Shown here: positions 1 to 64,000 of the stretch, one piece after another
Position numbering within the stretch: position 1 is the first letter of the stretch
Layout: each line of letters starts with the position of its first letter
Translations under genes and position numbers: made by a program
Origin: Neodothiora populina
Taxonomy: Eukaryota
Assembly (NCBI RefSeq): GCF_041146345.1
Contig: NW_027191413.1
Span: 2,480,001 to 2,544,000, forward strand
Length of the DNA: 64,000 bases
Reading direction: 5' to 3'
The notes under the pieces: generated by a model
Seen by the model: only the letters and a program-made list of their open reading frames with translations
What the model was told of the DNA's origin: nothing
Database searches by the model: none

Positions 1-256
1 CAAACCCCCGTTCTAACCATAGATTCACTCCATTCCACTTATTGCAACTCTGCCTCCGCTTTTTTGCTTTAATCTTGGGACTTTTTTGCCCATTCATCGA
101 AACCTTGGGGCTTGGCGCGCTGGTTCGCTCGGCGGCATCTGTTCACTAAGGTACTGGTCTATCACTATAACATATACAGAAGTAGTAGTTAGGACACACA
201 CGAACACTTTGTTTCAACAACGTCCTGGCTATTTCTGTTGTTCCTAACGAAAGACC

Positions 257-1008
257 ATGGCTGCCGAGCAGCCGTCTCACAACGAAGTCTGGGACGATTC
301 GGCGCTTATAGATTCCTGGAATGAAGCACTCGAGGAATACAAGGTTGGTTTTACCACGCGCTTATGCCACTGAATTTGTGAATATGCGTTCTATACTGAT
401 CTAACGAACATAGAAATATCACAGCATTGCGGCCAAGGGAGAGCGTGTCGAGGATGTCTTGGCTGTTGCTGAAAAGGCCGAGACGGATGTGTATGTTGAC
501 TTTAGCTATACTCATACAATATATGTCTTAGGTCACATCACTAACCAACAGAGCAGTCTAGAAGAGACTGCTGGTTCGTTCCAGGACAAAAGTGTGCTGG
601 CTCCGGAGGGCGAGGCAAAGGACGCAGTCATGGAAGACCAGGTTCATGTCGAGAATGCGCCGGCGATTCCAGTGTCGGAAGTATGCTTGAGATGCCAATG
701 TCATGTCTCATTGAACCCCTTTCAGCTGACCAACAAGCAGCCCGAGCAGATCGCAGTAGAGCACCCACTGCCCACGACGAACGGCATCTCATCAGCCATG
801 CCACAGGCAATGATGAACACTGGTACTGCCATGCCGCCACAAATTGACCGGACGGCCCTGCTAACATGACTCAGTGCAAGACGAGGGTCTGAAGAACCTC
901 ATGATGTCCTGGTACTACGCAGGCTACTACACAGGCCTCTACGAAGGCCAGCAAAAAGCCAACCTCGCTGGCCAAGCAAGCAAACAGGCCATTGGCAAAG
1001 TTGGCTGA
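257..1008 (+). CDS. SMN1: Survival motor neuron (SMN)-like protein, 5 exons
   Basis: ATG 257 gives MAAEQPSHNEVWDDSALIDSWNEALEEYK|KYHSI (Gemin2-binding motif). Last exon QDEGLKNLMMSWYYAGYYTGLYEGQ is the YG box; TGA at 1006-1008. Introns approx. 344-413, 491-556, 681-725, 823-874. Confidence 0.9.
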
Positions 1009-1571
1009 AGTTGACCGTGCGTTCAGGAGCACCATTATCACTAATACTAACACTCGCCTGGGTCCCATTGAGTGAGCCGAGTGAGCTGTCACTTCTGGCG
1101 TTGTTGCACTCTCATACAGTGGCGACAGATGCACCACCAGATCTGGTCCATAGTGCATGCAGTCAGTAATGTGAGCGCCGGCGGACAATATGCCTGCTGA
1201 CGTGTGCGCCCCAAGTCCTTGATGACGAGAGTCAGCTTACACGGCCAAAATGCTCCTCTCAAGATCGAGGAAGGGCACAAGACAATCCACACCAAGCAGC
1301 ACGACCGAAAGAGGAACGGATATCTCGCTGAAAGAATCGCATGTCTATGATTGAACGGTTCTATTACTGAAATGAAAAGAAGAAAACAATGGGGGTTCGC
1401 TAAAAAGGCAATCCAATAACGCATAGATTCGTATTCGAAATGGAATAAACCATGAATCTCATTTTTAAGTCCTCGAGAAAGTGCAGTAGTAGTAGCCATG
1501 GGGAACGTCCCACTGACCGGACCTGACGGGGTGGACATCTGATCCTCGGTGTCGAAAGTCTCGAGTCGTGA

Positions 1572-2203
1572 TCATTTCTTTCCAGCAGCTGCTGCCTCGG
1601 CGGCCTTTCGTGCCTCAGCTATATTTGAACTTTTGATTAGCATACGCAAAACCCACGAAAAGGATGACAGCTAGACAGCAGGAAGAGAAGTCGTACCGGC
1701 AGCCTGCTTCTGACGCATGATCTCAGCCACGCTGTCCTTGTTCTTCATCATTTCGGATCCGGAAGCCTGATATCAGACAGAATCCGAATAAGTATTAATT
1801 CACAAGTCAACCCCAAGAGAGAGAGGGAGAAGAGAGCAGAGCCAGCACACGGCAGCATTTACACATGTGTGTGTTGTTCTCTCCCTTTACTCTCTTGGAT
1901 ACTGGGCAAAGAGGAGGTTCATCTCACGCTGTTTTTTGATTTCTAGTTTCGTTCAAAGTCAGTGTCGCAGATCGCAGTTTTAAAGGCTCGCTTCTAGCAC
2001 AAATGACAGAACATAACTCTTCATCGTGATCAAGATCATCTAGATAAAGGTCCACCCAATTTGTTGGAAATTGCTAGGATCGTAAAGTCTCGCAGGGAAG
2101 AAAACTGTAACAAGAACGAGAGCAATATGCGACTACTCACTTGAGCGGCTTGAGCCTTGAGGTTCTTCTCGCGAGCCTTATCTCTCTGGTTGCCACGAGC
2201 CAT
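1572..2203 (-). CDS. SERF: SERF/4F5 family small EDRK-rich factor (64 aa), 4 exons including a 15-nt microexon; missed by the ORF track
   Basis: Exons 2203-2141 (MARGNQRDKAREKNLKAQAAQ), 1942-1928 (KSKNS), 1766-1697 (ASGSEMMKNKDSVAEIMRQKQAA), 1618-1572 (AEARKAAEAAAAGKK*). All introns GT-AG; total 195 nt, in frame. Confidence 0.88.
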
Positions 2204-3614
2204 TTTTCTTTGTTTTGCTTTGAGATATTCACTTGATTGACGCCTTGGGTGGTTTCGCCGTCTTGTTCTTTCACAGGAACTATAATTATCTGGCCTCTTC
2301 TCAAGAGTGTCTTGTCGCGTGTGGCAAGTTTTCGTGGTCTAAAGGATAAAGGAATAAAAGTAGTTTTGGCTAAGAGGCGAACGACTTTAAGGAGGAAGGG
2401 TGTTTTTATCTAATTGTTTTTGGGGGGGGAACCCGACAGAGAGGGACCCGGCCGGCGAGTCGGGTTCCAGATGGGCCAACGCCAAGATCAAATCGACTTT
2501 CCGCTCTGTTTTTTTTTTTGTCTACCTTATTCTAGAATCTGTTTGATTGCTTCCTTTTCGGTAAACGTCCGTCGTATAAGCTGAGGTGGGCTCGAGCTCA
2601 CCTCGCCTTTTTTTTTGCTCTCGGGGTCGCTGGACGGCAGGAAGCCCCGGATCGGCATCCGTCTGACTCCGTTCGCTTCTGTCAAGATGCAAGTCTTGGT
2701 TCGTGCGATCTCGAGGGGGACCCTGTCCAGTCGAGCGGATCTGAGACTCTTAACTCCACTGATCGGGTGTTCAGGTTGTATAATTACCAGATATTATTTC
2801 GGGAAACGTGGGAGAGAGCTCCACATGTCCGGCTCTCCTGGCGGTAGGTCACACACTTGCGAGACCCAACCATCTGGCGGTTCGGCAGACTTGAAACACG
2901 TCGACAGTCATTTTGCCGCTGACAAAGTGGATTCAATCTTAGCCAATCCATGCTCTATGTCGACTGTCAACCCTGACAGTACGCAAAAGCAACTATATCT
3001 CTTGTGCTTGCACAACCTTCCAGTCCTTCTCGAATCTAGTGCGCTTTCATGTTATCGATCCGCGCATGACACCACCTACGATGCGATGTTTCACAGAGGC
3101 GGCTATTGCCAACGCTGGATGATTGTCTCCGGCGCTTGCATGTGAACTTATTGTATCAATCATTGTCGGGCATCGTCAATGGAACTGTAGGTGGAACGCC
3201 CTATTCATGGTATAATCACTCGCTCGGCTCGTTCTCTGCTCTCTATTGTGTCTATTGTCAAAATTTCTTTTGTCCGTCCTTTTTCAGTGGAAAAAGGCAT
3301 TCACTCTGGAGGCTTCTGACCTCCTTTAATCCCTCTTGTGCTTCTCTTTCTTTCTAGTTTCCACCTCGAGCATCTACCACAACATTCCTTGCCCGCATTT
3401 TCCTACTCTGAGAACGCCTGCTGGACAGCCGTGTTACGTCTTTCCCTTTGAATCACCATATATGTTCTTGAGACTCTATCCAACAAAACTGTGAGCGTAA
3501 CACAACCTCTATTGAGGGCAAAGTATGCAGATCTCTCTGGTCACTAACACCAAACCAAGGTCCATATACCTACCTTTCGAGGCAAGAGTAAAGACAGAGC
3601 GGACTGCAGAGAAG

Positions 3615-4725
3615 ATGACATTGTCACCAAAGTCACTGGCTGGACCAGGCTACATCATTCTCAATGCCATTCGTGTAATGAACATCATTGCTTTTCTTGC
3701 GGTCATTGCGGCCAGCGTCGTGATGTTGGTCAAGACTTCTACGGCCTCAAAGGTGGTTATGATGGAATCAGATTCTCCAGCCTGATCGCACGCTGACAAA
3801 GTACAGTTCTTCTTCTTCGATGCGGTCAGTCATGTTGTGACTGCTGTCATATCGAGTAAGTCTTGCAGATATCACGTACCTAAAGCTTGAAGCTGTTAAC
3901 GCCACGTACTGACTGGACTCGAAAGTGTTCCTGATCGCTTCTGAAGTGTCACTTTTCCGAGCCTTCTTCGCTCGCAATTGGCCACTTCTCAGCCCAGCGC
4001 ATGGGTTCGTCGCGCTCGGGGCGGCCATGGTTGTCCTAGGTGTCAACGTCCTCGGCAATCTCAATAAGCCAGCAGCATCGCAGGAAGCGCTAGGGCTCGA
4101 AATCTGGCGGATTGTCATTGGATCCGGCATCATCGTCTTCATCCTAGGGTTCTTCAATCTGGCTGCGGTAGGTTTATGCTCTGCTCAAGATTATGACCCG
4201 AGCGGTTTGTGAGTCGTACTGATTAGATCACCACAATAGAGCTATATCTTCCGCGATAACAAGCAGGACATAACTGCCCGTCAAGTACGCGCTCAGGGCG
4301 CAGTAGCGGTTCACAAGAAGCCGATGTCAACCAGCAGCATCAGGTCTGCACCGACAATGCAAAGCATGAGCCCCTCGACGCCAGCAAAGCGATTCAGCAA
4401 AGCCTTCCACAGAATGAGCAGGAGCAACACTATGCCAACGCTGCCACTGTACACGAAATCGCCCGAGGTTGCAACAATGCCGGTAGCGTCGCCCGAGCAG
4501 CCGCAGCCGTCGCCATCTTCGAAGTACTCGCGAGCCACATGCGATACGGCCAAGAAGCTCTTCGGTGGAAGCAGGAAACGTGAAAGTGTGGGACCATCAC
4601 TGCCCATCAACATCTCCGCGCCAATGAACGTGAATCCTCAATTCGCACATCTGGTGCAGAGACCAGACTCTGCACTGCACCCTAGCCGTACAGGTGAGAG
4701 CGACACTCAGAGATGGAAGATATGA
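3615..4725 (+). CDS. Conserved fungal multi-pass membrane protein with S/P-rich C-terminal tail, 4 exons
   Basis: MTLSPKSLAGPGYIILNAIRVMNIIAFLAVIAASVVML...FFARNWPLLSPAHGFVALG...SYIFRD...ITARQVR. About 4 hydrophobic segments; three GT-AG introns with CTGAC/CTGAT branch sites join ORFs 3525, 3925 and 4324. Confidence 0.75.
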
Positions 4726-5110
4726 TGAGATGATGGTCCAGGCGGTCGGTAGAGGTAGATCTTGTCCCATGGAGAGGAGTGGATTTCTCTGATTCTTGTT
4801 ATGCTTCTCTTATCAGCCTTGTTTTCTTTTCTTTCTTGAATTATCCAGCGAGGCGCCATATTAAAGGCGAAACCGGTCATTCTCTATATCCATTTCTCCT
4901 GGCGTGTAGATGCGGCATTGCTTTCTTGCTTGCTGAGCTGGGTCTGTAGCAGCCATAACATTCGAGACCACACTCGTTTATGATGAAAACTATTAGTATA
5001 TCGAACATAATGTAGTTTAAAAATGGCTTCAGGATATAGTAAACGTTGACGCTGAGGTACCAAGGCGTGTCGTATATGCATCACTCACGTGCACACACGA
5101 ATTACACAGA

Positions 5111-5884
5111 TCAAGGATTGTTGACTCCTGCTCCATTAGTGTGAGCAACACCAAGGTATTCCTCAACAACCGTCACAATGTCCCTCCAGTCCATCATGGG
5201 CCCGGCGCCAACATCACCACACGCCATTCTCTTCTCCATAGGCTGGAGAACATGAACCCAACCACCACTGTGAACGCCCCATTCCTGCTCAAGAACAGCA
5301 ATATGCTTACTCGTGACGGGGTGCAACCACATAGCAGTGTTCATAGCAGGAGCAACAAGCAAAGGTTTCGACCCGGAGGCAGTCTTGAGAGAAGCAGGGA
5401 GACCCTGCCGCGGCAAGTCCACCTGGCCAGTGGTATCCCAAGCGCGAACAGCAGATAAGAGCAGACCATCCGACAACCCCAGCGCCATCTTAGCGAGAGA
5501 ATTGGCAGACAGCGGCGCGACGAGCATCAGGTCCGCCCATCTCCGCAACTCTATATGCAGGATATCTGCGCCGCGAGTCCAGGGCACAGCCCACTCGTCT
5601 CGATCAGTATAGATGGCCTCGACTCTGGGTATCTGCAACAAAGAAGCCAGAGTCGGCTGCTCGGCAGACTGACCCTGCAGGAACTGCGCTGCGGAATCGG
5701 TGAGTACGACACGGATCAGAACGTCATGTGCGGCTAGCGCTGCGAGTATCAGAGGCAGCTTGATGGTCGCGACGGACCCGGTGCATGCTATCAGCAGATG
5801 GGGTTTCCCGTCGTCGTCGTGGTCTGCGGCGCGCAATGGTGCTGTAAGCGGTGATGCTTCACGATAGGCAGATGTGCTCGACAT
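5111..5884 (-). CDS. Phosphopantothenoylcysteine decarboxylase (HFCD flavoprotein, Hal3/Cab3 family)
   Basis: Motifs TGSVATIK, LHIELRRWAD, APLSANSLAK, PAMNTAMW, MACGDVG. The catalytic His, Asn and Cys are all in one polypeptide. Start placed at MSSTSAY (ATG 5884). Confidence 0.92.
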   Translation of the reverse strand: MSSTSAYREASPLTAPLRAADHDDDGKPHLLIACTGSVATIKLPLILAALAAHDVLIRVVLTDSAAQFLQGQSAEQPTLASLLQIPRVEAIYTDRDEWAVPWTRGADILHIELRRWADLMLVAPLSANSLAKMALGLSDGLLLSAVRAWDTTGQVDLPRQGLPASLKTASGSKPLLVAPAMNTAMWLHPVTSKHIAVLEQEWGVHSGGWVHVLQPMEKRMACGDVGAGPMMDWRDIVTVVEEYLGVAHTNGAGVNNP

Positions 5885-6174
5885 GCTTGATTTACGGGAT
5901 GTGTGCCTCGCACTAAGATTTCTTCCTTCAGTCAACCATGTTGATATCTGAAGTCTCCATAAAGGTCTTGGTACTGAGAGGCCGACACATGAAGAGATGA
6001 AATTAGTTGCTGAGAAATAGATCTGCGTCATTGGCTGCGCTGGTTCGATTTTCCGATCCCTCCCCCCCCCCGCATGCGGCGAACGCATTTCCAAAGCTTC
6101 GGAGGTTTCGATGACAACTTCTTTATCATCCGCCAGAAACAGACTCGCAACACAAAACCTCGAACAAATAAATC

Positions 6175-6767
6175 ATGGCAGCACGATCAGTAGCATCAGC
6201 GGTAAGTCGCCTCGACACAGACTAAGGACTGGATCATTTCGACTAATGCCTTCTCTCACAGGTCTTCCGCTCGGCCCTCCGCCCCAGACACAACCCTCTT
6301 CTGTCGCCACGATTCCAAGTCCTGCAAACAAGACTGCTCTCGCAAGAGACCCGCCAGGCCATCGACAAGGCCGTCGCTTCGGCGCCCGTGGTCCTCTTCA
6401 TGAAGGGCACCCCCGAGACCCCTCAGTGCGGTTTCTCGAGAGCCAGCATTCAGATCCTCGGCATGCAGGGCGTGAACCCGGCCAAGTTTACTGCGTTCAA
6501 TGTCCTCGAGGATGAGGAGCTCAGATCGGGTATGTGTTGCTGCATGCATACGACTGCTGATGTGCTGCGTGCGAGAGAGAGGATAACATGATGGCTGACT
6601 ATTTGCGTGCAGGCATCAAGGAGTACTCCGAGTGGCCCACCATTCCTCAGCTCTACGTCAACCAGGAGTTTGTTGGCGGAACCGACATCATGATGTCCAT
6701 GCACCAGGACGGCTCGTTGGCGAAGCTGCTTGAAGAGAAGGATGTCTTGGTCCCCGCAGACGACTAG
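6175..6767 (+). CDS. GRX5: Mitochondrial monothiol glutaredoxin, 3 exons
   Basis: [19 protein letters not shown] (CGFS active site) and [23 protein letters not shown]. Arg/Ser-rich N-terminus; introns 6202-6261 and 6530-6612. Confidence 0.95.
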
Positions 6768-7031
6768 AGAGTGTGATTGTGATCAACAATAACTGGCGAC
6801 AGAGAAATGTAGGATTCCGTGGCGTCTGTACATAATGCAATATCACATGTTCAAAACAGCAGCATCGCGAGTTCTCTGACAGTGTTCAAGTAATATGTTA
6901 TGATCTACCGAAAAAACTTGGCGATGTCGCGCATGAATGACTATCCTACTTACCAAGAGCAACCAAGTGATAAACATGAATATGACACGAGCGTGCTCAT
7001 TCATACAGCCTCAACACACATGAAGAGACCT

Positions 7032-10000
7032 TTACTCGGTTGTCAAATCCGTCCGCTGGCCATCGTCTTCCGCAGCCTTCATCAGCTTCTCTCGCTCCGC
7101 GTTCTCAGCCTTGACGATGAGATCCAAAAGGTCATTGGTACTGTTTCGCAGGCTCTTGCCAGACTGAGCCGATATGAGACTGATACTGCGCCAATGTCCC
7201 TTTCGATCATCTACCACCGTCACCGAAGGAAATCGACGAACCACGGCACCATCACGGTCACCTTTCGGAGCTGGGACGGTCAAGAAGCGCTCATGGGATT
7301 GCAAAGTCCTGTCTTCGCGGGGAATCGCGTTCTGCGTTCTCGCCGTCGACTCATCTTCAGCGTTGACATTCGGAGAAACCGGAGAATAGACGCAAGCTTG
7401 ATACATGCGAGAAAGGCGCTTCGCTTTCGATGGTACGAGTACTTCATGCTCGGTATTGCCCTCGTGGTTGTCAAGTGTACCATCTAATGCAGGCTCATCA
7501 TCCTTCATGTGCAACGCCAAGAAGGTAGGTGCCCAAGACGCCTCGCCATCATTGTCGTCTCCGTCATCGTCCGAGCCACGATCCTGGATCTCATCATCTT
7601 GGTCGGGAGTACATGTATCAGGAAGAGTCGTCGCTATTCGCTGCTTTGTCTGAAGATGTGGATGGTGAGAAAGGGCTTCTTGTGTTTCCTCTTTGAGATG
7701 ATGGCTCTCATCCACTATTCCATCTCTCAAGTGGTGCCCTTCCTCTTTGATCTCATCCTTTACGTGGTCCACAATCCTTCCGATATGTCCAGGTATGAAG
7801 CTAGGATGAGCTAACGCGAGCGGGTGCATTGGGAATATAGGGGGCAGAACTTCCAGCTCGGGATGCTCAAGCTTCCCACCAACCGCAATGGACGACCGAC
7901 GATTGCGAACTGCTGATGATGTAAAAATGTTAGAATAGTATCGCACGACTGTACCAAACGTCATTGATCGTGACTTGACGATCCACGCCCGACCCTTTCG
8001 AGCCGACAATTTAGACGTCCTCTTGCCAATGTAAGGGCTTTCAATGTTTGGTGCGTCGATATCGCAATCTGATCCATCGATATAAGCAAAGTCTTGTGTG
8101 ATGACGTTGTCTTCCTGACCAGCAGAACCGCAACGACTTTCACGAGTGTGAGATGGGTATCGGCTCCAAGCAGCGAGAGGGGCCGCCGGGGGTGGGCATT
8201 CTCTGTCCGCTTCTACCGAAGAGCTACGAGAAGGCCTCGCTTTGGTAGAGCTTACCCCCATTGCTGTATGCCAAGATAGTGCTGTTTCGCCCGGGGGTCG
8301 AAGGTGCTGCATGCTCTGACTCCTGCGTACATCAGGCTTCCTAATGATCTCGAGAGGATCAAGATCGTCCATGATCGTAGGCAAGCGTGCAGGCGTGCTT
8401 GCTGTTGATGAGCCGAAAGAAACGTTGAATATCGGCGCTTGACTCGATGGGCTTGCTGTGCCTGAGCGTTTACTGCTCGACCGGTACAATGCAGCCTTTT
8501 CTAAGTGATGCTGGTGCAAGGCCTTTTCCATCAAAGAGCCCTCTGTGCCCTTGTAAGATAATGGAATCGCCCGACGGAGAGGTCGACCTCCCGATTCTCG
8601 TCTGTCGTCTTCCTCGATGGCTTTCAAGGCTTCCACGTCAATGATAGAAGCTCGACGACGGTCGTCTCCCGATACGGAAAGGTTCAACTCATACGCGACG
8701 AGCGACTCAACAGGAGGTACGACTGCTGATTCAGGGCTTATTGGACTGAGCATGACGTTGCTAAGACGTTGCTGTTGATCTTCATCAATGCTTACAGAGC
8801 GCGTTGTATGCTGTAGCTCTGGTGAATGTCGTGGTGCCTCGAGTAGATGAGGATCATCGGAAGGGCCATCCAACATCGCATTGGCTACTCCTGTACTCTC
8901 CTATAAGACAGGTGTGCTAATGCTGCGAAGTTTCTGTTTGACCAGTCTGGGAAAGATAAAATGGAGCATCGATCGTCGTTTCTTACTGCTCTTGGTCGGC
9001 GGAATAATCGCCAATTCTTCTGTGAATTTACCGATTCGCCCGAGACTCACGGAACTGCTACTCTTTGGTAGCGAAGAATTTGTGTTATAGACCATTCCCT
9101 TCGCGAAAGCACATTGATGAGTGCTAGGGTCAACTTGCTGCACCTCTGAAGAGACTCTTTCTCTTGGAACAGGGCTAGGTTTTCGGCTCAAAGTCGAGCC
9201 TTCGCCTGCAATCCCTTCACAGACTGACGTATTATTCTCTACTGGATCGTGCGGATCATATGTGGAGAATCCAATGTCGTATGGCTTAGGCGCCATTTTA
9301 CTCTCACTGCTGGGACTTCGACTGTATACTGAAGACGAGGCATTAACTCTGGATCGTCTACACTGAGAAGATCTTCGCCGAGTAGCGAGACTGGTGCTAG
9401 ATAGGACTCGTTTGTGGGTGGGACTTGTTGTTGACCATATGACACTGTTCAATGATGCGTGACCTAGAACCATCTGGCTCCACACAGTACTGGGGTTGTT
9501 GGAATTTGAAACCTGAGTCTGCTGCGATTGAGATCGTAGGTGTTGGGAGATATGCATGTCATGTAAATGCAACGAAGTATCAGATGCCTCGGATTGTGGT
9601 CGCACAGGCTGTGTGGCGGGCGAAGCAGGAGCGTCGGCAGGCTCGCGACTGGACAAAGCTGCTTGTGGTTGACAAACCTCCTTTCGAGGAGATCCTGACA
9701 CGACTGGTGTTTCTTTCTGGACCGAGACCGAATCTTGTCCTCTTCTTGGTGATAGAAATTCCTGAACGGTGGATAGCGGGGATAGAATATCTTGCAGTGA
9801 AAACTGCCACGATGTTTCGAGCTCGACCATATCGGGGGTTAGCTGCCATTTCTGATGTTCTGGGGCGAATGGTTTTAAGTCGCTGGAATCGGAGCTCGAT
9901 CTCGCGCGGCGCATTTGTACAGGTGGATCACAGGCATGCAGACGTCTAGGCAGACTGATTGAGCGATGCTCAATATGATGCCCATGCTGAAGTTTCAGTG

Positions 10001-10604
10001 TTCTGGGCTGCCGGTCATATCGGGTTGTTCCTTCTTCCATCAACTCGTCTTGTTGGTGGGCATTGGAGGAAGCAAGTGCGTCTAGTTGGGATTGGTTGAT
10101 GTGTAGTGAGAGGGCATCGGCATCGAAGTCCAGTTTGTCATGATCTTCGTCAAGGAAAGAAGAGGGTGTCTTCAGGTCTCGGGTGCCTGGAGCTACGCAT
10201 GGATGCTTGCCAGCAAACCTTCCCATTCTTCGTCCTAGTCTTGCAGCCTTCGTACCGCTCTTGCTAGATGACAGTGTCTTGCGGCTCAATTGCCGGCGCA
10301 GCTTGTTGGTCAATGTGGGAGAACATATAATACTTTCGTCAAGGCTAGGCTTTCGACCTGGGAGATGAAGCGCATCGGGATGATCATCCGGCAGCGCAGC
10401 TGCCACAAAGATTCTTTGAAGCTCTATATCTTCCGATGTCTTGACATCCGAGCCCCGAACGCTGGACTCATCAAGCAAGTACTGGTCCTCGTGGATCCGT
10501 TGACTCCTGATCGCCCTAAGAGATCTCCATTGTTTCAGTGGCCTGGCAGGCTCTTGTGGCGAGGAAGACCGCGAAGGAGCTGTGCAGCAGATTTTCGCTG
10601 CCAT
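7032..10604 (-). CDS. Large (~1190 aa) low-complexity Ser-rich hypothetical protein interrupted by one in-frame TAG at 8903-8901
   Basis: ORFs 8901-10625 and 7032-8876 are in the same frame, separated only by TAG plus 8 sense codons (…RSISTPVL*ESTGVANAMLDGPSDD…). ATG 10604 to TAA 7032 is 1191 codons. The C-terminal half has motif-like blocks (WSRYPSHTRESRCGSAG, GGKLEHPELEVLPP, RRFPSVTVVDDRKGHWRSISL). Confidence 0.7.
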
Positions 10605-11834
10605 TGCGAAGGATGCTGCAGACACTCAACCAAATGCTACCAATAGGAGACCAAAGAAATTATGACAAGATCTATGATAAGAGTATGAAGTGCTGGTCAT
10701 GGTAAGAGAAGAAAGAGGTGCCATATTCAGATACTGCCCAAGAGTCTGGTTCTTGAGGCAGGCGCAATGGAGGTCAACCACGACGCTTACCATATTTTCA
10801 GTACTTACATCTTCATCGAGTTGGCTGCCACTCGAGGACGGTTACTAACCTGTGACCTAACCTGACTTGAGAACCTTGGAACACTTTGCCTATGGACGAC
10901 AGATTGATCCTACAGGACGAGGGCAATCAAGTTACCTCTACACTTTCCTTCTGATGATGAGCTGGGAATGTGCATTTTGCTTCAGCCGGCACACAGTGTT
11001 GCACATTGATGTCGGGTCATTTTCACATTCAAAGGAATGCCGGTCCAGAGTGGACGATTATGACCATGTGTGACAGATGCATATCAGCACTGCAATCAAA
11101 CGACCGGATATACCAACCACTCAGCAGGTACCTTATCATTGCAGGCTCTCGCATAATCGAGTATATTGTGTAGCTTATCGGCTCAATCACCATTCACTTT
11201 TCACCTCTTGCAGACTTGCATGAGGGGTCAGCAACGACCGTGCCATGCACGATGGATCTAGTCTCAGCTTCTGCGGCCATTGATAAATTGCTTTGCTAAT
11301 GCTGTGCTGTAGGGTTCGGAATCAAGCTGTGATGCGCACGCTATCATTGCTAGCAACACTTGAAAATCACAAGATAAAAACGCTGCGTAGAGAAATTCCG
11401 AAGCATATCGACCGGCCAAGTGGACACAGTGGAGCAGGTAGAGTCATGAAGCCCAAGAATGCACTGGAGAGAACAAATCACGACGGGGCCGAAGACGGCC
11501 ATCGTTTACCTACCAAGTGGAGTGGAAGAGCGTCGAGACCGCGTTTACATATGGTAAAACCACGGACTATCAAATGTTTGCGAACACAAGCAGCACCGAA
11601 CAATACGAAATGGCGCGATCAAAAAAAAAAGCCGCGGGGCAAGATGAGCTTGGCGTGTAAAGCACGGGCGCCTAGGTGGGTAGGTACAAAGCCAGAGGAT
11701 TTTTCCCATCCTTCCCAATGGCCAGCTCTTTTCTTTCCTCTACCATTCCCCTTCATATTTCGAGAAGAGTCAATCGTTCTTCTCTATCTTCATTCTTTTC
11801 TCTCTTTGGAACTACCTCTCCAAAAATCGCCAAT

Positions 11835-14200
11835 ATGGTTCAGTCCTCCATCTTGGGTTTCCCTCGCATGGGACGCCTCAGAGACCTGAAGAAGGCAAAC
11901 GAGGCATACTGGGGCGGCAAGCTCTCCAGAGACGAGCTCCTCGCCGAGGGCAAGAGACTCCGTCTTGCTCACTGGCAGATCCAGAAGGATGCCGGTGTCG
12001 ATGTCATTCCCAGCAACGACTTCGCTTTCTACGACCACGTTCTTGACCACATCCAGATGTTCAACGTAAGCTGCTAGCAGACCCTGATCAACGCCCCGCA
12101 TCACCCCACTGACTTTTTATTCTCCAGGCCGCACCTGAGCGTTACACCAAGCACGGTCTCGAGCCCATTGACGAGTACTTCGCCATGGGTCGTGGTCACC
12201 AGAAGGATGGCATTGATGTTCCTTCCCTCGAGATGGTCAAGTGGTTCGACTCCAACTACCACTACGTCAAGCCCACTCTCCAGGACAACCAGACTTTCAA
12301 GCTCGCTGCCAACCCCAAGCCTGTCCGCGAGTTCCTTGAGGCCAAGGAGGCCGGCATTGCCACCCGCCCTGTCCTCCTCGGTCCCGTCTCTTTCCTCGCC
12401 CTCGGAAAGGCCGACCGTGACCAGACTGTGGAGCCCATCACTCTCCTCGAGAAGCTCCTCCCCGTCTACGAGCAGCTCCTCAAGCAGCTCAAGGAGGCTG
12501 GTGCCGAGACCGTCCAGATCGACGAGCCTGTCCTTGTCTTCGACCTTCCCTCCAAGGTCAAGGATGCCTTCAAGCCCGCCTACGAGAAGCTCACCGCCGC
12601 CGCCGGTCCTCAGATCGTCCTCGCCACCTACTTCGGTGACATCGTCCACAACCTCGATGTTGTTGACGCCGCCCTGAAGAACGTTCACGCTCTTCACGTT
12701 GACCTTGTCCGTAACCCCGAGCAGCTCCAGCAGGTCATTGAGCACCTCGGCCCCAAGCAGGTCCTGTCTGCTGGTGTCGTCGATGGCCGTAACATCTGGA
12801 AGACCAACTTCAAGCGCGCCATCGAGCTCGTCGAGACTGCCGTCCAGAAGCTCGGAAAGGACCGCGTCATCGTTGCATCCTCCAGCTCCCTCCTTCACAC
12901 TCCTCACACTCTCGAGAGCGAGAAGAACCTTCCCTCAGAAGTCAGAGATTGGTTCGCCTTCGCCTCCGAGAAGGCTGTCGAGGTTGCCATCATTGCCAAG
13001 GCTGTCACCAACGGCCCTGACTCTGTCCGCGAGCAGCTCTCCGCCAACGCTCAGTCCATGCAGGCACGTGCTTCGTCTAGCCGTACCAACGACCCCAAGG
13101 TTAAGGAGAGACAATCCCAGGTTACCGCTGAGATGCACAACCGCCAGTCTGAGTTCACCACTCGTTACGCACAGCAGAAGGAGCACCTTAAGCTCCCCAT
13201 GTTCCCTACCACCACCATCGGTTCCTTCCCTCAGACCAAGGAGATCCGTATCTCGCGTAACAAGTTCGTCAAGGGCGAGATCACCGCCGAGGAGTACGAG
13301 AAGTTCATCGAGAAGGAGATCCAGGATGTTGTCAAGATCCAGGACGAGCTCAACCTCGATGTATACGTCCACGGTGAGCCTGAGCGTAACGACATGGTGC
13401 AATACTTCGGTGAGCGCCTCGAGGGTTACGTCTTCACCACCCATGCTTGGGTCCAGTCTTACGGCTCTCGTTGCGTGCGTCCTCCTATCATCGTCGGTGA
13501 CATCTCTCGTCCCGCCCCCATGACCGTCAAGGAGTCCAAGTACGCTGCCAGCATCTCCAGCAAGCCCATGAAGGGTATGCTTACTGGTCCCATCACCTGT
13601 CTCCGCTGGTCTTTCCCTCGTGACGATGTCCACCAGTCTATCCAGGCTCAGCAGCTCGCTCTCGCTCTCCGCGACGAAGTTGTTGACCTCGAGGCTGCCG
13701 GCATCTACGTCATCCAGGTTGACGAGCCCGCTCTCCGTGAGGGTCTCCCTCTCCGCTCCGGCAAGGAGCGTGAGGCTTACCTTTCCTGGGCCGTCGACAG
13801 CTTCAAGCTGTCCACCGCTGGTGTCAAGGACTCCACTCAGATCCACTCTCACTTCTGCTACTCTGAGTTCCAGGACTTCTTCCACGCCATCTCCGCCCTT
13901 GATGCCGATGTTCTCTCCATTGAGAACAGCAAGAGTGACGCCAAGTTGCTCAAGGTCTTCATCGACGAGGCTTACCCCCGTCACATCGGTCCCGGTGTCT
14001 ACGACATCCACTCTCCTCGCGTTCCCTCCGAGCAGGAGATCAAGGACCGCCTCGCAGAGATGCTCCAGTACCTCAAGCCTGAGCAGCTCTGGGTCAACCC
14101 TGACTGCGGTCTTAAGACCCGCCAGTGGAAGGAGACCAAGGAGGCGCTTACCAACATGGTCAACGCCGCCATTGCCTACCGCCAGAAGTACACCTCCTAA
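11835..14200 (+). CDS. MET6: Cobalamin-independent methionine synthase, 2 exons
   Basis: [66 protein letters not shown]. Intron 12066-12127; strongly C-ending codons suggest high expression. Confidence 0.98.
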
Positions 14201-14715
14201 GCGGTTCGCTTATGACTAATAGAGATTTTGAAGGGAGGATACTGTAACGGCGTTTTCGGCTTTACGACTTTCGCAGCACTCAACAGCTGCACATTCAACA
14301 CTATGATACCCAAAGTTTTATTCAACTAACGTGTCACGCGCATGGGATGGAGTTCAACAAAAATATGGATGAGGGTTTTGGCCCCAAAAGTAAAGACCCT
14401 CATGATCTCAACGATCGGTCTATTCCATGAAAATCTTGGGCGCGATTTTGCTACCCATTGGAATGAAATTTGATAGCTATTCGCATCGAATGAAAAAGAT
14501 TATGACTTAACATTGACCATGGAGACTTGAGTTGCGTGATCTTACGTGAAATTTGCACTGAGAACCATCTTCGTAGTCCGTTGTGCATAGTGCAATTGAA
14601 GCGGGTCGTCGTTAGGGACACCAATGCGAGAGTGAAATGTCTCGCGTACGGCTTGATACAGCACGTGTCGTGTCACCCTAAATAGACAGAGAACTCTGGT
14701 TGATACTTGTGTCTC

Positions 14716-15477
14716 TTATAGCCATGCTCTCCGACTCCATCCAGCTTTCTCGCCAGGTAGTCTGCATTCGTCGACCTCGGCTTCCGTGACGTTTGTCCAC
14801 TCATTGACAGGGATCCAGCCAATGTAAGCCCGATCGCCAAAGCCTCCGATCCAGTAGATCTCATCCACAACCAGTCTCACCCAGTGGCTCTCATGAATCC
14901 TGTTGCCAGGCAGCCATGCAGCAGCGTCCGGATGCGACTTGACGAAACAGGCTGCGAGCCCAGCCTTGGTGGCTTCAGACGCAGGAATGTCCTCCAGATG
15001 TCCAATCAGACTGTACCGCGGCAGGGCAGCAGCGCTGTGCCAGCGGCCGTCTTGAGGATGATATCGCAGGGACAGAGTGATGTTGCTTCCCGCGGCGACG
15101 TTCTTGAACGAAGTGGCGATGCCGATGGCCAGGATGGTGGGGTTGCCAGTGCTGGGCTCGCAGTCGGCGTAGTAGTCCATTAGCCCGATCGGGGCGCCAC
15201 CCAGTCCCTCGGGGCGGTTTTCTGACACATGGACGTCGTTGTCGGAAGAGGCTACCACGGATGAGCTGTCTGATGGGAAGACTGTGGACAGGGTCGCGAT
15301 GTTTTCCAGACGCAAGATGCGGCGGGCTTGCACGGCGGACTCGTGAACGGTCGGAATGCGGTAGGTAGACGGACCAGCAGGGTTGCTGAAGACATGCTGC
15401 TGCTGAGGCGTCACAAGAGAAGCCAAAGTTAGAGGCGCAAGGCCAAAGACAGTCAACACTTCGATGACAGACCGCAT
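14716..15477 (-). CDS. Secreted/vacuolar CREG-like FMN-binding split-barrel (pyridoxamine 5'-phosphate oxidase-like) protein
   Basis: Signal-peptide-like N-terminus; IPTVHESAVQARRIL, GLMDYYADC, HPDAAAWLPGN, YWIGGFGDRAYIGWIP. Confidence 0.8.
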   Translation of the reverse strand: MRSVIEVLTVFGLAPLTLASLVTPQQQHVFSNPAGPSTYRIPTVHESAVQARRILRLENIATLSTVFPSDSSSVVASSDNDVHVSENRPEGLGGAPIGLMDYYADCEPSTGNPTILAIGIATSFKNVAAGSNITLSLRYHPQDGRWHSAAALPRYSLIGHLEDIPASEATKAGLAACFVKSHPDAAAWLPGNRIHESHWVRLVVDEIYWIGGFGDRAYIGWIPVNEWTNVTEAEVDECRLPGEKAGWSRRAWL

Positions 15478-15871
15478 GTTATTTACAGCAATGAGATGAG
15501 GTGTCGAAACAGACTTGCGGTGTCGAGGGGCAGCCTTTGCATGTGTTTATAACTGAATGGAGCGGACGAGGGGAATCTTTGGCACCTGATCAAGATTGAT
15601 AAGACCCCGATAAGATAACGCGATGATTACCCGCTAAGCTCCGTCCATAGAGGTACGAGTACCTCCATACCGAGTCACAAGGGGAGAAGGAAAAAAGGAA
15701 ATCCGACATTCTCTTGGCACAGCCTCGCTTACGGCGTCTTAGCGCATTTTCACCACCCCGGGCACTGTGGGATTTGAGGTGTAGCAGCGGCAAACCTCTC
15801 TTTCGATCTTCTTCACGAGACGACGTTCAACGACAATCATCAACTTCATCAACTCCCCATAAATCGCCAAT

Positions 15872-16314
15872 ATGGGTAAGGTTCACGGATCCCTCGCTCG
15901 TGCCGGAAAGGTCAAGTCGCAGACTCCCAAGGTACGATGAAAAACCACCACCCTGGCTCTGCGCTCCTGTTTCTGCGCCACCGACTGCTTTCGCCACCTC
16001 GACACAAGACAGCAACACAGGACGCAACCACCGCAACACACCAACACACACACACACACACACACATACACATACACCGGATCATTTCGCTGATGTCGCT
16101 TGCCTACAGGTTGAGCCTCAAGAGAAGAAGAAGACCCCCAAGGGCCGCGCCAAGAAGAGAATCACATACACTCGTCGTTTCGTCAACGTCACCATGACCG
16201 GTGGCAAGAGAAAGGTTCGCGGTGATCCTCATTCAGCGCAATGCGAGCAAGTTGCATTATGCGGTAGCGATGCTGATAATATTTCATCAGATGAACCCCA
16301 ACCCTACCTCGTAA
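15872..16314 (+). CDS. RPS30: 40S ribosomal protein eS30, 3 exons
   Basis: [62 protein letters not shown]. Introns 15932-16109 and 16215-16290. Confidence 0.97.
16044..16077. repeat. (CA)n microsatellite in RPS30 intron 1
   Basis: acacacacacacacacacacacatacacatacac. Confidence 0.85.
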
Positions 16315-17026
16315 GCGAGTCCGGTTATGATCTCTCGAGTGATGGAGCAAAGATAGCGAATACGATCATCCTCCTTCGACAAGTTTGCAACAACATCCGC
16401 AATGGCGCTGGACTTCTCTCGGTTTCAGGAAGGATGATGATGAAGATTCTCGAGGACACGCAAATGCGAGATGCACGTGTCCGAGGAGGGAATATCATGT
16501 CGGAGGGGGCGAAGAATGGTGTATATCAGGAGTCATTGATAGCTTCTTTGCAAAACACGGCTACGTCTTTGAACGCAATCCTCCGTCTTCCGTGCCTCTG
16601 TGTCTCCTAACCAGGATTTTTCCACGTAGCTCGCGTTGTGTGAACCGCCCTCGATCTGTGAAATGCATGTTTTTGTGGTATGGAGCTTCTCAAGTCTCAT
16701 CCATGTATACAGGCCGATATGCCAGAAGCCCCTTTCGTATGAATCCATACAGCAGAGGCCAGCCATGTGCCGTCATTGACCTTGATGATATCCACTTGGA
16801 ATGGTCTTCCCCCTCTATGCTCGTCCATCGTCAATGCTTCTGCCTTACGGAGAATATGTCCGTGCTTTCCTTCTGCGCAGACGTCACAGCCAACCAAGTT
16901 GCATGTGCTTTGTATGGGCCATACTTGGAACCTCTACTTCGATGAAGCTGCCATCACTCACCAATACACACTTAACACATACATTGAACCAATACAATAA
17001 ATCCAAATTAAGCTTGACTAGCAAAT

Positions 17027-17729
17027 ATGGTCTTCGGCGCTCTCAAGAATCTTTTTAAGGAGGTGAGCTTATTCAGACGGGCCATCCTACTCATCCGGGC
17101 TTCATATATCGATTCCACTGTCGATTTATACATCTAGCCATTTGTTCCTATCCTGTGTATGCATGCTGAACCATTGGACAGGCAGGTGTCAAGAATGTCA
17201 TCACTCTCTTCCACGCTCCCAAGTCGCCTGCATCGATTCGTGCTCAGACCCTCCTAAAGCAAACCGCCGCAAATGCTCAGGCTACCGCGACAGAGGACCA
17301 AGCATCATCCCACGATGCCCAGTCTAAGACCGAGAGATCGGAGTTTGAGTTGGGTATGTAGCTCTACAGTTAGAGGCTGCGCACGCCCTTCAACTGCGCA
17401 AATGGTTATCACGAGATCTGACGAGCCTTCAGACGTCCAAGAGGGAGATCCAACCAGCGACCAATTGACGAACATCTTCGAGTACCTTGGCGCCGACAAG
17501 ATTGGATCCGTCGTGGAGGGAGCTTCCACCCCTAGTGAAGCGATTCGCAAAGTCAAGGCGAACGGAGATCTATTCAAACGTCCGGTGATTGTGGACTGGG
17601 GCAATGGCAGAGCTGGTATACATGGGATCAAAACACGCGGTGACCAACACATGTGCTGACATGAACACAGTTGCTGGAGACAACGAGTCCGAGATCCTCG
17701 CACTCCTCAAGAAGCCCAACAACGCGTAA
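17027..17729 (+). CDS. Thioredoxin-fold DUF1687 / Fmp46-like putative mitochondrial redox protein, 4 exons
   Basis: MVFGALKNLFKE|AGVKNVITLFHAPKSPASIRAQTLLKQ…EFEL|DVQEGDPTSDQLTNIFEYLG…FKRPVIVDWGNGRA|VAGDNESEILALLK. Canonical introns with CTGAC branch sites. Confidence 0.8.
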
Positions 17730-18455
17730 GATTGTATAAAGGTAGGCTATGCACAACTTATGGGAAAAATCAAAACAACCGACAAAAAGCATACCACGTT
17801 GTGCCTGTATAGACGACGCCGAAGCAGTCGACTACGGGTGTCTGGCCGACCTGTAACATTAAGAGCTTATCTCAGCTCGACATGATCAAACAACAGTATG
17901 AAAAACGTTATGCTCTACCCAGTGCGACTTTACGAACGGCTAGCTGCAGCACATCGCCAGCAGTGCAAACGGTAGCTTGTCTTGTCGCAAGAACATATGA
18001 TGGTGGTCACTTTTTCAGGATTCAACGTCCTAAGACAGTAACCTATAATCCTTCTTGTAGGTAGAACAGTGCACCAGACAGTCTCTCCTTTCGCATGTGA
18101 ATGCCAGCGATTAGTCCACGTGAGTAACAATTGTCTGTAACAACACGCGTTTGTGTTTCGATTCTTCCGGAACAGGCAGGCACGAGTGTTCGCATCCTCT
18201 ACTCCTCTATTTTGCCGCCACGCGCCTTCCTCCCGCTCACCAAGTTGTACTTTGCTTTCCCTCAATTACACTTACACCTTCACCTCAGTTTCTACACAAG
18301 TTAGGAGTAGTTCAATATTTCTTTGAGCTGCGATCTATTATCCGACGTAACTTTTACATTCCAGCACATCTTCATCCAAATTCATCAGCAAGCATTGATC
18401 CTGATTCTCAACTGCCTGATTGTCAGTCGCAATTGTGTGTCTATGGTAAAGGGCA

Positions 18456-21400
18456 ATGGCACAGCCAACACAGTCAGCACGTCCAGTCACTGGCAACGTT
18501 GTCAGCGTACCAGCCCCTGTCAGCGTTCCTATGGTTGGATTTCCGCCCGTCCTCATCCGTAGTGATCCCTATGCGGACCTTCGCCCCTTCATTGAGCACT
18601 TGTGGCTCACCAGACCAGCAATGTGTCTGAATCTCTACCTTGATGACTTTCCTTACAGGATGGATGGAAAACCAGCAACACAACAAGACGAAGACATCTT
18701 CATTCGCCGCTACTTCGACGCAATCACATTCCATGTTCAAGGTCCACGATTCCTCAAACAGGCACTCTACGGCATAGCCAAATTCAATCACGACCAAGCC
18801 TCAGCTTTTGCGATGGAGTGGAGAGCCAAGCACTACGTCTTTTATACTGACTCTAGTGTTCTCAATGCCATGTGTGCTGATGTCGTTGACCCCAAGATGT
18901 TCTTTACTGCCGAGGAAGCGTATGAGCGAGAACCCGCCTTCCTCCGCTGCGCTATCAATGTCATTCGCAACGACCTTCGCGCACTCAAGGAAAGTCAGAG
19001 CCAGGAAATGTCTTTCAGCTCAGCGAAAGTCATCTCCCAGCCAGCAACAATCGCCAAGTCTGCAAGGGACATTCAATCGCATATTGAAAAGGATGTTACT
19101 GCTTCGTCAACTGGCCTAGCTGAGGTATCAGCAGCGAAAGAACCAGGAACAAGCCATTCCAGTAGGCATCTGGCTCACATTTGTAAAACATCACTAACGC
19201 CGCAAAGTAGTAATTGAACCCGCGAAAGTCGAAATTCACGAAGCTTCGGGAGCTACAGCAACCACATCGTCGTGTGAACCTCCTGAGACAGAGAGCAAAC
19301 AGTCAGCCGACTCACCAGGACAAGAGAACCTGCCAAAACCTAGCGTTTTGTCAGAGTCTAGGAAATCATCACACGGATATCAGGTCGCTCAAAGAAATAG
19401 GCCAAAGGCAACTCCGGCGTCAGCAGATCCAATGCTCAAGCCGCAAGGCCCAATCTACGATGGGATTACAAGCAGCTACGCTTCGCCTGGTCTTTCTTCA
19501 GCATCTAGTTATCCATCGTTGTCGTATTATCCACCCCACTTCATGCCGCCCAAGACCGCAAGAGCAATGCCTGCGCCAAGCTACAGCGTTCCGATCTGGC
19601 AAGATGAGGGTGGAAGCAATATGCGTTATGCTAATGTCCCAGAGTACTACTACAGAGCTAACGACCCTCGACAGACCAGGGTGTCTAGCTATGACCGGAC
19701 CGCAGTGCTCAACACACCTTGGCCCAACGGACAGATAGATGCCACCAACATGGACCCCGAGTCGTTCAGCCGACTCTCCATCGACAAGTTTGACCGCGGT
19801 CAGAATCGTGCTGGAAGCAGGAGAAGCTCGGTTTATGCGACCTCGTCTGGTCATGGATCCACTCAGCTAAGAGATGAACAGTTCACAGAAACACTGCCTG
19901 ATGATACATACCAGAGACGTGTATTTTCGGACCAGCCAAGGGTTCGGCAGCCATCTTCCTCTTTTGGATCGGATCCAGGTCTGTTCAATCAGCAAGTCGG
20001 ACAAGACGCAACTGCCACCCATGGAGAAATGTCTCTTGATCCAGGTCAGGCCACGAGACTCCATCCGTTCCTTGATACCTGGATACCCCCTGATCGTAAC
20101 GACATCCGTGACTTGATCCTGACACGCGTGCCTGAGCATATCAGCCCTCGGACCGTTTTTGAGTTTCTTCAGAGATACGCCAGAGTCATGAAGGTCACAC
20201 CTTACCCGCCGAAGAGGGCAACTTCACCCTCGTACCTTTTTGTCTGGTAGGTTTCAAGAACGGTCAAGACCAGTGAAATGCAAGGAGGGAGTGCTCATGT
20301 ATTTCCCAGGTTCGAGAGCACAGATGAAGCGAGAAAGGTTCTGGCTCGTAAAGATCTAATTCTGCAAGGATGGAATGTCTTTCTCAAAGTGCCTTGGAAA
20401 CATAGCTACCAGAAAGGAGACGCCAAACTACATGGACATTGTGCACGGCCTCGCATGCAATCAGACTCACAGGACAACCTTTCACAACCATCTCACATGC
20501 CAGGTATGGTCCAAGGAGATACGCGTTTCTTGTCGCACCCGCTTGGTCATCGCAATAAATTCTTCATGGATACCCAAATTGATCGCTCACAACATAACAT
20601 CAATCCGTATGCTTACCAGTACGCCTACGGATCCAACATTACTGGTAGTCCAGGCACAACCTATGAAGCTTCTAATGATGGGATGCTGCCTGCATCAGGA
20701 GCTAGCACACCACACACAAAGAAGGGCAATAAGAAGAAATTTAAGAAAGGGAATCGAGCTGAAGCGCCTCAGGGTGCCGCAGAGACTGGTGGTCCCTGGG
20801 AGCAAACATCTGATTCCTACCGTAAGCACCAAGCAGCGTCCAGGAGTAAAGCCCTGCACTATGCTCATGGTGATTCCTCACCATACAAGCAGTCGATGGC
20901 TAAGGGATATGTTGTGCATTCGAATATGCCAACAATGGCTTCTACCCAACAACATGCCGGACCTGAGGATAGTCCAGAGTCACAGAGTGTCGCAGAAGTC
21001 TCCTCATCGATGACAATGCACACAACACTCCCGGTACATCGAACTACTTCACACGATCTCACATTGTCAGAAGGAAGTCAAACACTAGAGATACTTCGGC
21101 GGGAAGAAACACCAGCCCCGTCGCTACCTAAGAGTCCTGACGTTGTAAGTGCAGGAAGTGAAAGTGGACCCAAGTTTCCTAGTCTTGCGAAACACTTGTC
21201 TTTATCCAATGTTGACCTTGGTCAGAACAGTGTCACGGGGACAATGAACACACCTCAAAGATCTAATGCTGTGGCTTCGGAAGAGACCACACCCAAGGGA
21301 ACTGAGGATGTGGATGAAAGTTTTCAGACTGCTGCCGAGACGCCAGACTCAGTGGGCAGTACGAGGTTGCCCGAGAATCAAGCGCAACCGCTTGCAAGTC

Positions 21401-22854
21401 CCTCAGCCAACGAGACTCTAATCGATACCACTATACAAACTTCCAGCTCTATCGAGGATGCTACCGTAGCAAAGCCTGTACAGGCCCAAAGAACAGATGA
21501 TGCAGTGAAGGATTTGAACAAGTCCTTGATTACGGTCAAAAGACTAGAGTCTAAGAAAAGTCAAGCTGCATCGAAGAACTTAGAAGCCATCAAATCTGGA
21601 CCGAGCAAGACAGAATCTCTTAGTCCATTTGCGCGATCTTCACAACGTAAGAAAGATAAAGTCAAGACATTAACAGAGCATCATAAAGCGGGAAAATCTA
21701 ACGCAAGCGATGAAGCAAACTCGTCCGCAAGGCAGTCCTCGGTCAGATCTGCCGATGAGGTATACCTTACCACTATTGAAGAACCTCCAGCTCCTTCGAG
21801 CTTAATTAACACCCCAAGGCTTGGACCGCATGACATTGAGCAGCATGCAGAACCAAAGACTGCAGCTGCAAAAGGACTGCTCACAAGAATCTTAGGAAGC
21901 GCACTTTCTATAACGGCAAAAGGAGACAAATCTAGCTCTAGCACTAAGAGAGAGCAAAGTCCGGCGGCCGGAGACCTGGTCGAAGTTGAGCGGTCTACGA
22001 ATGCACAGCAGGTTGCTCCAGACCACAGCGATAAGCTAGCAGGTAGCTATCAACACGCCCAACCCACGACTTATAACGCTGTGCAGCTAGATCCTCACCT
22101 TGATTTACGAGAAGTCGTGGGTGACAGCTCTGCGATTTACGTTGATCAAACTCTTCCAGCTGACCAGCCTTGCCCAATCGACCCACAAGATGTCGTCTCA
22201 AATATTCCTGGAACAGGCACACAAGAAGTCAACACAGATACTGCGAAGAAGACCAAGAAAAAGAAGAAGAAGAGTAGTAAGCGTAAGACTGTTGCCACCG
22301 TGACAGGCAACGAAGTGGTTGATCGCCCCGTTACCACGCAGGATGAAGACGCCTCATCGACGGCGACCTTGCAGACACACACCCCCGAAGGCTCTAGATC
22401 TGGCTCAGCGGAGCCCATAGTCATCGAGTTATATGGACCTGTTGGTACCGAGCCGTCTATGCAATCTGGCCCTCATGTCATTCTGAGGAGCGAGGGCAAG
22501 AGCGCAAGTGGTAAGATACTATACACTTCGGCCTCGGCAGATCGTCCTCGAGCGAAGCATTCTCTCACGGCACTAAACTCCCTGCTCTTAGAACGAGGTG
22601 AACATAGACCTTCTGACCTTTTGAAAACGGATGGCCATCACCAAAACGAAAATGTCCAGCAATCGGTGAACAAGATGAAAGCGCTGAAGCATCATGAGCG
22701 GATCGCGAAGCTCAAAACCAAAGGCGACTGGGAAGGTCACGATGCAGAGATGCGTAGATGGGAGCAGGTGAGACATCTTTACCAGCCAAGGGCTACCGGC
22801 AATCTGTGATCTTTACTAATCGATGATCAATATCAGGAACGCGAAGATAAATGA
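18456..22854 (+). CDS. Large mostly disordered protein (~1400 aa) with one central RRM-like domain and Lys-rich NLS-like tracts, 4 exons
   Basis: ORFs 18456, 19348 and 20278 are joined in frame by introns 19162-19210, 20247-20309 and ~22768-22836. RRM-like segment DLILTRVPEHISPRTVFEFLQRYARVMKV…YLFVWFESTDEARKVL…LILQGWNVFLKVP; tract KKTKKKKKKSSKRK. Confidence 0.7.
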
Positions 22855-25800
22855 AGTTGAGTCATTGTCTTGAACATGAGACTCGCGATCGTTTCTCCAT
22901 AGGAGCAGGCATGTCTAGTGCACTGTCTACACGAGAATGGTTGAGGTTGCAAGATGTAGTGCTGTATCCCGACACTTTCAGCAGGCATACAACACACTGA
23001 ACACTCTCGCCGACCACGTACAGCATGACTCTATATACCGACCTTCGGTTACGGATCCCTGCACGACAAGAGGAAGGCAGGACATCTGATGGAAGGGCCT
23101 ATAACAGGCACTACGTTTTCCTCATATGACTAGTGCTCGTCTTGTCGAAACAGCTGGCGTCACAATGTGAAACATCGCCCAAGACGCTAGGCTTTGTGCA
23201 AAAGGAAATTGGCAAATTCGCCCATGTCTACGAAGCCGTCTATGATTCAGCAACGACTGTTATGCTATCCTGAATTAATCGTGACGAATGGGAAAAGAAG
23301 ACAATTGCTGATGGCCACGCGTTTTCTGTTACACTGAAAGCGAGGATGAAAGGATGGCCTACACTCGACGCCGATGGGACAAGTGTTCCCGAATCTCGAG
23401 GCAGTAGACATCTTATTTCGGGTCTTACAATACAATACACTAAATCATCGAGTGGAAATCCATTGCTTCGTTTCCTATGAAAAGTGGAATTCAATCCACT
23501 AGAGCCTTATCGATTTCAACGTGATTGTTCATTGCCCATATCAAGAGCTTTACTCTCTTGTGATTATCTTCCCCTCGAAGCTGGAAATAAGAATCACCAG
23601 ACCAGACCAGGCCAGGCTGGGGGCTATCTGATCATTGATTGCCCGCCCTTTCGCCGTGCTATCAATTGACATCACCTGGTCGACACAAAGAGAGAGACCA
23701 CTACACATGTTCCTTCGGGTCACCACTTGACCCTCCGGCGGACATAATATGCGCATGGAGAGATGGCTTACGCGATAAGGACGGTCGATTGGCTCACGAG
23801 GCGATTGGTATCTACACTACTTTGTATATATTGAACAATGGGATATCAAGGGAGGGTTCGGGAAGAGATGAGGGGGAAAGGAGGAGGCGAGCCAAAGATA
23901 GAGAGGGGGGAGGGAGGGGTGAAGGAGTGGAGAAGAGAGAAAACAAAAGAATAATTTAATCATTCTCTCTTCCTCGTTCCAGCCTTTGAAGCCCCATGTT
24001 TTTGTGCGCTTTAGCCCTTATCGAGAGGCTTAATCAGACGTGACAGCTTGATGTCGCCCTCTCTTGCATTTCTTCCCAGAGGTCTCTCATGATCATGGGG
24101 GAATATGGAGGAGAGTCGACCGAGAGGAGAGAGTCGCAAAGTGCATCTAGTGCTGTGGTGATGGTGATTTTTTATGAAGATGATGAGCGGCGTCAGATGG
24201 AGGGTTCGTCGTGTATCATTGCCTTGCCCGCTTAATCGCTCCGAAGCTCAACGTCGCTCTCTGATGAACGACGATATACTGGGTGAACACATGTTGCCCG
24301 AACCAAATAGAAAGGAATACCCGGTCATTTGCTTGAACCTCGTCTTGAAAATTTCCTGAGATTTGCAATTTTCGACTTTTGCCATGGTAGATTTCAGAGA
24401 ATGGAAGGGGAGACGATGTCAATACAAGCTATCCCTTCCGATCGACTTCGGAAACGGGAGGGCGATTCAATGATTGCTGTGTGACGATGGCAGACGCAAA
24501 AGCTGTCGTGGACCTCGCACCCTCCAAGGGAGCCGCAACACTGGTTTCAGTCGTATGCAATGATCGTCTCAATCACCGTTCGAAGCTTTCTGAATAAGTG
24601 CATGCTGGAGAGTGAGACAAGCTCATCTATATCGCCTTGACTTACGGTGAAGCGCACGAACGATTCCCAAACGCAGCTTCATCTCAGGGAAAATGATCCG
24701 TCGGTGAGGATCGGTGAGTACGCGCGAAGGGGTGCAGTATTAAGGGCATGATCTGCAACGGTGGGAAGAAGAGTGTGGCAATCTCGACAGGGGAAAAGAC
24801 CAGAGATCCCTTACTCGCCGGCGGTCGAGGGTGATGTACATCGATCGGATCATACTACTATCCAAGTACATTAATGATAATCAGCGCAGAGCAATTCAGC
24901 AACGAAAGCGGTCTCTGTCGTTGCATCAGAGTGGACGCAAACGTAATCATTAATCAACCACTGATGGTGATATGACCACTCCCCAGATCATGCGGTCCTC
25001 GGGGAGCCGGGGATTGTCGCGCTTGTACGTTGCCATTGAGCCGGAATCCAGGAGCCGTTTTGGTTGTTGACAATGACTGATGTCAGCCATACCAAGCATC
25101 GGTGATCTGTGTGCTGGTCTCGTTGCTACTGTATGCCCGAAGTGACCGTTCGCAAATCGTGTGTTAAACACGGAAACCAGCTGGCGAAATCTTAATGACG
25201 ATGCACCTTGTCAAGATTTCACTTCTGGCTAGTTTCCGCATTGTTGCAAAACACATGGGTGCCGAGAGGGACGAGAGGGACTGATAGGCCCGCATCTAAA
25301 CATGTCTGCGCGGCCTACATCATATGTGAGAGCTTGAGGCTTGCCAAATCTGATCTGGGGACCTTAGTAGTTCTTGGTCACCAGGACACTTTCAGGGCGC
25401 CTCTAAGGTTCGGCTTGTGTTAGTGGGCAACGCCAACAGTGTCTGCCTTGCGACTCGCCTTGCACAGGGAGCCGAGATCGTTGAACGATACAGCAAGCAT
25501 AAGTGTATCTAGATTCGTTGACAGCCCAGGTCGTGTACTCCGTACTTTCCATGACACTCTCACAAATGATGCAGTGTTTCGTAGATGATCTGTGAGGAAC
25601 CGCCGAAAATCATAGAGTAGCTCTAAATTGACCAGAGGCTGAAGCTTGGGAAGGATTCGGATCAAGGGGGAGAGGTTTCGAATCTGGAGCACTCCGTTAT
25701 CGTTCATTAGAGAGGAACCCAAGGCTACAACCACTGCGATGCTTAGCCAGAGGCTTCGTGGGCTTGGCCGGTATATACAATCATGGACCGGTCACAGCAC

Positions 25801-28800
25801 ACGCAGACCAGTCTGAAAAGGACTGCCGCGGAGGCGAACCAAGAGATTGCGATTGTTTGGCTGTGGCGACGCGTCGCCATAGCGGTGTAGCATCCGTCCT
25901 GTCGAGCTTGGCCTACCACCGCCTATGGACTCGGATTCACCAGGAACTTCCTTTGAGACTTCTTATGACGTTGTTGAAGTCACTGCACTTTCATTGGTCG
26001 GCGAACAAAGAGCTCTTTCCCTGTCTTTCAAGTCATAGTTTCACAAGAAATATACGAAGAAACTCCGGCCGAAGATCGATGGCATTTCCCGATGCTGATA
26101 AGGTTCCTGGATAGATTAATCATCTGCCTAAAGGTGTTATACTTGACAGACCAAGTGGATCTGCATGATCGCGCGGCGCGTGATGGGACACCATTGCATA
26201 GGACTCGATAGTTTCGTTCTCAGAGATTTGCATATGCCGACTCAAGCCTGAAGGCTATAACCTGCTCTGTGGGTAGATGATGACATGAAAATCTTGCAGA
26301 GCGTAAAACATGGTCGACAGTGTGCAACTCGAAGGTACCTTGAAGATGATTCCCAGGTACCGCCCCCCCAGTACATGAGCCAGTCTCTGCGGAAACGAAT
26401 TAAGGGCACCGCTTGGACGTGACGCAGCAATACAATAATCTTTTATATTGCCATGCATGAGGCACATATCACCGCTTACATACCGCCGCTTGACTCGAAC
26501 CGGGAACGAACTGCAGAACAAAGCGTAAGCTGATGATGGCCGTATGGTGCCTCTTAGGTTCGGCAAAATCACAAAGGTACCGATGAACCTCACTGCATAA
26601 GCAGGACTTTATTTTCGTTTTCGATGATTGTTGTCCCTTGGAACCGCTGTTTGGAGATAGCCGTTACCACCAGAGGTTCGTCTCGGGGCCCATGACACAT
26701 GTAGGTTTGGTTAGTGTGATTCACGCACAGAGCGTCTCATCCAAACAGCTGCGATTAGCACGGGATTGTCAATCCTCGTTGTGACAGCCGAACCTCGCAG
26801 TTCGCGCTCCATGCGTAGGCTAGAGGCACATGTATCGATACGGATGGACTGTCATGATCAGAGGCCGCGCTCATTTCGGGAAGAGCTCGTTGCTTGCATT
26901 ACGTCGCGTGGCGGGGAAGTACGAGATGGCAATCAACAATTGCTGCACCATGTGGTAGACTAGTCAGCTGCACATGAAGCCCAGCGGAGAACCTCACTTG
27001 ATATCGATGATTTATGTATGTATGTATCGTCAACAGCATGTTGATAGTGTATTGACCATGATTTAATATATCGATGGCTGTCGGCTGGTCTCAATCGACT
27101 GAGAGCCACAGGACGACTCATATCCCTGGGAATCGTTCATGCGACGCCTGCTGCAACGGCAACAGACTCATGTCTGCAGACTTCTGCATCGAGGGCCAGC
27201 ACTCGATGCCTATGGGGAGATATGCATCAGTTGGGATTATTGCAATCGAAGCTGAGGCTCAAACCGCTTGGGATGGCACAGACCAGATGAGCTTCGGCAG
27301 AACGGCTGACCACTCATCTCACCGAGTCATTTGTAGTATCACTCAAGATCGAGGCTTCTCGTCATGCCCTGGTTAAATTTGTGTGAGAGACACAGAATAT
27401 AGTTTCAAGCACATACTCCGTCCCAGGAGGAAGCCTAGCAGCAACGGTTCTGTTCTGGAAGACTTCCATAATGACAGGCTGACACGTAATTAGATGCGCG
27501 TGTCAACATATGCCCTTGCAGACGAGCTGAGGCATTCAGCAGCATTCCGCGCTGTCTATGCGAAAGCAGCGGTAAGCTGGGAGAAATGTACGAGTACAGC
27601 AGTACTGGCAATTTTGTTGTCCGAGCTTTGTCCTGATTAATGAAGACTTGTTATTGGAAGGGCATTATCCATCATGTAACGAAGCTTGAGGTACACACAC
27701 GTGACGAGAACATCGAATCCAGAAGGGTCGCAGCCTATGAACAATCCACTGCGTCATTCCTGTAGAAGGTTCGAAACCATGATTGGTGATTTTCGTGTAG
27801 CGTACAAGCACCAAGGCCATTCTGCAAGTACAGGACCCGGTGGATGATGTATTACTGTAGATGTCAACGTTGTGATCGACATAGCCTCTTTTCTTCGACA
27901 AGCCTTGTCACGCTCACCCACGCGAGGCCCGGCAGGGGGGCAGCGGGATCTTCGTGCGCCGGGAAAGATCATTTACATGGAGTCCACGAGGATGCTGTGA
28001 AGATCTTCTTAACAGTCAAGGCAAGGTGGTCGATTGTGATTAGATCATGCCTCGGCAGAACAAGCGCTCGGATAAAAGCTATTGTTACATCGCTCTGATT
28101 TCCTCTGGGAAAACCCTGCTCATAATACCATTTTGATACAACGACATTCATCAAATGAGAGATGAGACAAGCTTCAATTGAGTTCGAGTGCATGGTGTTG
28201 ATGCTCCACACAGCTCACCGTGGAATGAACGGGGTGGGGGAGCGCCGCCAGTTGCGCCGATCAAGATAGCACAGGACATTGAGTATGATACGAAGGCGCT
28301 GGCGGGTTTTTTTAGAGCTTGCGTTAGAAAGCCTAACCACACAGGGACCGCCGATCTCTAACTAGCAGGGGTGTAACCTAGCGTAGCGTCCCGCTGACCA
28401 AGGGTCGTCGCTCTGCCGCGACGGGACCGGAACCGAAAAACCACGGTGAAGTTCTACAAGGGCTGTCATGAAGGCCAAGCATGTTTGTGTGAGACACACC
28501 AGACTCGAGGTAAGGTCATGGCTGAATGGACAAATCAAGACAGATCCCTCCTGATTGCCCTCGGAGCCCCGAAAGCGCTCACTCCCACCGAAGATCCCCA
28601 CCGGGAGTGCAAGAGAATCTGGAAATAATGCAGCAAGAATTGTTTGGAGGGGGGATTTCCCACCACAAAGGTACCCTACCCTGCCTGCACACCTTAACCT
28701 ACGGTACCCTGAAGTAAAAGTCGTAAGCGAGCAATCCGGAACATGGTCTGTGGGCCAAACGGTCAACCGTTGACTGACAGGCGTTAGTCCGATTCATCAC

Positions 28801-29590
28801 CCTCCATCCTCGTGCGACTTGGGCCACCGACGCTATTAGAAGGGTACCGATGCGTCAGACTGAGCTTTGGGCTGCGCCCCCAAAAGCGCTACAGAGATAG
28901 TCGGAAGCTGGCTATGTGTCAAAAGATCCTGCACATCTTCTGCGAATCGACGCCAAACAATTTACACCAAACAAATGTGCGTCTTTGCGCCACGCCGATC
29001 CCCATCGCATCGGCAAGCTAATCATGCTGGCATTTTCCTGCCTGCAGCAAGTCCCTCCGCGCTTAGACATCTCAGAGTGAGGATAGATTAATCGCAAGGA
29101 TCAGCCTCCCCGCTTAGCACGAGATTCGCGTTGCTTCTCCCAATGGTGCCCGGATCTCGCGATGCTCTGGGTACGTTGCCCGCACCCCAGAAGCAACAAG
29201 GCATCTTCGGCCACTCTATCTCGCTAAATCTCTCGATTTCTAGCCTCGTAAGCAAGCGTCTAACATCATTTCGAACCCTGTTAGTGTATATCCTTCATCT
29301 CACCCTTTTGCTCGTGAACCTGTCGACCGCCATTGTATATGCGGCGCTTGTTGTCCTGCCATTATTGTCTCCTCTACGCCAAAGAATAAGTTGCTCCGGA
29401 TCACTTCTGCCGACCGAGTCCTCACCTTGATATACTGTCTTGCGTCTATCTTCAATACACGAGTACATTGCCTTGTCGTTCTCTTCCTCCATAATCTGTA
29501 CGCCACCGTCGATCTAGGAACTTGGCACTTTCCGCTGTGCAAACAAGGAAGAAAGACGTTCAGTATCCGACTTGATATTCAGATTCCGCG

Positions 29591-30766
29591 ATGGAGGTCG
29601 CCACCTACATGCCTTACCAGCATCGGTCTTACCAACCCAGTTACCACACCCACCGTTACGCGCAGTATCCAGACCCTCGAGCGCATACATCTCACCCCAT
29701 AGCCACAGAGTCCCATCCGCCGACGGACTATAGTGCCTTCGAAACTGCCAGGAGAGCCGGACACTCTGTACATTCCACCAGCATGCACACTTCACACGCA
29801 AGCGACGAGGTGAACAAACCTTCCCTGCCTTCCATCTCCAACCTATTGGGTATCGCCGATGGCGAGAGGACTTCTCTTCCCAATCAAGACAATGGTATGC
29901 CATTTTTTAGTGTTCCCTCCAATCGCTTTTACTTACACCTAAAAGGTGCTGCCCCTGCGTCGCAACAACAACAGCAACAGCAACAACAACAACAACAACA
30001 ACAACAGCAGCAACAGCAGCAACAACCGGCATATTATCCGCCCACGATGGCCGAGACTACATCTGTACCAACTTACGGCACCACTACCGATATGGCAATG
30101 CACCAAAGACCTACAGTTGCGCCGACACCTCCCCCACTTCGTTCGGATTCAGTGGTCGAACCTACGAACAGCCCTTCAATCACATCGCAGTCATCAATTT
30201 CCGCACCGACATACTTCCTTGGGTCGTCGTTGAACAATGTGGAGCCTCATCAGCAGCGAGTTGCGCCGATAGCGAAGCGTCATTCAGTCCCGATGCAAGC
30301 GGGAGGACCAATGTACTCGACCTCTCCGTATGCGATCCCGCACTACAACTCTTCGCCAGGTGGACTCTCGACAAGCTCATACTACTCAGCCGACGGCGTC
30401 TATACAGTAAGCGGAATGTACCATCAGCAAAGACCACTGCCGTCAAACTTCCCTCCGGTCATGACTGCACCGGTTGTGGCAGCTTCGAGCCTACCGTCGC
30501 CTACTATGTGGCAACATCACCACTACATCAACCCGTCAAGCCATACGTCCTACCCACAGTCTCAGGACAGATACATCTGCGGGACGTGCCACAAAGCATT
30601 TTCTCGACCTAGCAGCTTGAAAATCCATAGTCACAGTCACACGGGAGAAAAGCCTTTCAAATGTCCCCACCCGAATTGCGGCAAGGCGTTCAGTGTCAGG
30701 AGCAATATGAAGAGACACGAACGGGGATGCCACACGGGCACCTCTAGCATCATGGGCGGCATGTGA
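29591..30766 (+). CDS. mtfA: C2H2 zinc-finger transcription factor, MtfA-like
   Basis: Two C-terminal fingers [55 protein letters not shown] closely resemble Aspergillus MtfA as I recall it. Also LPSISNLL and WQHHHY motifs; probable 51-nt intron 29895-29945. Confidence 0.85.
29963..30025 (+). repeat. CAA/CAG repeat encoding Q21 in the mtfA-like gene
   Basis: 21 consecutive CAA/CAG codons. Confidence 0.95.
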
Positions 30767-31326
30767 GGCGGTCAGCTGTGGCGGTGGAAGCGTTAAACGA
30801 TTCCACTTCTTTATTTGTTTTTTTTTATTTGTTTGTTTCATCGATACCACTATCGCAATAAGGACTGGCGCAATGAGATCATGGGCTGGGCTTAGGGTCT
30901 ACTCGGTTTGGGTTGGGAGTTGCGGCGGCGCTTCGGCGGTCAATAATGGCCTGGATCAACGGATGCTGTCCTTGCCGGAGGAGGCTCTTTGGGTGTAGTT
31001 AGAGAATATGCACTGATAAAGACCGGGTACATTAGAATGCTAGACAAGGCACGACGAAAAAAATGACATGCAGCTTTGACCGATTCGTACAACAAGAGAG
31101 CATTTTCCAGCCTGATGGTCATCTTTTGTGCAGAAACCAGATGTGGATTAATATCAGAACGTCCTACAATGGTACACAAGATGTCCAGACTATCAGGCCA
31201 CTTTTCTGACTCGTGACAATCACGTGATATGCATTGCTCGATTCGTACTCTACAGCTTGGATGTTAATCGTCAATCTTACGAAAACATGAACCTCTCGGC
31301 CAGCGGACAATATATTCCATCTCTCA

Positions 31327-34057
31327 ATGGCGCCGAAAGACGCAAATAATGGACAACATGCGAGCAAGAAGCGTAAGGGAGGCCCAGGATCCTCGTCAGA
31401 CAACAACAATAATAATGCATCGCGCATGAAGCGAGTCAAGACACAGCGCGATGCTCGTACGCTTGCTGTGCAGACCACATCAAAAGCATTCAAGAATGGT
31501 CAGTTGGATGTAGGCTCGTTCGTAAAAGCTCGAGAGTATGAGATTAGAGCTATACAAGAAGGGTTGGAGCGTTCCAAGAAGGCTTTGACGCAAAGGGCCT
31601 TCCAACAAGTCCCTAAAGAGTTGAGAAGACGAACGGCAAGTCACAATGCTAAAAGAGTACCCAAGAGGTTGCGCAAGCAAGCTGTGCGAGAAGTAAGTTT
31701 CCATTGATATACAGTATGCTTTCTGTGTCTGCTGTCTTACAGTGCACCAGATGGCTGACGACAACACACCAACTGTGACGTCTCGAAGGCGGAAGCCCAC
31801 AAGACATATGCGACTACGTATGGAGACCATTAAAAAACTTCGGGAAATTGGAGCTAGAAGAGATGTGGCTGCGAAGAAAGGCTTAGGTACAGGAGCTGCG
31901 AAGCAAGAAAGCGGTGTCCAAGGGGTTGCTGTCACGACGAGAGCCGCCAAAGTCAAGAAGAATGTTCTCAGCTCAGAGCCTCCTGTACCTGCGAAGTATC
32001 GTAAAAGACAATTGCACAAGACATGGCTACCGACACACATATATCATGCAAAGAGAGCCCATATGACTCCACCTCAAGAACCTTTGTGGAGGTTTTCAAT
32101 CCCTTTGACTTCGACGGCGAAGAGCTACCGACCGACCCACCGCGCCAGTACCGAAAAGGGGGCTATTGCCTGGGATACTAGCTATATGTCCTGCATTAAC
32201 ATCGAGGGCATCGAGGAAAGCGTGCAAGGGGTACTTAAGGCTCTGGGTGTCGGCAGCCCTGATGACACAACAACCCCATGGGGTCAGAAAGGACAGCGGT
32301 GGCGCAATGGAACCCGGATATGGCAAGGTTGGCTACATGAACGAGATTCACACCCAACGAAACCAATTGCACCAGCGACAGTGATATGGCGTGCAGAACC
32401 GCATACCCAAGCTGAGTACACGAATGGGAAGCCAAACGAGCACAATGCTTCTCGGTCCAGGAAACCTCGTCGTCAAGCCCTTGTTCGTATCCATCCTTCA
32501 GGATTTCTTCAGCTCTGGGAGCAAGTAACGCGGTTGGTCAAAGTCCAGAAGCCTCAGGCTGTGGCCGAGGATCTACGATTTGAGATCGGAAGCATTGAAA
32601 TTACCGGCCCAGCATCAACTGAGGCATTACGTAGTGCGTTGCGACCTGTGAAAGCCACAAATACAGGTGATGACAGTAACAAGACTGAAGATACATGGGC
32701 AGCACTTGGGGGTGTCACGAATCCGGCTGTGTTACCAGCCCATGTCCTCTTGGCCTTCGATATCTCTGATCCACGACTCCACCATCCCCCTAGGACGATT
32801 CAAGCCCCAGATCCAGACCAGAATAATCTTCTCAAGATCCTGTCTCAGTGGCCCTGTGATTCTAGTGATAGGATACCAGGACTCTTTGACAGAAGTAGGC
32901 GTATGGCAGCCTCTAGAGCACTATCAAGCCAAAAGGCAATCAACCGGAGAAAGACCTCGGCCGCCCCTGGATATTATCCTGTTCCACTGCCGCAGGACCC
33001 TCGTATCCCAGTCCTTGTATATCCCTCCCTCGATAGCTCTTCTGGCAAGCGAAAGCAAACAAAGTGGACCATTCTTCTCCCCTGGAAAGCCGTACCGCCA
33101 GTTTGGCAAAGTATCATGTATTATCCCTTGTCAACAGGTGGTCAAGTCAGGCTGGGAGGTTTGCAGGAACAGAGACAAATCTCCTTTGAAAGCGGATGCC
33201 CGTGGTTCCCAGCGGATTATCCAGGCACAGAAGCAGGAAAGGCATGGGAAGCATTGGAGAGCGCACGACGCAGGAAGGAGTGGGAGCGTCGGCCTAAGGG
33301 GAAGCGGGTTGAATGGGACAGTCTTGCGCTTGGCTCGGGACAGACTGGTGAAATTGGAGACGGCTCTGCATGTGATTGGACGTACCTGACCAGAACAGAG
33401 GAGCGGTCATTTGATGGTACCACCACGGCTGAGACGCGAGACGATTCGATGAAGAACACGAGTTTCCAGTTGCCTTCGAATATTGCTCGTGCACTTCTTA
33501 CAGGCTCGCCATCGAAACCATTGACATCGTCAACACTTGCGGACGCGGACAGAGGTCTCATGACAGTGCGTCTTACTCTTCTAACAAGAGGTGTGGCAAC
33601 GCCTTGCGCGAGAATCTACAGCATCCCTAAAGAGGCAAGTATCCGTTCTCAATGGCTTGCCCTTGACCCGACCACTGGAAGCAGACTATCCAGATCCTAC
33701 AAAAGAGAGTTGCCTCCCTCCCTCGGCGGCGGTCTACGAGGCCTGCCTCAATCGATCATCCAACAAAAGCTCGCAGCAGATCTGGTCTGTGATCCTGCGT
33801 CACTTGTGGAGGGTGATAAGCAACAACAGCATCCGCCCATCCCAGACAAAGAAGATCTTATCGGATTTGTCACCACAGGAGAGTTCTGTCTGACTGAAGG
33901 CAAAGGTACTGCCATTGGTAGTCTCCTAGCGTCCAAAGCACTAAGCACAGAGAGAGCGGCAGAAGGTACAATTCTCAAAAGCCACGCGAGAAGACTGTGT
34001 ATTGTCAGGAACGCGGGTGAAACAGTGGGCAGGCTGGCCGAGTGGGAGGTGGTTTAG
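31327..34057 (+). CDS. POP1: RNase P/MRP subunit Pop1, 2 exons
   Basis: FVKAREYEI, RAFQQVPKELRRRTASHNAKRVP, WLPTHIYHAKR, WDTSY, FESGCPWFPADYPGT, DLIGFVTTG. Intron 31693-31750. Confidence 0.95.
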
Positions 34058-35686
34058 GTTGGCTTTCGGAAAATGTGCTACTGTACTCCTACATACATGT
34101 ATACATAGCTGTAGACGGAGCAGGATGCGGAACCTATGCAGCGGTATAGGCACACGAAGTTTGTCGATCAGATAACCCTAGAGCAGGCCAGTACTACGGT
34201 AGGTATGCATGCAAAGTAGGTACATTCATGTACCCTGACCAATGTACCGCACCTTCACTTGCTAGACGGCTACGAGGCTCCAACCATTCCGTCTCCCTTC
34301 TGTAACATTTTCCAACACAACCAATGAGTGCAATCTTACAGTATGTTTACTCTCCATAAAAGCGACGAAATAGCGGAGTCATGCCCGAGTCCACACGCAT
34401 ACACACGGAAGACAACAAACGCAGGAACTCCTCACCCACCTGAATAATTTCTCCGAGGGAGAGAAAAGTAGGTCTAGAATAGTAGTACATCAAGGCACCT
34501 ACCTTACCTTTAGTCCGGACTTCCCAAATCACCCATGATGTACAGAATGACGATCGTCAATACCCGTCCACGATTATCCTTTTAGGTATGTTTCTCCGAA
34601 GGCGAAAGAGAGAAAACGAACGAATGTTGAAAAAGGGAGAAAGAAGAGGCCATTGGCGATTCATTTTCCGTCCTGTACCACGATACCTGGACGATATCAA
34701 TGTCTGATCACAGTACTGCCGACGAAGACAAAGGCAAAGGCCTCGGACTTGACTCCGTTGCATAAGCCATCCATCCCTTCTCTCTCCTGCATGCACTCCT
34801 TGCGCAGTAGTAGACAGAGAACTTCGCTGCTTGAGGCGTCAACACATTCATAAAACCAGACACCCCACACCATTGCTCGCCATCACGTCGTGAAGCTCTC
34901 TGTCCTCACACACCTTTCTTACTTCACATGTGATATCACTATACTGTTTCAAATTGTCGCCACCGCTCCTCCCTCGCTCCCTCTTTTCCCCCCCGGCCAC
35001 TACTGCAGTGCGGTATAGAGCATCAACCTAGGTATCGGGAGGGAAGGCAAGGTATTACTACTACGCCCGGACGGATATACTGTATGTACTGTACCCGCGA
35101 GACCAGAAGTCTGAGCCAAAGGGTCTGGCGAGTCCCACAGTTTTTCGCGATCATGCATGCAGTAGTTCGACGGGGGCACACGGGCACGAGAGGGCGCAGG
35201 TACAGTAGTGTCAGAGAGAGGGAAAAAATGCGAAGGGTCTGCTGCTGTCGTCCAAAAATAAACGATTTGACGGGATCATGCAGTTCTGACTTCTGATCGA
35301 CGTTCTATTGTCCCCTTCGTGGAGAGCGAAGAAGAGGCGGCGGCGGCGGTGGAGGGGCAAAAATCGAGGACATGGGGGGGGGGGGGGGGCGAAGAAGAGA
35401 GGGGCGATTTCCCGGCTCTAGCCATCAGAGACATTATAACGTAGACCCACATGGGACTATCACACTAAAATACAACAGTTCCTAGACTATAGTCTACACT
35501 AAGAGTTGAGCTGACCACGCTACTTTACAGTACTGTGACGGAGTAATGGTATTTCGAAGCCATGCAGCAGCCAGCGCCTTTTTACCCGTGATATACAGGT
35601 CGTGCGCAGGGCCTTGGGGGTGGTCCCCCCTTCTCGATAGTTTCCTTTTGCTAATCAACAGCTGTCTTCTGCCTGGCATCATTGAT

Positions 35687-37516
35687 TCAGTCCCCGAGAG
35701 CGATCCGAGCACTGGAGAATCGATCATGGCGATTTTGTGGATTCATCGTCCGGTGTCTATTGTTATTATTGCTCCCGGGCGAACAGGCCGATCGAGGACG
35801 GTGATCCGGCACCTCTTTAGCTCGTCTTTTAGTCTGTGGTCCCACTTCATCGGCGTCTTCGTTATGATGCCGGTATGACACGCCACCTTGGAAGCTGCTG
35901 CTGCTACTGTTGTTGCTGACCCGAGCGAACGGCCCAGGGTGGGTTGAAGAGGCTAATGAAGCAGAGTATTGTCGCGGATGCTTTTGCGAGTGCAGTTCAT
36001 ATGGTGGGCGGTGCATTGGCTGTTGTGCAGGCGATACACCGCTTACTTGACTCTGCAGTGGGGAAACTCGACGTTTTCGGGTCGGAGTTCGCAATAGGTC
36101 GGCGGCGTAGCGGCTTGCCTGACCGTCATGATGATCAGGCCGGGATCGATGCAGAGCGTTGTTGTCATCGTCGTCTAATGCCACTTCCTCTTGGTCAGGT
36201 ACTTCAGTCTCGGCTTCACTGTCATCGGTCGCGGAAACCGTGCCATCGGAATCGTGGGCTCTATGATGCCGTATAACGGTAGGGGTGGTGGCGGAGGAAG
36301 TCGATGCGGATATTCGGTTATTCTTGACTTTGCTGATGGTGAGCGGGCCCATTCGCGGGGCAGGCGCCGACATGGGCACTCTGGCGTTGTGCGTGAGGTG
36401 GTGCATGCTCTGAGGTGTCTCATATGCGTTGCGCGACACCGCTCGGGGCTGGGCAGTTTGGGGAGTCAAGGGCATCGAGGCAATGTAACCACGTTTCCGC
36501 TTAGGCGTGGTAGGCTCGACCGACGATGATGCATTGCTCATATATTGGGTTGCGTGTAGAAGAGCAGCGAATGGCTTAGGCTCTTGCGAGTAAGTCGTCG
36601 GTGAAACGTGGTGTTGAGGACGGTATGGAGTGCTTCTCTCTGAGCGAGGCGTGCTATCCGGCGCGCCAGACACGCGTCGATACCGATTGAGATGATCTCT
36701 GTTTTCTTGCAGACGCTCTCGCAAGAGTCCGATGCGATCGGTCATGGAAGCGATCTCGCTCTCCTGTTGTACTATCATCCTCTTCTGCTGGGCGATGGTT
36801 GACTCGTTGTGGGCGTTGCGAGCTTTGAGCTGACGAATCTCATTGACCATAGCATCGTAAAGGTCGACATGGACCGACCGAATGTTTGGATCGATGCGGG
36901 GTTCTACCGAGACAGGGGCAGGCGCAGGTGGTTGCTGTTGTTGGTATAGCTGTTGCTGCTGTTGCTGCTGTTGCTGTTCGGCGATGGCTTGATCGCCGGA
37001 TTGCAGGACTTCGAGCTCTGCCTGTGCCATGTTCATCTCGACCTGAATGCGCTCTGCGGCTTCGGCGCTCTCAATGGTCAACATCTGATACTGCAGTCTG
37101 TAGTGCGCAGCGTCGGTGCGGGCTTCTTGTAGTGCAGGCATCAGGTCGTTGACAATGGAGCGCAGCGCTTCTGGCGATGCTTGCCGGATGGCTTCGTTGG
37201 ACAAAGACGAGACATCTCTCGCGACAACATTGAGGTTACTTGCGCGAGTGCTTATGGTTGGTGGGGGGGAAGACAGGTGCGATGTTGCTGGCCTGGAACT
37301 GGGGCTTGCGCTCCGCGATGACGCAAGCACAAGTGGTGTTTGCGACGAAGGCGGCGGCGTGTCGAAGGATGAACCTCTCGGTGGCGCCTTGTCGAAGCCT
37401 TGCACATTCGAGAGATTGGAGATGCTCGGAAGACTTAGGAGTCCAGGAAGAGTCGCATAGGTAGGAATAGGGGTGACCGGAAGAGAGGTCGCTGTTGCTC
37501 TCTGCGTACCTTCCAT
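35687..37516 (-). CDS. Hypothetical coiled-coil protein with S/T-P-rich disordered regions and basic NLS-like motifs
   Basis: 610-codon open frame from MEGTQR (ATG 37516). Coiled-coil-like LQEARTDAAHYRLQYQML…LLRERLQENRDHLNRYR; TPKRKRG and TPTRKRR; short polyQ. An upstream exon is possible (CAG acceptor near 37611). Confidence 0.75.
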   Translation of the reverse strand: MEGTQRATATSLPVTPIPTYATLPGLLSLPSISNLSNVQGFDKAPPRGSSFDTPPPSSQTPLVLASSRSASPSSRPATSHLSSPPPTISTRASNLNVVARDVSSLSNEAIRQASPEALRSIVNDLMPALQEARTDAAHYRLQYQMLTIESAEAAERIQVEMNMAQAELEVLQSGDQAIAEQQQQQQQQQLYQQQQPPAPAPVSVEPRIDPNIRSVHVDLYDAMVNEIRQLKARNAHNESTIAQQKRMIVQQESEIASMTDRIGLLRERLQENRDHLNRYRRVSGAPDSTPRSERSTPYRPQHHVSPTTYSQEPKPFAALLHATQYMSNASSSVEPTTPKRKRGYIASMPLTPQTAQPRAVSRNAYETPQSMHHLTHNARVPMSAPAPRMGPLTISKVKNNRISASTSSATTPTVIRHHRAHDSDGTVSATDDSEAETEVPDQEEVALDDDDNNALHRSRPDHHDGQASRYAADLLRTPTRKRRVSPLQSQVSGVSPAQQPMHRPPYELHSQKHPRQYSASLASSTHPGPFARVSNNSSSSSFQGGVSYRHHNEDADEVGPQTKRRAKEVPDHRPRSACSPGSNNNNRHRTMNPQNRHDRFSSARIALGD

Positions 37517-37924
37517 CTCTGGGACACCGCGGCTGGCTGGCGACGCGGGGCAGAGGATGACGACAAGAGTTGGATGATGGTAAGGTGACCTTAAGGTATT
37601 CTTCAACAACCTGCAGTTTATGCTTGGATATGCACGAACAATGATGGAAGAGAAAAGGTGTCAGAGATGAGCGATAGGTTTATGCGAAAGTACTGTGCAA
37701 GAAAGAAATAAACTGCTACAGGTAGGCTTTGGGAACTGCTACTGGTTGTGATGGCTAAAAGTCGCGAGGCTGGGAAGGTGCAACGTGACGGACTAATACT
37801 TGGCCCCAATACGGAAGTATGATTGATGCAATTGGCATGCACGAACGGTTCTTGTTGACGGGTTGGCTGGAGAGCGAGTAAGGCAGTGTACTGTGCCTGT
37901 TTGCACAGTTGTCATACACTACCT

Positions 37925-37955
37925 TACTGTACAGTACTGTACAGTACTGTACAGT
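37925..37955. repeat. Palindromic tandem repeat (TACTGTACAG)x3
   Basis: tactgtacag tactgtacag tactgtacag t, in a divergent promoter region. Confidence 0.9.
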
Positions 37956-38231
37956 GCCTAGCGAGTAGACCGGTTTCGGATAGACGAGTCCTTGAAACAC
38001 CTTGGCATCCCTCCATCTGCCCCTGGATGCCCCTCTATCTGCAACTTACTCAGACAGGAATAGTCGCCAGACCCTGGCAACAACACTTGAAGCTCCAACG
38101 GCCTGGAATGGAGGTCCATGATGTACACAGTATTGTATACGATATTCCGTAGACATCACCACTTTGACGTTTGAACGTCGTCTACCCGTGTACTTTGATA
38201 TTGGCCTTGATCGTGAATTCGGGAGGCTATC

Positions 38232-41200
38232 ATGGACCATCCTGACCCTCCCACTAGTCCGACCAAGTCTTCGACTGGCATCCCGCGCTTCTCAAAACTG
38301 CCAACTCTGAAGTCTGCCATCCCTGCTTCTCTGCCCCCGTCTGGTCAGGTTGCAAAGTCCGGTCTACCATATCCGGCCAAGTCTGCGTTTGCGATACCTA
38401 CCGCGAAGCAGGCTCTTCCCAAACCCAAGGCTCCGACAGCTAACAAGAGAGCCAGTGTCATTGGCACTCCATCTCGTTTGCCACCACCTAAGACTTCCAC
38501 TCATCGGGCCACTCAGTCTGTATCGACCTCCAACAATGCTTCTTCTGTCTATGGCAGGCGTCCAGAGTCAAGACCCGGCTCTCGTCTAGCACGTCCAACG
38601 CCGGCAAAGCACTTGCCATCGCAACATCAATCTTCTTATCTGGAGGACACGGACGATGGGTTGGGTTCTCTCGGCGGCTTCCGCTCCTCATCCAGACAGA
38701 GTTCTCGCGCAGGAAGCTCTCTTTCGCATCATGCGGAAGAGACCCCAACCCAGACGACCCCCAAGGGCAGGAAAATCGCTCGTCAGAGCCTATCCGATAG
38801 GACGATTGACAGCATCTCACGCTTGCCCCCAACTCCTGCGACGGATCGAAGGAGGTCTAGTTTCTTTGCCCCACCGAGTCCCATGGGGCCACCCTCGCGT
38901 CCAGCTTCGGCGATGAGCAACGGGCTGCGCCCTGGCAGCAGTGATGGATTTGCGAAACCCACTGCTCAGCTGATGTCTCCTACCAAACGAGTGCCTGCCA
39001 GTGCAAGACCAGGCAGTAGAATGTCCATTGACTACGCTTCTTCCAAGAGCACTCCGTCCAAAAGGAGCGTTAGTACGGGTGTTCCACGCAGTGTACAGTC
39101 GAAGCCGGCTTCGGCGCAACAGAGCGCCATCGGGCGGCCCTCTAGTTCAAGATTACCCAATCCTGCCACAGGCTCACGGATACCCGGCACACCAGGAGCA
39201 GGCGCTTCAGCAATCGCACATCCTTCCACTGCAATCCGCAACGCGACCGCGAAGAGAGTGACCGCACCAGTAGCTAGTGTGGCTGGTAGACCGCGAGCCG
39301 AGAGCCCTACCCCTCTAGCGCGACCAGCCGCAGCGACAAAAGCTCCCACCTCTTCGTCAGCTCTACGGGATCAGATAGCAAAGGCCAAAGCAGCTGCAAA
39401 AGCCGCGGCCACCGCTAAGGCTAATGTCGCTCAGCATAACGGAAATGAGGACCTTGAATTCGATCTGGCTATTGATCCATTCAATGCAAGGCCCAAAGAT
39501 AACAAGGGTCTCTTGTTAAAGCGCATAGACGCAGCTCGAGCTGACGGACGCCTCAACATAGCAGCCATGGGGTTGAAACAAATACCAGATGAGGTCCTTC
39601 GTATGTATGATGCTGAGGAAATGACCAAGAGCAAGCTCACGTGGAGCGAAACCGTCGACCTCACACGGTTGGTCGCTGCCGACAATGAGTTTGAAATTAT
39701 CTCCGATGAGATATTCCCGGACATTGATAACGAGGCTGCCGCGGAGCAGGACGAAGATAGCAGCAAAGGCCTGCAATTTCGAGGCTTGGAGTCACTAGAT
39801 TTGCACGGCAACATGTTAATTGCTATTCCTGTTGGCTTGAGGCGTCTCGAGAGACTCACGGTAGTCAATCTGGTGAGCGAAGCGAAGCACAGTATCTTGT
39901 CTGCGACACTAACATGTGCGGTAGTCTCATAACAAGCTCAACAACACGGCTTGGGATGTCCTCAGTCAACTAGAAACTTTGGAAGAACTTCGGCTGGGTC
40001 ACAATAACCTGACTGCTTATCTGCCTCAAGGTCTGAGTCGCTTGCGCAACCTACGGACCCTTGACTTGCAGTCGAACAAGCTTCTTAGTCTTCCTGAAGG
40101 CTTACGCGATCTTGTGAACTTGCGCGTGCTGAATGTCTCACACAATCAACTTACAGGGATCCCTATGGATGCGCTCGAATCTTTGCCACTGATAGAGCTA
40201 TCCGTGGCAAATAATGCCATGGTAGGAGCGCTGTTTGGCTTCAGCGTTGGCGGTATGTCACACCTCGAGTCGTTGGACGTTTCCAACAACTCTCTGGCTT
40301 CGTTGGCATTTTCCGAGAGCTTAGCCTTGCCAGCTCTGAAGACATTGAATATTGCAAACAATAGAATTGTTGCTTTGCCTGATGTCACCGGATGGACCGA
40401 ACTAGCGTCTATCGCCGCAGGGGACAACAAAGTCTCAGGACTGCCCACGGGTTTCACGAGTCTACAGAGCCTACGCCACGCTGATTTCACCGGAAATGAT
40501 CTCGCCAAGCTACCGAATGAAGTGGGACTTATGGGCTCTTTAGATACTCTCAATATCGCATCAAATCCTATCCGGGAGCGACGACTGCTGAACATGAACA
40601 CCGAACAACTGAAGCGTGACTTGCGCAGTCGTATCGGTCCTGATCGTAGACAGCCGTCAGAAGAAGACTTCGAAGACGAAGGCATCGATATTCAGTCACC
40701 CGGCAGCACTGAGCAAGCGTGGAAGCTTTCGTCTGGACATCTAAATCTTGCCGACAAAGATCTCGTGAACGAGGATGCCGACGAGCTGCGGTCCTTCCTC
40801 GGTACCAACAACGATGTTCGAGAATTGGTATTGGCGAAGAATAACTTTACCATGATCCCTTTCGAGATCTCATTGGCGCAACACCTGAAAGTGCTGGATA
40901 TCTCCAAATGTTCGCTGGAAAGGGACTACCTGATGGAGGTAGTCAACTTCCAATTTCTGAAAGAATTGAACATCAGCGGCAACAAGATCACGTCGCTAGA
41001 TCCCCTTCTTGACATGTTTCTAGCACCCCGGCTGGAAGTCTTGGACATTTCCAACAACCGACTTGTGGGCTCTGTACCAGCATTGAAAGGCAACTACCCA
41101 GAATTGAAGGAATTGCATGCACGAGACAACAGGCTCGACGCCGTGTCAGCAGAAGCATTGGCCGGTCTGCACTCCGTTGATCTATGTAACAACAACATTG

Positions 41201-41379
41201 GGCTTATTCCCCCACGCATTGGACTTTTGTGGGAACAAGGTCTCAGAGGCTTAAGTATCAGTGGCAATACTTTCCGTGTTCCGCAACACCGCATACTGGA
41301 AAAGGGCACAGAAGCCATTCTGGCGCACTTGCGAGAGAAGATCCCAGTGGAAGACGTAGGCGAGGAAGAGACTTTTTGA
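38232..41379 (+). CDS. Leucine-rich repeat protein (LRRC40-like C-terminus) with a long basic S/P-rich N-terminus, 2 exons
   Basis: Many LxxLxLxxNxL repeats (LESLDLHGNML, LRTLDLQSNKL, LKTLNIANNRI), GRLNIAAMGLKQIP, GNTFRVP. Intron 39873-39924 joins ORFs 38232 and 39979. Confidence 0.9.
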
Positions 41380-41859
41380 GATGAGATGTCACCACATCAA
41401 GGTGTAAGGCCGCTGCTTCCAGCATCAAGATGATCGGAGGACTGGTGACCGAACCAAAAACCACATTAAGAATATCTCAGCGTTAGTGGCTCCTTCTTGC
41501 GATGTATATATAATGATGCAATGAAAGGGTAGCCGATCAAAACTTAGTGCAGGCTGGATTGTCGAATATCAATGTTTGCGACTATAGATGATTATATCCT
41601 CACTCCATTCAGGATGCGATCAATTTCGCTTATTGCACTGTACATCTATGTAGCAGGCGATGGATGCCTTGAGGAAACGGACTGGAAAAAGGGCAAAGAA
41701 TGCACGGACCGTGGAGTGATCTGAGCCTCGAACTTCGCACAGCGCTAAGCGAGAGGTTTATTGTTCAGAACTTGACCTTCGCCTCCTCTCGAAATTTCCT
41801 TCTCTTGACAGCCGCGACAATATCGACAACACTTGACCGTTGATCGCCCATCCGACACA

Positions 41860-43049
41860 ATGGTATGATTCTATCGCCCGTCTAGCAATTGCATCTGTGA
41901 ATGCGAGGATGAAATATCTATCACCACCGCTCGGTTTCCACGATCGATCGCTCTTCGAAGACTTTTTCACTATCAACATCTTGAACACTTCCGTCTCTGA
42001 GGCTCTGCAGCATGGACGTGTTTGCTGTGTACAGCGCGACATGCATGATATCATGAGGAGTGTTTCGATGAGTTGGCAAGATTGAAAACGTTGAAGAGGA
42101 TGTCGGTCGATTCATTGGGTGCGAATGGGCTGGTTATCGGGTGTAACAAGGCAGTCGTCATTTACAGTGATAGAATTGCTTGGGCTGCACCAGATGCCAG
42201 GATGGGTTTCTTCTTCTCGACCACTCGTGCGCGGGAAGAACAATACAGCTAACACAATTTTCTCCAGGCCATCAAGCACAACCAGCAGATCCCGCACAAC
42301 CATTTCCGCAAGGATTGGCAGCGCCGCGTGCGCGTGCACTTCGACCAGGTAATTCCCCTCTCATTCTCTTGAGAGCAGTGGCGCCTGCAGGTCAGAGACA
42401 GAGTCCTGACAAGAATTTTCATCAAATCTAGGCCGGCAAGAAGAAGGCTCGCAGAAATGCCCGCCAGGCCAAGGCTGCCGCCGTCGCTCCTCGCCCCGTC
42501 GACAAGCTGAGACCCGTTGTCCGCTGCCCCAGCATCAAGTACAACCGCCGCGTTCGCGCTGGTCGCGGTTTCTCCCTTGCTGAGCTCAAGGTACGTTATG
42601 AAATTTCCAATTCTATGTCTTGACGGGCTTCGATCTGATTTCGACAGGCTGCTGGTGTTCCCCGCAAGCTCGCACCCACCATCGGTATCTCCGTCGACCC
42701 TCGCCGCCAGAACCTCTCCGAGGAGTCCCTGAAGGCCAACGTCGAGCGCCTCAAGGCCTACCGTGAGCGTCTTATCCTGTTCCCTCGCAAGACCAAGGCC
42801 CCCAAGAAGGGTGACGCCTCTGCCGAGGAGGTCAAGGCCGCCAAGGAGGGCTCCACCGTCGAGCGCAGCAACGCTGCCTTCCCCATTGACAACAAGGTTG
42901 TCGTCAAGGAGGGTAAGGTCTCTGACTACCCCTCTGAGGAGAAGGCTTACCGCAAGCTCCGTGACTCCCGCTCTGAGGCCCGCCTCGTCGGTGTCCGTGA
43001 GAAGCGTGCCAAGGCCAAGGCTGAGGAGGCTGCCGACAAGAAGAAATAG
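41860..43049 (+). CDS. RPL13: 60S ribosomal protein eL13, 4 exons (first coding exon is the ATG only)
   Basis: ATG|gtatga, then [41 protein letters not shown]…[28 protein letters not shown]|. Introns 41863-42267, 42349-42431, 42591-42647; TAG 43047-43049. Confidence 0.96.
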
Positions 43050-44061
43050 AGAACTCGCCCATGAAAGTTTCTTCATGACTTGTTTCCCTTTTTTCTTCCT
43101 TTAGTCTCTCATCATGCACTCGGGCTATCCAAGGCGTTTTGTTCGGAGTTGCTAGCACTACTGAGTGGTGGCTTTTGGGCAAGGCCATGATTATTACATT
43201 AGGTTGCTGTAGCATTCCAGCAGGAGATGAAAAGTACTTTAGTTGCCCATCTTTCGATACCCTCATGATTTCTGATTCTGTTCCATCACATTTTCCTTGG
43301 TCTGTTGTGAAATGGTTCTGCCACAAGGTCATGCCCGAAATACATTTTGGCTTTACTGTACTGTATTGCTCAATGGTGTTATGACTGGTGTCACGTGCAT
43401 GCCTCGTAATGCTTATCTTGAACGCCATAGATAAGGTAAGGTACAAGTAGGGCAGGGTAAGATACATGGAACAAGTAGCAGTCCTGCTGAAGGAGAATGT
43501 CGAGTCTGAAGCCACATCGAACATTGCTGCATAAAGTATGCCGCGTTACCTACCGTTGCACTTGGACATAGAAACGTGTCTGGTGTGCACCTCCACAGAA
43601 TTACCTTGCGATTGTTGCTCCAGAAGCAGGACCAGATGCTGAGATTGTGAAAGAGAATGGCTTTCACATGTCAGGGGAATTCAGATGAGCTAGATCTGAC
43701 CGCCGGCCCGTAGTCTAAGCTCACGTGCCTGATGGGTACCAAGGCTCAGGATCCTCTCACCAAAAGGGACCAATGTCCAGGGGCATGCGACCATCCGCCA
43801 GCGAGTGGAAAAATGTGTGTCTGAGTGGGTGAAGTAGGCAAGGTATCGATAGAAGAATGCAGCGTGTGTGATTCTTGATACTATAGAAGAGTATATTGCA
43901 CTCCAAGGTTTGGATCGATCGTTTCTTGTCCATCGCTATCGACTTTTACCCTGATATCGTCGAGCGTTGCCCACAGACGGCACAGTGATTTGTCCACACG
44001 TACGTCACACAATACATGTATTCGCCCAGTAGAGGCAGACTATCCAAAGGCAAATGGCAGA

Positions 44062-44104
44062 CAGAGTGTCAGAGTGTCAGAGTGTCAGAGTGTCAGAGTG
44101 TCAG
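44062..44104. repeat. 8-bp tandem repeat (CAGAGTGT)x5
   Basis: Five perfect copies plus CAG, upstream of the ethanolamine kinase gene. Confidence 0.92.
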
Positions 44105-44452
44105 GGCGAGGAGGAGAGAGTCAGGGCCGCCGCCCCTCATCTCGCTCTTGCCAAGCCGGACTCTATAAGGAAACGCAATGCCATCTCTCTTTCTCTTATT
44201 ACCCTATCTTCTTTTCTGTTGTATATCATTCTGAAAAGACACATAGTCCTAAAAAAGTGGGCCTTGGATTCTCGACTCCCGCTTCTTTCCTGAACGCCTT
44301 CTTTCCGAACGTCAGAATAGCAGTAACATGTAAAGCTGCTTGTGTCTGCATCAACACGACAATAATTCCTCTCGACTTTCCCAACCTGCTGTCATCGCAC
44401 GAAACCCCTCGTTCATAGTATGGACTGGCCCATCCTACGCACGGATTCACCC

Positions 44453-45881
44453 ATGGCTCTTCGACACATCAACTCCCGCTACAACAATGCCGACTCGGAG
44501 CAGTCCGCATTGCATCTGCTCTACGCTCTCTATCCTGACTGGGAACACTCGGAAGGCTCGGTCGAATTTGTCCGCTTCACTGACGGAATCACAAATACTG
44601 TACGTCCAGTCGCAAAACGGGGTGGGAGAGACGGACATGCCTCCGTCCTGCTCGTTCTCATTCCCATGTCCAGTCTCATGTCGTGGGAGATCATGTTACT
44701 GACCGCACCAGTTACTCAAAGCAGTCAAGAAAAGGCCTGGCCTGAGCAAGGAACAGATAGAGCAAGATGCCGTACTACTGCGCGCATACGGGAAAGGAAC
44801 GGATGTACTGATCGACCGCGAGAGTAAGACAGCCCACCTTGCCGCAAGAGGAAGAGGAAGCGGAAGTATTAACAGAGACAAAACAGGAGAGACTCGGTCG
44901 CATTCCCTTCTCGCCAGCCGTGGCCTGGCCCCTCGATTGTTGGCGAGATTCGAAAACGGCCTGCTGTACAGATTCATCGCTGGCGATGTGTGCAGCCCCG
45001 AGGATCTCAGAAGACCTCAGATCTACCGCGCAGTCGCCAAACGACTCGCGCAATGGCACAGCACATTGCCCATCTCGGCAATCAGTTCGACAAAGCGTCC
45101 AGAGGGCCTGAACGGTTCCACGGAACACGGCAGTCCCGCCACGACCAGACCGACGCCAAACCTCTGGACGGTGATCCAGGCATGGATTGACGCTCTACCA
45201 GCACAGACTCAACAAGACAAAGATCGCATCCAGACCCTCAAGGCCGAACTCGTCGAATTGTCGAGCAAGCTAGGACAGACTCCCGGACTGGACGGCAACG
45301 ACTATGTCTTCAGCCATTGCGATCTGCTCAGCGGCAACGTCATCGTCACAGACTCGGCGTCGAACGACTTCTCCGTCGACTTTATCGATTACGAATACGC
45401 CACGCCCGCGCCCGCAGCCTTTGACATCGCCAACCATCTCGCCGAATGGGGCGGTTTCGACTGCGACTACAACGCTCTACCGACGCGCTCACAGCGTCGC
45501 GAGTTCCTCACCGAATACCTCCGCTCATACCGCACCTTTGCTCCCTCATTGTCAATTCCATCATCATCACAACCCTCAACCTCCGAACCACAAAGAGAAA
45601 ACTCATCAACGACAGCCTCAGAACCCGCCCCTGAGTTCCAACAAGAACTCTCCCAACTCATGGACCAAGTCGACCTCTTCCGCGGCGTGCCAGGCTTCTA
45701 CTGGGGCATCTGGGCTCTGATCCAAGCGCAGATCTCGCAGATAGACTTTGACTACGCGTCGTACGCTGAGGTGCGACTCGGGGAGTACTGGGCTTGGAAA
45801 GACGCCTCTTCGAACGGAGGCGACAAAGCTGCGGGCAAGGAGACCCCGTTGAGGGAGCGCAGGTGGGCGCAGGAGGAGTGA
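44453..45881 (+). CDS. EKI1: Ethanolamine/choline kinase, 3 exons
   Basis: FTDGITNT|LLK, LLRAYGKGTDVLIDRE, Brenner motif FSHCDLLSGN, FIDYEYATPAPAAFDIANH, FYWGIWALIQ. Introns 44600-44711 and 44824-44886. Confidence 0.92.
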
Positions 45882-46394
45882 TTGTCCCGCTTCATGTGCT
45901 AGATGGGAAATCAGGACAGAAAGAAAAAAAAGAGGAGATGGTTCGCATTGTGAAAGTCAAACGGACCCTTCAACATCCGCTGACGTCAAAGGAAGAGGAG
46001 GAGAAGATGAACGAAGAAAAGAGAATACAAAGAGACAGATATACACGCCGAGAAAGAGTCGAGGGAGATGTAGTACGATAAGCAGTTCACTCGACGACGC
46101 AAAAGATTGCAAAGGAGGGAAGCGAGGGAGAGAAAAAACGTAGTCTTCTTTTCCCCCCTCTCCTCCGTTCTTAACCCCCCCCCCCCCCGAAAAGGTCTTC
46201 AACACGACGATACCCTTAATTTAATATCTACATTATATAGTCATGGCGAAAGAAGAGGAAAATTCACTACATTCAAGCAAAACAGAAGAGCCAGAGCAGA
46301 AGTATCGGAGTAAGACAGAGCAGATTAGAGGAAAAGGAACGAAAAAGGAGTAGGCACATTAGGTGATGACAAGCGAGTGGGCTCGAGATATCAT

Positions 46395-46398
46395 AGTG

Positions 46399-46434
<36 letters not shown>

Positions 46435-46435
46435 G
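46395..46435. repeat. Compound (GGT)n(AGT)n microsatellite
   Basis: agtggtggtggtggtagtagtagtagtagtagtagtagtag. Confidence 0.85.
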
Positions 46436-46523
46436 CCAAATCATGATCATTTCCAGACTGCGACCATCCAGTCTTCGTTCATGCATCGTCACGTAGACTG
46501 AATCGACCGTCCCATTCTCCCTT

Positions 46524-47434
46524 CTAAGCATCGGCGGAAGAAGCACCAGTCATCTTACTGACACCCTCCTTGACGCCCCTGTAAGCAGCATGTCCCCAGC
46601 TGCCCTTGGCCTTGGACAAAGCCGCGTTGCAAGCACCCGCCAGAGCAGCGACGTCCGTGACGGCAGAGATCATATCGAAGCCCCGGTCTGCATACTCCTG
46701 CGCCTGCTCTCCACTGGTGCAATAGATGCCGGTGGTCTTGCCGGCCTTTTTGGCAGCCTCGTGGATGGTGTCGATGGCGCGCTTGAGCTCCTCGTGCATT
46801 TTGCCTTGTAGAATAGGGAAGCCCAAGTTGTTGCCTAGATCGAAGGGGCCGATCAGCAGGGAGTCGACGCCCGGCACTGCTGCTATCTCGTGGATGTTGG
46901 CTAGTGCTTCTTTTGTCTCGATCTGGACTACGGTGACGATGGCGTCGTTTGCCTGCGTCAGGTATTCGCCCTGGCTGATCGGGGTGGAGCTGTGGAATTT
47001 CTCCATGGCGAAGGGGCTTCCGAACCCTCGTGTGCCGAGGGGAGGGAACTTGGTGCTGCTGACTACCTTTTTGGCATCGTCGGCGGTGTGGATCAGAGGC
47101 ACAATGACGCCGTGGGCGCCCGCATCGAGGGCTCTTTTGACCATCCAGGCTTCGTTCGCAGCAACTCGGACAATGGGGGAGACTCCACACGCAGCGATGG
47201 CTGCCACGCACTCATGCATATGGTCGTCGGAGATGTTGCCATGCTCTGTGTCGACGCATATCCAGTCGGGCCCACAACGAGCTAGAGTCCTCGATAAATT
47301 GGAGCCTGGGAACATCTACGTTGAGTCAGAAGGAAGCTCTCAGACTGACTGGATGAAAAGCCACGTGCCTGCCATGCGCCAAAGGTAGGTCCGCCCTTGC
47401 GGAGCGCATTCTGTAAGCGGTTGGCGGACTGCAT
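46524..47434 (-). CDS. HpcH/HpaI-family class II aldolase, 2 exons
   Basis: GAWQ|MFPG, DWICVDTEHG, KRALDAGAHGVIVP, FPPLGTRGFG, VQIET, LLIGPFDL. GC-AG intron 47368-47316. Confidence 0.92.
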
Positions 47435-47661
47435 GCTGAATGGTCCTCTTTCAGTGCTGTCGATATGCTTTCGCAAGCTCTCGAAATGACAAAAAGCAAG
47501 CAGAGACAACGGCACATCAACAGTCAGCGAGATGGTGAGCATGTCGGGTATTCGCACCGACCCCGCAAGGTAGTGATTTTTTGCCCCGCATGGGCAGGTA
47601 CAGTCAAACTTCCCGAGTTTGCAACCTTGTTGGGCATGGCACGCCGAAGCGGCAAGCGAGA

Positions 47662-48080
47662 TCAAGACGAAGACGAAGACGAAGAAGGAGAATGCATTAG
47701 AGCATCATCCATGAGTTTCTGCACCTCGTCTTCTTTGAAACGATGCATGAGCTTTCGAGCCTTTGCGGTAGTGCTGACTTCGGTAGTCATGTTCTCCTCG
47801 ACTTTATCGACGTGGACCTTTTTGTTCACAGTGTCAGTACTGCAATGCCCGCCCGCTGTGGAGATTGCCATTTGCCACTCACGACAGGCGTGTCGAATTC
47901 ATATAGGTCTTTCCACTTTTGTTGCGACGGTGCCATGACATCTATCTCATCATACTCGAATGGGCGACGATCCCACACGTTGGACAAGACTTGCTTCGCA
48001 TTGTCGCAGAGGCCGCAATTTGCCCTTGTGAAGAGTGTCAGACGGCAGACGTACCGACGCAAAGCGAATGTAGGAATCAT
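47662..48080 (-). CDS. Glutaredoxin-like DUF836 protein (YDR286C/C5orf63-like), 2 exons
   Basis: LTLFTRANCGLCDNAK (CxxC) and WKDLYEFDTPV|VHV…KLMHRF. Intron GTGAGT…CTGAC…AAG at ~47882-47818. Confidence 0.85.
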
Positions 48081-48403
48081 GGCTGGTGGATGTTCACACG
48101 CTATGCACGATTGATAGAGAGAGCAAGAGATCAATACAGTTGATGGTCACTGAGGTGTGAATTGGATGCGTGTATTCCGATACTGCTGGCACACAATGTA
48201 CTTACTGTACGGAGACTTGTAGATGACTCCCTCGGCCCGCGCCGGTGGAATGTTCGACACAGCTTCGACCAGCTTCTGACGTATTCAGAGGTCAAGATTC
48301 CACCGAGCCTCAATCCCAAATACAGTACAATACAATTCACAGTCTTTTGTTCCACAGTTCCAAGAATCACACAACACATCAGAAAAGAAAGACAGTAATC
48401 AAC

Positions 48404-49455
48404 ATGGCAGTCGGCAAGTGCGTTCACAAAGGCTGCGGAAAGACCTTCTCGCACGAGGACGAAGAGTGCGTCTATCATCCCGGTCCTGTAAGACTGGCCT
48501 TTCGTCCACATCTCCGCCTGCTACCGAACACCGAATCACTGACCTTCTTTTCTGTCTGTAGCCAGTCTTCCACGAGGGCCAAAAGGGCTGGAAATGCTGC
48601 AAGACCAGAGTCCTGACCTTTGACGAGTTCATGACGATCCCGCCATGCACCACAGGAAAGCACTCGACCGTCGACGACACGCCCGCACCTCCTCCTGCCG
48701 GCCCAGCCCCCGAAGACACACCCACACTCAAGCCAGAGGTAGCCCAATCAGCCGAGCCAGCTTCACAACAAGACCCGGCGCCCCGTGTGCCCGTGTCAGC
48801 AGCAACAGCCACGCCCCGACCGACCGCCTCACCAGCGCCTCCCGAAGCAGACGAGTCGGACGACCCCGACACGAGCATCCCAGCCAACGCAACCTGCAAG
48901 CGAAAGAACTGCGGCGCAACGCACAAAAGCGGCAGCGACAGGAGCGCCGAAGAATGCGTGCACCACCCTGGCGCGCCCATCTTCCACGAAGGCAGCAAAG
49001 GCTGGACGTGCTGCAAGCGACGAGTGCTCGAGTTCGACGAGTTCCTGCGCATCCCCGGGTGCCGGACCAAGACCAAGCACTTGTTCGTCGGGCCCAAGAA
49101 GGATGAAGAAGCCCAGGAGCAGGTCGTCGAGAGCGTCAGGTCGGACTTTTACCAGACTTCGGCGTCAGTCATGGCGTCGCTGTATCTCAAGAATATCGAC
49201 AAGTCCAAGTCCAAGGTCGAGTTTTCTTCGCCTACTGCTGTCTCATTGGATCTGCGCACGACCGATAAGAAGCGCTTCGAGCAGGAGATGCCGCTTTTTG
49301 GAGCCATTGTTCCCGAGAAGAGTAAATTCAAGATCATGGGTACTAAGCTCGAGCTGGAGTTGGCAAAGGCCGACGGTGCGGGATGGCCGGTCCTGAGAGG
49401 CGATGATAGACCCACTGGCGAAATCATTCAGACCGGCAAGGCGGGCAGAGCATAG
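48404..49455 (+). CDS. CHORD-CHORD-CS domain Hsp90 co-chaperone (CHP-1/Morgana-like), 2 exons
   Basis: CVHKGCGK…CVYHPGP|PVFHEGQKGWKCCK…CTTGKH; second CHORD CKRKNCG…HPGAPIFHEGSKGWTCCKRR; CS domain RSDFYQT…TKLELELAK. Intron 48488-48561. Confidence 0.93.
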
Positions 49456-49845
49456 ACCATCTTGTTCTTCGCTCCTTTTTGTCGGCCCACTTCAGTCGTG
49501 CCTGATACTGCTTGCAGAACAACCGCTCTAGCTAGAGAAGCATTGGAAGAAAGCTGGAAGCAAAGTTGGAAGACCAGAACCCTAAAAGTAATCTTTGATA
49601 AAGCCGCATTGTTGCATACATTCGAATTTGTGATCGGGTTCGTCAGGAGCATCCTAATCCGGAGCCTTTGTACCGCCTTTGTATGCCACGCCTTTACGCC
49701 TAGTGCCTCCCTTTCCCTTCTTCCCCATGAGAATGCCATCGCTTTGCCTTGGAAACCCAGCCTTCCCACCGTCTAGTCGATTTCACACAACGTGCAAGAA
49801 TTAATTCCAAAAGAAAACAAAAAAGGCCATTTCGTGCTACTTCAT

Positions 49846-51191
49846 TCACTGTACTGCCACTGCGGGAGCCTCGAACATGTCATCGATGCCCTCCTGGCTG
49901 TTCACGTCTTCCTCCTCGCTCTCTTCCTCCTCGAGCTCCTCTTCGTCCTCGAACCCCGTCTCGAGACCCCTGGCCCGCAGGCGGATTTTCATTTCCTCCC
50001 GCTTCATCTCTTGCCACCGCGTGAGAGCAGCAGCCGCGTGCACTCTGAACCCGTAGATCCTGGGTACATATCTTGACTGGGTCTTCTGTGGTAACATGGC
50101 AGGGTAGACTTGGAAGAGGATGTTGTGGAATGACGTGCCAAAGTATGCGCCATCGATGGAATTGTGCCGCGAAGACTTGGGGTTGAAGATGTCCTCGCAC
50201 TTGGCGCAGTAGAGCTTCACCGTGGACATGTTCGCCACATCGTGCAGACCCATGGGGAGAAGGTGTTGACTGTCGCAAATCACACGCGGGCATTTGCCAA
50301 AGACGCCTTGTTTGTACTTGTCGAGCTGTTCCCAGGATTAGTAAAAGAATCGTTTCGTTTCACAGCGGCTTGACACGCACCATCTTGGCAAGTCCTCGCG
50401 TCGTTACAATGTATCGTGCGTGAACGAGTCCGTAGAGATGCCGCGCACTTTTCTCAATTTGTTCGCGCATGTCGTCGTCGACCTCCATGTCGAACACGTC
50501 CGTCACCAGATCCAAGGCATATTGATAGTATTGCACCTCGGTGTTCAAGCCTGTCAGGTTGAATCGATCCGTTAGGTAATCCTCATCGATTTCGCAGAAG
50601 TACTCGTTCCCGCGAGATGAGATGAACTGCGTGAATTCGGTGTCAGTACAAGAAGCTGCCAGTTTATTGCTGAACCTCAGCGCATCGACCTTGCAGATGC
50701 GAGGTGGCTCCAGGTCGTCCAACTTCAAGAATGGATAATCGGCAAAGCTACCATCGTTCTCCGATCGAACAAGTGTATTTGTCTCAATTATGACTCCCGT
50801 TTGGCTGATGGGCCATTCCAGCACCTGCAATGCGTAATGCCAAAAAGAAATCAGGGGGGCTAATCTAGCGAGAATCAAGCCACGAATGCGCAAATGGGCC
50901 TTTTGGCCACAATAATGCGTTCAAAATGCCAATACCTTCTCGTACAAAAGATAGCATGAACATAGGGGCTTGAAGACGGGATGGTGTCCGTTCAGTAAAA
51001 ACAAGGCGTAGATGGGCAGTAATGGCCATGTCTACCAAATCCCATCTCTTTCTATTCGGTAGTGCCAGATCACCCAAAGAAAATCATGCAAAGCAGAAAC
51101 GGAAGCAAGTACAACAGAACTCAACATCACTCACCCAGTCGCGCCAGTAGCTGGTGTAATCACTGTCGGTCTCACTGGCAAAATCATCCAT
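49846..51191 (-). CDS. CKB2: Casein kinase II regulatory subunit beta-2, 3 exons
   Basis: MDDFASETDSDYTSYWRDW|FISSRGNEYFCEIDEDYLTDRFNLTGL, LYGLVHARYI, zinc ribbon CPRVIC…CAKC, IDGAYFGT. Intron 1 is 51134-50627 (508 nt). Confidence 0.95.
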
Positions 51192-52227
51192 AATTGTGAC
51201 AAGTTTGTGTCGATGTCAAAGGTGTATTAGATAGAGGCCCGATCACAGACTGATCATAGTGCGCGTGTGAAGGAAAGCCCTCTATATTGCTTCAGGCAGA
51301 TGCGACCAGTAGTTCGAATTTGTTGTGGCTGACGAGTAGTGTGGCTGCAATTGATTTCATGCAGTGTTGTTGGCGGTCTGCGCATTCGAGGTGGTGGGGC
51401 ACAACCAGATTGAATGGGTGAAGCTGGAGAAGGTCGGAGAAAAGAAGCGCCGGTAATCCGGTTCGCGCACCTGGGTGTGAGTGTTTCTATCCTCGTTCAC
51501 ACCCCTAAAAGAACACTATCATGTTCAGAGAGGAAATGTATATTAGGCATAGGACTGAGATTCGAAGAGTCTGAGGAATTGCAGAAGGATTACTTGAAGA
51601 TATGGAGGAGTTGAAGGTCATCAAGAATTTTGCTTATTATCAAATAATCATGTTTTCCGCTGCGTAACTTCACGCATAATGCATTTATCTTTAAGTCTAC
51701 TTTCATCACTCGGAGAGACTATTTCTCTATCTGGTTGTTTATTCTTGTAGATCTTAGACTCGTTTAACTTATGAGTCGTCTACGAGGTCTACTCGGGATC
51801 CTGGCCAAACGAATAGTGCAACTTGATAGCATACACAACTTCATTCGTAGTAATAGATAATCGAGGGACTAGTGGTAACATAGATCAGGGGATGTCTACA
51901 CTTGCTCTAGGTACAGTAGCTCTTGTTCGAGCACTATCTTATTGACATAGAGTTCTAGTACGAAGTATCAGGCTGCTTGAACATCTGAAAGCGAATCACT
52001 CTGAATGCTAAAGGATTGACCTTGCATTTAGTGCCTGGAGACTGATCTACTCAGGTATGTATGATCAGAGCCGCAACTGCTTTGGCACAATGAACAGTCC
52101 TCCATCAACGTTCCCCTTGGACATTGTGATTGATGTGTCCGAAGGATACGTATGAATGATTGTGTATGAACCCAAGTCAAACTAACATCGAGATGCTTTC
52201 CTTGGCAATATCGAGCTGCCTTCGTTT

Positions 52228-53999
52228 CTAAGCTGCACTTTCGCGTAGGGATGGACTTACGTTGGCCTCCCTGAGTTTGTACTTTAGGTAGCAAGGGGCC
52301 TTTGGCTTATGCGCGGAATGGCCGTTCAAATCGACGGGTGGCGGCTTCACGTCTTTAGTATTACCTTTCGAATCCGAGTATTCAAAGTCGAAATAGGCGA
52401 GGAAGAACGCAGTGATGAGGTTCGATTCGACTTTAGCGAAACGCTGGCCAGGACAGGGATGTCGTCCTACGCCCCAGCCAATGAAAGTGTGCGGCTTTCC
52501 TTTGTTCTCAGGTTGGTCCAAATATCGGCCAGGGTTCCATCTCAATGGTTCTGGGTAGATCTCTGGGTCTAAGTGAACGTTGCCTGTATGGTACATGGCG
52601 CAGCTGCCGTCCGGTACCAAGGTGTCACCGACCTTGACAGGTTTTCCGGAGATGTTCTTGCGGAAAGCGGCTCCGACCATCTGGATGCGAATGCTATCGC
52701 GAAGGCACAGCTCCAGCACTTTGAACTCCGACTCCCAAGCTTCGGCTGGCACGGAAGACAGACGCTCGTATAGAGGCTTCGAATCATCTGCATCGTACTT
52801 GGCAGCAACAGACTCGACTTCTTCTCGAGCACGTGCCTGCCATTCGGGGCTTTGCGAGAGGTAAATCAGGACCCATGCAGCATTGATCCCAGAATTGAGC
52901 TGGCCGGCGAACAATGCTCCCAGCACAAACTGTGCGTGGAGAATCTGTCAGCAACGCTGAACGTCACATATCTTAAGATGGGGAATACGTACAGTGATGA
53001 TGGACTTGATGTCATCGCCCGCGTCCATGCAGAACTGAAGAGCATCATCGACCCTGTGGCCGGTGCTTCTTCTATCGTCTACGATCTTTTTGAAGATCAT
53101 GTAAAGCTGCGCGCCGCCCCATACTCGCTTGAGTTTCGCAGGCGAAGGCAACCAGGGATACATGACAACGGTCGGCGTAGCAGCTTTCTCAACCTCTTCA
53201 TAGAGATGTAGCGTCTTCTCTAACATGGCTGGGTCCTCGGCAATCTCCTTGCAAGCGACAGTCCTCATGGTAAGTTGATATACGATCTTGTAGATGCTGT
53301 CGAAAGGATCTGTGACGCCTCGATCATCTGCTGCTAGTATTTCCATGCTCTTTCTCGTGTCTGCCAGGAGTTGTGGAATGCCTCGGGACTGGTTAGTATG
53401 AACTGTAGCTTGCCTGCTTGCCTACGAGCATGCGGTACCTTTTCTGATGACATCTCCCTTCACAAAGGCAAGAATACGGATCAGGAACCATTTAGGATCA
53501 CTGGAGTCTATGGCTGCACCCTCGGCTGCCTCCTCCTTTCCTGCCTCCTTGGGAGGAGAGGGTGAGCCAGCGAGCAGATTGGCGTAGCTGCCGCATGCAT
53601 GTGTCAGTCACTCCCTCACAGATGCGCATGACATATTCTGATCTTCGAATCCTACCCTTCTAGAAAATCGAGGTCTTTGGCCTCGAAGAAGGTTTTACGA
53701 GCCTCGTCTCCGGAAACACCGACGACATGCTTGCTTCCCACATGGAAGGAGAAACTGCCCGTGTTGGATGCCGCGATCGCCTCCTGGAAGAAGTCCCAGC
53801 GACCCGTGAAGAAGCGGAGAGTGCCAATAATTGGCCAGTCTTCTTTAAGCAGTGGCGGTGCTCCCTTGGGACGAACAAAGGCAGGACGTAGATATAGATA
53901 TGCTGCGCAGAGGCCAAAGAATACAGACAGAACAGTGAGGACGGACGGCTGCGAGGCAGTCAATGCCTCGACTCCAGGCACAAGACTCAGTATCGCCAT
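52228..53999 (-). CDS. Cytochrome P450 (E-class group IV-like) with atypical motifs, 4 exons
   Basis: N-terminal TM plus PKGAPP hinge; I-helix FAGQLNS; LRDSIR; WNPGRY; heme motif FIGWGVGRHPCPGQRFA. Three introns restore the frame. Confidence 0.9.
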
Positions 54000-54867
54000 G
54001 AGATGAGATATAAGCAAAGACGTAGACAAAATGATCTCGATGGGCGCAGAAAGCGTCTCTCTAATGGATGGATTTCAGTCGCTTATGGACCAGAGCATGA
54101 CCATCTCAGCCCCAGGTTATGACCTACTGTAGCCCATGTACTGTATTTGTACCTTACAGTACCATGCCCCATCTGATATAGAGTGCGAACCCCCACATCG
54201 ACCTAGTGTTTAGCTCTGGGTCAAAGCGAACGGCTTGAGATCAACCTAGACTACCTAGTAAGATGAGCAGCCAATCAGCGTGCCACGTAAGCGGTCGTAT
54301 CTTGGACATTCTCTAGACGAGGTGTGCTTGAGTTACGCGAGCGAGTATGGATTCCTGTAAGATTGGTAGAGAGCAGTAGTCCATTATGATTTATCATTCA
54401 ATGAGATGGTAGGTATGTATGGATGATTGACAACAGGGTAAGCAGTATTGGCAGCCATGGTTTTGTTGGGGTGGGTTGTGTGCATGATTCGCTTACACGA
54501 CAAAGGGTGAACAACGAAAAGGCTATCTTGGGTTTTTCAATCCATGGAGATTTAGTACGTGTGGCAGTAAGTCTGTTTAGTGGAATATTCTGTACTTGTA
54601 TTCGAGTCTGCGGCAGTGTTCGGTAGGTTGCCTGTGTTTAGAACAGCATTAGAGCGAGCGAGTGCTTGTACACCTTACCTTAAGGTGAGAATGCGGAGGT
54701 GACGGCAAACGCCGAGAAGTGGTCCCTTCCCTTTCGCGACAGGCCGAGCCGCCGCCTTCCTCGGGAACTTTGTGTGAAAGTGCAAAGTCCAGAGCAGAGT
54801 CGCAAGCAACAAATGAACTAAAAGAACTCGCCAGGGTGCAACACAACCACGTCAGTCAATCATCGAC

Positions 54868-55932
54868 ATGGCCACCTCCAAAACATGTCTCTCTCGACTA
54901 TCACGGTCGGCGCTGTCGCCAGCCTCGGCGGTGCGGCCATCGAAGATGCAGCTGCCTCCGCCATTCTTGTTGCCTTTTCACTCACAGCAGCAGCGTAATG
55001 CCGTGCAGAGCGCCAACGCACAAAAGTACAAGCGAAAGGATCTACCGACGTCTGCGAGGAAGAAGAAGAGCAGGACGACGTATCTGAACTATGACTTGAA
55101 GGACGCCATCCGGTTTCCTCTTGTGGACGCCATGCGGTAGGTTCACCACCACCACCATCCGAGGAGGATGCAGAAACAGAAGCAACGGCAGAAAGACTGA
55201 CAGTTCAAAAGATACCTCCGCGCAGTCGAAGTAGGACGTGCTCCCACCTCATCCAAGTACGAACTACATCTCCGCCTCAAATCACTCAAGAACGGGCCCG
55301 TCGTGCGAAACCGCATACGCCTGCCACATCCCGTCAAGACAGATCTGCGCATCGCAGTCATCTGCGCTCCCGACTCGGCCGCCGCAACAGCAGCCAAGAA
55401 GGCCGGCGCCACTCTCGTCGGTGAAGACGTCATCTTCGATGCAGTCAAGGACGGCCGGATAGAATTCGACAGGTGTATCTGCCACCAGGACTCGCTGTTG
55501 AAGATGAACAAGGCCGGTCTCGGTCGTATCCTCGGTCCTCGAGGTCTCATGCCCAGTGCAAAGACCAACACTGTCGTCAAGGACGTCGGAGCAAGTGTCA
55601 CGGACATGGTCGGTGCAAGCGAGTACAGGGAGCGTTTGGGAGTGGTGAGGATGGCAGTGGGTCAATTGGGCATGACGCCCGAGGAGTTGTCGAGGAACAT
55701 CAAGAGCTTCATTGATAATGTCAAGAAGGACATGGCTACGCTGAGCGATAGGATCGCAAAGGACATTCACGAAGTCGTAAGTCTCTTCTTTCTATCCATT
55801 ACCATTCCATGCAACACCTCACTAATTTCCATTCTGTAGGTCCTCAGCTCAACAAACGGACCGGGCCTGAGTCTGAACGGTGACTTCAGAGGTCCCGAGT
55901 CCATCCCGACAAAGGATCTTTCGACCTTGTAA
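54868..55932 (+). CDS. MRPL1: Mitochondrial ribosomal protein uL1m, 3 exons
   Basis: Presequence-like N-terminus; DAMR|YLRAVEVG, RNRIRLPHPV, LGRILGPRGLMPSAK, HEV|VLSSTNGPG. Introns 55137-55211 and 55777-55839. Confidence 0.92.
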
Positions 55933-56105
55933 AATAACCTTGTTCACTGTACAAATAAACCATTCATATACCCATCACATACAACGAATCCTCCCGTCGC
56001 AGTGTAACTCTTGTGTGTCTGTGTCTGTTCCCTTTTGTCTCTTTCGGCATCGACGTCGTTTCTCAAAAGTGACAAGCAACGTTTTGTCTCATTGTAGCCA
56101 TCTGT

Positions 56106-56132
56106 ATGACCTGCATGACCTGCATGACCTGC
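56106..56132. repeat. 9-bp tandem repeat (ATGACCTGC)x3
   Basis: atgacctgc atgacctgc atgacctgc. Confidence 0.85.
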
Positions 56133-56893
56133 CTCGTTTGCACCTGCCTTTTCATGTTCGCGATGAAATCAGCAACATTTCTTCAAGGGAGATTATCCGG
56201 AATCTACTGGCCAAAATAGTACAACATACGGGCAGGTCGTAACTCGAGCATGCAGAGCATTGGACGTATATCACACAGTGTGGTGCAGTGCACACGATGA
56301 CCTCGGGGAAATAAAGTGAGATGAAACAGGCTCGGTCGTGCACCAAGGCCGCAAAACCGTGAGACGTCTCATCCACTAGCACAATACATGATGGACAACC
56401 ACATCTCAACTCAAGTCAATTCGACTCGTCTCGTACCTATAGGCTATACGTTAAAGAAATTCGCTTGGAGAGGTCTATATCATATGCAAAAGAATATGCT
56501 GTTTATGCAACCAAGGAGAAGAGATTGGCTTAGTTGTTGGATAGAAAGACAGGGTCGCCCCGCGATCACCTCGCTTTCCGAACACACCACACATATACAC
56601 ACACGCATGCATGCAGTTCATCAATCAAAGTACGAATAATCCATGAAATAATAGGACTTATAAGGACACTAGCTGGTTTTATTTTCTTCGGAGCTTCTGT
56701 GATAAGTCCACTGCAGATATTCTCTTGTGGATTCCATCCAGCCATATGCGCTGTACTCGCTCGAACTGGATCTCGTGCAGGGTATGTTGCTGCTCTCCAT
56801 CCAAAGATGGACATTTTGATAGGATCCGGTCCCAAAACCGAAGCTTTTCTTGCCTCAGCACCCCAAAAAGTGCGATTCATCATCATATTCCAA

Positions 56894-56962
56894 CTGTGCA
56901 TATCCCGTCAGCATCGTCAATTCGGTCCAAGTCTTCATCCAGGGACGGGCGAGATCACTCAC
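56894..56962 (-). promoter_or_regulatory. Predicted spliceosomal intron in the eIF4A-III 3'UTR
   Basis: AAA|GTGAGT…GCTGAC…GCACAG|, 69 nt, starting 157 nt after the stop codon. Confidence 0.7.
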
Positions 56963-57119
56963 TTTCTGGCTACAAGCCCTTTCCTCCACCACATTCGCCG
57001 AGTGATTCGGCCTGTCTCGCATCTTCTCTACCTTCCTGCCACGGCGTGTCGTGTCTTGGTCGAGGCGCGGATCTATTTTTGAGTGTTTCCTTTCTTCCAG
57101 AATCCCGATCCAGGTTCGA

Positions 57120-58442
57120 TCAGGTCAGGAGATCGGCCACGTTCATGGGCATCTCATCGATCTGAGTGGAGTAGTAGACTGGTTTTTGACGGTAAGCAAA
57201 CGAGAAGAATGATGAATAGGAAAAAAAGAAGAAAATACGTACGTTCGATGTCGCGCAGGATACGCACGTCTTCGCTGGTGACAAAGTTGATGGCGACACC
57301 CTTCCTGCCAAAGCGACCACTGCGTCCGATTCTGTGAATGTAGTTCTCACGGTTGCTGGGCAGGTCGTAGTTGATGACAAGAGAAACCTGCTGGACGTCG
57401 ATACCTCTGGCCCAGACGTCGGTCGAAATAAGAACTCGGCTGTTGCCTTGTCTGAAGTCTTGCATAATGCTGTCTCTTTCCTTCTGGGGCATCTCGCCGT
57501 GCATCGAAGACACGGTAAAGTTGGCTTCGCGCATCTTGTCGGTCAACCAATCGACCTTTCTGCGGGTGTTGCAGAAGATGACGGCTTGTGTGATGGTGAG
57601 TGTGTCGTAGAGATCGCAGAGCGTGTCGAACTTCCAGTCTTCCTTTTCGACAGCAATGAAATATTGCTTCAATCCCTCGAGGGTCAATTCGTCACGCTTG
57701 ACGAGGATGCGCACTGGGTCGGTCATGAACTTTGTCGTCATGTCAAGGACGTCGTAAGGGAGAGTGGCAGAAACGACGACAACCTGTGTCGCAGGAGGCA
57801 GATAACGGTAGACGTCGTAGATTTGCTCTCTGAAACCACGGTTGAGAAGCTCATCGGCTTCATCGAGAACCAGCATCTTGATGTTGCGAGTGCGCAAGTT
57901 GCGACGGCGGATCATATCAGCGACGCGACCAGGGGTTCCAGATACAATGTGTTGGCCGTAGTCCAGCTTGCGGATATCCTCGCCGACGTTGGTTCCTCCG
58001 ATACAAGCGTGGCACTGAACGTTCATGTAGTCGCCCAGAGCCATGACGACAGACTGAATTTGGGTGGCCAATTCACGCGTGGGTGAGAGGACGAGAGCTG
58101 TCGTAGAAATGTTAGGGTGGAACTGCGACAAAGGCAAGTCAATGGCGCATGCGTACCTTGAGTCTCGCGCACGGCTGTGTCGATGACCTGTAGCATAGAA
58201 ATGGAAAAAGTGGCCGTCTTTCCCGTTCCTGACTGCGCCTGAGCAATGGTGTCGCGACCCTTGCACACCTGCACAATGGCACGCGACTGGACTGCGGATG
58301 GTGACTCGTATCCGTAGGCGTAGATTCCTCGTAGCAGATTCTCCTTCAGGTGCATGGCCTCGAAGGTGGGCGCGACCGTGACCTCCTTGGAGGTGGAGAA
58401 CTCCATGCGCTCATCTTGCTTTCTGTCGATTCCGTCGGCCAT
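57120..58442 (-). CDS. FAL1: DEAD-box helicase eIF4A-III / Fal1 (EJC core), 3 coding exons
   Basis: [79 protein letters not shown]. Introns 58156-58098 and 57242-57179. Confidence 0.97.
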
Positions 58443-58904
58443 GATTGCGGTTAGACAGGTTGATCCTCTCGATGTGTGGGATGAGAGTTGCGATGAATAA
58501 GATACAAGCAGTCGTGATGGGAAATGTTCACGAATAGGCAAGTACTGTGCTGTACCTTCCCGCTCTGACACTCTCCGCATAATTGAATCAAAAAGCTTGG
58601 CATTAGATTTGGTGCTGGTTCAGGTAGCTGCGACGCTCGGGCCACCGTCATTGTCCGTTCTTGCCTAGTCAGGACAACGAGCAACACATGTGTGGACTTA
58701 TTTGTTCTTCATACCTACTGTATATCTTTATTCTCCACCTTCACTTTGCCCCCTCTGCTCTTGGTTCTCAAATATATCGCGCCGTCTCATTTCCTGAGCG
58801 TCGCGCATAACGAGGCTGATTTCCTCTCATCTTCTTCTGCTGCTTCTTCTTCTGCATCGCCTTCCGAAGAGGCACTTGACTAGTCCTCCGTCGCCTCCGT
58901 CGCC

Positions 58905-60401
58905 ATGTTGTTCGAAGACTTGCGCTTCGTCCATGAGGATCTCGAGCGCCTCGAGCAAGCGGTGAGCGATCGCATGCTCGAAGAACCCAGGCACATCAGA
59001 GATCGCTTGGCCCGAGACCACGAGATGGCCCAGTTCCTCGACCGCATCAAGTCACAATCACAGCGCGCTCTTCAGATCTACAAGGACTCCGAGGCACGCA
59101 CGAAAGAAATCCAATCAATATCCACCGGCGACCAGTTCGACGAATTCTACAAGCAGCTCAACACCGTCAAGGACTTCCACAAGCGATATCCCAATGAGCC
59201 CGTGGAGAATCTGGAACGCGCATACAAGCGCCGCGCTGTCGGAGATGTCCTTCCTTTCCCCTCGCACATCGACACCATGTTCACCGGCGAGGAAGCGTTC
59301 GGCCGCTTCTTCGACATGATGTCTTTACACGAGGACTACGTCAACCTGCCCAACCTCAAGAAGCGCATCACCTATCTGCAGTACCTCGACAGTTTCGACA
59401 AATTCGACGCCATCCCGCGAGCCGACAAGACCCAGGACCAGTACTTCAACTACCTCGGCGCATTGTGCGCTTATCTGGAAGGCTTCATGCGACGCACGAG
59501 ACCGCTCGAAGATCTCGACAAGCTCTTTGCTTCATTCGACAAGGAGTTCCGAGAGGCTTGGGACAAGGACGAGGCGCCTGGTTGGTCGCTAAAAGGAGCG
59601 GGAAAGCCCGAGGTCGACGGTCCTGCAACAGAGGGCACTGGCGAGGGCGTGTGGTGCCCAGACTGCGAAAAGGAATTCAAGAATGAAAACATATACAAGT
59701 CTCACTTGGCCGGCAAGAAACACATCAAGCACGCCGAGGCACGCAAGGCCCGCACGCAATCCCAAGATGCCAACGGCGGCATCGACATCAAGGAGTCTGG
59801 ACAGCGTCTGAAGGAGAGGGCGATCGCGGAGCGAGAGTGGCGGACGCGCAGGTTAGCCGCCGCCATGCAGACGGAGAGATCAGACACGCGCGCCAACGTC
59901 GAGCGGAAACAGGGAATGACGGACAAGGAGCGCCAGCAAGAGTTGCAGGCTCTGTATGCCGAGGCCACGGGCGTCACAGGCGCCCCTGCCGACGGCCAAG
60001 ACGACGACGACGACGAAGAGAAAATCTACAATCCGCTCAAGCTGCCGCTTGCCTGGGACGGCAAGCCCATACCCTTCTGGCTGTACAAGTTGCACGGTCT
60101 GGGGGTCGAGTTTCCCTGCGAGATCTGCGGCAACTTTGTCTACATGGGTCGCCGAGCCTTCGACAAGCACTTTAGCGAGGCCAGACATCTCTACGGTCTC
60201 AAGTGTCTGGGAATCACCAATTCCACGCTGTTCAGAGAGATCACGGGCATCGACGAGGCCAAGAGGCTGTGGGAGAAGATCCAGGTGGACAAGAAATCAG
60301 AGCAGAATGCGGGAGACCAGGTGGTGCAGATGGAGGATCAAGAGGGCAATGTCATGCCCGAGAAGGTGTACTATGATTTGCTGAAGCAGGGACTGCTCTG
60401 A
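58905..60401 (+). CDS. PRP9: Splicing factor SF3a subunit 3 (Prp9/Sap61)
   Basis: HEDLERLEQA, FTGEEAFGRFFD, YNPLKLPLAWDGKPIPFWLYKLHGL, CEICGNFVYMGRRAFDKHF; intronless. Confidence 0.97.
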   Translation: MLFEDLRFVHEDLERLEQAVSDRMLEEPRHIRDRLARDHEMAQFLDRIKSQSQRALQIYKDSEARTKEIQSISTGDQFDEFYKQLNTVKDFHKRYPNEPVENLERAYKRRAVGDVLPFPSHIDTMFTGEEAFGRFFDMMSLHEDYVNLPNLKKRITYLQYLDSFDKFDAIPRADKTQDQYFNYLGALCAYLEGFMRRTRPLEDLDKLFASFDKEFREAWDKDEAPGWSLKGAGKPEVDGPATEGTGEGVWCPDCEKEFKNENIYKSHLAGKKHIKHAEARKARTQSQDANGGIDIKESGQRLKERAIAEREWRTRRLAAAMQTERSDTRANVERKQGMTDKERQQELQALYAEATGVTGAPADGQDDDDDEEKIYNPLKLPLAWDGKPIPFWLYKLHGLGVEFPCEICGNFVYMGRRAFDKHFSEARHLYGLKCLGITNSTLFREITGIDEAKRLWEKIQVDKKSEQNAGDQVVQMEDQEGNVMPEKVYYDLLKQGLL

Positions 60402-60533
60402 TCTTTGGTTGTCTGGGATCAAGACTTGCGCAAAACGCCCGAGGAGCGCAAGTGCTAGACTAATTCAAGGTAAAGGTCGCTCATATAACGATCAAAAAGG
60501 ATCAAAAAGGCCAGCGCCCCAAGTAGGGCCAGG

Positions 60534-61463
60534 TCAGGTACTTTTGAGCACACTCATCAACTCTTCACCTTCGCCGAGTGCACGGTAGATGCTCGTCAGC
60601 CTCAGCGTCCTCGGAGCAGCATCTCGGCCATCCTTTTTGGCTTGCTTGAGAGCTGCACCCAGGTCTAGCAGAAGAGTCTTTCGTATGTGCGTCGTTCGTG
60701 CCTGTTGTGCTGTGATGAAGGGGTGCGATGCGCCAACCTGTTGGACCAAGTGCTGAAGCAGCAGGTACAGCTGGGCGTGCTTTTTTAGTCTGGCGACCAG
60801 CACATCAGCTGGCCGAGCCTGTGAGGACAACGAAGACCCATCTCCGTCTTCGTCTTGGTCATCGTCGTCGTCGTCGTATTCTTCGTATTCATGCTCGTCG
60901 CCATCGTGGTTCGCAGATGATTTGTCCCCGTTCACAGCTGCTTGTTGTTGAATCATCAAGCGCCGCTCCAGCTCTCCCAATCGATCGTCAATCTCCAGTA
61001 ACTTGCGGCCGACCAGCATGTCCTTGCGGATCACTCTCTTCTCATCCAACAGCCCCTTGACTTCCCTCTCTCTTGCGGCAACAACACCCCTGACGCCCTC
61101 GACCTGGCGCTGAAAGCCCAGCACACCAACCTTGACACTCTCGACCTTCTCGTCACCACCCTTCAGCGTAGACCCCAACCCTAAAAAGTCCTCGTAGTTG
61201 CTATTCACCAGATCCAGCAGCTCCCGGGAGAGCAGCTGCGAGCGAGCACGCAGATCCGACCGCAGATCCTCGAGGGTCTGGTGTCTGTTGTGCAGCGTAG
61301 AGAGGTAAGTCTGGGGATCGAAGTCTGGAGCCAAGAAATCGGAGCGAGGCAATTCTTCGGGGTATGGGAGCGTGTCTAGATCGTCATCGTCGCCGTCGTC
61401 GTTGGCATCCGAGTTGTTGTACGACGAGCCGTAGCGGTCGTAGGCGGGGTTGTAGGAGGCCAT
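60534..61463 (-). CDS. COG2: Conserved oligomeric Golgi complex subunit 2
   Basis: LPYPEELPRSDFLAPDFDPQTYLSTLHNRHQTLEDLRSDLR…LLDLVNSNYEDFLGLG; start at MASYNP (ATG 61463). Confidence 0.88.
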   Translation of the reverse strand: MASYNPAYDRYGSSYNNSDANDDGDDDDLDTLPYPEELPRSDFLAPDFDPQTYLSTLHNRHQTLEDLRSDLRARSQLLSRELLDLVNSNYEDFLGLGSTLKGGDEKVESVKVGVLGFQRQVEGVRGVVAAREREVKGLLDEKRVIRKDMLVGRKLLEIDDRLGELERRLMIQQQAAVNGDKSSANHDGDEHEYEEYDDDDDDQDEDGDGSSLSSQARPADVLVARLKKHAQLYLLLQHLVQQVGASHPFITAQQARTTHIRKTLLLDLGAALKQAKKDGRDAAPRTLRLTSIYRALGEGEELMSVLKST

Positions 61464-61922
61464 GGGGTTGGCTTTGGGAGATGGAGGAGAGATAATAATG
61501 CATGTGAAAGTTGACAGCAGACATGCAGACAGGAACAAGGAGTAGACATGATTCAGAGATGCTGGGGATTCATGTCGAAACTGACTCATTTGGGGCAGGC
61601 TGTTTATGCCTCGGTGCTGACGTACATTGAAGCGCATTCATTCATGCCAGATTGATTGATTGATTACCAATGGATGCAGGTGGCTTGGAGGGGCAGCATA
61701 TCGCTGTATCGATACTACAATACTTTGTACTACGCATCTCGGGTCTCAAGTATATAAAAAAAAGGTCTGGTCTTTTCTTCTCTTGGACTGTGCATATTGA
61801 ATTGTCTGTCTGTTTGTCTGCTACCAAGGGCCAATATCAAGAGTCTCCCTGTCGTCACCACTTTTGTTGTGTCATATAATCATAAACCGTATCACATAAA
61901 CACCGTCAAGCAAGCGGCGGTC

Positions 61923-63262
61923 ATGCCCATCCCAGATCTCCCCCAACCCGCACACCCAGCGCTCGATTCGATGTTGAGCAGGAAATTCGGCAAGGAAGTA
62001 GCCAACTACTTTGCCGGTATGTTTTTTGTTTCATCTCTATTTCTATGCGATCAATCATACTGAATGCCTGACCAGGCTCGCCCCTCAATCGCTTTGGTTT
62101 CCTCAGAGGCGATAGTGGATTCCTTTCGTCCGCCCTCAGGCATCCTTCCACCTTGATATTACCTCTCAGGGATCTCTCCCCTCTGATCAAAGACAAGACT
62201 GCTCTTGAATTTGTCAAGTATAGAGATGTCGAGCCCATCATCGGAGATGCTTACCAGCAGCCCGAAGACGAAATGGTGGGACAGTACAACTCCACCAAGC
62301 ACATACCGCAAATGATCTTTCTGGGCCTGGATGAGTCCGTCAAAGATGCTTTCAAGTACGAACACAAGGGATCCTCGATCAATGGAGCTCCCTACTTCGC
62401 ATTGGACGTCACGCCGCGAGACAGCGTCAAGGACGCATGTGAGGACCTTCTCAAGAACCTAGAGCAAAAGGGCCTCTCCTTCGCTCCCGGTCGCGCAATG
62501 GACCTCGTCGCAGGCCACGCAGCAATCTACGCCGAGGCCCGCCAACTCCTCGACTGGAACCTCCGCAACCCCTTCTGCGCACAATGTGGCCACCCGACCC
62601 TCTCCATCAACGGCGGCTTCAAACGCGTCTGCCCCCCGACCGACCTCGCAGACCTGCCCTCCTCAGCACAAGTGACGACCTCCCAGTCCGCCGACCCGAA
62701 CATCACCGCGCGCCCACCCTGCGCAACGCGCAAAGGCGTCTCCAACATCTCCTTCCCGCGTACCGACCCCACCATCATCGTGGCCATCGTCAACCACGCC
62801 AACACGCACATCCTGCTCGGGCGCCAGAAGCGCTGGCCGCAGTACTGGTACTCGACGCTAGCAGGCTTCTGCGAGCCCGCCGAGAGCATCGAGGAAGCCA
62901 CGCGCCGCGAGGCATGGGAAGAGGCAGGCGTGCACATCGGCCGCGTCGTCATCCACTCGACCCAGCCGTGGCCGTACCCCGCGAACCTCATGATCGGCGC
63001 CATCGGCCAGAGCGTGCCCGGCGACGGCGAGGAGATCGACCTGGGCAATGATCCTGAGCTCGAGGACGCAAAGTGGTTCTCATTCGACGAGGTCAAGGAT
63101 GCGCTCAAGACGGGCACGTCGGCGCTGGGCGAGGATGCGGGTCCGGGGTACAAGGAGGGCTCGTTGCGCCTGCCTCCGTCCACGGCTATTGCTAACCAGC
63201 TCATGACGGCTGTCATCAACGGCTTCTTGGACCCGCAGCCGGGACGGTCGTCGAACATTTAG
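61923..63262 (+). CDS. NPY1: NADH pyrophosphatase / NAD-cap decapping Nudix hydrolase (NudC family), 2 exons
   Basis: NYFA|GSPLNR, FCAQCG…RVCP…PC zinc motif, FPRTDP, Nudix box GFCEPAESIEEATRREAWEEAGV, TQPWPYPANLMIG. Intron 62017-62075. Confidence 0.95.
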
Positions 63263-64000
63263 ATGGCTGTTTTTTTTGTACTTCTATACTCTCTGAACAG
63301 CCAGTCGTATACATATACGCTCAAGAACACAAGCGCAGACATTGTCAGTTGGAATAGATTAATCCACTTTGGCTAGATATCTATTACAGAACGAAGATCC
63401 AAGACCCATCGTTCTTTTTTCCAACTTCTAGTCTTTTCTGAGTGCGCTGGATGGAAAGTGAAACAAAACAGAATAAGTGAAACAAGCGATTCAAGATTTC
63501 GAAGACGAAGACCAAAACCTCCCCAGACATCCAGCCTGGCTTACCTAGGCAGCCATGTGACCACCGTTATTGCTCAGCTCACTACCATCAACACATGTTA
63601 TGCATGGAACAACAGATTACGAAAAGCACGAGAAACCTCCAAGCAGGAAGGTAACGTTATATATATCCCAACAACCGAGCAAGTTTCAGAAATGCGTCTG
63701 GACTAACATCTGTCCCTCTGTGCCTTGGGCTGGGACCATAGACATGTATATATGCCTGTGCATAGATCTCGAATGTATATATACAGATATATACAGCTCT
63801 ATAAATGTCCGACTGTCGTACGATATGTGCAAAGCAAGCCCCCTCGCAAGCAAGCAGATAAGCCCCCTTGCAAGCATGCAACAGCCAAAAAAAGGCAAGA
63901 AAGGTATCTATAGCAATCAACCCAGTCGCGCAGCGACCCTCCTCTCTTTCCTCTTTTTCCCAACTCCCAAGCACTCTCAAACACGGAAACAGCGAAAAGC

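Follow-up and report, generated by a model that had tools for sequence, protein, structure and literature searches.

The minus-strand frame 10604-7032 of the 64-kb window (the whole stretch of DNA analysed) comprises 1190 codons and contains one internal stop only, the TAG at 8903-8901 (codon 568) in the context GTC TTA TAG GAG AGT (Table 1). Translation of this frame confirms the arrangement given in the preliminary description, two same-frame open reading frames parted by a single TAG. The second one is 622 aa long from stop to stop and 614 aa long when counted from ATG 8876. The base at 8902 was also recovered in the DNA contig of run X1 (depth 28; X1 is possibly a source of the same DNA), which reads TAG there and has no differing letter across 6575-11500. 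The gene is single copy, no paralogue being found in the genome, and is flanked by genes for a cobalamin-independent methionine synthase (12113-14200, plus strand) and a flavoprotein (5111-6088, minus strand). A contig of run X2, which is listed as DNA, shows a spliced GT..AG joint at the intron 6530-6612 (plus strand) of a gene that we take to be monothiol-glutaredoxin-like; X2 therefore looks like RNA, and none of its contigs lies on the present gene.

Table 1 Features of the interrupted gene, with positions in the 64-kb window
Feature	Position	Strand	Remarks
N-terminal half	8904..10604	-	567 codons from ATG 10604; serine/arginine-rich; without Pfam family; 47% identity to P0117
Conserved block before the stop, residues 519-567	8904..9050	-	33/49 identical with P0117; motif across homologues
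In-frame TAG, codon 568	8901..8903	-	candidate edited base A8902; X1 contig agrees; P0117 ends at the same residue
Predicted mRNA hairpin	8878..8923	-	loop AUAGGA (8904-8899) encloses the UAG
In-frame spacer, stop to next Met	8877..8900	-	8 codons, length as in P0002-P0006
C-terminal half	7032..8876	-	614 codons, ATG 8876 to TAA; most conserved family motifs; without Pfam family; 56% identity to P0118
Rival splice signals	8891..9050	-	donors 9050 (GTGAGT), 9031, 8986; acceptors 8901 (the TAG itself), 8891; without consensus branch site

No Pfam family was detected in the protein or in any of the aligned members (0 in 11/11). The best scores in the ESM Atlas were 0.87, with a TCO89 share of 16-40%, and are sub-threshold and a lead only; the Atlas model has a pLDDT of 0.36. 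Because of the missing Pfam family and the low model confidence, the protein is probably a disordered, phosphorylation-rich regulator. Among the named homologues, those of Delphinella and Aureobasidium match it best, and hence the host is regarded as a Dothideales fungus (Dothideomycetes), which places it beyond the Sordariomycetes and Pezizomycetes, a case that had been considered in the preliminary description.

With the first half as query, the search found protein P0117 (568 aa), whose last residue corresponds to the one just before the stop. The best match of the second half was P0118 (617 aa), which starts at the Met equivalent to ATG 8876. Sequence identities are 47% for P0117 (over its length) and 56% for P0118. 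P0117 is the sole protein ending at the site among 238 mapped, and a repeat search for N-terminal halves gave nothing beyond it among 19 matches. The new observation is hence that the protein of a relative appears to break at the same codon as the present TAG, with its second half beginning from the same Met. The spacer between stop and Met measures 8 codons, is of identical length in P0002-P0006 and keeps the frame; a Met at the position of ATG 8876 is also found in P0002-P0006, P0008, P0011 and P0019. When neutral decay was simulated up to roughly half of the divergence observed, each half acquired 7 to 10 stops on average and remained open in 0/200 runs, which indicates that both halves have been under selection. 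Given the conservation of both halves and a stop at this very codon in a relative of about 50% identity, a private mutation or base-call error, previously rated equally possible, is now unlikely. The mid-gene stop is real and probably long-lived; shared with a distant relative and bordered by two intact halves, it is probably bypassed on purpose, in support of the earlier proposal of a programmed stop.

Trees were calculated from 13 to 20 fetched proteins, comprising the closest matches and outgroups; the tree of the N-terminal half left out P0023, which has no cut point, and rows of less than 330 aa. In separate reconstructions P0117 and P0118 were each sister to the full-length protein P0002, and the present gene lay outside the pair. 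As each half-protein grouped with P0002 in its own tree, the two look like halves of one locus; this grouping suggests a single locus for a relative that is known as two proteins only, linked through the trees. A clade of the two stop-bearing rows was rejected by the AU test in both half trees (p 0.007 and 0.006). The stop-bearing lineages thus do not form a clade, and the stop would have arisen either twice at one codon or once with a loss in P0002, which is nested between them and has Phe at the site. The public Dothideomycete gene model P0039 groups with the Trp-bearing P0008; it is missing four stretches, one of them around the site, and its predicted introns could hide a stop.

At the stop column, 115 homologues of at least 654 aa have C (27), R (20), G (19), S (15), W (3), other residues (23) or a gap (8). 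A conserved TAG or an alternation of TAG and TGG, named earlier as a sign of editing, was not borne out in this variable column. Among the nine full-length relatives that are closest, seven carry C, R or W here, with 0 or 1 base of difference from TGG, and none carries Q, Y, K or E; for C and R, the distance to TGA is likewise a single base. Metagenomes contributed 18 loci, eight of them readable at the site (GGC, GGC, AGT, TGC, TGC, TGT, TGT and TGC). These eight are all distant and all sense, and the stop-bearing relative was not among the 18.

The UAG had been placed in the terminal loop of a hairpin, and the predicted fold agrees. The drawn 46-nt hairpin 8923-8878, with ends picked by eye, coincides with the fold of minimum energy (-16.1 kcal/mol, z -3.59, 0/200 shuffles), and A8902 is unpaired in the 6-nt loop AUAGGA at all seven flank sizes from 20 to 150 nt. 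In a fixed 61-nt window centred on A8902 the z value was -2.74 (1/200 shuffles). Within the 81-nt window 8860-8940, which had been put forward for RNAfold, the z value was only -1.34 (21/200 shuffles). Folding of 1128 TAG triplets of the 64-kb window placed 351 in a hairpin loop of some kind and 16, with the site among them, in one at least as stable; among 233 segments along the gene, that of the site comes 30th. Synonymous codon randomisation (n=2000) kept the hairpin in 1184/2000 cases, so its stability is in part due to the peptide, and gave equal stability in 182/2000 (p about 0.09). Against synonymous shuffles, hairpin strength is modest. The base matching A8902 was in a hairpin loop at none of the eight sense-codon loci (about six distinct, all distant). 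Two residues before the site, Val occurs in both stop-bearing rows of the alignment versus 0/11 full-length rows, and its codon is paired within the predicted stem in the present gene; shared ancestry could explain this marking as well.

We tentatively favour, with somewhat less than even confidence, one gene whose default product ends at residue 567 and whose 1190-residue product would be made only after deamination of A8902. Deamination in the mRNA would cause the UAG to be read as UGG and Trp to be inserted; it would be confined to a restricted stage or condition, and the unedited message would be lost to nonsense-mediated decay. The enzyme would be either Tad2-Tad3 with an activator unlike the Sordariomycete-type Ame1 or one of three OTT_1508-type deaminases of the genome. 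Editing prefers A or U at -2 (W-2), and W-2 with a purine at +3 occurs at 258/1130 TAGs of the 64-kb window; the match in context is weak, since U-1 and G+1 come with any UAG. Nonetheless, the context described earlier is present as claimed, and a UAG with U-1, G+1, G+2 and A+3 in a predicted loop fits the published preferences for U-1, purines at +1 and +3 and a hairpin loop, as far as given in the accessible parts of PMC11156358 and PMC9600606. The conservation of both halves around a spacer that keeps frame and length would also fit, as would the predominance of C, R and W at the site in close relatives. Against editing stand the rarity of Trp in the 115 homologues and the Phe of the nested P0002, the p of only about 0.09 for the hairpin once the peptide is fixed, the single case of this kind in 984 kb, the intact matched domains of SPO22 and the RID-like gene, and a lone Ame1-like protein that appears to be without the editing residues.

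Two DUF726 genes were found in the genome, with two Ame1 candidates scored. The long one is presumably a Mil1-like paralogue. A TAG within it was rejected as a candidate, being an intron acceptor; the in-frame intron of 51 nt ends with this TAG (L003, G000:C4:558474-559535), and alternative CAG acceptors lie nearby. The S/D/H spacing of the Ame1-like DUF726 protein is exactly that of FgAme1 531/589/629; it has A-K-S at 500-502 and D-R-K at 546-548, positions which were mapped by counting rather than with the FgAme1 sequence and are uncertain by one residue. According to the part of the preprint available, editing by FgAme1, the product of a duplicated gene, needs MV500-501 and E546/R548, KN being ancestral, and the Sclerotinia orthologue of the ancestral type was unable to replace AME1 (bioRxiv 10.1101/2023.10.18.562923). 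With A-K-S and D-R-K in place of MV and E-x-R, the known activator is thus absent. The Tad2-Tad3-Ame1 machinery invoked at the outset was therefore not borne out, as K-S occupies or adjoins the MV site in the sole Ame1-like protein, of which no second copy was found in the genome. A TAD3-like gene is present by motif, and Tad3's N-terminal domain is split by an intron. Three OTT_1508-type deaminases scored above the cut-off (L004-L006; G000:C8:186211, C14:504661 and C4:1180861), with the HAE...CxxC motif readable in their frames; an unspliced scan of the three 10-kb loci gave no C2H2 motif within about 5 kb of these genes. The genome hence has a deaminase whose class is known for editing UAG loops, without a link to the present gene. 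One of the OTT_1508 genes lies, by eye, near a dynamin-like gene. The genome contains SPO22, SPO11 and an RID-like methylase, which would permit a sexual cycle. Neither SPO22 nor the RID-like gene, both corrected genes in Fusarium according to the available part of PMC10776026, has a stop inside its matched domains. A SIKE-family search for SCI1 gave no match anywhere, controls included.

Other explanations of the stop have to account for the same observations. It is rather unlikely that the gene has been split, the stop being real and each half made separately, with transcription of the second starting internally and its translation at ATG 8876. The Met of this ATG predates the stop, being present in the homologues named above (P0002-P0006, P0008, P0011 and P0019), a purine at -3 gives it a fair start context, no domain spans the stop and both halves are conserved; however, the spacer retains frame and exact length, none of six polyadenylation-like and TATA-like hexamers tried occurs within 400 nt of the stop, the halves would have had to fuse again in P0002 or the gene to split twice at one codon, and the hairpin is left unexplained. 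We consider unlikely, too, a programmed readthrough in which the UAG is decoded as Gln, Tyr or Lys by a few percent of the ribosomes, with the short form as the major and the full-length form as the minor product. A hairpin enclosing a stop melts during decoding, as the one found here would. Readthrough would need no special enzyme and allow the stop-to-sense change in P0002, and the column of 115 homologues tolerates many residues, but the classic CAA-UYA and UGA-CUA signals are both absent and the downstream fold is ordinary (z -0.70 and -0.76, folding without pseudoknots). In yeast no UAG context is leakier than the UAG-G of this site, and the A that precedes the stop favours readthrough as well; basal UAG leakage of about 1-2% in mammalian assays is small for the supply of what is the more conserved half (both from the accessible part of PMC4615788).

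That the homologue P0117 ends at the same codon also bears on the two remaining alternatives. An accident, i.e. a recent nonsense mutation or error here combined with coincidence or a gene-calling artefact in the relative, is quite improbable. It would agree with a sense residue in 107/115 homologues (a gap in the other 8), with sense codons at 8/8 readable DNA loci and with the AU rejection of a stop-bearing clade, and the sharing rests on one relative with two proteins, linked by trees. Against it, a second break at the same codon out of 1190 is unlikely by chance, P0117 was the only one of the mapped proteins to end there, and the X1 contig agrees with the TAG. Improbable, too, is alternative splicing, whereby an in-frame intron (9050-8901, 9031-8891 or 8986-8891) would remove the stop and the retained form would encode the short protein. 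The 96-nt in-frame intron 8986-8891 pointed out earlier does exist as sequence, an open frame is restored by 17 of 19 listed donor-acceptor pairs, and the donor at 9050, the only perfect GTRAGT of the gene, is in phase with the TAG as acceptor. A consensus branch site, however, is missing in 18/19 pairs (of the comparison introns, two have CTGAC and one CTCAT), and every pair removes part or all of a block with 33/49 residues identical in P0117 versus 47% overall, whose conservation argues that the stretch 8904-9050 is translated and not an intron. P0117 has Ala and Thr in the places of the donors 9050 and 8986, which rules out GT at both, although the protein is compatible with a GC donor at 9050 and with the donor at 9031.

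Set beside the systems described so far, each compared through the accessible parts of the sources, the candidate edited gene is most readily related to the premature-stop-correction (PSC) genes of Fusarium graminearum, which depend on Tad2-Tad3-Ame1 (PMC10776026, bioRxiv 10.1101/2023.10.18.562923). It shares with them a single in-frame UAG with conserved, intact coding sequence on both sides, U-1 with purines at +1 and +3, an A in a predicted hairpin loop, a gene without assigned function, and repeated gain or loss at one site; this comparison was made by description, as Table S1 is without sequences. For the Fusarium genes, stops gained more than once at one site, and ancestral states other than Trp, are also on record (PMC10776026). 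The present host, in contrast, belongs to the Dothideomycetes and has a single Ame1-like protein without MV or E-x-R, and editing in Fusarium is known from RNA, whereas the present gene is known from DNA and protein sequence. The stop correction of OLD-ZAO and CHE1 by OTT_1508-like deaminases (PMC12754623, PMC11169179) is similar in the UAG in a loop, in U-1, in being Ame1-independent and in the deaminase type, with three members in the present genome; unlike those genes, the present one is not a zinc-finger gene and adjoins no deaminase, and no C2H2 motif was seen near the deaminases. Programmed readthrough in eukaryotes (PMC4615788, PMC5100048) likewise involves a conserved stop, coding constraint beyond it and UAG-G, but the present stop lies mid-gene in an ancestrally continuous frame, without a CAA-UYA or UGA-CUA signal and with ordinary 3' structure. 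The gene hence behaves like a premature-stop-correction gene that departs from Tad2-Tad3-Ame1 in activator residues and host class, and from OLD-ZAO on one count.

Among fungi, mRNA editing is on record for Sordariomycetes and, as an independent system, for Pezizomycetes, and A8902 offers a single-base test point for Dothideomycetes. No report of mRNA editing in Dothideomycetes was found in the accessible parts of the literature (including PMC13123824, PMC10041177, PMC7306014 and PMC13431901), subscription papers being mostly beyond its coverage. A review of 2020 named pseudothecium-forming fungi as uninvestigated for editing (PMC7306014, in the part available), and Qi et al. recorded stops at PSC sites in other classes with editing there undetermined; per-taxon states of these sites are given in the supplement and may list Dothideomycete stops (PMC10776026, in the part available). 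It is conceivable, though we hold it with some doubt, that Dothideomycetes have an mRNA A-to-I editing of their own, independent of Ame1, and that the present gene is a conserved switch turned on by it. Such editing may take the form of a further origin of Tad2-Tad3 activation or of a stand-alone OTT_1508 deaminase acting on distant genes. If editing is true, an enzyme other than the known activator would be required; if it is false, a mid-gene stop of long standing would still be left, at which the gene is either read through or split. A stop of this kind makes gene callers annotate two genes.

A survey for frames of at least 120 codons flanking one stop covered 984 kb (920 kb plus the 64-kb window), i.e. 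about 4% of the genome, and misses stops near exon ends. It gave 64 pairs (29 TGA, 21 TAG, 14 TAA). Ten of these scored as coding on both sides, with six intron calls, two introns by inspection, one normal gene end and the present site, which is the only one of the 64 for which neither an intron nor a shadow frame nor a normal end accounts. With one such pair in 984 kb there is no sign of many such genes. The Fusarium genome measures about 36 Mb. From its 71 PSC genes (PMC10776026, Table S1, in the part available) about 2 per Mb would be expected, and hence the outcome of the survey is compatible both with the presence and with the absence of a system. Another frame of the window that is split by a TAG (20248; frame 19432-22809) was rejected as a candidate, the TAG being contained, by inspection, in the donor of a 63-nt in-frame intron (20247-20309, plus strand); this otherwise ordinary frame, with an apparent RRM domain by eye, serves as a control. 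Elsewhere, near 1123436 (plus strand) of G000:C3, a purine-rich simple tandem repeat holds the frame open behind a TAG.
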